DNA of 62,941 bases, filler included. It is 12 parts of 12 records of this genome, joined end to end, with 100 filler letters (N's around TTAATTAATTAA, not from the genome) between each part and the next. Parts side by side here need not be neighbours in the genome. Positions count along the whole stretch, not along the records: positions 54,492 to 57,736 come from SRR15195285_703; 11 more parts are not named here. One strand, written 5' to 3'. Both the position numbers and the translations under genes were made by a program. The notes under the pieces were generated by a model, which did not search any database, was not told the origin of the DNA, and saw only the letters and a program-made list of their open reading frames with translations. Below are positions 1 to 62,941 of this stretch, piece by piece; within the stretch, counting starts at the first letter, position 1; every line of letters begins with the position of its first letter.

Positions 1-166
1 GCGCCAGCGCGGCGGTATCTGTTGCCCAGTATTAATTAGTGAATACCGGCGCTTGAACTCGCCGGAAACAGCCGTTGGTCGAGTGTGATGTACCGTATGT
101 GCGTGCGCCGCGAGATCCCACTCGTCGCGCGGATCAGCTCTCGCGCGACCCGCGCGACGCCGGACG

Positions 167-2802
167 ATGCCGTCGCAACCGCGGACAGTGCTGCTGCTCG
201 GCCTCGTCGCCGCTGCGGAGGCTGGCCAAGGAGATCTGCCCGCCCCACCCTTCGGCGTGGACTCAAACGGCGGGTGGTTTGGCAGAGAGAAGCACATCGC
301 GCCGGCCGCTGGCAAGCAGCCACACATCGCGATGATCCTGTTCGACGATTACGGCTGGGCCGATGCCGGGTGGCACCGCATCGATGACAAAGATCCATCG
401 CGTGACGTGCTGACGCCGAATATGAATCAGCTGGTCGCCGAAGGTATCGAAATGGATCGTCACTACGTGTACAAGTGCGCACATTCCACCACCGCCAGAC
501 CTCGTCGGTGCCGTGCCCGTCGTTCTCAAGCACGCCTGATTTCGGAACAGATATTGCTCGCCCACGCGTTCGGCCATCCAGTCTGGGCGCAACCCATACC
601 ACGTGAACCCGCTCAACGCCGTGAGTTGCCCTGTCACCTTCCAAATTGGCCAGCCATTTATGGAAACCCAGTCAGTTCCACGAATGCTCTTGTCCTACGT
701 GGATCTGCGCTGCTGAAGCGCAATTCCTTCCTTGCGCGCTGCTGCTGATGCACACTCTCTCGCTGCTGCCCACTGCCCACTGCAGGCACCGGAGATTTAC
801 AACCCGGCGGACCCAGTCTCTGGTATGGCAGCCATCCCGCGCAACATGACGGGCATGGCGATGAAAATGTCTGCTGGTGGCTACAAGACTCATATGTTTG
901 GGAAGTGGGACGCAGGCATGGCCACGATGGACCACACACCACATGGCAGGGGCTACAGCACGGCTTTGCATTATTTTCACCACGCCAACGATTACTGGAC
1001 AATGGTAGATCATGGTGGCTGTGGTGGCAACAGCTCGACCCCGTCAAGTGACTGCCTGGCCACGCTGGTGAAATACTGTGCTGAATCCAAGGTGAAGAGT
1101 GAGCAGGCGTGCGCACAGTGCGCAAAGACACACGTCCAATCGTTGTTGCTCACGGGCTGCAGCTTGGGGGCGGTGGAGACGTACTGCGCTAACCCGAATC
1201 GGCTCGGCGCGAATTTTGCTAAGCCAGGACAGTATGTCGACCTGTGGCAGACGAATTTGGACGAGCCAGGCGTCCAGGGTCCGGCGCATGGGCGCAACAA
1301 CACCTGCCCACAGAACGGTGCGGAGAACAAAAAGTTCGGGGTTGGATGCCACGCTGGACCCAAGGGGGACCACTGGTGGGGCGGTTATGAGGACTCACTA
1401 TTTGCGCAGCAAGTCCTCCGCACTGTGGAGGAGCATGATCTAGCCCATCCATACTTCCTCTTTTGGGCTCCGCATATCGTGCACGCACCGCTAGAAGTAC
1501 CAGAACAGTTTTTCAACAAAATGGAACAGTTGATCGATGACGATAAAGACGGAGCGCAGCGTACTACCTATCATGCTATGGTAAACTTTGCTGACACTGC
1601 TATTGGGAACTTCACAACAGCACTAAAGGCGAAAGGCATGTGGGATCAGACTGTCGTGGTCTTCAGTGCCGATAAGTGAGTCATTCAGTCGCCCAGAACG
1701 ATGCGCACTGTCCCTCTGCCTTGCTATTCATGTGTGTCAGCTCAGTGTGTCAACCTAGTTTCTGAGTTCTTTTTCTAACAAAAAGTACATAATTATATGT
1801 GCATTGTTGTGCTTCGAAAGTGGTGGGCCCGTATATGCCAACGGCAGTGCCGGGGCAAACAATTACCCTCTCAAGGTGGGTCCTACTCTAGGCAGAACTT
1901 GCTCCTCGACTACTGCGTGCTTGTGGCTCCCTTAGTTGTCGGCCAAAGCCTGCGAAGATCTTGACCTTCGCGCTCTTCTCTGCCAATAACTGTTTAAATA
2001 GGGAGGCAAAATGGGCCAGTGGGAGGGAGGCATTCGGGTAAATGCGTGGGTTTCTGGAGGCTTCCTGCCGCAGAAAGTTCGTGGCACAAAGTACGAAGGG
2101 TTGGCATGTGGTTGGGACTGGTACGGAACGTTTAGCGAGTTCGCTGGGATCGATCCAACAGACTGGCGAGCTGCAGCAGCTGGTCTACCACCTGTCGACT
2201 CACACTCCCTCGTTCCTGTGCTCATGGGCACTGGCCCATCCACACGCAAAGAAATCCCGATCGGAACAGAGCCGCGGCTAGTCACCATCTACAATCATAG
2301 CAACCAGGTCAGCACAATTCAAGGTGTGATTCAGGAAGACGCGGAAGGCAGGCTATGGAAGCTGCTTATTGGCCATACAGGGCAGTCAGGCTGGCAAGGT
2401 CCGCACTATCCTAATGCCACCACCGACACATGCTGTTTCCAGAACGGCCCACAGGACTGCACCAGCACACGGATCGGCCCACCAGACCCTTGCCCACCCA
2501 ATGGCGATACGGACTGCAACGCTGGGTGTTTGTACGAGGTCAGGAGCGATGCGACCGAACACCGTCCTCTACAATCACAGTATCCTGAGAAGGTGCAGCA
2601 GATGATCAAGCGCATTGAAGAGCTCAAGGAGACTGCTTTTACGCCTGTGCGTTGCTCCATCGATGCGTGTGATGATGGGTTTGGGAATATTGCCTGTGGT
2701 GCTGCATCAGCTGGCGGGGGTGCTTCGTGTGCTGACCCTCGTGCTTGCAAGGCTGCGCAAGACAACGGAGGCTTTTGGGGTCCGTTTATTGACGTGCCCT
2801 GA
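167..2802 (+). CDS. Secreted arylsulfatase (family S1, ARSB/ARSI/ARSJ-like), 5 exons
   Basis: Has a signal peptide (MPSQPRTVLLLGLVAAAEA) and PHIAMILFDDYGW. Splicing out GT-AG introns 475-550, 621-785, 1676-1820 and 1876-2001 restores YCSPTRSAIQSGR (CxPxR formylglycine motif), GKWDAG, FSADNGG and NNYPLKGGKMGQWEGGIR. Confidence 0.93.
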
Positions 2803-3069
2803 GTTTACTGGCGCATTGCATGTCGTCATAAAATGATTGCAATGTGATAATGCAATTAAATGAAGCCATGCGCGCAGTGGAACCAAATGGGAAGTTGGAT
2901 GCCGTGGGTCAATGAATTCGGGTCATCTCTACGAGTAAAAGTTTGGATTTCGCCAACAGGTTTTACTGCCTCTCGGGGCTCTTTTGGTTTTTGCTAGCTT
3001 GTTTTTGTCCTTTGCACCAAAGGCTTGCCCGCACCTGTGTGAACGCATTTCCGCATATATAACCGACGG

Positions 3070-4872
3070 CTACCACCGGTGAATAGTCGCACCATGTTCG
3101 GCACCACGCATGTCACTGCTGCGAACAAGTTTTGGGCTGAATTCAGGCAACTCGTTTTCCACAAATTCTCCGATTTTGTAGCTTGCATCAGTGTTGTCAA
3201 AGTGTGTGTCTGTCATTGCGACCTATGTGTCAGACCATAAACTCTAATATGACAGACGCATCAACGGACATTATTGCTAAAGGGGTCGTTCTGGGCAAAA
3301 ATCGTACAGCCAAATTTGCCTCCAGTGCTTAGCGGGAAACCATACCCACGTCGAACAGGTTGTCCGTCCTCATCTTCCTCACACTGCCACATGCGAACCC
3401 ACTGCGCCTCCATGCCACCTGCGGCAAAGGTCTTTGCATCCATATTCCTCAGCTCTTCCAACGAGAACCAACGCAAGTCTGGTCGTTGTTTTGCCAGTTC
3501 TGCTTTGGCGTCCACGAGCACGTTGCCCGACTGATTAGTACCTGGCCGTCCAAGCTGGTGCGCGTATACGCGTTCTACTTGATAAGGGTGCTGTGCTCCG
3601 GACTGCTGTTGAATCTTGTTGTCTGCGATCCAGCTCATCCATCGCAACTCCAATCCAAAGGCAGAGCTTGCAAAGTCTGACAATTGTCCGATGACGTTGC
3701 TGTTGTCCATGTACCCACCTTTCGTCTCAGTGACTTCACAGGACGGTAGCCCCCAATGGTTGGAACCGTCTGTCTCATCTTTTCGCTGCAACAGCACACG
3801 ACCAGTCTGGTCCTCCAGCAGAAGTGCCGTTCGGCCAATGGTCTGCATGCCCTCGTTGATGCTGAGACCACTTTCACTGTCGCTGTAATAGCGTGCATCA
3901 GGGCACGTGTACGGTACAAGATGACTGTGATTGGGAGACAACAGCTCGGAGAGTGCGTGCGGATGGAGTAGGGGTCCGTTCGAAGGGGGAGAGCTCTTCG
4001 GGTGGAATTTCATGTAGAGGCCAAATCGATCGCCTTCCGATGTGTTAGGGCAGTAGGCGTGCCAACAGTAACAGTGCATGAAGACGACATCGCCCAGACC
4101 GATGTTTGGGTCCACAAGCTCGATATCTTCGAGAGGTGGTACGCATGCTACTTCAACGCTGTGTACCCTGCCATCGCTCGGCAGCACCCGCGTGCGAAGA
4201 TGCGAGCGAGGACTCAGCAACAGCGGACCTGCTTCTGTTGTATAGTTTGACAACGGCACTACCGCAAATATGAACGAAAGAAAACTCCCCACAGGTCGGT
4301 ATGGCTTGTAATCGTAGTGACAACCGTGTCCTGCAAACGCCGGCCAGCAATCAGGTTCCAAACCACGTCTTTTGCTGCTGTCACGATTGGCGGGACGCAC
4401 CAGGAGTGTATCCAACAGCACCAGCATTGTTGTACCCGGGAGGACTGAGATAAGACTGGTATTGCGAGAGCACCGCAGAGCCACCAAGCAACTTCTCAAC
4501 CGCATCGATGATCTTCGGGTGATCGCACGATGCACTTGCCACGTCAGGTGATTCAAGCAGCACGCGTGAGCCGAGCGAGTAGCGGTTTGCAGGGTCTGGG
4601 TACCGGTTCGACTTGCCTTCGTATAGATGTGATTTAAAACCGTGGTGTATCGGGTCTGCAAGTCGTTGGGCTTCACTCGGGCTGAGCATATTGCGGCAAA
4701 CTACAAAACCAAGCTCGTTAAATGTCGCTTCGTGCTCAGCTGTCAGCCTGCCCGACATTTCTTCGCTGAGCAGCGCATCTGTCTGTGCGGTCAGTGACAC
4801 AATGGCTGGCACGCGTCGAGAATCCTCGCCATCCACCGCCAGATGGGCTGTAACCTTCCGCAGCCGCTGCAT
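3070..4872 (-). CDS. Phytanoyl-CoA dioxygenase (PhyH) family 2OG-Fe(II) oxygenase fused to a degenerate Nudix-like domain, with N-terminal PTS2
   Basis: Contains FNELGFVVCRNML. Intron 4400-4331 joins to GHGCHYD (HxD), followed by VVFMHCYCWH...NTSEGDR (distal His and Arg). The C-terminal part has ALLLEDQTGRVLLQRK...HWGLP and LRWFSLEEL. The N-terminus RLRKVTAHL matches RLx5HL. A putative 47-nt last intron (3269-3223) extends the CDS to a TAG at 3070; otherwise it stops at 3261. Confidence 0.8.
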
Positions 4873-4982
4873 CCTGCGTTGTTCTGTGTCCAGCGCGCAG
4901 GCGTCAGCCGACGCGGTGACGCTCCAGCTGCCTGAGCGCGGGCGTCGCTACCCAACGTGCGCCAGACGTGTCGATCAGACTG

Positions 4983-5082
4983 NNNNNNNNNNNNNNNNNN
5001 NNNNNNNNNNNNNNNNNNNNNNNNNNTTAATTAATTAANNNNNNNNNNNNNNNNNNNNNNNNNNNNNNNNNNNNNNNNNNNN
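4983..5082. other. Artificial contig-joining spacer
   Basis: N-run + TTAATTAATTAA (stops in all six frames) + N-run, 100 nt. The same design occurs at 11731-11830, 16839-16938, 24361-24460, 27980-28079, 34220-34319, 41042-41141, 45452-45551, 50028-50127, 54392-54491 and 57737-57836. Confidence 0.99.
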
Positions 5083-5628
5083 ACTTCATCTGTTCAGTTC
5101 AGTCCGTCTTCTGATCTTCGCAGGTCTTCCCGGCTCGGTCATGATGAACAGTCTCACTCGACTCACCCTCTTAGTGGCGCTCGGTGCGTTCCGGTGGGGC
5201 TGCCTGCTGGCTCTGCCAGCACCAGCTCGCTCCTGTTGCAGAGTTGCACTTTGACTTGCAGCCGGATTGGTTTTGCACATGCTCATGGTTTTGTGCAAGC
5301 AGCATGTCCTCGGTAGATCTGATAGGAATTCAGTACGGAATGCAATTTGATTACTAGCTAGGAATTCCTAAACTCTCCACACTACAGGTGTAATCGAGTC
5401 CTACATGTATTTTCCAATACGATGGTACACCCAGCTGATTACCATTGCGACGCCCGGGACTACCTGAAGGTGAAGCGTGACCGGGGTATCAATTTAGGCC
5501 TGCCGCCGGCAGAGTCACTCCTCACCACGCACCTCCCCTGGGGCACCCGATGATGGTACAAGGCGACTGCTGGTACTAGAAGTGGCTGTTCCGGTTCGTT
5601 CGTTCGGTCGGTCGGGGGTCCGGGGCGG

Positions 5629-6537
5629 ATGGCGGCGTGCAGAGTTGTGTCGGTGCTGGCGCTGCTAGGGATTAGCGCCGCTCAGCACTGTGGGAACCCG
5701 CGTGCCTGTTCGATGCCCTGCCAGCCGGCGCCGCCCGGGACGCCGTGCCCATCGGGCGACGTGGAAGGCACAAACACGTGTGAGGCTGTCAACATGTGCG
5801 GGTGCTGCCGTGCAACGCACAGCGCGCCGCCGGCTCCGCCGGCGCCCCCGCGTCCGCCGACGCCCTGCCCACGATGCATGCCACTGCCGTGTCCGGCGCC
5901 GATCCCTGGCGGCCACTGTACGCCTGCTCCGACGGACAAGTGTGGATGCGCGATTGGCTGCGAGACGTGCACGCAGGCACAGCCAACTGGATGCAACGGC
6001 TACGGATGGATGCCAGATGACGGCACCGGCTCTGACCCGACACCATGTCGCCCAGCCGGTGCCAGTCCGCAGCAGGCAATGTGTGTGTACGGCGACCACT
6101 GCATGTGCGACGATGGCTACGTCTGCGAGGATACGCTCACCAGCGGCGAGTGCGCGTTTGGCACGGGAGGCTCTGTGCACTGCGTCCCTGAACAAGCAGC
6201 GCCACCGAGCCCGCCAGACCCAATCGGCGACAGGCCATGCGTTGCGCCGTGCGCCCCTGTGAGCGCCCCGTGTCCACCGCCAGGGAGCGGCGTGCCGTGC
6301 CGCGCTGCGTGCTGGTGTCCGGCAGGTGTCAACAACGGCGTGGCGACGTCGAGCACGTGCGACATCAGCACGCTGACCTCGGCGTGCGATGGTGTGGCAG
6401 CAGACGACAAATCGTTCTGCGAGTCGCAGTGCCACACACTGGCTGTCTCAATGGTGGGCGCCTGCAAGCAGCAATCCGCAGACATCTATGCGGCCGTGTC
6501 GACGTTCTTGGGCAACTGCGACGCAGCTGGCCACTAG
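5629..6537 (+). CDS. Secreted Cys/Pro-rich protein of unknown function
   Basis: 302-aa ORF with a signal peptide (MAACRVVSVLALLGISAA), several Cys-dense modules separated by poly-Pro linkers, and no transmembrane anchor. Confidence 0.75.
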   Translation: MAACRVVSVLALLGISAAQHCGNPRACSMPCQPAPPGTPCPSGDVEGTNTCEAVNMCGCCRATHSAPPAPPAPPRPPTPCPRCMPLPCPAPIPGGHCTPAPTDKCGCAIGCETCTQAQPTGCNGYGWMPDDGTGSDPTPCRPAGASPQQAMCVYGDHCMCDDGYVCEDTLTSGECAFGTGGSVHCVPEQAAPPSPPDPIGDRPCVAPCAPVSAPCPPPGSGVPCRAACWCPAGVNNGVATSSTCDISTLTSACDGVAADDKSFCESQCHTLAVSMVGACKQQSADIYAAVSTFLGNCDAAGH

Positions 6538-6637
6538 TGATTGGTGGTGCACCGCATAACCGGCAAGGTGGGTGTGCGTGTGTAACCCTTGAACAATATA
6601 TTTACACGTAAATTGTATAAGTAAATTGTATGGGCGG

Positions 6638-6671
6638 CATGTTTTGGTCGTCATGTTTTGGTCGTCATGTT
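6638..6671. repeat. Short tandem repeat (CATGTTTTGGTCGT, about 2.4 copies) between convergent genes
   Basis: Directly visible in the sequence. Confidence 0.8.
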
Positions 6672-6716
6672 GTAAGAACAGAGCAGACAGGACCTGAGCC
6701 TGCACAGTCTGCACGC

Positions 6717-8963
6717 TCAACGCCCTGGCATGCGATCGGCAGCATCCGCCTTGTGCGCTGTGGCGATGCAGATTCCACCAGGCCCGATCGATTTGATGGT
6801 AACGTAATTCACCCCGCCAGCTCCGATCGTCATGCTGTTTGCTCTAGTCACGTTCATCACACCATCATTCGCGTCTGCTCCCCCCTCCGCCATCCCCGTG
6901 TTCCACAAGGCCTTCATAGTGTCAACATCCCACGTCAACGTCAGGTCGAATGCAGATCCCGGTGAGATGCTGCCAACGCCGGTCGAAGGAATATCCAAGA
7001 CAAAAATGGCGACAGTGGGGTCGTGTCGATCGTGCCACGGTGGCTCCCAGTGATCTGACAAAGCCACGGTGGCTCCACGAAAATCCTCTCTCTCAAGCAG
7101 CACACGAAGTCTCAGCACCCCGCGTCGACTGCTAGGGAAATTCCAAGTAAATCCAGCAGACCTGGCATGAGCGTCCATCGCAGCGCAGAGCGCCAGCGGT
7201 GCTGCTGTGCGTGCATCGGAACGGCCAGTCACTGTCAGTCGCGGTTGTCTGACTGTCACGCCGTCGTGGTCGTTGCACGATGCACGAATATTGCGGGCGT
7301 TGAGCTGCGAACAATTGAACCAGTTCGTCGGATTGGTTGACCAGCGTGTGTAAGCACTGCGGTTGCCCCAGTTATCCAGCTGAAACCGCTCGAAGGTTGA
7401 CACCGAGTCTTCATGGGCATGAGCTATAGTGCACGGATTAAACTGGATACGCGTACCAGTGGGCGACGAGCAAGTAACATCTCCACATTTCGGCAAAACG
7501 TTGGCTGCAAACAGCTTGATAGAAAGAGAGCTCGCATCTGGTTGAATAAACACTTGCCTGTGCATCTGAGGGTCGAACTGCGCCCCTGTGCATGTAGCAC
7601 AAGCGACTATCCGCGCATCGCCAAGTGGGTCCGCACTCGGGGTACCAGCGGTACAACCCGAACTGTATATCCCGTCAAAATTGCTTACGTTATTCCACGT
7701 CAGTGCCGCCTCAGACGTGGTCCAGTCAGCGGACTGTGTAGTCTCCAAGAGCCACTCAGGTCGAAATCGCATAGCCGACCAGTGCTGCGCTCCTTGGCCA
7801 GACTGAAAGACTATTGAGCCGTCTACGGCGGCAGCACCCTCCGGGTAAGCGGTCCCGTGGTCACTGCTATCATCGCTGCTGCCTCTCATTGCGTTATCAC
7901 GCATCACTTCTCTGAAACCTCTCCACGTGAGGCCGTCGTCCAAAGAGATCGCAGCGTGCAGAATTGATCGGTATGTCTCGCCAGAAACGCTGGACACCGT
8001 TGGGCGTGCGTTGTTGAAAACCAGCACAATCGGTGGGGGAGAATCTCTCTTCGCAATCGGTGGCTGCAACCCACCTGCGGGATTAGCAGCAGTGGAGAAA
8101 GTGTCGCTGCCAGAGACGCGTAGCACAAGCACGGGGGACTGGAACGAGATGAGATTTGTCGGGTAGGGACTGCCAGCGAACGACGCCCCTCCGTCAGTTG
8201 AGTAGGCCTGCCAGAGGGTCGCCTGATCCGGCGTCCGCATCGTGCGTATAAACGTTAGTACTGTCCCATTGGAAAGCTCGATAGACGATGGCTCAACGCC
8301 TCCGTAGAAGTCTCCGGGCACAACTGCTAGGTTGGTCGAGTTTTTCCAGTGCTTGCCACCATCGTCGCTGTACATATACAGGATACCATGTTGGTCCCAC
8401 TGCCACCCCGAGAGCACGCGTCCTGCATACTGTCCCCGTGTCAAAAGTATCATGCCGTGAATTCCTCCACCGTTCAGCCCACTCCATATCTGTCGAACCT
8501 CACCAGCAGGCTGCGTCTCCCACACGAAGCTCGTGCCGTTCCAAGCGGCCCGCCCGCCGCTGTAGATACCCAGTGGGAGGAACTGGTAGAGCGTTGCAGC
8601 GGCAGCGGCAGTGCCCTGCTTGCCGTTCCACTGCAGCATTGCTGGAGCGGAGTACTTGGTGCCCGTTGGTGGCTGCGGCGCGCTGTGCAACTGCTGCGCG
8701 GCGCTCCACTCACGGCCCGAGCTGTTCGTCGTCATACAGTACTCACCGCGCCAATCCGACGCGAGCGGCGTGCACTGGAAGCAGAACCCAATCGTGCCGT
8801 CCGGGTTGTTGACAAACGAGACCTGTGGCGTCCAGCCCACGAAAGCACCAGGAATGGCGCGCACGTTCTCCAGAAGCGACTGCATTGGCTGAGGGCGCCC
8901 CGCATGCGCGCCGCCGCCTGCTACTGCTCCCGCCGCCACCAACGCGGCCGTCAGCATCACCAT
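6717..8963 (-). CDS. Secreted BNR/Asp-box sialidase-like (GH33-like) beta-propeller protein with C-terminal extension, single exon
   Basis: Signal peptide; Asp boxes YSDDGGKHW, YSTDGGASF and ISLDDGLTW; GVEPS, FIRT, YRSIL and TAYP lie in the positions expected for sialidase Glu, Arg, Arg and Tyr. Confidence 0.8.
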   Translation of the reverse strand: MVMLTAALVAAGAVAGGGAHAGRPQPMQSLLENVRAIPGAFVGWTPQVSFVNNPDGTIGFCFQCTPLASDWRGEYCMTTNSSGREWSAAQQLHSAPQPPTGTKYSAPAMLQWNGKQGTAAAAATLYQFLPLGIYSGGRAAWNGTSFVWETQPAGEVRQIWSGLNGGGIHGMILLTRGQYAGRVLSGWQWDQHGILYMYSDDGGKHWKNSTNLAVVPGDFYGGVEPSSIELSNGTVLTFIRTMRTPDQATLWQAYSTDGGASFAGSPYPTNLISFQSPVLVLRVSGSDTFSTAANPAGGLQPPIAKRDSPPPIVLVFNNARPTVSSVSGETYRSILHAAISLDDGLTWRGFREVMRDNAMRGSSDDSSDHGTAYPEGAAAVDGSIVFQSGQGAQHWSAMRFRPEWLLETTQSADWTTSEAALTWNNVSNFDGIYSSGCTAGTPSADPLGDARIVACATCTGAQFDPQMHRQVFIQPDASSLSIKLFAANVLPKCGDVTCSSPTGTRIQFNPCTIAHAHEDSVSTFERFQLDNWGNRSAYTRWSTNPTNWFNCSQLNARNIRASCNDHDGVTVRQPRLTVTGRSDARTAAPLALCAAMDAHARSAGFTWNFPSSRRGVLRLRVLLEREDFRGATVALSDHWEPPWHDRHDPTVAIFVLDIPSTGVGSISPGSAFDLTLTWDVDTMKALWNTGMAEGGADANDGVMNVTRANSMTIGAGGVNYVTIKSIGPGGICIATAHKADAADRMPGR

Positions 8964-8966
8964 CGC

Positions 8967-9315
8967 CTACCTGTGGCGAGAACCTGAGGGAGTCAGCGGC
9001 GTGCTTTCGCCTCCTGTGCTCGCCTCCACTCCAAGTACTCCAGCCGCTGCTGATGATTCAAGCCACTAGCTGCACGGCCACCCGAATACAGAGAAGCAGA
9101 AGCCAGAACGCAGTCAGAGAGCACCCAGAATACAAAGCAACTGCCTCAAGCGACTCACCGCCCGCAGACTCGCCGAGCTGTAGATTGCTCGCAGCGATCG
9201 CCTGCAGCTCGCCGTCGCGCAGCGCTTGCTCCAGGGTCGCACGCGCCGATTCCTCGGCCGGATCGCGCAGCACGACTGTACCCACTGAACCGCCCGTGCT
9301 AGCGCCGCAGCCCAT
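8967..9315 (-). CDS. Possible small 79-aa protein with N-terminal MGCGAS acylation motif (2 exons)
   Basis: ATG GGC TGC GGC GCT AGC at 9315; GTGAGT donor at 9158; CAG acceptor at 9050; TAG at 8969-8967. Confidence 0.3.
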
Positions 9316-9991
9316 CACCCATCACGCCATCAGTCGAACCGCGTAACGTGAACGTCACGCACGCACGCAGCTGCACAGGCTCCCGGCGCTCCGCGCCACG
9401 CTTTGCTTGGCGGTTGCGTCAACGTCACGTATCGATACTGGGGGATATTCGGCAGTACCACCGTTTCCGTGCGCTTCAGCCGCCACCGAATCGAGAGACC
9501 GGATGAACTCTCCCCGATGTTTATATATGTACCGTTGTAAAGCTCTTGATTTCAGCTTTGTAACGATATATTCCTCTTCCTGCCTGTGCGCTGACCGCTG
9601 TGCCAGCGACACCATTTTCCAACTCAGACAGCACAAAAGTTGAAAAGAAAATATCCCGGCGTTTGCGAATTTCCAATTCCATGGAATCTTCGGATCATGA
9701 ATGTTGAATCTTGATTCTTGAATGACACTCCGACACTCGCCGGTGCGCTGACCGTTCGCAATATCCGGTCGCCCCGCTATTGCCAGGCTCGTTAGCGCTG
9801 GGCTGTTTTCGTTTGTCGCTGGGAGCCGAGACCAGAGGCGGGTGACGCTGCTAGTGGGCCACAGCACTCGATCAGGCCTCACTACTACCTGCGTGTGTGT
9901 GCCTGGGTACGTGCGGCTGGACGCGGCTTTTGTGCGGCTGGTGGGCGAGCAGGCGCTGCCCGTTTGTGGGTACTTGTGGCTGGGACACGAA

Positions 9992-10844
9992 ATGGGCTTC
10001 TTTCAACGCCTGTTCGGCGCGCTGGGTATGAGCTCAAAGGCGTGCAAGATCCTGGTGGTCGGGCTGGACGACGCTGGCAAGACAACAATCATGAATCAGA
10101 TCATGCCGAAGAAGGTGCGCGCCGACTGAACACGCAGCTTCGCCCGCGCGCTGGCCCCGTGCAGTACACGTGCGGCGCTATCCTTACCCGGGAAGGAGCC
10201 ATGCTCAGTACCTTTGACGTTGTCGCGTGCAGCACCAGTACAACGAAGTGGTGCCGACTGTGGGGTTCAAGATTGAGCAGTTCGTGAAGAACAACATCTC
10301 CTTCACGATGTTTGACATGTCCGGTGCCAGCACGCACCGCGACTTGTGGACGGCATACTACGCTGAGTGCGACGCCGTGATTTACGTGGTGGATTGCAAG
10401 GACAAGCTGCGGATTTGTGTAGCGAAAAAGGAGCTGGATGATATGCTCGAGAATCCAGGTGTGTGCCAACAAGGTCCGAGTCGGTGTGCAGCAGCTTCAG
10501 CTGAGCGCGTGCTGCTGTCGGCACCGCAGATCTGAAGGATAGACGAATTCCGTTCTTGTTCTTCGCGAACAAGATGGACATCGCGGGATGCCTTTCCCCG
10601 TTCGAGTGCTGCGCCAGCTTGGGGCTGGATGATATCAAGTCTAAGCCATGGCACATCACGTACGCCGTTGCCGCTTGTTGCTGTTGCGCGCACTTGTTGC
10701 CCCCGCGTTACAACTGGATTCCCGATTCGATAAACCTGACGCAGTTGTTCGTGCCGGTGACGATGCAGTCACTGCTGTGGACTGACTGGTGAGGGTATCG
10801 AGGCCGGTGTCTCTTGGTTGACCGAGAAGCTGACGGTCAGCTAA
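9992..10844 (+). CDS. ARL6: ADP-ribosylation factor-like protein 6 (BBS3), 4 exons
   Basis: MGFF N-terminus, GLDDAGKTT, PTVGF, FDMSG, RICVAKKELD, RIPFLFFANKMD, IKSKPWHI and LTGEGIEAGVSWL. Introns 10115-10232, 10459-10529 and 10660-10768. The DMSG and KPWHI motifs are ARL6-type. Confidence 0.92.
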
Positions 10845-11482
10845 CCTTGACAAGCAATGCATCCTCGTGCAGGCTTTCAATCAGACAAGGAGCCGACGGC
10901 TCCTTTTAGAGCTGAAAGCTGTGGGCTGACGTTGGTTTCTATGGCGAGAGATGCAGCCCCGCCAGGCAGCCTTTGGACACCCGCACTTACACCAGCTGGG
11001 TACAGCTCAGCAATGTCACCTCTATACATATACGTAATCAGACAAGTTTGCATCGCGTCGTTTGCACAATCATTTTACACACCCATCGGCGAGCCATAGC
11101 CGAACACGACGAGGATCGAGGAAGTCCTACAACATCGCGTCGGGGCAGCCAGCGGTGAGCTCTTGCATACTGATCGTAACGTTCTGCCTGCGTCGTGTTA
11201 GTCCATAATGTTGGCGAACCAGGCATCCTTGCAACATGACGAGAAAAGTGGTAGGCGGACACTCTGAACCCTTCTTGGTACTCCTTGTGTGCCGCTCTGT
11301 GCCTCGTGGGCGGCGCGCCAGATGGCAATTGACGGACAATCGCTGGATCGTCGATCGATGATTACAATCCCCTCATTTGTGCCGGCTCTCCTCAAGCAAA
11401 GCAGCCATAGGTATCGATGCCCATGCACATGGTAAAGGCATACACGGCGCGCGGCGAAATCCCCGTTCGTGGCGTTTCGCAT

Positions 11483-11585
11483 TGTGGCTCCCTCGATATA
11501 TCGGGATTTTGACACCCATTTCTGGAGTAGAATAAAACTTTTTTTAAAAACACTGTTGAAATCCCGATATATCGGGGGAACCACA
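11483..11585. repeat. 103-bp inverted-repeat (hairpin/MITE-like) element with 32-bp arms
   Basis: TGTGGCTCCCTCGATATATCGGGATTTTGACA matches the reverse complement of TGTTGAAATCCCGATATATCGGGGGAACCACA at 28 of 32 positions; the spacer is AT-rich. Confidence 0.8.
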
Positions 11586-11830
11586 GCAATGCAACAAAGG
11601 ATTGCAGTGGGGTGGTAGGGGGCTAGCTCCTGGGACGGTACGGGGCGACGTGAGCGGAGACGGCCGGACGCACCTGCTCCCGATTTAGAATTTTATAACT
11701 ACGCAAGGACGATCCTTACGGTCCGACAAGNNNNNNNNNNNNNNNNNNNNNNNNNNNNNNNNNNNNNNNNNNNNTTAATTAATTAANNNNNNNNNNNNNN
11801 NNNNNNNNNNNNNNNNNNNNNNNNNNNNNN

Positions 11831-11870
11831 TGTGTGTGTGTGTGTGTGCGTGCGTGTGTGCGTGTGTGTC
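11831..11870. repeat. (TG)n/(TGCG) microsatellite at contig start
   Basis: Directly visible in the sequence. Confidence 0.9.
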
Positions 11871-12165
11871 TCTGTTGTTCCACTGTCCCTGTCCGTCTCT
11901 GTTTCTCTCTGTGCGTGCATGTCTAGTCCGTCGGGCTCCCTGCCCTGTCTGTCTGGACAGGATGCAGTCGCACATCTGCTGCCCTTCCTTACTGTCACCG
12001 TGGAATGCCAGTCTGGAACTCCCGCAATTTGCCAATCCGCAAGTGGTGACCACATGCTGCCTCGCGTAGGGTCGCCGATAACAACGTGACGCACTCAACG
12101 GCGGTCCTTGTTCGGATTGTTCCTTGGCTCGGCTGAGCAGCTTTTGATCGCAGCAAGGCGACACG

Positions 12166-14178
12166 ATGAGCCTCGCGTCAGAGTTCGGCGAGTTCACTGG
12201 GGACGACGAGAGCGTGACGGGGCTGAAGGCCGCGGGCAAAGCACAGAAACAGAAGAAGAAGAAGAAGCCGAAAAAGAAAGAGGTGCTCGAGGCTTCTGAG
12301 AATCCGCTCTCCAACTCTGAGGACGAGGAGGAGGAGCAGCAAGCGGACGCGCTGCCGGAAGGCACGCCGCCAGAGAAGTCTAAGAAGAAGCACAAGAAGG
12401 GCGCGAAGAAGAAGAAGGCTGTCGCCGAATTCTCTGAGATGGAGATCGGATCGGACGAGGAGGACATCGACAGCGAAATCGCCGCGAGAGTCACCGAGGC
12501 TCAGGTCAAGGCTGCTATGAAAGGGCAGCAGAGTCAAAAGAAGCTGAGCAAGAAGGAGAAAAAGGCAGCCGCGGCTGCGAGTGACATGCTCAACCCCATG
12601 GCAGACAGCTTCGACGAAGGCGATTTCGGGGAAGAGGGTGGTGAGGAAGAAGAGTCGGGTGGCTGGACTATCGGGTTCGCCACCGGCAAAAAGAAAACAC
12701 CCATAGTGTCACGGTTCGTTCGCCTACGGGGCAACGGCAGGGAGTGGGCTTTGCTGGTGTACAAGGACTCGAGCAGTGCAGATGGAAAACCTCTTCACGG
12801 ACTGAAGGTGCCACACTCGATTCGGGCCACGTATTGCACACAACTCGGGTAGTGTCAACTAACGCAGCGCAATTGATTGTGGAGCAGTTGATTGATGCGA
12901 AGCTCCGCTTTGGAGTGCAAACAATGGAGGGGCGTGAAATGCACAGCTTGGTCGCAGGGAAGTCGCAGTTGTCCTTCTCGGTGGCCGCTGATGAGGACGT
13001 GGGGAAGGTCGACAGGAGAAGCGGCAAGGTCACATTCGTCGGGCAGTCTCCTCTGGAGATGGTACGTGGTTCACTTGCACACCCAGTGTGGGTGCTTTTC
13101 CACCGGCATCTTGCACCGGCTGCTAATAGTTGCGTTGACGGGTGGATATGTCCAGATGGCCGCTTTCATCGCGTTCTTGTTGTCAAAAAAGGTGTCGGTT
13201 GTTAACGAAGATGGGGAACCGATAGGTGAGAACTAATCGAATCAAGCTCAGGCCAGCTCTCGCGGCGCCGACCCAATGATCGTAAATGCGCCTGCTGCAG
13301 GTACGAGCGGTGTCGCTGCGGAGGATATTACGGTCACATACAACCACGAAGGTTCTCGTCCGCCCGATATCGTGTGGTGCGTGGTCTGCCTCGCACCGCG
13401 TTGTGCTCGCTAACTAGCTGACCAGTCGGCTTGTATCCAACGCTGCAGGCGAGAGCACGAATCAGGGTTTCTCCGGGTTGACGATGCTTTCGGATTGGCT
13501 GCAAAGTGTCCCGGAATGAAGCTTGGTTTGGAGCTGAGAACAGTCGCCGGCACGCAGGTGGGTGGTGTTCCGCAGTCGATGCTGAAGCAGATTGTGCAGG
13601 GTGCTCCGTCACCAGTGGAGATGGTGTTCATCGAACCAGATGGTACGATGACCGTTCGAAACGAAACCAGACGATCTGAAGAGCTGTAGTCAATTCAGGT
13701 TGGTCTGCGAGACTCTGACCGTGCCTCTGCTGCTTCTGTCCGTAGATGAGGAAGAGGATGAGGAAGAGTCATCAGAAGAAGAAGATGAACCTGTCGACTG
13801 CGTGTTCCATGGTGCGTGTGCCTGCATCACTAGTGCCGAACAACTTCATGCAGGTTCAAAATTGCACGCAATGCACAAGTGAGCATGGAGTCGGCGTACG
13901 GGTGCCGATGATTGTGTGTGCTTGCAGAAGCTGGGTCTATTGGGATTGTTTTTGACGAGGGCGAAGAGGAGGATACGGTCATCATAGATTCAATCAAAAA
14001 TGGTACCCCCGCCAAGCGGAGGTACGGCGGGCAGCTTGAAGAGGGCATGCTGCTTTCAAAATGCCGAGGTCAAGACTGCGGGCCGCTCGATTTTGATGCG
14101 ATCATCGCGCTTATCACAGACCCCACACGACCGCTCGAGATGACCTTCGAGTTCCAGTACGAGGAAGACTCCGACTAG
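12166..14178 (+). CDS. Multi-exon protein with a Lys/Glu-rich N-terminus, a PH-like region and two PDZ-like domains
   Basis: Low-complexity charged N-terminus, then SRFVRLRG...WALLVYKDS (PH-like). Spliced exons give GLAAKCPGMKLGLELRTVAG...PSPVEMVF and GSIGIVF...IDSIKNGTPA...LEEGMLLSK...RPLEMTF (PDZ-like). TAG at 14178. Confidence 0.7.
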
Positions 14179-14612
14179 GTTGAGAACACGACCGGCGAGT
14201 TGAGAATAAGCTGTAGAGACGCGGACCGCGCTAGGTTTGGACAGGTTTGGTGAAACCCCTTGATAGAAAATTATGATGGCTTCGGCATAGTGCATTGCGT
14301 GTGGAAGGGTGTGATTCGATACACGCGACATAATTATCCACCCGCAAGTGTTTGGGTCAGCTAGTTCCGCCGACTGTTCGAGCCAGACATGTGGCGCTGC
14401 GGTGGCTGGCTGGCAAGGTATGGTGCGGGAGGGCTCGCATCAAGCTAAGGACATCCCTTGTTGGCACCCAATGCTGTCTGTTTGACGTTTGTGCCCACTC
14501 ATATCATTCCTTTTTTGACCGCTGCCCCTCGCCCACAGACTACTGCTCTTGCATCTATGCTGCTTCCGCCTCTACCGCCCAGCGGCTGCTTACGCAGAAG
14601 GGACGCCTCATT

Positions 14613-16643
14613 TTACAACTGGGCATCTGTTCCACCGCCCAGAGCCCCATCGAGGGTAGTCTTTGGTTCGGAGCCCTTCTTTTCGTGCGCAAGCTCCCAC
14701 GGTCCATCCGACGGTGGCCACTCTGTGCCCTCAGCCTCGTGAGGCCACTCTGCAGAGAGCCCAGCGCCGTAGACCTCGTAGAGCCACGACAGCCGCTGGT
14801 GTACGATTACTGCGGGCTCACGTGCAAGGTACTCTTGCAGCACCCACCAGGGACCACCACTATCTCTCCCCTTGTTTTGACTTTGAGTAGCGCCTGCATG
14901 GCTCGACAGCTCAGCCTGGGCGGTAGCAACGATTGTCTGGATGACCGCAAGTGGCGGGCCAACCTGCGGGGCTAGCCAACCGTGATTGGCAGATCCCTTC
15001 GCCTGCCTCTTAGACTCACCTTTCAATTTGTCGACGCCGTTATTGTGCTTTTCCCACCATAGCAGGAGCAACAGTGCGGCAAAGTTCTCTCGCGCCTCCT
15101 TAATCGGCAGTCGAATCGGAGACTTATCACCACGGTTTGGCTGCGAAATCTGGAGCAGTAGACACTTGTCAACCACACCCGCGGCAACCACCGCAACGCC
15201 GAGAGCAAAACCAGTTTCTGGCAGCTCTACGCCAGAAAGCAGATCTGGCAGAGTTGGACGGAACGATGCCCGAAGAAATTGGTAGTTTTCAGCTTCATAT
15301 GCGAAGTCAAACGGAGACGTCGCTGCACGCAATCCTGGCCAAGGCTCGACGGTTGGCGCGACGAGCTCATGCATGACCGTACCGAGTCCCCAGGTGTCTG
15401 CACCAGTGTAGTCGATGTGTGGGATTTCGCCTTCGTTTATGCTTTCGGTTGGTGCAAGGAGCACTTCCGGTGGGAGATTATACGGGTTGCCGCCACGCCG
15501 CTTGACCCCTCCGACCACCCGAACAAGCGACAACTCCGCTGGCACGCGCAGTGGAGCGCTGCGGCGACCACCTGGTGGAGGCGATGGTGCCTTAGTTGGT
15601 TCCAGTGCCGCCTGTGCATCAAGTGCCGCTCCAAAGTCAGCAAGTTTGACTGTCGGCACGTCATCGTTCACCACAGCGTTTTCCTCGACCGAGGCTGCCG
15701 CCAACAGGATGTTGTCGAGCTTCACATCGCGGTGAGCAAGATCTGCTTCAGCCATGTGCGCGAGGCCCGCAGCAAGCTGTGCTGCTACGCCCACCCACGC
15801 GACTGTCGAGAAGACTGGCAGTGCCTGGATAGTCTGCATTTCTTGTGCCAAGAGCACCGTGCTGGGTGATCCACCTGACCGCTTCCTTCTCGCCGCTGCT
15901 GCCAGCCGACTGTGGATAATGTGCGTGGCATGGTGGTGAAGGTTCGGACCAGTGAGCGGCATCACGAAGAACAGCGTGGACTTGGCGCCTCGTGGGGCTT
16001 GACCGACATTCCCGCCACCTGTGTGCGCTGTTGCTCCATCAGAATCTGCCTCCCAGTCCGGCAATCGAGCCGGATCGACGTCGTCAACGAAGCAGTGGTA
16101 GATCGGCAGCAGTGCTTTGTGACGCTCGAGCCGCGGCGGCTTGCCAACCAGTCCCTGCAGCGCCAGCTCCACCCTTTCGGCTGGGCTTGCGAATTCAACT
16201 GGCCTAGCGTGGCTGCCGGGGGCAATGGCGCAAGCAAGTCCCTGTGTTCCTGTGTCAGGTCCGCTCTCCTCTTGCACCTCGGGACGGAACATGACCTTGA
16301 TCGCAAACTGCGCCAGTTTGCTTGCGGTCCAAGTCTTTCGACAGCTCGGCGCAATGCATACCGCGCGGTACACTGCAGCATTTGCGCCGACAAACCCACC
16401 ACCACCAGCCCCCAGAGACGTCCCGCCCAGCCGCTCCAGCAGCTGAAAGTCGCGCAGCGTTGTGCCCTGCAGCACGTCCGCAATTTCATTGGGGGCGTCC
16501 GAACTGCATGCGGGGCCCGCAGTGCTCGTCTGATCTGCCGCTGGAGCCCGCGTGAGCGACGGGCGTTGACTGGGCACCTCGATCTCCGCCGCCGCTAGCG
16601 CTGTCAGAAATGCAGCCACGACTGGGGCCGCCCTGAGCACCAT
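14613..16643 (-). CDS. PINK1-like Ser/Thr protein kinase with hydrophobic N-terminal leader
   Basis: GANAAVYRA, FAIKVMF, STLFFVM, LAHRDVKLDNILL, LADFG, RGGNPYNLPPEV and IDYTGADTWGLG parallel PINK1-family motifs. The catalytic Lys, HRD and DFG are intact. Confidence 0.85.
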   Translation of the reverse strand: MVLRAAPVVAAFLTALAAAEIEVPSQRPSLTRAPAADQTSTAGPACSSDAPNEIADVLQGTTLRDFQLLERLGGTSLGAGGGGFVGANAAVYRAVCIAPSCRKTWTASKLAQFAIKVMFRPEVQEESGPDTGTQGLACAIAPGSHARPVEFASPAERVELALQGLVGKPPRLERHKALLPIYHCFVDDVDPARLPDWEADSDGATAHTGGGNVGQAPRGAKSTLFFVMPLTGPNLHHHATHIIHSRLAAAARRKRSGGSPSTVLLAQEMQTIQALPVFSTVAWVGVAAQLAAGLAHMAEADLAHRDVKLDNILLAAASVEENAVVNDDVPTVKLADFGAALDAQAALEPTKAPSPPPGGRRSAPLRVPAELSLVRVVGGVKRRGGNPYNLPPEVLLAPTESINEGEIPHIDYTGADTWGLGTVMHELVAPTVEPWPGLRAATSPFDFAYEAENYQFLRASFRPTLPDLLSGVELPETGFALGVAVVAAGVVDKCLLLQISQPNRGDKSPIRLPIKEARENFAALLLLLWWEKHNNGVDKLKGESKRQAKGSANHGWLAPQVGPPLAVIQTIVATAQAELSSHAGATQSQNKGRDSGGPWWVLQEYLAREPAVIVHQRLSWLYEVYGAGLSAEWPHEAEGTEWPPSDGPWELAHEKKGSEPKTTLDGALGGGTDAQL

Positions 16644-17792
16644 CCGGTGCGTCGAGGGACCGCTGTGTGCGCGCGTGCGTGCGTGCGTGCGCGCGGCGCA
16701 CAGCTAGCTGCCGCCCGCGGCCGGCGCGCCGGCCGCCGGGCTCGCTCGCGGAACGCTCGCGGCTCCCGGTACTCAGCTGGTACTCTGCACGAGATAGGAT
16801 GTAAAATACTCGATGTATCTACTATCTTGTATCGTTGTNNNNNNNNNNNNNNNNNNNNNNNNNNNNNNNNNNNNNNNNNNNNTTAATTAATTAANNNNNN
16901 NNNNNNNNNNNNNNNNNNNNNNNNNNNNNNNNNNNNNNGTGATCTGAGATTGGCGCAATCTCGGCGGCGCCGGCGCGTGCTGTGCGCGTGTTGGGTGCGC
17001 GAGCGCGCGTCTGGGTACACCAGATCTGGCGCCACTGCCACTGCTGATGTCCACGCCAGGGCGCCCCTTCGCGTGCGACGTACCATATCACCCAAAACGG
17101 CCGCCCACAGTGGACGCCGAGAACGCGACTTAAACGCCAAAAAACACGGTAGCCTGAGCTTTTCCTACCCCTTGCGCAACCCCCTATGCGGTTTTTGGGC
17201 CGTTTCAAGACAATAAGTTCCGTTCCGTTGCCAAGAACTTGCGAGTGCTAACCACTGGTGCAAACCATGTGCTACTAGGATCCTAGTAACCATGTTGCTA
17301 AGTGTATGTAATCTGTCAACGGTCAAGAAGTCTCTCGAGAACTTTTTTGCCGCCGTTGGCAGGCACGAGGCAGGGGCGTGGCTGCATGAGATTGAGAATC
17401 GAGCTGCTGAGGTTATCCCTGGGCTCCCTGCCGTCGCCATGGCTCGCTGGCTGCGGGCGGTGCGGGTGGCGCTGCCACTGCACGCAGTAGGCACGGTAGG
17501 CGCATGATTGGATCAGGGGATGCGCTCGGCGGAGGGGTTTTGCGCCTGGCATCCGGTGGTGTGCAGCCAGGAGGTGTTGTGGGTGGTTGCACGGCCGGCG
17601 CACGGGGTACGGTGCTGTCCTCGGCGGCCTGTTGTGGCACACGCTACGGCCTGCTAGTGGACTGCTGGCAGTGCTATACACTGTAGACACGCGGAGGGAC
17701 AGAGAGAGAAAAGCAAAGAGAGAAAGAGGAAGAAAGCGCGCGGGAGAGGGAGAGGGACTCGCCGGGAGAGTGGTGTTGCGCAGGCGTTCGCC

Positions 17793-20700
17793 ATGGGGAA
17801 GAAGAGCACGTTGGTGGAGGAGAACACACAGGATAAAATGGTGCTCCTCGAGTATTACCGAAAGCACAAGCCCGAGTTAGCAAGCAGCGAGAAGGTCGCG
17901 CAGGTCATCAACACGTTTCAGGCGAAGGCCGCCAAGGAAGCCAAGGCCAGCATCAACTCGATCGGCCCATCGTGGCGCGAGATGATGTACGAGTCCATCG
18001 CCAAGCGGAGCGGTGTCGACCCACGGGAGTACTATGACCTCACGGTGGGCAGCACGGTAGCCACGGCAGCGACAGCCAGGCAACGTCAGCGTACGGAGGC
18101 GGCAACGACAACGCGGCGGCTCGCCTGGGCAGAGAACCAGGCTGATCAGAGCCAGCGAGAACAGCGCAGGGGACTCGACACTCGCCAGGGTGCGCCCACC
18201 GCAATTGTTTGCGTGTTGCTCGCTGCTGTCCTGCTGCGCTCAGAACTGCACTGCCGCTGAATACCTGAATACTTTGCAGCCGACACTCTAGAACAAGATA
18301 TGCTCGAGCGCCCATGGAGGCACCATCAGTCCGACACAATCTCGATCACCGTCCCGCCAGATGGCTACCCCGGAAAGCGTCTGACTGTGAAGCTACCAAA
18401 CGGTGCCACCGTCCATCCAGTGGTTCCGGACAACTGTCCACCGGGTCAGACTTTCTCCGCAGCTGCGATGCCGCCGGCTCCAGATGTAAGATCTATCGGA
18501 GGTGGGCATCGAGTCATGGTTGACACGGGTCGCGAGCCATTTGCGAAGCAGTTCGAGTTGGTACCAGAACCACTCAATCCAGCACACCCGTCGATGCCGC
18601 ACGTGGACCGCTGGCATGAACCACAGTACAACCCTTCAAAACCCGGTGGTGCTGCAGAAAGCGAGTACAGCGACCGCTACCTCGGTTTCTGGCGAGAGGA
18701 TGCTGAGCTAAACAAAGGGAACTTCTTCGCAAGGCTTCAGGAGTCCAAGAAGGTTCAGCCGTGGCCTGAGCAGGAGTTTCCGACGCAGGACTTTTTCTTC
18801 AGCAAGCTCCCAACCAACGCCCACCCTCTACGAGCAGAGCACGGCTCCAAGCGGGCCGAAATGCGACGAGGTGATATGCAATGGCCTTTCGTGTTCTCCC
18901 AAGCCTTTGCTCTGTCTGGGCACCCTCCGGCAAATTGCGTTGCAGTGTTGCAATGTTAACATACACTTGTGCGATTGTCGGCTTGATACACGCAGCACTG
19001 GACGGGAACCATGGCACTCTACAGGGTCCGCACAGCGATATGCTACTGCAGGATTCTCTGAACGCTGACAGGAGCGCCGACGAGCGTGCGCTGTTCAAGA
19101 ACCGACAGTCAACAATGTTAAGTGGTGGTAAAGGCTTGCATGGCGGGAAACAACAGGCCGTGAGCCTTCTAAAGCGGTACGCTTTGACTGAAGGGGGTAC
19201 AGGGGGCCAAGGGTGTGAGCTTCAAATCTGCCGCGGGGACCTCACAAAGGTCGGGACGGAAGCTCTGGTCACGTCGGCAAGTCCAGACCTCAGCCCGGGC
19301 GGCATGGGCATCAACTCACGTGTGCACTCGGCAGCTGGAGCTGTCTTCAGCCGCTTGGTGGCAAGGGTTGCAGAGGTTTCGCCGGGACTGCGCTGTGATA
19401 CTGGAAGCGCGGTCGCTACCGACGCTGGCGAACTTGCGGTGACCAAGGTCATCCACGCCGTTGGGCCAGTGCACCCGCAAGCACCTCTGTGGCACGAGCT
19501 TGTGTATGCAGGGAAGCATGCGCGCCACCAGGACCCCCCGCTTGGCGTGCCTCGCAAATATCGTAACTATGGAGAAGAAGACGTGCCCGGTCGGCTCGAA
19601 GGGGCGTACTCGGCCGCAATGCGTCTGATTAACCAGCATGGACTCCGGACCTTCTCAACCGCAGCAATTTCTTGTGATGTGGGTGGTTATCCACCGGCAG
19701 AAGCCGCAGAAATTGCGCTCGAGACCGTCCTGAGGCGCGCGAACATCGGCGGAAGTGAGTCGCAGTGCATCGATTGTTCGAAACTCTGTATCTGTTGTCC
19801 TTTCACTCCGCTGCCTAAAGTTTGCTCAGCAGTCGCTCGCGCTGCATGTTTGTGATGCTGTGTGCGGGTGTGCAGTTGAACTCATCCAGTTTGTGATGCC
19901 GGATCCAAGCAACACGCACTTGGAGAATGCTTTTCTCAAAGAAGCTGCTAGACAACTTCGGCTCGGGCGGCTGCGGCCAAGTTCTCGTGGCCTGCGCGAC
20001 CCCCGTACAGGAGATGAGCTGGGCGATAGCGACTCCAGCAAGCATGGTGGTACGGATGGCACTAATGGAGTTACGGGCGAAAAGGAGCTGCTCGAAAAGC
20101 AGCAGGAGCTGCTTCAAGCATTCAAACAGTTTGATCTTGACGGAGATGGCACTGTCACGCCAGCCGAGTTTCGGCAGGGCTTGACTCGCTGCGACGTAGA
20201 TGTGCCCAAGGCAAATCTGCTGAAGATGGTTGAGCTCCTGTCAGACTCGAAGCTCGAGTCAGTGTGGAAAACCATCGACCGGGATGGGAGCGGAGATATC
20301 GATGCAAGCGAACTGTCAACCATAATCAAGACGATGGGCAAGAAAATGAGCGAGGACGACATCGCCCGGCTCGCACGGAAGCTCGACCGCGACCACGATG
20401 GCACAATATCTCAGGAAGAATTTCGCAAATGGTGGGCTAGACAGCCGACGAACGCCAAGGAGAAACTGGTGGGGATTGACTACCAAGAGTTCGTTGCAGC
20501 ATACGACCCTCTCGAGAATGCGCTGCGCCGCATCTTCAACGATATTGACGAGTCCAAAGACGGAACACTCGACGCCCAAGAAATATGGCGCCTCTGCCGT
20601 GATATGGGTGCCGAACTCGAGCCGCGCGAGCTCCAAGAGGCCATGCGAGAGATGGACGAGGATGGATCAGGTGAAGTGGATTTTGATGAGTTCTTTTCTT

Positions 20701-22718
20701 GGATTAACGCTCCACGCAAGCGCAATGCTAAGCTCGCGAAGGCAATGTCGGAATTTCGTGCTAAGCGCACTGCCGGGATGAAGAGGCAAGAGCGTCCGTA
20801 CGGTAAACCGACAGGTGGGAGAGCGGGTGATCAGGCGTTCGAACGGGCAAAAGACGGTTATCTGCCGCATAAAATCAAGCGCAAGAAGCACGCTTCATCG
20901 GCTGCCATCACGCAGTTGGACCAGGAATACTACGAGAGACAGCAGCACGCAGGTGTGCTGCACGGTGAGCCTCCCGTGTCGGTAAAACCTGGGCAGCAGG
21001 CTGGTGCCGGCACACGTGAATCACACTATGAGGGGCCGCGAGGCGCAGCGGTTGGCAAACGGGATCCAAACGGATACGTTCCGTACAAGCCACACGAGCA
21101 GATCATCGCCGCGTCTCTCGAGAAGCTGATGGCAAAGCTACCTCTGGCGGACCAGTCACTCGCGCCGGTCTGGAAGGAGATTGATCGCAGGCTCATCGCC
21201 AGTGGAGAGGTTGACGCAAAGGTATTGCGATCTATGCTCAGCACGGTTGCCCCAGCCATGGCTGACTCTGAGGTGGCGGGGATAGGACGAAAACTCCCCC
21301 GTCGCACAGCAAAGGTGCAGTCGCTACGGAAAGATCTTGAAGGGTTGAGTGCGGAGGCACTCAAAGCCCGAGCACTGGCGACGGGTGTAGACAAGGAGCT
21401 CGTCGCGGAATGGTGGAGCGGACCGGCAACGCAGGCTGCACTCGGTCGAGGCGTGGGAATGCAAACTTCGGCGTCGGTGCCAAAAAGCGCGAACGAAGAC
21501 AATCACTACACCCTTGTGCCGTCTTGGGGTGACGACGATGAAGGCTATCGCGAGAGTACATCCAGAGGAATGAAAAAGCCCGGCCACCTCGCTCGTGTGG
21601 CGAACACCCGAATAGGCCGCTACATTGGTCTGCTTGAAAAGGATGAGGCAGCTAATGTAAAGGAAGACCTGCACAACATTCAGGCGCAAGCTGGAAACTT
21701 GCATACCTGGATAGACCCACGCAGCTGCTGGGTGGGCGGCATTCCTCGCAGGCACGCGTCTGAAGCAGCAATGCGGCAGGTCTTCGACGAACATGGAATG
21801 CCGGTGGTTTCGATCACAGTCCGGGTGAAGACCCGGCTAAGGTCTGTGCGCGGTCAAGCAGCGGTAGCGAACCGGAGCTGGGCGCTGGTCGAGTTTGTTG
21901 ACAAGAAGACGGCGTTGCGTGCGCGGAAGGCAAAGGTGATGGTGGAGGACAGCGACGGGGTGCTGGTCGCGCTGAAAATCCGGGAAGCGCAGGTCGAGGA
22001 ACGGATCGCTAAGGCGGATGCAGAAGCGGAGGCCGAAGAAACTGCCCAGCTGGCGAAATCACTGACCGAAAAAAGCGTGAACGAAGGTCAGACTGAGCGG
22101 GTAACTGTTGAATATCCGCTGAACGAAGGTGGTTGGGGAGCTGGGTCACGTTGGCCCGAAGGCATACGTGACGAGGAGGGTGAACCGCAGGGCCGCATGA
22201 GCTACCCTCTCAAGAATGGCACCGAAGAGCCGCTGACGACTGGTCGTTGGATGGGTGGAAATGTGGATAGCCGCAACGGTTTCAAGGCGACAGTGGAACG
22301 GCACGGTCAACATGGGAATACTGCACCTGCGAGCGGCGTGTCGAAGGACACGGATAGATGGGGTAGGCCACAGTACGCGCCACCTCAGAGGCCAAAGGCC
22401 AAGTCATCGGTGCACCAAGAGGTGATCGATGCCATTATGAAGACGGTGCCAGCCAGTCGCGCGGGTGAGAAGCTGACAGAGCTTCGTGGCATCAAGGTTC
22501 GAGAACTGCGAGAGCGTGCTGTAGCTGCGAACGTGGACAGGGCGACGATTGACAAGTGGTGGGCAGTGGTGGGCGACAAGATGGCGTCCGAGAAGGTCTC
22601 GCAGGCAAGGCACGTACAGGTACACTGGAACAAGCGTTATATTGGTCGAAATCCGGACCAGCCGTTTGCTGGCTGGGGTGAGCGGCCGGGCCACAGGGAC
22701 ACTCTCCGGTACTCCTAG
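17793..22718 (+). CDS. Large multidomain protein: macrodomain + multiple EF-hands + RRM + SAP-like repeats (3' end uncertain)
   Basis: Exons join in frame across intron 18190-18279 and two further introns (about 18871-18995 and 19755-19875). Macrodomain: RGDLTKVGTEALV, VIHAVGP, AYSAAM, AISCDVGGYP. EF-hands: DLDGDGTVTPAE, DRDGSGDIDASE, DRDHDGTISQEE, DESKDGTLDAQE, DEDGSGEVDFDE. RRM: SCWVGGIP...SWALVEF. Confidence 0.8.
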
Positions 22719-23221
22719 GCACGCGACCGGTTGGGTATATCAGTGGGGCTCGTGCGCTGCTTCAGGTGGAATGCATTTTCGGTTCAGCTACGGTCCTACG
22801 TTCTACTCATGGGTGGAGAGCTGCTCTTGGCTTGCCCGCCCTTCTCACCTTACGACTGTCCAGATGGACAGCGGTGAGGTGAGCACTGCTAGGCACCCGA
22901 TGATAACAGAAATGCGATTCCCTTCGTCACAATGCATTTGTCTCCGGTTACGCACTCACGACCATCAGTACAGGTGTACACGAGCATAGTAGTAGCCAGA
23001 AGCTACAATCATGTCTGACAGACACATGATCAGATCCAAACTGCATGGTTCATGTGTGGGCGCCGTTCCCTCACTCACCCCAGAACAACAGGTCTGCAGC
23101 AGGCTGCCCGAAATACCACCGCCCACCAGTTCGGCCGCAAATAATCGTCGGTGGCGCAAACGGACAAAAATGTACGCGCAAACCACATTTGTCAGAAGCC
23201 CTTGCCGCTGCTCCGCCACAA

Positions 23222-24170
23222 TCATGTGACAATTGGCGGTGGCTCGCCCTCCTCGAATCCCCCTCTGTCCTCTTCGCAGGGCTCTGCCATCTCAAGCTCC
23301 GCCTCCACCGCCGCCCAGTCCGTCTCACCACGCGCTAGTGCCTCCTAACCGCGTCCGTTGCGCATACATTAGGCCACCCAGATGAGAACTGATGACGAGC
23401 TGGACGGGTAGACACGCATACAAGCGAAACACACACAGGACCACTGGTCGTGGTGCGCACCTCGAAAGCCTTGCGGTAGTCGCCGTAGCCAGTCCACTCT
23501 CCCCACACCTCGCCTCGGTCCATCCGGAGGACCATCGCGGCGTCTGCGAACTCCTGCGCATCCTCCTGTCGACGCAGCACACAGCGCAGGGACGGGAGTC
23601 ACTGTGCACGCTGATTGGAGCAACATGGAATTTGTTCAGTCGCACCTCAACCTCGGCTTGTGTAAGGGGGGCAGCGGGCAGCATCGCATCCAAGCTCTGC
23701 TGGAACTCGCGCAGGTGCGCTCTGAAGCCAGCATTGGGCTTGACGGCCGGCCGCCGCGCGCATACGGCGGCGAGGGCTTCCAAGTAAGCGAGTCGCTGCA
23801 CTTGCATGACAAACGCAACCGCGAAGGCCCCCGAGCGCGACGAACCAGCGTTGCAGTGGGCGTAAACGACGCCGCCGCCCGCAATCGCCGCCTGCGCCCA
23901 CTCCAACGCTGCCGGCAGCAGCGGCAGCAGCGGGCTCTGCGGTCGGTCGACCAGCGCGAGCCGGTAGTACTCTAGCGCTTCCGGGTGGAAATTCTCCAGC
24001 GCGCCCTCGTTGATCGCCGACGTGCAGTTGACGATGTGGGTCACACGTCGAGACCGCAGCGCCTCGAGGTCTGCCGCGCCGCGCTTCCCACCTAAAAAGA
24101 GCTGCCCGTCGACGATCTCATCGATCGAGAGCCGCGCGTTCGCGAGCTGCCGCGCGGAGCTCGCGTCCAT
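23222..24170 (-). CDS. Dual-specificity protein phosphatase (DUSP), 3 exons
   Basis: LFLGG, VTHIVNC, HCNAGSSRS (HCxxGxxR) and VKPNAGF. Two GTGCG...AG introns add an acidic tail ending at TGA 23222. Confidence 0.9.
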
Positions 24171-24460
24171 TGCTGCCCAGCAGTGTACTAGCAGGCGCTG
24201 CACTGGACGGAGCGATCAGCGCCACTCACATAGGCAGCGGACGACTACACTAGCGGCAGTGCGGCATGGGCGGCGGGGTGGGGGCCGATCCGCCGCGGCG
24301 CGGGCCGAGGCGCGGCAGCCTCGCGAACGTGTAAAATTGTAGCAGTGCCCAGGATAGACTNNNNNNNNNNNNNNNNNNNNNNNNNNNNNNNNNNNNNNNN
24401 NNNNTTAATTAATTAANNNNNNNNNNNNNNNNNNNNNNNNNNNNNNNNNNNNNNNNNNNN

Positions 24461-25583
24461 TAATGCCTATGTATCTCCGGAAGACGTTGATTTGGATGAT
24501 GATGGATGGATCGCAGGGCATGCAAAACATCTGTGGTCTCTTGGTGCACTTGTTGAAGAGTCGCCTTCGTCGGCTGCCGAAGTCGGACTACAGCTCCGCC
24601 GACGGTCGGACCAGCTACGTGCCAGCCTCAGCAACTGTGCATCACTGGTAGAAGCCGAGGAGGCACTGGCTGCTCAAAAGGGCGTCGCGCAGCAAGAGCT
24701 GCTGCAAGGAGGCGGGGTACGCTTTGTGTGGGGCAGCGCTCCTGCAGCTAGGCAGAAGCGAGAGCGCGTCGAGACTGCACAGGATGCGCCAGGCGATGGC
24801 AAGTGCTACCGCTGCTTTAGATGCTTCTGCTGCTGTGGATCGTCAGCAGACTCAGTGCAAGATGGCGACGGATTGACTCTTAGCGAGGGAGCTCAGACAA
24901 TTTCTGCAGCAGCCAACGACTGCATATCACTACTGGTAGTGGCACCCGGTGCTCCTGGTGTAACACCTGGGGCGTCTGCGCTGAGGCGTGCGCCGGCTGA
25001 CACAGACCGTTCGTCGCTGCGGTCTGCTGTACAGCGTCTCGAAGCAGCTTGCAGAGTGATGCAGAAGATTGACAGCGCGGTTGATCATGACCGTGAGGAT
25101 GCTGAAGACGTACTTCGCGCTTTTGTGGACATTGGCGGTGATGCAGAGGATGGTACAATCGCAGTCGGAACTCTATGTAGAGCGCTGACTGAGCTCGGGA
25201 ATGAACGGACCACGCTCCAGGCCGAAGATGTCGACGAAATCGTACAACTTTGCGAAGTGCACATCGACGGTAGTTTGCCTAAGGGCGTAGATACGAGTGA
25301 GCTGCTGAACCGTTCGAATGCTTGTCTGCCTGTTCGTTCCCTCCCGGCATTTTCCGCACCAGCAGCAAGCATGTGTCCAAGGCCCGCTTTGCACGTGCGG
25401 TGATCTGTCGATTCATCTACTAAAAGCACGGCGCGACGTATTGCAGGGATCGACTTCGTCGGGCTAACCGGCACTCTGTGGCAACTTGCCTCTCCGCTGT
25501 ATGTGCTGGAGCAAGGCTTATTTCTGGTCGAGCAGTTGAGACCCTTAGCCGAGCAGACTCCTGGCCGAGAGCATCCCCCCTAG
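24461..25583 (+). CDS. 5'-truncated protein with a Cys cluster and degenerate C-terminal calmodulin-like EF-hands
   Basis: Open frame near the contig start; CYRCFRCFCCCG; EDVLRAFVDIGGDAEDGTI...LTELG...EDVDEIV; spliced last exon RIDFVGL... to TAG 25583. Confidence 0.55.
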
Positions 25584-25746
25584 CAGTGCAGACGTGGCTC
25601 CTCCCAAGTGTCTAATGTTTGGTGAATGTCAGCATGCCGAAAGATGCAAGCATTGTTCGCACGAGGGAAGTACAGCTTATGAGGCTATGCATGAGGCTCG
25701 AAACCCGTACATGGCACGTTTCAAAACATAGCGTCCATATCTTCTC

Positions 25747-27979
25747 TCAACATGTCAATACGTTCTGGAACTCGAAGCTACACGGGACACATCAAGATTG
25801 GCGTTTCAGTTGGTAAGGTGACGAGACGACAGTTATCGGCAGTTCGTTCCGCTTGTTTGGTACGCACCAATAGTAATCACGTCTCGCTGCAGCTGGCACG
25901 TCAACGCGCTCTCCCTTGGGATCGAACACATTGTGCACGTCTTCACCTGTCAAAAATTCGAATGCTCTGAACCGGGTGGCAAGCCACCGCACTCGGCCGA
26001 TGTCGAAGACTGCAATGTCGTCAGCTGCTTGACACTGTGTGGCAACGCACTTCTCAGTACAGCAGAATGCAAACGAGTAGCAATGAATCTGCACGACTAG
26101 CAAAGTACTCACCAACTGTTCCCACAACTCCATCTGTGTCGCACCCGTATCGCCATCCATGATACAAGATAGCAAGTAAATTGACAAAGCAACTCTGCGT
26201 TCCTCGTCTGGCAGAATCCCCTTCTTCATATTTTGGATTAGAAGGTCTTCGTTGTCAAGGTTGCCGGGTTCTGCGACTGCTGACTTGCCACGTAGGTGTA
26301 GATAACCTATGGAGTGGCGAAGCAGCAGCTCCATCGTCGGATACATACTTCCATTTTTCACGATTGAAACCCTGTACACGGCATTCAGCGTGCTCATTAG
26401 TTGAACAGCACTCTGGGGGCATATCTGCGACGGCAGCGCACCCCACAGATCTGACAATCTGAAGCTTCCCTTCGTCAGATATCTTCTTGTAATCCTCGAA
26501 ATGGTGCTCCAAGATGTCATTGAAGACTTCGGCATTTGTATAGACTCCAAAACCACGGATTTGCGCTTGCAATACTATGCAGGATGAAATTAAAGCATCC
26601 CAGAGAATCGTTGCGCCCATAGTACCTGCAACCCACAGCCACGATTAGGCCGTGCACAGAACCCATATCACAAATGCGAGGAATCGTGCTCACCAAACCA
26701 AGGCTTTGCCCATGTGTTGAAATGTATGGGTGTGATTAGCCCAAGAAATGCTTTGATCACCGCGCCAGTCAAAACTACCTTTGCCTTGTATGCCAAGACA
26801 AGCAGCAGGACCTTTAATTTGCTCTTGGGTTCTGCCCCAGGGTCTACTCCCATCACCGGGCTGACGGGGTTGCCGAGTTCGAATGCTGCCCGCACAAGCG
26901 AGTCAGCAACGAACGCCCGGTCTGCATTGAGCGGCACAAGGCGTTGATCTAGAGCCCAGGACACCCTCACGCAGAACCGAACAGCGTAATACATGAGCAA
27001 GACGATCTCGAACACGACGTTCACGCCGATTGCAATGCCGAGAATCACCCACCATATGATCAGCGGGTGGTTCATATCTATGTTGAGCTTTCCATCGTCG
27101 TGCGGGATGCAACCGCAGGCCATGCACTCGCACGACATGCAACGTTCTGCGACGGACCCATCTGGATTCCACGATTCACCTGGCATACACCGGGACTGCG
27201 GGCCCTCAACATACGTTGTTGGATACTCGGTTCCGAAGTAGGTGTTTCCTTCCCAGTGGCCAAGGTTTTGAGTAATTTTGCACGATAACAGGAGCACATC
27301 CTGTTCCAGGTTCACGCCGCCAGTAACGTTCATGCTGGACGAAAGTGTACCGTTGATGTTCTTTTCATCCAAATGGGTCAGTTGGTCGCAGTTGAAATAG
27401 GTATTCTTTACGCCATCTACGCCGAGTTCAGCGCAGAGAATGTTTTCCACCCAGCAAGGCACAATAGTGAACATCATCCCGATGAGTCCGCTCAACGCTG
27501 TCATCTGGGTTTTAAGAGACCGCATGTTTGCCACCTGATCAGGGGTCAATTGTCTCAGCGTTCCTGCGCCTGCCTTGTTGAGCACGGCCCTTGTCTTCTC
27601 TTTGTCAAGAGGCTGCTGGCTAGATTTGAGCATCGCTATACCCATTCTCTCCAACCCGGTCAATGCGGCCAGAAGACTTTCTTCTTCAAGTTCGCTGACG
27701 GGTGTATCGATCAGCAGTGAGAGCAGCTCGAATTTGTTTTGACTGTCCAGCTTAAGCATGGTTTTGGTCCTCTCATCTTTCCTGGAGTTCGCAAGGCCGT
27801 GCAGGTACTGGATAAAGTTGAGAGAGTCTGTTGACTTCTCCATGCCCGGCTCGCCTCGGGTCATCACTTCCCACAGATACAGCATGTCCTCGTGGCTCAG
27901 ATCGTGGCTATGATCCATCGCAACGATCACCATCTCCATCTCATCAAATTCAACGTCTTCCGGAGATACATAGGCATTA
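25747..27979 (-). CDS. 5'-truncated multi-pass membrane protein with EF-hand-like N-terminus, Cys-rich loop and possible TerB-like C-terminal region
   Basis: Long ORFs 26668-27939 and 25792-26556 joined by introns; hydrophobic segments (LSGLIGMMFTIV, IIWWVILGIAIGVNVVFEIVLLMYY); SLVRAAFELGNP; spliced end at TGA 25747. Confidence 0.65.
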
Positions 27980-28374
27980 NNNNNNNNNNNNNNNNNNNNN
28001 NNNNNNNNNNNNNNNNNNNNNNNTTAATTAATTAANNNNNNNNNNNNNNNNNNNNNNNNNNNNNNNNNNNNNNNNNNNNCATCCCCCATTACTTGACTAC
28101 AGGGTGCGCGGCCGATCCTGGCGTAATGCATGCTCAGCTGTGCGGCCGCGCCGGCGCGCGGCCAGCAGCGCCGCGCACGCGCGGCGGGTGCGAGTGTGTA
28201 GATGCCGAATCGAAGGCTGCCGCCGAGCAGGACATACTTATCAGTCCTGGTAAGCTGCTAGTAAGCTGCTCATATAAGCTTAGCTGGCTATTTACAGGAC
28301 GAGCGGCGCCGCTGCGCGGTCGACAGCGAGTAGCCGCACACCGACGGGGGGCAGCCAGCCCCACGCGGACGCCG

Positions 28375-31090
28375 ATGCATTTCCTCCTACTGCTTAGCGT
28401 GACTGGGCTGCACTCTTGTGGCCGTGTGCTTAGCGGCGCAGAAGCAGCTTTATCTCACGCACGTACGGTGACAGCGAAATTGCCATCTCGGATCGTGGTA
28501 GCCGATGGTGCCACCGAAAGTGAGCGCTGGGCAGCAGATAGACTGGCTAACCTCCTGGCCATACCGATGGACAATGCTGTTGGGGTGAGCGGCACGTCTC
28601 AGATCGCTGTCGGCCACGGCGCTGCTACAGCCCTGGGCGTGCCTGCTGGCGAACTTGTAGAGCTGGATGACGATTCGTTCTTCGTTAGCACCACGCGCTG
28701 GGTGCCAGCTAGCAGCGTGGCGATAGCCTCGAGCACCGACAGCGCACGCGGTTCGATCCACGGCGTATATACTTTTCTTCGTGCATTAGGCTTTGAGTTC
28801 TTTGCCGAGAACGTCACACGAGTACCGTCTTCGTTGCCTACCCTGTGAGTCGAACACATGCGAGGCGTGCGCCGTCCACATGCACGATTGTGTTTCCAAT
28901 GGCCATCCTGATCATTTGCTTGTGGGTCTATGCAGTCCTGCGATTGACATGAAATACAGTCCAACCTTCGACAGCCGCGACTTGACAATGGCATCGCGAG
29001 GGATTGGAAGCAACAATGATAGAATCCATACTGACAACCCTCCGTATTTCGTGGGCAATTGCACCGCCGTCGCCAAGGCTAGGCACTGGAGCGGTGGAAA
29101 ATGCCAGCGCCATGGTACAATCTGGCGTCCTGGGAGAAATCTCAGTGCTGCACTTGGCTTGAATGGTGCATGGGCGTTCGGGCCGGTGGGCGGCTTTTTT
29201 GCGGCAAGCGATCCCCCGGGGGGCGTGGCGACTGCGTACAATCTGTTGACTCCCAGTTTGAACGCGGATGTACCCGACTGCGCTGGTTTAGGGACTTACG
29301 AGCCGCACGCCAAGAATACACCATGCCCTGCAGTGTTTCGGCAGCATCCAGCATGGTTCACATGTGGGCAACCAGCAACACCATGTACGACGACCACCAT
29401 TAACAAGACTGACAACAGCCAGCCCTGTTGGTCTGCACCAGGGGTCGTAGAAACGATGACAGAAAGCGTTCTCAAAATTCTTCGTGCGGACCCTACGATC
29501 AAGATCATATCGGTGAGCAACATGGACGGAGACGTCTCGTTCTCGCCATGTCCGATGGATATGGTTGCAGCCAAAGCAGAGAATGCAACAGGAGGTGCAA
29601 ACTTCTACGCTGTGCGAGATATCGCAGCAACGGTGGAGCGCGAGTTTCCGCATGTCAAGATCCAAGCTCTGGCGGTAAATCAGTCACTTTCCCAAACTTC
29701 ATCGCAGCTATCGATGGATGCATTTCCGATAACTCACTCCCATCTACGACGTGTGCAGTACAACGGTGCTCAGGCCCCGCCAAAGCACTTGATGTTGGCC
29801 GACAACGTGATCGTTCAGATCGCTGGTTTGTAGCGACAACCCAATCAATTGCCAATCGTACTTATTGCATGTTCACAATTTTACAATGCGCAAGCATCGA
29901 CATTGCCGAGACACGCTCAGGGCAGCAATAAGAAACTGATTTGAAATTTTGCCAAACAGGTCTCGGACAGATCTTGGATGTATCTTTGTACGACGAGCGC
30001 AACGCCGAATACCTGACATTGATCAAAGGCTGGCTCAAGCACGCAAAGACAGTATATGTTTGGAAAGGTCTCCCGAAGAGTGTGATCCTTCCAACCGGTG
30101 GGCATACGGCACAAGCGCTGCACATCAAGGTACTGTGCATAACCGTCAGAGCATACAGAAGGTCTTGCCGTACTACAATGTTCGTAGTTGCTGAGTCGCT
30201 GTATGTCTTCATGCAGGAGCTCGCTGAACTTGGCGTCCGAGGGTACTTTGCCGAGGGATGGACCTGGCCTGGTGCTGACATGGCTGACTTGAGGGTTTTC
30301 TTGGCGGGACGGATGACATTCAACGCGACGCTGGATATCGACACTCTCGTCACAGAATTTATAACTACCTATTACGGAGGTGGAGTGGTGCGAATTCCGA
30401 TTCGATGAAGACTTGGTTTTGCCAGTGCGTTAGCAGGCTTGCGTTTACTAGGGTGTCGTGATGAACAGGTGGCAGCGAAGATCGCAGAGTACATTAAGCT
30501 GATCGACAACGCGTTCCTGGTAGGGAACAGGTCTGTCGACTTTGCTGGACGTGTGCTGCAGCCAAAGGACGCTCATAAGTTGGGTGGGGGGCCGAACAGC
30601 TCGATCTTCACGAACGAGACTCTGTTGGCTGGTGCGACTCTACTGACGGACGCGCTCGAGGCTGCTACTGAGCCGCAGCACAAACAGAGCGTTGCGTACG
30701 ACCTCATGCATCTACAGTACGTGATCCTCGTGCGTTGGGAAAGCCTGTGGCTCAACGCGACTACAATGAGAAGACCTTGGCCGCTGCACGACACCAAGGC
30801 CGAGGAATTTGAGGCGTTTGCCATTGCTTACAATGTCAGTACCTACCAACCTACCAACATACTACCCTACTGCTGCCCTGTTTTCCATCAACCCAATCAT
30901 TTTAAGATGACGCCTGTTGTGCCAAGACTGCACAAAAGTCCAGAACAACACTAACACAAGACTGAGTGTGCAATAGGCCTCGGGAATCCAGTCATTCACT
31001 GAGACTAGGAAGATGCCTGATGGACATGGGCACCGATATTCGAGTGTGTCGATGACGCTGGCGAGCTTTCATGACGAGCTGTTTGGCTAA
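28375..31090 (+). CDS. Secreted DUF4838-like putative glycoside hydrolase (GH67/GH20-type N-terminal domain), multi-exon
   Basis: Signal peptide (MHFLLLLSVTGL); ATESERWAA, LDDDSFFV, RGSIHGVYTFLRALGFEF, HPAWF, QPCWS, ISVSNMD, FPHVKIQALA/Y, GVRGYFAEG and EFITTYYG resemble bacterial DUF4838 proteins. GT-AG introns link the frames to TAA 31090. Confidence 0.75.
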
Positions 31091-32209
31091 ACAACATTGG
31101 CGTGCTTCACGGTGGATAGGTAGATCTAGAGGGTGGTAGACGATGTGTCAACTCGCGGTCGTCTTCGTCCTTGCACTTTGCCTTGATAAGTGGGAGTCTC
31201 GTCACTCAAGCCCTGAGTGGTGGTACCTGGATCCAACAACAGGTGTTTATTGGCTGACGTCTCGGACGCGTAGCGTCCATCCTTAGAGCCACACACTGTT
31301 CGAACTTTCACAGTGGTAGCTGCGCTACCTTATCACTGGCTGACTGACTGATCTAGATGTAGATTTATTCTGATTTACACTTTGGCTGCGTGCAAATGCA
31401 ACTAAGTTACCGTTGTCATCGTCTTTAGAAAAAAAACAAAAACAAAAAAACATGAACCACTGGTGGTTGTCGTCAGGAGTGGAGCTACTGTGCCATCTAG
31501 AGGGCGCAGTTCCCCAGCTAACAGCTAGGAGCATAGAGGGACCGGGAAGCTGTATAATACAGCAAACCGCACGTAGTAGGATAGAAGAGTGAGCCGGGCC
31601 TGGTGGCTAGCCTGGCCACTGGTCGTGGAGCGTGGGCGCACGCGGAACATGCGCAATCGCTAGCCCACATCAGTCGACAATGAGGGGCAAAAAAGGCCGT
31701 CAACAAAAGACACCAGCATCGAAAACGATCAAAACAGTGATCGCCTCCTCTGCATCGTCTGTTTGGAGAAGGAGCGAGCGATTGTAAACCCTTTCACCAT
31801 GCAACCACACTGTGATTTGTGAAGATTGCGTGGAGTCGCTCTCAGGGTGCCAGGTAGCCGCGCAGCGATTTCGCTCGGTGTGCATCATGCAATTCAATGC
31901 CACTCACGCTAATAGTGGCTTAGCCTTGAAACCTCGGTTGCAACGGTTGGGAGCGGACGGCGAGAGACAGACAGACAATTGGCATATCATTGTACATAAC
32001 AACGAGCCATGGACACAGAATCAGAGTTCTAGCGTCTAGGCATTTAGGGCAGCTATCCCGCCTCACCATAGCATCAACACCCACTTGCGACTATAGCGCT
32101 AAACAATCGTGAATCACATAATATATAAATATTAAACTATCGTTTTTGCTGATTTACAAGTTTTGCGCTAGGATACTACGAAAAGAGGCTGAAACAAGGA
32201 AGTGTATAG

Positions 32210-32243
32210 GTCTTGACAAGGCCCTTATGCCCGGTGTCATGAC
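32210..32243. repeat. Dispersed palindromic element, copy 1 (left arm partly deleted)
   Basis: GTCTTGACAAGGCCCTTATGCCCGGTGTCATGAC; 24 nt are identical to 50133-50156. Confidence 0.75.
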
Positions 32244-32358
32244 TGACTCAACTACAATCCCAACGACAATTGAGGCTGCTAGCTGAGTGACTCAACGCCG
32301 ATTCAAATAATCATGTATCTAATTATTATTCAACACTCATTTTGTATATCGCAGTAGC

Positions 32359-33783
32359 TCATGCGCAGCCACCGCACTTTGATCGGGTGGGTGGAGCTTG
32401 CAAAGCAAGTCCTAGGGCACCGTCAGCAGACGCATCAGCGCTTGCGTCATCGCCAACGTATACTGAGTAGAGCATACAGTCACAACCACCAAAGACCGCA
32501 CGTTGGCTGCTGTTGTCATACGTGATGGCGTTCCCGAGCCCAGCGTGGCTGAGGCTGGTGGTGCTGAAGGTCGACCGCAGCGCACCGGTGTGCCGATCTA
32601 GCTCCAGGAGGCTACCGTTCTGATCTCTCCCTGTGGTAGAGCCGATCAGCACACTTGTTGCCGTGAGCGCGGGCGAGCTGTCGATGCCGTTCCCAGACAC
32701 GTTCCGCCGCCACAGCTGCATGCCAGTGCGTGCGTCAATGGCGTACACTGCGGCAGACAACGGTGAATCCTGCGAGTAGGGTAGGTAGGTGTTGAATGTG
32801 TCGCTCCCAAACACCACCACGCCGTCTGAATCTGCAGCTGTGGCGTCGCTGTCCATGACGGACTGTGCAGCAGCCACTGCGGGTGACGAGATGCTGATCA
32901 CCCCGACGGTGCGTGCCCGCCACAGGAATGCGCCCATGGTTGCATTCAGCGACCAGGCAGAGCAGTCCTGGGCTCCGAAATAGACCCGGCCGTCCAGTAC
33001 TGCCGCCGTGCCGTAGATCCCGGCGTTGTAGCAACCCAGTGGGTTGGGTGGGATGTGCGCGGAGGCGTTAGCTTTTGGGATCGGCGGAGGCGCAAACTCC
33101 CAGATCATGTCGCCGCTGGAACCATTCAGGCATAGCATTGCCCCCGCGCCCGTGGTTCCGATGAAGACACGGGAGAAGCCAGTGCGATCTGCGGTGACCG
33201 TTGGGGCGGCGTAAAACCCACCACCATCTGGCGAGGTCCGCGCCCACTCCACCCGACCCGTTGCTGCATCCAGTGCAAAGACGCGGTGGCTGCCACTACC
33301 GCCGATCGGCTTACGAGAAGTGGCCGCGTAGACGAGCATGCCGTCTATGCTGAGCGCGGGCTTTCCCGCCAGGTGCGCGCCAAGCGTGGTGTTCCAGAGC
33401 GGATTGCCTGAGACAGCGTCGATCGCATGGAGTGCGAAATCGTCGGCGCCGATGAATACGACCCGACGGTCAGCGCTTAGCGCCACGCCACCAAGGCTGC
33501 CGCAGCGCCCTCCAGGCCAACGGTAGCGACAGACGCCCTCAAGCGTGTAGTTCCAGAGATAGGCGCCGTCGCTGGCTCGCAGCGCCAGCGCTGCGATCGG
33601 TGAGTGGCGCGCAGGCGAGATGACGCTCACAAAAATGCGGTCGCCGGCCACAACGGGCGGGCCGTACGAAAGGCCTGGCAGCGCGACACCCCACGCGCGG
33701 CCGCGCGACAGCACAGCCGGTAGCGATGCGGCAGCAGTCGCAATAGAGCTCCATAGTGCCGCCACCAGCAGAATGAGGCCCAT
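32359..33783 (-). CDS. Secreted PQQ-like (BamB-type) beta-propeller repeat protein, single exon
   Basis: Signal peptide MGLILLVAALWSSIATA; repeats ALRASDGAYLW, AIDAVSGNPLW, ALDAATGRVEW, CLNGSSGDMIW, SLNATMGAFLW and AIDARTGMQLW. Confidence 0.88.
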   Translation of the reverse strand: MGLILLVAALWSSIATAAASLPAVLSRGRAWGVALPGLSYGPPVVAGDRIFVSVISPARHSPIAALALRASDGAYLWNYTLEGVCRYRWPGGRCGSLGGVALSADRRVVFIGADDFALHAIDAVSGNPLWNTTLGAHLAGKPALSIDGMLVYAATSRKPIGGSGSHRVFALDAATGRVEWARTSPDGGGFYAAPTVTADRTGFSRVFIGTTGAGAMLCLNGSSGDMIWEFAPPPIPKANASAHIPPNPLGCYNAGIYGTAAVLDGRVYFGAQDCSAWSLNATMGAFLWRARTVGVISISSPAVAAAQSVMDSDATAADSDGVVVFGSDTFNTYLPYSQDSPLSAAVYAIDARTGMQLWRRNVSGNGIDSSPALTATSVLIGSTTGRDQNGSLLELDRHTGALRSTFSTTSLSHAGLGNAITYDNSSQRAVFGGCDCMLYSVYVGDDASADASADGALGLALQAPPTRSKCGGCA

Positions 33784-34448
33784 CACCGCGCCGCACGAAG
33801 TGCCCAGGGTGCGCCTAACGAATGGTGAAACCAATCCCGTCGCGGGCCGCGCGCGGCGCGGGCCGCGGCCACGGCACGCAAAACGCCCGCGCGCGCGCCC
33901 CCCGAAATGCATGTCACGGGCTCACGGCGGCGCACGATACCCAGGTACGGTGGTTGGGATGGCGATGACGGCTCCGTGATGGGCACCCACTTGGGGCTAG
34001 GTGTGGGGGCTAGGCAGACCGAGCGCCAGCTGGCGCTATTTGGGTGCTTGAGGGTAGCCGATCCCGCAAAGCGGGGTCGGTGAGAGCGCAGCCGAGCGAG
34101 CGCAACGAGCGACGGCGAGGAACCTCCCCAGGCTCGTTCAGTTGCGGACGAAGCCACAATACACCATCGTGGGGCGCCCTCTTCTGCGTTTTTTCCCACC
34201 CTCCTAGCAGCAGCAGCAGNNNNNNNNNNNNNNNNNNNNNNNNNNNNNNNNNNNNNNNNNNNNTTAATTAATTAANNNNNNNNNNNNNNNNNNNNNNNNN
34301 NNNNNNNNNNNNNNNNNNNGATGATTCGTAATTCTTTTCATACAAACAAATCTGAATGAATCCGAGCCAATATCCAGTGGACTTCGAGATTATAAATTAT
34401 CTCAGATCGGGTCCCCCAGATCGGGGTGCTGGGCGTCTAATCAAAATC

Positions 34449-36709
34449 ATGTCGACGGCTGCGCAGGTGATCACTCGCGCAGAGCTGGCAGAGCACACCA
34501 GTCATGACGACTGCTGGCTTGCCGTCGATGGCATGGTGAGACAACAGGTGCATGGATCTCGGGAACTTTTCACCCGCGGCCATGCTCCACGGACCATCAC
34601 ATGCCAAATTCTACATGTACGAGTACGATCATCTATATTGAACCGTTTGGTCCGCTCGGTGCGTTGTTCTACATGTAGGTGTACGACGTCACGGAATGGC
34701 TTGCGAGCCATCCTGGAGGCGGAGCGGTGCTTCTGACTGCAGCTGGGACTGACGCGAGCGATCTGTTCAACGCCCTTCACCAGCCTCACGCGCTGAAGAA
34801 CGTGGAGCAGCATCTTATGGGCAGGCTAGAGCAGGATGATGAAGCTCAACCGGATGGCAAGGCTGGTGATCAAATGCCTGCTGGTTTTGGAAATATAGGT
34901 TTGACAACCATGGCAGCACCGGAAGAGGCCTCTCAGCCCAGCGAGCCGCGGCCTGCTGCCACTACAAACTTGCTCACCACTGATACGGCGACACCGCTGA
35001 CGGTTCAGCTGGTGCTGCCGGACTCTTTGGCTCAGATGACCCCGGAACAGCTGGCGGCATTTGGTGCCAGCCTCACAGCCGGCGTAGTTGGTACGCTGCC
35101 GCCTAATGCCGCAGGGCAACAAGGAACATCCCCGAGCGACACGCCTGCAGATGATCGCAAAGTCAAACCCACCAATCTGCAAGCCATCATAAATATCGAT
35201 CAAATGCAAGCTGCTTCAGATGACCGGGTTGACGATGCCGTGCGAGTGTGGTGGGAGCACGGTGGCGAAAACGAGCAGACGTTCCGCGCAAACCTAGCTG
35301 CGTGGGACAATTTTGCGATTCGGCCGACAATACTCACCGACGTCTCTGCTCCAGTCCTCGCGACCAAAATTCTCGGCTACCCAATTGCTCTGCCACTATG
35401 CTTTTCGCCCGTGTCGTTTCACACTCTTGCACATCCCGACGGAGAACGAGCGACAGCTGCAGCGGCAGCGAAGATGCAGATAGGTCTAGGCATTTCATCG
35501 TCGTCTACCACAGACCTCGCTGACGTAGCCAGCGCTGCCGCCGCTGTCGACCCAACTGCGATCTTGTTCTTTCAGCTTTATGTGCCCAAGCTTGCCAACG
35601 CGCCAGGGATGGACCGAGAAGTTGTCAAAAAGTTGCTCGACTATGCGTCCGACAATGGCTTCGTTGCCGTATTTGTCACACTAGACCAAAACGTGAATGG
35701 CAACAGGTGGTGCGAACCTTGGAACCCAGACGTTGCATCATGTGTCATTCATTGTTTTCTGCAAACGTGTCTGAACTCCGATCTGGCTGCTGCTGATCTA
35801 CAGGCGTACCTTTCGCGATAGCGCATGGGTAACTGCAATCAGCCGCACTCAGCACAAGGGCATGCCCCCGGCCAAGGTCAGCGATGGGATAGGACTCAAG
35901 CCACTTGTGAACGGCCTGTGCTCCTCCATCACATGGGATGACATCGAGTGGATGGGGACACAAACCGACCTCCCTCTGGTCCTCAAAGGTGTAGGTCGCG
36001 CCGAAGACGCACTTCGCGCAGCAGACTGCCCTGCTGTCCGTGGGATCGTTTGCTCGAACCACGGTGGACGCAATCTCGACGGAGGTGCGTCACGCTATTG
36101 CTAGGCAAAGATAATCGACACAGACAACTTGCGATGCAGCCCGGGGGCGCCGCATCTGCAACTACAGATGATTGAAACACCGTCTCACACGCGCCTATCC
36201 GTCCATGTGGCACTTGTGTCCCCTATTGTAGGGCCTGCCTCGGCAGACGTACTGCTGGAGGTGACGGACGCACTACGCGAAGCTGGTTGTACGTATTCAT
36301 TTCATTTTGGGCTCTCCTTTACCCCTTCGACTACCGTACTCCAAGGCTGTAATGCTGACACGTCGTTGCAATCATCATCCATGCTGGGGTGTCGCAAGTG
36401 TTGGAGTCGGCTGGCCGGCCTGCAGGTACTCAAATGGGCCTCGAGGTCTATGTGGATGGTGGAATTCGGAGGGGCAAAGATGTGTACCGTGCCTTAGCAC
36501 TGGGCGCTACGGCTTGCTTTTGTGGCCGTCCACATCAGTGGGGCCTCAGCGTAGCAGGGCAGGAGGGTGTCGAGCGGGTTGTGTCGATTTTTCGGGAGGA
36601 GTTGATGACCTGCATGCAGCTGGCTGGCTGCGCAGATGTCGCAGAGCTCTGTCGGGATGATGTCATGATCAAGCAGGCAGATCGATATAGTCGCCACGCT
36701 CGGCTGTGA
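34449..36709 (+). CDS. Cytochrome b5 + FMN-dependent alpha-hydroxy acid dehydrogenase (flavocytochrome b2-like) with C-terminal PTS1 (ARL)
   Basis: Heme domain DCWLAVDG/VYDVTEWLASHPGG; FMN barrel with LAHPDGE, FFQLY, PLVLKGV, SNHGGRNLDG and YVDGGIRRGKDV; several GT-AG introns; ends ...HARL-stop. Confidence 0.9.
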
Positions 36710-36878
36710 TGGCGCTGGCGCTGTGACACCGAGTGTACAGGGTTTTGTGCATTACATGTCACTGTAGATTACTACAAGCTACCGGTAGCTTGAGCGCACT
36801 GGCTTTACCCCGCATCGGCCTGATTTACAGGTTGACAGAAGTGATAGTCAGGCTTGTCCAGCTCTCGGGCACCGGGCG

Positions 36879-45938: not shown

Positions 45939-48796
45939 ATGCCCGAGTTCAAGTTCGTGAAGTACGCGGAGGAACCCGAGGCGGCGGACCCGGTGCGGGC
46001 CAAGCTCGATGCGGATGTGGAAAAGATGGTGTACGCACCGGAAATGAACTCGGTGCTGTGCTGCGGGAGGACGGTGCACGCCTTCAACCTCCGCAACCAC
46101 CGTGTCGAGAAGTCGGCCAAGGAGCTGAGTACGACGGTGCTCTCGTGCATTCACCTGCCGTCGCTATCCTCGATCTTCGTCTCCACGACCACCTGCAAGG
46201 TCGCGTCTTACGACGACACCTGGTTCAAGCTACAGCGCGAGTTCCTGACCGAGGATCCGCAGCTGTGTTTCCTGGCGCCGAAGCCACACGACCACCGGCG
46301 GGGCACCCCGACACCCATCCCGTCGCGGCTGTTCACCGCGGACACCACGGGCAATATGTACGAGTGGGATCTCACCGGCCGGTTGAGTGGACTGGTCCAG
46401 CCGCTCAACGAGCGCGTCGTCGCAAAGGATTGGGTGACAGCGCTGCTTGTGCCGGATGGCAACCTCACCACCCTGGTCACAGCCTCGTTAGACACGTCTG
46501 TGAAACTCTGGGATCGCCGCACGCTGTGGAACGAGGGCGCCACCCCGATGCGCATTATCGATGCGCACTCCCGCCCGGTGACGGGCCTACTTGACCTGCC
46601 GAAGCTGGATATGTGTCTTTCATTCGGGAATGACGGCGTCAACGTTTGGAGTCCAGGGCCGGCAGCGTCCGTGATGCAGAAGCTTAGCGGCCACGAGCGC
46701 CCCATCGTCAACGTTTTCCAGGGAGCCACGTGGGAAGAGTTGATCAGCGTGGATCGGGGCGGCGACGTGATCGTGTGGGACGCACGCTTTTTCAACAAGC
46801 TTCAGCACCTGGAGGATCCGACAATTGTCGAGGACGACATCGTGACAGACGCGTGCTATGACCCATCGCGTGAGGCGATCCTGACAACACGGAGGCACAT
46901 TCGGATGGTGAGCATGAACGCCCGCGGTCGTATCAGTGCGAGCAATGCGGGTGTGTCAACAGACGCTGGATCTGTGTCGCACGTCGGGTTGTGTACTCAT
47001 ACGCTGCACTTCCTCACGGTCGCTGGAAATGAGGTGACGTACTGGCGCTGCAGCGATGGCCGCGCAGAGGCCGTGATCACTGGACTGCACGGAAAAGTAT
47101 TTCCCTTCATCGAGCACCATGTCCCGGGATCGTTGGCCAAAGACGAGATCACTGCGATGGTCATCTGCACAGAGAACAAGCCGCTTCCGGATGGCCAGCC
47201 CAACGCGGATGTCGTGTTTGCCTCTTCGGGTGGAGACATCGCGGTGCATGACACGTACGAAGGCAAGCGGCTGTGGACCATGCCAGTGTTTCCGGGCGAG
47301 CGTCTGGTGTTTCTCAAGCAAATCTCATACTCGGGCGGTGAGCAATTCTGCTGCGCTACGTCGGAGGGTCGGCTGGCCATCTTCCATAGCATCCAAACCG
47401 TTGAAGGCATTGGCACTAAGAGTATCGATTACTGCTGGGGGATGGAGGAGCGTACAGTCGGCTTCGTTCAGTATGACGAGAAGCTTCGCTATCTGGCAGC
47501 CATGCCCGCGGAAGCCGCAAAGATTCGTGTGTGGAACCTCGACCCTGCCAGAGACGGCGCAATTGATGATGTGATGGCGGAACTCCGTGAGGAAGAAATT
47601 GAGCGCGACAACTCGATAACTGGAACGTTGCACAGGAGTTCGTCTCCGCCGCCACCCACCGCCGGTGCGCACTTTACAACTTTCGCATTCTGCGGCAGCG
47701 GGACAGCAAGTGGAGGGAAGACGTTGTCCTTAGCTCAGATCTCTGCGCCATCGACACTCGAACCTGAGCCCGAGCAGGTGGAGCAGGCAGCTGACAACGA
47801 GGATGAGGAAGAGCCTGCTGAGACTGTGGAGGTCGGGTGGCTAGCTGCAGCAGATAGTGCTCACCACGTTCACGTCTGGCGTCTCGACACGTGGGAAAAG
47901 ATGTTCAGCTGGTGTACTCTTAGTTTTGTGGACAAGGGCCTTGGCCGGCAACCGATCCATAGCCTAACACCGCTAGGTACAGTCGCTGGTTCCGGAACCC
48001 CGATCTCGGCAGTCACCGATGGAGAAGCAGTTTTCGACGCAGAGGGTCTGCAGTACGACTGCGTGCTTGCGATGGACGACGTTGTAGAGGGTGGCATTGT
48101 GCTGTGGGACCTAGCAGCCCTCTGTTTGCGATGGCGTGCGACTGGCGATTCTGGATTTGTTGCCGACGATAACTATATATGCCGAAAGCAGCTTGTAGTC
48201 AACGAGTTCGTCACGACACTCCAGCGCGTGCAGGGGGATCGCTTAGAGAATGACTACCTCGTGTGCGGCTCAATTGACGGGAAATGCAAGGTCACCCTGG
48301 TGAGCGGTGGCGAACTAGTTGGTCAGCTGGTTACAGACGGTGATGATGCATGGAGCTTCTTGGATGGTGAACCACACCTCGAGGAACATCAGCCACAAGT
48401 GGACGGAGAAGAAAGTGATGAAGAGGAGCGTGCTGCTCGGGAAGCTGAAGAGATTTTTGCCCAGCTCGAGGACGCGTCGCCTTTCTACTCGTTGATGGTG
48501 CAGTCGACAGACCTCACGAAGCGCGTACAGCCAGAGTGCGTCCAGTTCCTGCGCATGTCATTGATGCAAGTACATGCATTTGTTTACGTGTGCTCACGAT
48601 TGTACATGCCCCTTCCTGCAGATACGTCGAGCAGCTAGAACGGATGACGAAAGATCCACAGGTGAAAGCGCATCTCTCGACCTTGCGCAGGGTGAGTGCC
48701 ACGTCTCAGGCGCAGACTCAGCGTAGGTCTACAATGGGGGATCGGAGCAGCAGTCGTGTCGGGCAAACCGCAGACGACTCACTCTTCCGGGAATGA
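45939..48796 (+). CDS. WD40-repeat protein (possibly WDR49/WDR64-like ciliary class), 2 exons
   Basis: LVTASLDTSVKLWD, AHSRPVTGL, LSGHERPIV, VIVWD and IRVWN. One intron near 48535-48620, then a last exon ending at TGA 48796. Confidence 0.8.
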
Positions 48797-48882
48797 GTGT
48801 GGACAGCGGGAGGGAGACAGTAGAAAACCGAGCAAGAGAGAACTTCATATACATTTACTACCGGCTGCAGCGACACACCTGA

Positions 48883-50027
48883 TCAGAGCGCAATGTCAAT
48901 GTAACCCCATTCCTCTGCACTTTGCCAGCCTTTCCCAAACCAGAAAAAGCCGAGAACACCGGCGTCGAGCACGCAGACGATGATCCCAGCAAGTAGCCAG
49001 TTGTTCCAGACGCCTTCGTCTGAATGCCCGTCCTTCCACTCGTGCGGCGGGTCAAGCGCGTTGCAATCCTCCTTGGAATCGACCCTCCTCTGCCAAGTCG
49101 GGACGGAGCAGGTACCAGGCGCGGGAGTGTACGTGCAGCCGCTCGGGCAGCGGTCACGGCGATCTTCGAAGGCGAGGTCCGTGCAGACGCCGAAGTCGTC
49201 ACATGTTCGCGGGTGTTCAAACGTGTAAGAGCAGCCGTTCAGACCACCGTCGTAAGTGTCGGGATGCGACGGCACACCCTCACACGTTGCCACTCCGTCA
49301 GGGTCTTTAGTCCAAGTCGCAGAGTTTTCGCCGTACTGAGACGTACCCAGCACACCGCTACCCTCTCTGCTCAGGTCGATGGTTTCACAGAAAGTCTTTG
49401 TTTCCACGGGGACTGTGAGCATGCAGTCTTCGAAGACACTGCAGTCGCAGTATCCGTCGATCCACTTGGCCGACCCGCACGTGCACGCCCACGTAGCTTG
49501 AAATGCTGACTGGCCAGACGCTTTTGTGGGGTCGTCACCGCTGTGAGTGTTTTGGACCCGTCCCGTATCGTCGGAGAACAGGTAACTCTGGAAAGTACCG
49601 TCCTTCTGGTCGATTGCGTTGTTCACATCGGCCTGTGCCTCGCCGTGGCAACCGCACGATTCGCACAATTCCTGAGTGTTGTGAGCGTTGCTGTGAAAGC
49701 CACCAATCAGGCAGTAGCCCGCATACCCTGTCAAGCACGGGTCGTCACCATTCCCGTCACCGGCATTGTTGTGGTCAGGGCCGCCGTGTAGGTGGCACGT
49801 GCTGGTGGCCACGACGTAGGCACTCCAGAGGCCCCAAACGAGGAAGGCGATGCCTATCGCCGCGACCACCTGAATCGCTTTGCCAATCATGAGACGGTTC
49901 CGGTTCTCGAGGTGCTCCCTGAGGTGACGTCAGCACCAACCCGACATTTGTGATCGTGCCAATGAGCAGCGCACAGGCGAGCGGAGGGGGGGAGGGAGGG
50001 GGGGCTCACTTCTGCATGTCCTCTTCG
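48883..50027 (-). CDS. 5'-truncated two-TM protein with Cys-rich extracellular loop
   Basis: TM segments AIQVVAAIGIAFLVWGLW and WLLAGIIVCVLDAGVLGFFWF flank a Cys-rich region. An upstream exon fragment (EEDMQK, GTGAGC donor) sits at the contig edge. Confidence 0.7.
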
Positions 50028-50127
50028 NNNNNNNNNNNNNNNNNNNNNNNNNNNNNNNNNNNNNNNNNNNNTTAATTAATTAANNNNNNNNNNNNNNNNN
50101 NNNNNNNNNNNNNNNNNNNNNNNNNNN

Positions 50128-50156
50128 GGCATAAGGCCCTTATGCCCGGTGTCATG
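50128..50156. repeat. Dispersed palindromic element, copy 2 (cut by contig start)
   Basis: GGCATAAG-GCC-CTTATGCC hairpin followed by CGGTGTCATG; shares 24 nt with 32218-32241. Confidence 0.75.
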
Positions 50157-50458
50157 CGTCGCCGCATGAACAGCTGGTCCGCTCACGTCCCCTCCACAGA
50201 ACAAAAACAAAAACAAACAGCAACGCTGACGGGGCTTGCGCTCTCGCACGTGAAGTGCCGACCACGGCAGCACCTCTACCCTCCCTGGAGCATCGTGCGT
50301 GGCTCTAATAACCGGGAGGCGCTGCTTCGTTCCCCGGAAGCCAGTCATTGCTCGTTCCCTCCCATCCATGCCGTCTAGAGACGCGACCTAGCAGCCACGA
50401 GATGGCTGAAAAGACACTAACGCTGTGCATTCAACCGGAGACAGCGCAGGGGCGCTAG

Positions 50459-53400
50459 CTAGAGGTACATGCCCAGGTGCTCCACTCGCGTAGTCGTTTG
50501 CAGGAGTAGGAGTTGTTCATCTGCCGGGAGCCCTGCGTCGGCGAGGATGAACGGGACGTGCTTGGACTCCCCTGCCCGCAGGAGAAAGCAATTGTCTGCG
50601 AATCGGCCTTGTGCTTGCGTCGTAAGCGTGACGTACAACGCCGTTGCGCCAGCGCCAGACGCGTCAAGAGTGTTAGTGACGATGACCTGGCCGACAGGCG
50701 ATGCTGCGACCGTCGAGATGGTCACGTTCCCCCCTCGCCCAATGTCCAAGTCCTTAGGTGCCATGTGCAAGCTGATGTGGCTGGATGCAGGCTCGTATGC
50801 TGAGTCCCCTCCACTTGGGGTCAGCACCGAGACGACATAGACATGCTTTGTGTCCATCTTGAATTCCGTCGGCAGTTCGAAGTAGCCAATTGCTCCAGGT
50901 CCTGCCGCCAGTGAAACTGTCGTTGTGAACGTGCTAGCGTTCGCATCTGCTCCGTGTTGTTGAAGTGGCTCCTCTGTGACAACTATACGGAACGGCCCGG
51001 CAGTGCTCTGATCATTCTTAACGTAGCACAAACCATCCTTTCCGCAGGTTGCCATGGCATCGGCAAAGACAGATTGCGCAAAAAAGTGTTGCAACGGCCG
51101 CCAGCGACCGCCGATGACCTGGCCGGCTGTCATCGGCTTCCCATTGCTAGAGACTGTCGTCCCGTACTCGAGGCTGCCCCAACCTCCAGTCTGGGCAAAA
51201 CAAACACATGGCAGTGGTATCAAGAACATACACAGGAGCAGAAGTGGCTTGCAACGCGACATTAGGCGGTCCTCACTGGCCAGATCTCATTCAGTTGCCA
51301 TGTCCATGTTCCAAACGTATTCGACGACCGCCGCGTCTCTATATCTGCCTTCATTTCGATTGCCTGGCCGAGCATGCAGAGGTAGAGCTGCCGCTTGAAA
51401 GCTGCCTCACCTGTCTCGTCAAGGTCAATGCTCGTGCCAAAATACACTATTATTAGTGGATCGCACGGATAATTTCTCTCAGCCATCACGTTCTCCGGTG
51501 CACCGCCCCTGCCCTTGCAGTCACGCCAGAATGCGTTTGTGATGTCGGGCTCGCGGCAGTCAGCCTGCGGTGCACCTCCGTGGACGCCCCAGTGTTCCTC
51601 TGCGAGAGTTGGCGCAATAGATTCGAACGACGAGAACACAGAGCACCCGAATTCTGAGGCAAATGTGTTCGGCTGTGCGACTCCCATTGAATCTGCGTGC
51701 TGGGGGATCGTAATCGGAGTGTTGGCGTCGAACAGCTGCAGTGGTGCCTTTTGTGGAAATGGAGGAGACCGAGGATATGGAGAGATGTTGACGGCCCTGC
51801 GCGCGGAGAAGTATACATTCGAGGTCAGCACAGAGAACAACCGCTTGCAAACAATCACGCCTGCGCGAGCTACTCACATCCAGCCATTGCCGTGATTGTA
51901 CGGTCCGTGAGTTTCCATCGTGTGCGGTTTTGGTGGTGGATGCGGAGTTTTCATGGTGACACACGCAACAACGCCTGCCTTGTGAATCTTGCCTGTGTTG
52001 TCGTATTTCATCCAACATGTTTTGTCGACGAAAACACCAACGACACAGTACTCGTCAGCCCAGCACTGCTCGCAGCAGCTTTCTTTGGTCGCGGCAGTCG
52101 TTGCCTTGCCACCCGCAGGGTTCTGGTACCCAGTATCTTGCTGGAATTGGCATTTAGCCTGTCGCATTCTTGGAGCACCCGCAGCGGTGACAATCATCTC
52201 CATAGGAGCTATCTGTGCAGTGCTAGAGTCTCCGTCTAGTTCAATGATACCACTGTCTAATGCCAGCGTGTCGTCCTCCATGTTTGCTGCCGATGTCAGA
52301 GATCGACCGTTCGGGAGTCCCGTCAGGCGATGTACACCCGTCTTCCAGCCCTTTGACGGACAACCTGGCCAGATCGGACGTGACGCATCCTCCTCTGCGA
52401 CTAGTGTCATGACGAAGCTGACATACAAGCCAGCCGCCGAGCATTCGTTGCACGAGTTCCAGACTGCGATTGATGGGCGATGTGCAAGTCGACGGATGGC
52501 GTTCTGAAAATGCAGTAAGCAAGCAGCTCAGTGTTGTGGTAAACATCATGCATAGTAGAACGCGACCAGTAGCATGTAGTGCAATGCGGACCTGTAGCTC
52601 GGCCGCCTCTTCCGTCGAGCCTGAAGGCTCGTGCGTCTTCGAGGTCGTCGTGAACATCATATCCTGTTCAATCGCCACCATCAACACGTCAAGATCAACC
52701 TCCACCGTTGCAGCACAGCTGCTCGGACGGATGCTACGCTTGAGGTGGCACCGGAAAGGTCTCACGTGGAACAACAGAACGCCGTATCGGTCTGCTGCTT
52801 CGTAGAATGCCTCGGGTAGAAAAATGCCTCCGCCCCAGACGCGCAGTGTGTTCATATTTGAATCGGCAGCACTCTTGACCAGCGCCGTGTGAGCGTCGGC
52901 GGAGTAGCGCCCTTCAAAATTGTCCATACTGTGCACGTACAACCAGCCATTATATACGAGTTGCTCATGCTCCGACCTAAAGCCAGAGCGCAGTGAAGAG
53001 ACACATACCGGTACATAATTATGTACATGACAGAACTCACGGAATCATGTTGGCACCCTTAGACCAGATGGCTTCACCATTAATCCGCCACATTACACCA
53101 AAAGATCCGCTTCCATCTGCCTCTCGGTCCTTCTCGCGCTCAGTCGCGTCAGTGTCGTTGGTGGTTACCAAGCTCATGACTCGGAACCCAACGCTCCGAG
53201 TGGCCTTAAACTCTCCCGACTCCTGGTCTAGCGTTGCGGTTAGGTTGTACAACGACTGGCTACCTTTGCCGTTGGGCCACCACAGCTTCACCTGCTGCGC
53301 GGTCGCAGACATGTTCAATATCGCCACGGCCACACCTGCTGCTTCCGAAATCTGCGCGGATCCTTCCGCTCCCCATGTGCCCGACACGCGCAGCTTCCCA

Positions 53401-54308
53401 TTTAACCCAGTGGGCGACCATAGATAGACACGCGTTCGCACTGTAAACCCAGCATGCTGCCCGTTGGCTAATCGTGTGATCGGGTGCGGCGCGTTGTAAA
53501 ATATTTCCGGCACGACATCCGTGATGACAGCGCCCTTTGACGCCACTGGGAGGATGTATACGTGCTTGCTAATCCCGAAGCTGAGCGTGTGGTCCTCGTT
53601 TTGATACGTGTTGGAATACGGCCCCCAGTCCCATCCGCCCGAGCAGGCCATGAAGCGCCCATTCGTTGGACGGTCAAACGAAACCTCCAGCGTAGATTCG
53701 AGGGGTAGGTCATTGCCATCGACGTGCGCCAGAATCTGCTTCGCGATCGAAAAGTTGTACTTGACGAACTGGTCCGTCGCCACGCCTACAACTTCGCCGT
53801 TTAGCTTGATTGTCGCGCCCATTTTGATGCCGTCAAAGACCAGCAGGACCTCTCCAGCCGCAGCGGCATGCTCGGCGAGCTGGCTCGTGGCGGGGAGCGT
53901 GCGCGTGTACGTCCACGTTTGGTTCCACAGCGGCACATTCTTCGGATCTTTCCAGTTGAGCTCATAGAGCGGGTCGCCAATCCGCCCCGCCCGCTGCAGA
54001 TCAGTGATCAGATCCCCTGGGACCTCCCCCTCGATCGCCAAAGTCCCGTCCGCGCTGCTCGCTCTCCACTGCCCGTCCAAGCTGATGGCCGGAAGCTGGC
54101 CCGCAATGCGCGGGTCGGCGAGGCCAGCACCGTCGACTGGCCGCGCTAGCAGGAGCAGCGCGCTCGCCAGTGCTACCGACCAGCTGCAGCGAAGCGGAGT
54201 GCCCGCGCACAGCGACCTGCGGGGCCCTCCAGCGTGTCCTGATCCCATCGCCGGCCCGCCCTGCAGAGTGAAGCCGCACAGACCCGTCGCGTCAGACCCG
54301 CCGGCCAT
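50459..54308 (-). CDS. GH2 beta-mannosidase-like glycoside hydrolase with inserted PAN/apple-like module, multi-exon
   Basis: VPGDLITDL, LVFDGIKM, GWDWGP, LWWPNG...LY, KGANMIP, NMNTLRVWGGG, spliced PSIAVWNSCNE (acid/base), FASEFG (nucleophile), WQLNEIWP, WGSLEY and QGRFADN. Confidence 0.9.
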
Positions 54309-54583
54309 GCAGTGCAGGGCGCCGCCGCATGCAGCAACGATCGCAGGTCTTCATACATGTACTTCAAATGCATGTACCCAGGTTGAAATTCNNNNNNNNN
54401 NNNNNNNNNNNNNNNNNNNNNNNNNNNNNNNNNNNTTAATTAATTAANNNNNNNNNNNNNNNNNNNNNNNNNNNNNNNNNNNNNNNNNNNNAGTGGTGGT
54501 GGTGGTGGTGGTGGTGTGTGTATGGGTGTGCTCACGCGCACCTGTGCAATAAAGCAACTTGTGTACAACCTCAACAATTTGCA

Positions 54584-57076
54584 TTAGCTGCTGCCGCTCT
54601 CTCCTCCGTCCTTATCAAGCTGCTGTCGTTTTGTCCAGAAGGCCTGCCATTTCCTGTCGAGCGCCGCATTTCGCCGATGCTTGGTCCCCTTCATGTGTGC
54701 GTCGAATGCGCTTTGGCCCGAGCAGACAATACCACACAGCTCGCACGATGGTTTGGCAGCCCCACTGGTGTTGTCCTCGTAGGCAGGCGAGCGAGAGAAG
54801 TTACTGCTAGGGATGAGCCCGAGGGCATCCAATCTGCCTTGGTGCACAAACGCAAACGAGACCGAGTTTGCAATGGGAAACGACTCGTTTGTTTCGACGT
54901 TCCGTGGGGTGTAGCCCGGATACTGACTGATGTCAAACAGCCACTGCGTCGCGTATACAAGCGATGGCGGCGCCAGCGGCGGCGGCAGCATATCATTGCC
55001 CCTCGAATCTGCTACTGACGTTGCTACGGTTTCCAAACACCCTTCACCTTCAGCAGCAGATTGCGACGCTGCCGACAGTCCAGATTCGCACGGGTGCTTG
55101 CAGAAGAAGCGCATGTCATACTTGTTGTCCGCCTTTGCAGAGATAATCAGCTCACCTTCTGGCTTGAGCACTGCTGCACTACCACGTAGCGTCTCAGCGA
55201 TCAAATGTCGGTTGCGAAGCTCTGCCGGCACAGCCGCCGCCTCGAAATCTGCTTTACTCAGAGTTGCTCCACACAACGGAAACTGGAATGTCACCCTGTC
55301 GAAACCATCGCCCATCCAATCGCTTCCACTGTCCTCAGCAAGCTGGTGCTTGAGCGTGGGCAGTAGGCGTGTGGCATCCACACCGTGGATAACTAGAGCA
55401 CCAAGCGCGCGCAGCTTGGCTAGGTTTTCTAGAACACCAGGCCCATACTTCAAGGCAAGGACTTCCTGAGAATCGAGCGAACTGGCTACCAGGAGTAAAT
55501 TGGCAGCACCTTTAACGTTTGCAGCAGTGGATGGCGCAGGCGATATGCATCCACCACATGCAGTGGCAATCGAGAGAGAGAAGCTGAAGTCGCCGTCACC
55601 AAGGATCAGCCACCTCATGCTGGACTTCTCACTGCGGTCGCTGACTGACGCCACTACTGCAGGGGGTGGCTGTCTCAGAATCGTGGCAGCAGCAGTTGTA
55701 GCAGCAGCGTTGCCAGTGACAGCCACTTGCGGTTGTGGCCTGCCTGACACGTCCGCTGCTATTTCTTTCAGTGCACCTAGCGAAGTAAGAGCAGGCCGGG
55801 CAGAGCTTGAACTGACCGCAGGTTCCACTGCTGCTGCCCGTAGACCGCGGAGGCCGCGGGCCGCCGCAACGGAACTGCTGCTGCTAGATGGCAGGCCACG
55901 TTTGCGGCCCCCGGATCCGATTGCGACAAAATCGACAATTTCGACCACACGCTCACCGACAATCTGAAACTGGATCTCAAGTCCGTCTAGCATGATCTTG
56001 TGATGTGCCGGTGTTTCCGCTGCTGGCGCTCCCTGCCTGGCGCCAGAATCGGTATCTCGCTGACGCTTTACCGTTGAGCGAACATCCCATGCCAAGACCT
56101 CTTCCGCCACAGCACTCACACTCTCTACATCTGGAAGTGTCCGGAGTGCTTTGCCCTGGTTGCGCGCAGCCGCGATAGCGAGCCGCTCGCGTGCTCCGGG
56201 AGCCCATCGCACGGCTGCCATCGCCCCCGCACCTCCAGGCTCGCGCACCCAGTCTGGCACCAGGGCTTCCGGAACAGAGTCGTAGTCCGGAATGTAGGGC
56301 TTAATGTCGAGCACTGGCGTGCCATCGAGCAGATCAAGTCCGGACAGCAGAACACGGCCCTTGACTGGGTCGACTCCTTCGATGCGCGCCGTAGAGAGGC
56401 CGATTGGATTGGGCCGATGTGGGCTGCGCGTGGCGAGAGTACCAACCTTGCGCGACCCTTGGAGCCGCGGTGGCGCAATCTTGGCCTTGAACCGCACAGC
56501 GCTCTGCCCCGTAGCTGTGGTGGCGGTCTTGTCGAGGTTTGTGTTCGCGTGAAAGACGAAGATGATCTGTAGGTGTGTGTATTCGGCCAGGCCATCTGTG
56601 CATCCTGCAGGGTTGATATCGCCACGCAGCTGCAGCCACGCACGCGATGACGGCGAGATTTTCCCCTGACGAGGGCAGCCATTTCTCTCAATAAAGCAGG
56701 AGGCAATTTCGCCGATTGCTTGGTAAGAGAAGGTTGGGAGCTGCTTCGTGCGGCGGCTCGCGCGGCTGGGCATGCCGCCGCTTGCAGGTTTTGAGCGCCG
56801 CTGCGACTTGGCCATGCTGACGTCTGCATCAGGCGGCAGGCTCTGGCAGATCTCTTGGATGCGTTTCTCGGCTCGCGTGCGCCCCGTGCGCTCCTCGTGG
56901 CGCAGCTTCTCAGCCTTGACTCTCGCCTGCTCGCTGCGCGCCAGTTCTGCCGCGATCGATGCCAGCTCTGCTCGGACCCGAGCTTCCTCGGACGCCATCT
57001 GTGCCCAGACCGCGGCCGCAATCGCCACGCCACACGGCAGGCCCAGCCATGCCAGCTGCCACGTGCTGCCACCCAT
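54584..57076 (-). CDS. Fusion protein: TM/coiled-coil + TrmO (TsaA-like tRNA m6t6A37 methyltransferase) + Bmt5/DUF2431-like rRNA uridine-N3 methyltransferase + U1/matrin-type zinc finger
   Basis: TrmO: GCPRQG, IFVFH, KIAPPRL, ATRSPHRPNPIGLS, GLDLLDGTPVLDIKPY. Bmt5-like: LILGDGDFSFSLS, ASSLDS...KY, HGVDATRL, FDRVTFQFP, NRHLI, YPGYTPR. Zinc finger: CELC...AHMKGTKH. One uninterrupted 830-aa ORF. Confidence 0.88.
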   Translation of the reverse strand: MGGSTWQLAWLGLPCGVAIAAAVWAQMASEEARVRAELASIAAELARSEQARVKAEKLRHEERTGRTRAEKRIQEICQSLPPDADVSMAKSQRRSKPASGGMPSRASRRTKQLPTFSYQAIGEIASCFIERNGCPRQGKISPSSRAWLQLRGDINPAGCTDGLAEYTHLQIIFVFHANTNLDKTATTATGQSAVRFKAKIAPPRLQGSRKVGTLATRSPHRPNPIGLSTARIEGVDPVKGRVLLSGLDLLDGTPVLDIKPYIPDYDSVPEALVPDWVREPGGAGAMAAVRWAPGARERLAIAAARNQGKALRTLPDVESVSAVAEEVLAWDVRSTVKRQRDTDSGARQGAPAAETPAHHKIMLDGLEIQFQIVGERVVEIVDFVAIGSGGRKRGLPSSSSSSVAAARGLRGLRAAAVEPAVSSSSARPALTSLGALKEIAADVSGRPQPQVAVTGNAAATTAAATILRQPPPAVVASVSDRSEKSSMRWLILGDGDFSFSLSIATACGGCISPAPSTAANVKGAANLLLVASSLDSQEVLALKYGPGVLENLAKLRALGALVIHGVDATRLLPTLKHQLAEDSGSDWMGDGFDRVTFQFPLCGATLSKADFEAAAVPAELRNRHLIAETLRGSAAVLKPEGELIISAKADNKYDMRFFCKHPCESGLSAASQSAAEGEGCLETVATSVADSRGNDMLPPPLAPPSLVYATQWLFDISQYPGYTPRNVETNESFPIANSVSFAFVHQGRLDALGLIPSSNFSRSPAYEDNTSGAAKPSCELCGIVCSGQSAFDAHMKGTKHRRNAALDRKWQAFWTKRQQLDKDGGESGSS

Positions 57077-57458
57077 GGTGCGCCACCCCGAACGCTACGG
57101 AGACGGGCTGTGCTTCGTGGCTTAGGCTGCTACCCGTCTGGAGAGATCTTCGCGATGAGCTCCACCGTCGGCGTACCCCGCGTACCGGTACTAGCCGCGC
57201 GGACCGATACGATGCGTCGAATGCGCGCGCGCGCGCGCCGCCGCGCCCGCGCGCCGGTATCCTAGATACAGTGCACCGGGGAGTGCACGCTCACCAGTTC
57301 GATAGCTGCCATTCTTTTTGTGCAAAAAGTCCTTGGGCGAAATCGGTGATTATCTCCATTCATTTTCACAGTCAATTCGCTCTGAATGTTGGACAAACGT
57401 TCGACATACAATTATCGGTGTTATTTTATTATACATGTATAATGATTTTGAATGATCA

Positions 57459-57709
57459 GGTGGCGGGAGGCAGGAGACAGAGAGTGGGACGGTAGTGGAC
57501 AAACGGCGGAGAACGGCGAGGCGGCGCAGTCAAGCGCAGGGCAGTGGGAGGAGTACGTGGACAAGTTCATCGAGACGGTCGACATCAACGAGCTCACCGG
57601 CGTTGGGGGGGAGCGCAAGATTTGGGGGGCGGTCAACTTGAAGTTTCCGGATGTTCCGAAGAGCGCGCGTGCCCAGGTGCGCGAGATGGGGGAGCGACTC
57701 GTCGCCTAG
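57459..57709 (+). other. Coding-like orphan exon fragment
   Basis: GC-rich open frame (...WEEYVDKFIETVDINEL...) after an AT-rich tract and a CAG; no clear upstream start. Confidence 0.3.
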
Positions 57710-58040
57710 CTGTTTTGCGCACGAGTGCTAAATTGTNNNNNNNNNNNNNNNNNNNNNNNNNNNNNNNNNNNNNNNNNNNNTTAATTAATTAANNNNNNNN
57801 NNNNNNNNNNNNNNNNNNNNNNNNNNNNNNNNNNNNGGGGGTGGTGGGTGGGGTGGGGGGGCGCAGAAGCCTTTCTGTTCTCCCCGCCGCCCGCAACCCG
57901 CGGGTTGGTGTCTAGCGGAGAAGGGGGGAACGCTCTGATCCAGATTCGAGGGCGCTTCAACGGCGCGCCACGCGGGGGACAGCAGGTTTGGGGCGCAACG
58001 GAACAAAAAAGTGAAGCCGGAGAAGACGCGGGGCAGAAGG

Positions 58041-61000
58041 ATGCTGCGCGGCGCGGCAGGGCTCGTCTTCGCGCTCCTGGTGGGGGAGGTGTCGGGGCAG
58101 GCGTGCGACACCAGCAGCGGATGCTCGGAGCTCTCCCAGGTCTCGGTCGAGCTCGCGGACGGGATCTGGATCTGCGGTAACTCCGACACCACGGGATCAT
58201 GGTCGAGCATCTGGAGCATGTGCAACGAGTGCAACAACTACGCGCTGCCGACGATCTCGTCGCTGTCGTTGCGCATGCAGCCCTCGAACCTGGATTCGTG
58301 GATCGTGCCGTCGGACTGGACCTCCGCCACGACGGAGGCGCGGCGCAACCACTTCGAGTTCGTCATGACGGGCCAGCCCGCCGGCGGGTACTCGGCTGGC
58401 GGCTGGACCTCGGTGCTGAATGCCAACGCGGGGCAGCCGTCGTCGCTGTCGCTCGCGCAGATCCGAATGTCGCGCGGCGTCCGCGACGACACGTGGGTTG
58501 CGCTCACGGACGGCGACGAGGACACGGACATGTCGCGCGGCGACTCGAGCTTCGGCAGCCAGCATCAGCGCCCCTCCGCTGAGTTCGACACGGACGGGCA
58601 GCGCTGGATGAGCATGTGCATAGACGCCTCGGCGTACGAGGGGGCCTACATGTGGAACCACATGTGGCGCAAGACCGTGTGCACGTCTGGGTTGACGATC
58701 GAGCACTCCCCTGTACTGTGCGAGGGTAACCTCGGTGCCGTCTGCACGTACACTTGCAACGACGAATACCACGTGTACGGCTCGCGCGCGATCGAGGGTA
58801 CAGTGGACGACCACTTGCACCAGTGTGTGTACGACGACTCCGGCACGTACGGCATGTTCACCGGCGGTCTGTGCGTGCCGGACGTCTGCGACACATCGTA
58901 CATCCAACACTCCCCCAGCGTTTGCAACGGCACTCCGCTCGAGGAGTGCGACTACACGTGCGACCCTGGGTATGCGCGGAGCGGCACGCACCTCTGCAAC
59001 CTTCAAGGTGTCTTCGAAGGGGGCAGCTGCGAGCCGATCCAGTGCACGCAGGGTCTCACGATCGAGAACTCGGACACCGTTTGCTCCGGTAGCACGGGGG
59101 ACGAATGCGAGTATGAGTGCCTTGACGGCTACATCCCTGCATTGGAGCACGTGTGCCGTCCAGGTGGCCGATTTTTCGGCGGTTTCTGCACCGCTCCGCT
59201 GTCTTGCGACGGCATCGAGTGGGGCCCCAAGAGGAACGACACCTGCGGCGTGTGCGGAGGCGACAACTCTACATGTGCTGGGTGCAGTGGTGAGGTGTAT
59301 AGCCCAGTCCGGTGGGACTCGTGCGGCATCTGCGGCGGCAACTACGTACCGTCTGTTGCCATCAACATGGGTGAGAGCTCAGCTGCGGTCGGCGTGCGCA
59401 GCAGTCAGGAGCTGTCCATTCCGACGACTGCGTTCTGGAACTCGTCGTGCCCAAGCACGTCGGCGCTAAACTTTCAGTGGTCCACAGATGCGACGGTAGC
59501 GAATGGCAAGTTGCTACAACCGCTTGACGAGCGCTCCAGCAGCTCACCGACACTCCGCCTGCCTGCCGGAACACTTGTCGCGGGCGAGGAGATCACGATT
59601 ACAGTTCGAGTCACGGCCGTTGTTGAGCAGCGCGCCGAGGAGGGCACCGCGGTGAGGCACGGCCTGCGGTCCGTGTCGACGCTAGATGAACCTGAGCCTC
59701 CGGTCTCCGTGTGTTTGCTTGACCCGCTGGCTTGTCCACGCGAGCTTGTCCAAATTACCGACTGGGCGGAGACTTCCATCCAAATCAACTGCGTTCGCGA
59801 GCCTGTTCAGGCAGTGATTGCTGGCGGCAACCGGGTCGTTCCTCGCCAAGGAGACGTTCTGTTGGACGCATCAGGTTCCGTGGACCCGCAACTGTCCCCG
59901 GAGCCGTTCTCGTACATGTGGAATTGCACGAAGACCGGCACCGAAGAGGCTTGCCCAGGAATGGGATGGCGATGGGAACCAACGATCCACCCGCCTGATG
60001 ACCCCATCCTTACCGTCCCTGCGGAGGACTTAGAGGCTTCGACATCGTATGATTTCACTGTCACTGTCACGAAGATCGCGGCGGACGGCACCATGCGCAA
60101 CGACACGGCCATGGTAACCATCACTGTTGCGGCTGGCATGGTCCCGTCGGTGAACATCAACCAAAGGGACATTCGCCCGAAGTACAATGCCAACGAGCGA
60201 CTCGTGATCTCTGGTGTAGTGGCATCCAACCTGCTGCCGGACGTACCGCCAAACGAACCTGGGGGCGAAGCAATCGATCTACTATGGCAGGGCTACGGTG
60301 CGAATTCCACAGGGCATTACCTGTCGCTCGACATGTCTGTAGAAGGCTTCTTGTCCACACCTATGACCGCAAGGAACCTCGTGGTGAGTTCTTTCCAGCT
60401 CAGCCCCGGCGACCGATATCGGTTCCGGCTCACTGGTACTGGGTCAGATGGAGACGCCTCTGCCGAAGTAAACATCGTCATGAATCTGTCGCCAGTGAAC
60501 GGCATCTGCCGTGCACGCTGCCGCACCGCGGAGTGCACATCTATGCGCGAGGGCATGGCCATTCGCGATCAATTCACGCTCTCGGCTCTTGACTGGGAGG
60601 ACGAGGATGAAGGCCCCTTGTGGTATCGCTTCGGCTACAACGATCGCACAGGGCAACAGTTCTTCGTCACCGATTTCACTATGTCCGAGGCTGTCGAAGC
60701 TATCGTTCCTGCAGGTGCTGACGACACTATACCTGCATTCTCGGTCTTCGTTACCTGCGACATTCGCGACCTGTACGGTGGAACAGCATCGGACACAGAC
60801 CGCATTACCGTCGTCCCTTACGAAGTCGACGGTAGCCTGGCAGACGCTGCTGGTTCGCGTCTCAACGAGGCCGCCTCTTCCGGTGACACACAACAGCAAT
60901 TCCAGCTCGTGGATGCGTTTGCCAGCACCCTCAACGACGATGGCAACCGCCGCCGCCACTACCGCCGCCGGATGACCGAGGAAGACGTTGCTGACGACGC

Positions 61001-62941
61001 GCAGGGCGCACGTGAGATTCTTGTCGGCACCCTGTCTGACATGACGTCAGCTGGGGCGGTGGTGGGAGCTGCGGGTCGGGTCGCCGCCAGCCTCAGCGCC
61101 GTTTCCTCAAATCCAGGTGAGCTGAGCTCGGATGCCACGGACAAGAGCCTGTCGACGGTGACGAGCATTACGGAGAGCGGAGAGAAAATGGGGGGCGACG
61201 CTGTATCGGGATTTGCCTCCGCGGCAGCCAATTTGTTGTTGTCTTCCAAAGGGCAATTCGAGGAGGCCCGGCGGCGGCGGCGGCTCGCGGAGGGTAACGA
61301 AACGGCAGGCGCATCTGAGCACGACGTGGCAGCAGCCGCCGAACGTGGCAATGCTGTACGCAACATTGTCAGCGCCGTCGCTGTAGGCTCCAACGGCGAC
61401 AAGGTTGCTGGCGAGGCCGCGACCGTGATTTCGACGCCTGCATTCGGTCTGGAAACCACTCGCGAGGCGCCGAGCGACATGGAAGGCAAGGAGCTCGCAG
61501 GTGGCGTCAAAGTTCCCAGCGGGTTCTTGCCCGACGGTTTTGCAGGTGCTGTAGACTCGCAAGTCACCAGCTGGAAAGGGAACGACCACCCGTTTTTTTA
61601 CGCCACGTCCAACAACGAATCCAACCTCACCCTTTCCTCGGAAGTGCAGAGCGTCAGCTTCAACAGCGAGGACGGTGCAGAGATTCCTGTCAACGGCCTG
61701 TATGATCCTTTTGTAGTGAACATCACTGTGCCAAGCGGAATGCTGTGTCCCGTAAACTCGAGTGAAGAGTTTCTGGGCGAGGATGCATGCGAGGAGGAGC
61801 AATACAACTGCAGCTACTTTGATGATGCGACAGGAACTTTCGTCGCTGACGGCGTGGTGCTCAACAAAACGAACTACACGCTTACTTGTGCGTTCTACCA
61901 TTTGACGGACCTCGCTGGTGTTGCCGGGCCGGCTCCGTCGGCCAACAAAATGGATGTCGACAAGCTTTTTAGTGCGGACTTCTTGATGAACAATCCGGTC
62001 GGCTTCGCACTAGCCGTCGGTCTACTGATGCTGCTCATCTACTCGTTCTGGTGGTCCATCAAGGAGTACATCAAGGAGACCAACGAGGAGGGCATCACTG
62101 TCAACAATGCGAGCATGATGCAGACGGAGTTTGCGCTGAACCAGTGCAACTACAAGGTTGACAAGATCAGCTTCAAGCAGCGCGTGATCGTCAAAATCCG
62201 CATGGACTGGGACTGGGGTGGTCTCTTTTTCCCAATGCCCGGCGACCCGAACTCGCGTTCGCAGCGCGCGCTGGTCCTCCTCGCTGCCACACTGTTCACG
62301 CTTGTGTTCGAGATAATGTTCTTCAAGGACCCTGCAGGCTGCATCAACTTCACGGAGGGAGAAGGCAAGCAGCAGGTGGTATACCAGTACGACTGCCTAT
62401 CGGGCTCGAAGGATCCCTCTTTGACAGCAGAGGAGGCGTGGGAGATATGTAACGACGCGTTGAATGGCCGCCTCTTCAGCGTATGTGATCCAATCTGTAA
62501 CCAGTTCCAGGCCAACGGCTACATGGCCGCACTGCTCGCTGCGTTGGTGTCCATCCCATTCTCGAAGTCGATGGGCTATGCATTCGGCTGGCTGCAAGAG
62601 CCATACAGCGCAGTTATCGAGGGCGACGACGCCGCCCCGCCGGGCCGGCTGCAGCGCTGGTGGAACCGGTGCACTCGTGGCAAGGAGTACAAGAGAGAAA
62701 TTGCTGCAATGGAAAAGCATCCAGACGATCGTTCACTGGAAGAGGTCGATCTTCTCTGCAAGCTGATGTCCAAGTGCGAGTTGTTCGACGGCATCATGAG
62801 CCAGCGAGACAGACGAGAGATCGCCCGCGTGCTCACCTACCAGGCTAAGCGCCCGCACACAATCATCTGGGAGCAGGGCGACATGGGCAAGGAAGTCCAC
62901 TCGATTCTTCGTGGGAACGTGACTGTGATGATCAAGGGCCC
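58041..62941 (+). CDS. 3'-truncated polycystin-1/PKDREJ-like receptor (Cys-rich/sushi-like repeats, REJ, GPS, at least 3 TM) with cyclic-nucleotide-binding domain
   Basis: Not in the ORF track because it has no stop before the window end. ATG 58041 begins MLRGAAGLVFALLVGEVSG (signal peptide), and no listed ORF terminates in this frame. Motifs: DTCGVCGGDNSTC; REJ-type LLDASGSVDP...FSYMWNC, NLSPVNGIC and DWEDEDEGPLWYRFGY; GPS CSYFD...LTCAFYHLTDLA; three hydrophobic helices; then CELFDGI...IIWEQGDMGKEVHSILRGNVTV (CNBD). Confidence 0.85.
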   Translation, partial: MLRGAAGLVFALLVGEVSGQACDTSSGCSELSQVSVELADGIWICGNSDTTGSWSSIWSMCNECNNYALPTISSLSLRMQPSNLDSWIVPSDWTSATTEARRNHFEFVMTGQPAGGYSAGGWTSVLNANAGQPSSLSLAQIRMSRGVRDDTWVALTDGDEDTDMSRGDSSFGSQHQRPSAEFDTDGQRWMSMCIDASAYEGAYMWNHMWRKTVCTSGLTIEHSPVLCEGNLGAVCTYTCNDEYHVYGSRAIEGTVDDHLHQCVYDDSGTYGMFTGGLCVPDVCDTSYIQHSPSVCNGTPLEECDYTCDPGYARSGTHLCNLQGVFEGGSCEPIQCTQGLTIENSDTVCSGSTGDECEYECLDGYIPALEHVCRPGGRFFGGFCTAPLSCDGIEWGPKRNDTCGVCGGDNSTCAGCSGEVYSPVRWDSCGICGGNYVPSVAINMGESSAAVGVRSSQELSIPTTAFWNSSCPSTSALNFQWSTDATVANGKLLQPLDERSSSSPTLRLPAGTLVAGEEITITVRVTAVVEQRAEEGTAVRHGLRSVSTLDEPEPPVSVCLLDPLACPRELVQITDWAETSIQINCVREPVQAVIAGGNRVVPRQGDVLLDASGSVDPQLSPEPFSYMWNCTKTGTEEACPGMGWRWEPTIHPPDDPILTVPAEDLEASTSYDFTVTVTKIAADGTMRNDTAMVTITVAAGMVPSVNINQRDIRPKYNANERLVISGVVASNLLPDVPPNEPGGEAIDLLWQGYGANSTGHYLSLDMSVEGFLSTPMTARNLVVSSFQLSPGDRYRFRLTGTGSDGDASAEVNIVMNLSPVNGICRARCRTAECTSMREGMAIRDQFTLSALDWEDEDEGPLWYRFGYNDRTGQQFFVTDFTMSEAVEAIVPAGADDTIPAFSVFVTCDIRDLYGGTASDTDRITVVPYEVDGSLADAAGSRLNEAASSGDTQQQFQLVDAFASTLNDDGNRRRHYRRRMTEEDVADDAQGAREILVGTLSDMTSAGAVVGAAGRVAASLSAVSSNPGELSSDATDKSLSTVTSITESGEKMGGDAVSGFASAAANLLLSSKGQFEEARRRRRLAEGNETAGASEHDVAAAAERGNAVRNIVSAVAVGSNGDKVAGEAATVISTPAFGLETTREAPSDMEGKELAGGVKVPSGFLPDGFAGAVDSQVTSWKGNDHPFFYATSNNESNLTLSSEVQSVSFNSEDGAEIPVNGLYDPFVVNITVPSGMLCPVNSSEEFLGEDACEEEQYNCSYFDDATGTFVADGVVLNKTNYTLTCAFYHLTDLAGVAGPAPSANKMDVDKLFSADFLMNNPVGFALAVGLLMLLIYSFWWSIKEYIKETNEEGITVNNASMMQTEFALNQCNYKVDKISFKQRVIVKIRMDWDWGGLFFPMPGDPNSRSQRALVLLAATLFTLVFEIMFFKDPAGCINFTEGEGKQQVVYQYDCLSGSKDPSLTAEEAWEICNDALNGRLFSVCDPICNQFQANGYMAALLAALVSIPFSKSMGYAFGWLQEPYSAVIEGDDAAPPGRLQRWWNRCTRGKEYKREIAAMEKHPDDRSLEEVDLLCKLMSKCELFDGIMSQRDRREIARVLTYQAKRPHTIIWEQGDMGKEVHSILRGNVTVMIKG

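Follow-up and report, generated by a model that had tools for sequence, protein, structure and literature searches.

TrmO, also described as TsaA or YaeB (E. coli TrmO, human TRMO; PDB 7btu, 1xqb, 2nv4), is a class VIII beta-barrel methyltransferase that generates m6t6A37 in tRNA. A second type of RNA methyltransferase is represented by yeast Bmt5 (Yil096c), whose family, PF10354 (formerly DUF2431), adopts the class I Rossmann fold. This large and mostly uncharacterised family has undergone expansion in plants, has members in animals and bacteria as well, and includes plant ‘HIPP41-like’ or At4g26485-like proteins as well as proteins named ‘ferredoxin-fold anticodon-binding domain protein’; nevertheless, a substrate is known for yeast Bmt5 only. 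According to PMC3950682, Bmt5 is the only member with proven function, makes m3U2634 of 25S rRNA, and is exclusively nucleolar, acting at a pre-60S site. Zinc fingers of the U1-like or matrin type, with the spacing C-x2-C-x12-H-x5-H, bind double-stranded RNA according to Pfam. No report of a fusion between TrmO and a BMT5-like domain was found in searches of a library of PMC and bioRxiv papers. While both domains are individually known, as are bifunctional RNA-modifying enzymes, such that basic concepts are left unchanged, the combination of TrmO, a BMT5-like domain and a zinc finger described here is unreported.

The whole stretch of DNA analysed, hereafter the window, is 62,941 nucleotides long and consists of separate contigs chained by N runs and TTAATTAATTAA spacers (n=11). 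The gene under study (P0001) stems from a marine protist and sits on a contig of its own, ~3.2 kb in length (54492-57736), and its neighbours in the window are therefore not its genomic neighbours. The other ORFs of the window yielded no marker genes for a lineage. On the minus strand, its ORF (54584..57076) runs from an ATG at 57076 to a TAA at 54584-54586, encodes 830 aa, and is preceded by an in-frame stop ~5 codons upstream of the ATG. The stop-free run amounts to 836 codons, whereas shuffling this contig 200 times produced none longer than 310. It is a genuine, intron-free gene, and the single polypeptide that it encodes combines two SAM-dependent RNA methyltransferase modules that are unrelated to each other. 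The earlier note on this DNA had proposed just such a single stop-free ORF, in which an N-terminal hydrophobic helix, a coiled coil, complete TrmO motifs (~56730-56250), an Ala/Ser linker, a Bmt5/DUF2431-like Rossmann methyltransferase (~55618-54830) and a matrin-type C2H2 finger (~54745-54665) follow one another. This architecture has stood up in full: every domain call in the Pfam scan of the protein exceeds its curated cut-off, the residues called agree with the proposed coordinates within a few bases, and the order of parts is that of a conserved single gene.

In the TrmO half, the TrmO_N domain (PF01980; 56261..56731, minus strand) is matched by Pfam at aa 133-266 with 116.9 bits against a cut-off of 26.8 (E 7.3e-34; profile positions 1-116 of 116) and by PDB 7btu with E 3.4e-32. 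Among six orthologues, 125 of its 157 columns are invariant, and pLDDT is mostly >90 but falls to 57-74 between aa 181 and 200. Like TrmO (TsaA/YaeB), the protein has a beta-barrel domain with PRQ, TRSPHRPNPIG and DLLDGTPVLDIKPY motifs, followed by a C-terminal D-x-R. Residues Q137, R217, D248 and K259, invariant in the six orthologues, correspond by motif and spacing to Q25, R92, D125 and K136, which are given in PMC4132733 as AdoMet-site residues of E. coli TrmO; across 100 homologues, R217 never varies and conservation of the remaining three is at least 90%. The TrmO C-terminal domain is located at aa 285-386 (55919..56224, minus strand) by phmmer, whose alignment to 7btu extends to aa 334, and by Foldseek, in which P. 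aeruginosa TrmO (7btz/7btu) is matched over both domains with a target TM of 0.86-0.88 and 272-276 columns. The Pfam family for this C-terminal domain gave no match in the protein at E<=1, and the NCBIfam equivalog TIGR00104 scored 90.4 bits, just under its cut-off of 93.25. The counterpart of the DPRxxY motif is D331-V-R333-S-T-V, in which D and R are present while P and Y are replaced by V and V; PMC4132733 states that D and R are the residues required. D331 and R333 correspond to D194 and R196 of the E. coli enzyme and are at least 90% conserved in 100 sequences. The TrmO half would be an active tRNA t6A37 N6-methyltransferase that makes m6t6A37.

Ahead of TrmO_N, as in many eukaryotic TrmO homologues, lie an N-terminal anchor and a coiled coil. 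The hydrophobic segment at aa 7-25 (57002..57058, minus strand), with a Kyte-Doolittle 19-residue mean of 1.57, is a likely membrane anchor, and its hydrophobic character is kept in five of six aligned orthologues, the remaining one (P0003) starting later. Given its only moderate hydrophobicity and high Ala content, it may instead serve as a targeting peptide; clearer hydrophobic segments, up to 2.4 on the same scale, are found in stand-alone eukaryotic TrmO homologues. The long helix or coiled coil at aa 27-80 (56837..56998, minus strand) overlaps an AlphaFold helix at aa 13-79, with pLDDT 85-94 across aa 21-80, and contains an invariant E-R-T-G-R-T-R-A-E (aa 61-70); 25 of the 67 columns in this region of the orthologue alignment are invariant. 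The pattern ER.GR was present in 34 of the 38 eukaryotic TrmO homologues examined. Because many stand-alone eukaryotic TrmO homologues have both a membrane helix and a coiled coil, neither feature is peculiar to the fusion. Together, the anchor and the coiled coil would hold the TrmO half, probably dimeric, on the surface of a membrane.

Unlike TrmO (TsaA/YaeB), with its DPRxxY instead of DVRSTV, the protein continues after a linker of ~100 aa into a second methyltransferase and a zinc finger. The linker, Ala/Ser-rich and predicted to be disordered (about aa 387-486; 55619..55918, minus strand), shows AlphaFold pLDDT <50 at aa 392-458, and its alignment, 109 columns wide, contains 6 invariant columns and 50 with gaps. 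This lack of sequence conservation, the local GC content of 56-59%, and the occurrence of long spurious ORFs on the same contig, such as a 315-aa overlapping frame at 56125-57072, speak for an artefact in which two neighbouring genes or a chimeric assembly had been read as one ORF across a GC-rich spacer that is stop-free by chance. However, the linker has no stop in frame, compared with five and two in the other two frames, and all orthologues remain in frame through it even though their linkers share only 27-49% identity and contain indels, while both catalytic domains share 67-98%.

Among 8000 scored candidates, seven proteins reached E<=0.001, and six of them (self included) contain both PF10354 and PF01980. 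These six two-domain proteins are 747-848 aa long and 56-100% identical, the five non-self clusters at 56-78%, and they stem from separate sources (JGI, ENA, Logan and EukProt) with contigs up to 31 kb, so that the fused ORF has been assembled independently several times. A further, truncated cluster (P0070; 467 aa, 5′ end missing), which emerged from the best 150 of 6340 matches, 10 of those Pfam-scanned, retains the end of TrmO_N, TrmO_C, the linker, the BMT5-like domain and the finger at ~45% identity. The arrangement of parts is thus kept in relatives down to ~45% identity, and six full-length clusters plus this one cross in frame a linker that varies in both length and sequence.

Contigs from metatranscriptome libraries, which can include DNA, point in the same direction. 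One of them (X1 record 2, 434 nt) covers 55556-55989 with no mismatches and spans the linker without a joint, so the chimeric join that the earlier note had named as a danger to its reading is not seen. At >=99% identity, RNA-library contigs tile 54531-56536 with three small holes and no joints reported; the holes in the four runs (54991-55055, 55312-55420 and 55990-56005), like the uncovered 56537-57222, are no evidence either way. Given the conserved frame, the independent assemblies and the contig through the linker, the explanation by an artefact is close to refuted and very improbable.

A first metagenome scan with an alignment (A1) returned 160 pattern matches, none of them confirmed, and a second, with P0004 as query, returned 41 loci, all of TrmO only, with 0 of 41 matching aa 480-830 of the protein at E<=1e-3; a second methyltransferase and finger behind TrmO are therefore absent from these 41 TrmO-bearing loci. 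The fusion is also absent among the named homologues, from Ectocarpus, Platysulcus, Tetraselmis, Coccomyxa, Acrasis, Phalansterium, Salpingoeca, Closterium and Tasmannia. Two candidates for close unfused relatives were set aside. In P0071 (351 aa, 58% identical, TrmO only), the final ~30 residues appear to stem from read-through beyond the coding sequence, which is a reading and unproven, and P0072 ends right where motif I begins.

The second methyltransferase (aa 487-746; 54839..55618, minus strand) belongs to PF10354, with a Pfam match at aa 490-723 of 86.5 bits against a cut-off of 24.7 (E 3.3e-24; profile positions 1-165 of 168), and the concern that it might fail to match Bmt5/DUF2431 is thereby removed. 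The C-terminal half as modelled by AF2 (mean pLDDT 81, pTM 0.80) shows beta-alpha alternation and a confident Rossmann fold. Foldseek retrieved for this half only generic class I RNA methyltransferases (the best being aTrm4, TrmB, TrmN and A1408 methyltransferases; query TM 0.23-0.35), a sequence search of PDB found no solved BMT5-like relative, and the ESM Atlas yielded only BMT5-like clusters, with scores of 0.75-0.76 that are at lead level. The likeness to yeast Bmt5, in profile match, SAM motifs and class I Rossmann fold, is one at family level. Compared with stand-alone PF10354 members, the protein is 24-40% identical, contains a variable insert of ~45 aa within the domain (aa 660-704; 54965-55099, minus strand), ends in a finger, and stands behind TrmO.

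Selection acts on this half, as its invariant columns show: they number 92 of 185 in the core and 29 of 42 in the C-part (50-69%) at 56-78% overall identity. The motifs G-D-G-D-F-S-F (motif I), S-L-D-S, H-G-V-D-A-T and F-D-R-x-x-F are kept, with G-(D/E)-G-D-F-S-F present in 34 of 35 covering rows, this protein among them. A G182R mutant of yeast Bmt5 has reportedly lost activity. Motif IV is a variant, Q598-F-P-L601 (55274..55285, minus strand) in place of the family norm N-F-P-H. Q-F-P-L is found in 10 of 10 rows of the fusion clade; the stand-alone rows (n=27) all begin with N, and their fourth residue is H (24 rows) or C (3 rows).

The C2H2 finger of matrin/U1 type (aa 777-801; 54674..54748, minus strand), C778-x2-C781-x12-H794-x5-H800 followed by a basic helix, is recognised as zf-met (aa 777-800, 24.9 bits versus a cut-off of 21.2, E 2.4e-5) and as zf-C2H2_jaz (23.7 bits versus 22.6, E 5.3e-5). 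Its ligands C778, C781, H794 and H800 are invariant in six orthologues, and helices occupy this region in the AF2 model (residues 308-342 of the C-half model). It has the spacing of U1-like or matrin-type fingers, but is a single one, appended to a methyltransferase. A complex prediction for the TrmO part with the BMT5-like part scored 0.00 in two runs, which is uninformative either way.

What the BMT5-like half does can be read in several ways. It may keep the N3-methylation of large-subunit rRNA uridine, the fusion merely co-expressing two translation-related methyltransferases; the strength of the PF10354 match (E 3.3e-24), the retention of the SAM-binding motifs, and the fact that the one proven activity in the family is that of Bmt5 on 25S rRNA all speak for it. 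Yet the identity to stand-alone BMT5-like proteins is 24-40%, motif IV is unlike that of all 27 stand-alone rows, and the N-terminal hydrophobic anchor, shared with TrmO homologues, would argue against a nucleolar location for this protein, in contrast to the exclusively nucleolar Bmt5. In addition, gene fusions more often unite partners acting on one substrate. A dual tRNA and rRNA enzyme, as the earlier note had suggested alongside a retargeting to a new RNA, is thus unlikely. Retargeting appears to fit better than retention of the rRNA job, because the fusion clade alone has swapped N-F-P-H for Q-F-P-L and because a membrane-anchored protein would be an odd fit for a nucleolar pre-60S site.

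In class I N-methyltransferases, the motif IV loop contacts the target atom. The replacement of N-F-P-H by the clade-specific Q-F-P-L points to a change in the target base or atom and marks a PF10354 subfamily, probably one of new specificity. As far as the motif itself goes, the loss of the family N and H could equally reflect lost catalysis, with N->Q and H->L leaving an accessory module that binds SAM/SAH or RNA and acts jointly with the finger to provide TrmO with extra tRNA affinity or regulation. That TrmO recruits such modules would follow from its own C-terminal domain, for which PMC4132733 proposes the role of an added RNA-binding module. On the other hand, Q can hydrogen-bond like N, Q-F-P-L does not vary in any of the ten rows, the surrounding F-D-R-x-x-F...G is kept, and the SAM-binding motifs are fully conserved; the proportion of invariant columns (50-69% at 56-78% overall identity) is tighter than a mere tether needs. 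A dead module is accordingly improbable.

As a whole, the protein is best explained as a bifunctional RNA methyltransferase in which the TrmO half is active and the BMT5-like half has been retargeted, probably to tRNA, an explanation that we judge to be somewhat likelier to be right than wrong. In this scheme of a retargeted enzyme, the BMT5-like half would still bind SAM and would most likely be an active methyltransferase. The linker, being flexible, and the finger, with its affinity for double-stranded RNA, would deliver it to RNA held by TrmO, and for this reason it would add a second methyl group to tRNA rather than perform the nucleolar rRNA job of yeast Bmt5. This target RNA is proposed purely on the strength of the fusion, the finger and the anchor.

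A more specific, ‘Rosetta stone’ proposal is that the BMT5-like family includes tRNA methyltransferases and that both halves, located at a membrane, act one with the other on a shared set of t6A37-bearing tRNAs, each modifying the anticodon arm. TrmO would make m6t6A37, and the QFPL-type domain would methylate a neighbouring base by a chemistry unlike that of m3U, for example at a ring nitrogen like N3 of cytidine, for which deprotonation is not required. In yeast and mammals, m3C32 of tRNA-Thr/Ser depends on t6A37, which would make a coupling of TrmO with a BMT5-like domain sensible. In this detailed form the proposal is possible, although rather unlikely. More generally, the conserved fusion to an enzyme of the tRNA anticodon loop suggests a tRNA link for PF10354 and provides a ready construct for testing. 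Furthermore, the membrane helix and the E-R-x-G-R-x-x-A-E coiled coil, as yet unstudied, that occur in many TrmO homologues of eukaryotes raise the question of the cellular site of m6t6A synthesis.

The Pfam scan of P0001, the 830-aa fusion protein encoded at 54584-57076 (-), returned four matches, each exceeding its own curated cut-off: TrmO_N (PF01980; aa 133-266, E 7.3e-34), BMT5-like (PF10354; aa 490-723, E 3.3e-24), zf-met (aa 777-800, E 2.4e-5) and zf-C2H2_jaz (E 5.3e-5). The parts delineated in the earlier note agree with these domains to within a few bases, and its assignment of the second domain to the Bmt5 kind is borne out by the PF10354 match. P0001 is one conserved polypeptide with two intact-looking SAM-dependent RNA methyltransferase folds, together with a double-stranded-RNA-type finger, whose ligands C778, C781, H794 and H800 are invariant in six orthologues, a flexible linker and the anchor typical of eukaryotic TrmO.

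The window does not represent a single chromosome stretch, as 11 spacers (N runs around TTAATTAATTAA, at 5027, 11775, 16883, 24405, 28024, 34264, 41086, 45496, 50072, 54436 and 57781) separate 12 contigs, and gene adjacency across them is therefore meaningless. On the contig at 54492-57736, the fusion gene is a single minus-strand ORF that starts with the ATG at 57076 and ends with the TAA at 54584-54586. Its stop-free run is 836 codons, whereas 200 shuffles of this contig gave at most 310. Because the sequence 5' of the gene is richer in AT and carries a short divergent ORF, the contig appears genomic, with the gene free of introns. That 85-aa ORF (57452-57709, +), separated from the gene by ~370 bp of AT-richer spacer, had no match in the Pfam scan; its positions 57494-57702 are matched, with 2 mismatches, by a metatranscriptome contig. 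Just 3' of the stop, the fusion gene's contig ends in a simple repeat, (GGT)n/(GT)n, at 54492-54530.

Relatives with the same fusion were recovered from several sources. A word-indexed search of 5.8 billion proteins (8000 candidates scored) yielded 7 proteins at E<=0.001, six of which, self included, carry both PF10354 and PF01980 (747-848 aa, 56-100% identity), the seventh being an Ectocarpus protein with TrmO only. Full-length copies in their clusters come from JGI, ENA, Logan and EukProt, and the contigs bearing them reach 31 kb. Exhaustively searching 1.84 billion representatives produced 6340 matches, and Pfam was run on 10 of the best 150. Among these 150, P0070 (467 aa, 5' end missing, ~45% identity) retains the order of the last 20 residues of TrmO_N, TrmO_C, linker, BMT5-like domain and C-x2-C...H-x5-H finger, and P0091 is a P0070-like fragment comprising BMT5-like domain and finger. 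With P0001 as reference, conservation across six full-length orthologues amounts to 125/157 invariant columns in TrmO_N (89-98% identity), 92/185 in the BMT5-like core (67-87%), 29/42 in its C-part and 6/109 in the linker (27-49%), where 50 columns have gaps.

The frame is nevertheless kept across the linker in all six, and in P0001 the linker contains no in-frame stop, while the other two frames contain 5 and 2. Assembled contigs of four marine metatranscriptome runs, mapped at >=99% identity with the repeat at 54492-54530 left out, tile 54531-56536 except for three small holes, with no joints reported; none covers 56537-57222, and the RNA libraries may contain DNA. One 434-nt contig spans the entire linker and both domain edges (55556-55989) with 0 mismatches. 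The single-ORF fusion proposed in the earlier note is upheld by this joint-free crossing and by the in-frame orthologues. That an assembly or gene-model artefact explains the fused ORF is nearly excluded, since orthologues, linker frame and RNA contigs together leave it very little room.

The TrmO half scores 90.4 bits against the NCBIfam TrmO equivalog, slightly below the cut-off of 93.25. Over aa 112-334, phmmer matched P. aeruginosa TrmO (7btu, E 3.4e-32), and it also matched H. influenzae YaeB, A. fulgidus AF0241 and R. palustris RPA0152. The AlphaFold model of aa 1-480 (100 sequences, mean pLDDT 79) has a long helix (aa 13-79), a barrel (~aa 120-270), then a further domain (aa 285-385) and disorder over aa 392-458; its Foldseek match to 7btz/7btu (E ~1e-21, target TM 0.86-0.88) extends over 272-276 columns and so covers both TrmO domains. 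Q137, R217, D248, K259 and D331-V-R333 show no variation among the six orthologues; R217 is also unchanged throughout the 100-sequence alignment, where the rest reach at least 90% conservation. Judged by motif and spacing, these residues appear to correspond to those named for E. coli TrmO in passages of Kimura et al. 2014 (PMC4132733), namely Q25, R92, D125 and K136 of the AdoMet site and the essential D194/R196 of DPRxxY, although P0001 has V in place of P and of Y.

The N-terminal hydrophobic helix and motif helix (56837-57058, -) also occur among the database proteins P0071-P0216. E-R-x-G-R is present in 34 of 38 eukaryotic TrmO homologues inspected, D-R-x-G-R (by eye) in 3 of the remaining 4, and a hydrophobic segment precedes the helix in most of the 38, where Kyte-Doolittle means reach 2.4 versus 1.57 in P0001. 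In many stand-alone eukaryotic homologues, such as those of Acrasis, Tetraselmis, Coccomyxa and Phalansterium, the fuller form E-R-x-G-R-x-x-A-E follows the hydrophobic helix. Helix and coiled coil are thus not special to the fusion. The suggestion of a membrane location was reasonable, but not as a fusion trait: because many stand-alone homologues share the helix, it belongs to this class of eukaryotic TrmO. An extra N-terminal domain of ~100 aa that human TRMO lacks is mentioned in a 2026 Drosophila paper (PMC12977680), in whose passages no description of the E-R-x-G-R-x-x-A-E helix was found.

Stand-alone relatives of the second half (search with aa 480-830; 24-40% identity) are mainly plant BMT5-like, HIPP41-like and At4g26485-like proteins and unnamed protist proteins. 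P0079, a plant protein from Cuscuta campestris (1921 aa), is a single chain with seven BMT5-like domains in tandem, totalling 1118 bits in Pfam, an extreme family expansion in one gene model. Sequence search (phmmer) found no BMT5-like structure in the PDB. Foldseek of the aa 481-830 model (37 sequences, pLDDT 81, pTM 0.80) returned generic class I RNA methyltransferases only (E ~1e-5), the fold neighbours being aTrm4, TrmB, TrmN and 16S A1408 methyltransferases. One rival explanation regards this half as a dead accessory domain. Of the 35 rows covering it, 34 retain G-(D/E)-G-D-F-S-F, and S-L-D-S and H-G-V-D-A-T are conserved too; a ~45-aa variable insert (aa 660-704) has low model confidence and no conservation. 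All 10 fusion-clade rows have Q-F-P-L as motif IV; in stand-alone rows its first position is N in 27/27 and its fourth H in 24/27 or C in 3/27. In class I N-methyltransferases the motif IV loop faces the target atom, and Q-F-P-L is a clade-defining change of that loop.

The TrmO half is predicted to make m6t6A37, and the second half would be an active methyltransferase tethered to the same tRNA, with its target changed. Another rival holds that the BMT5-like half keeps its rRNA job. The substrate of this half is more probably tRNA than 25S rRNA, as judged from the TrmO fusion partner, the altered motif IV and the database name of a BMT5-like relative, 'ferredoxin-fold anticodon-binding domain protein'. 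This name hints that the family has further architectures linked to tRNA, and the architecture of human FDXACB1 is presumably such a parallel. The tRNA substrate is also favored by the anchor, as against yeast Bmt5, described in a passage of PMC3950682 as exclusively nucleolar. No mention of the TrmO and BMT5-like combination was found in the literature searched (PMC, bioRxiv), and the fusion was absent from every named proteome seen in the searches; both domains are of well-established kinds, and there are precedents for bifunctional RNA-modifying enzymes.

The contig before that of the fusion gene carries a gene of glycoside hydrolase family 2 (51874-54308, -; Glyco_hydro_2_N2, E 5e-24) that is apparently split over several frames, which suggests introns, unlike in the fusion gene. 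The next contig bears an open-ended 1643-aa ORF (58011-62939, +) with a REJ domain (E 4.8e-48) of the polycystin-1/receptor-for-egg-jelly type, cysteine-rich repeats and hydrophobic segments seen by eye, and a C-terminal part lying past the window end.
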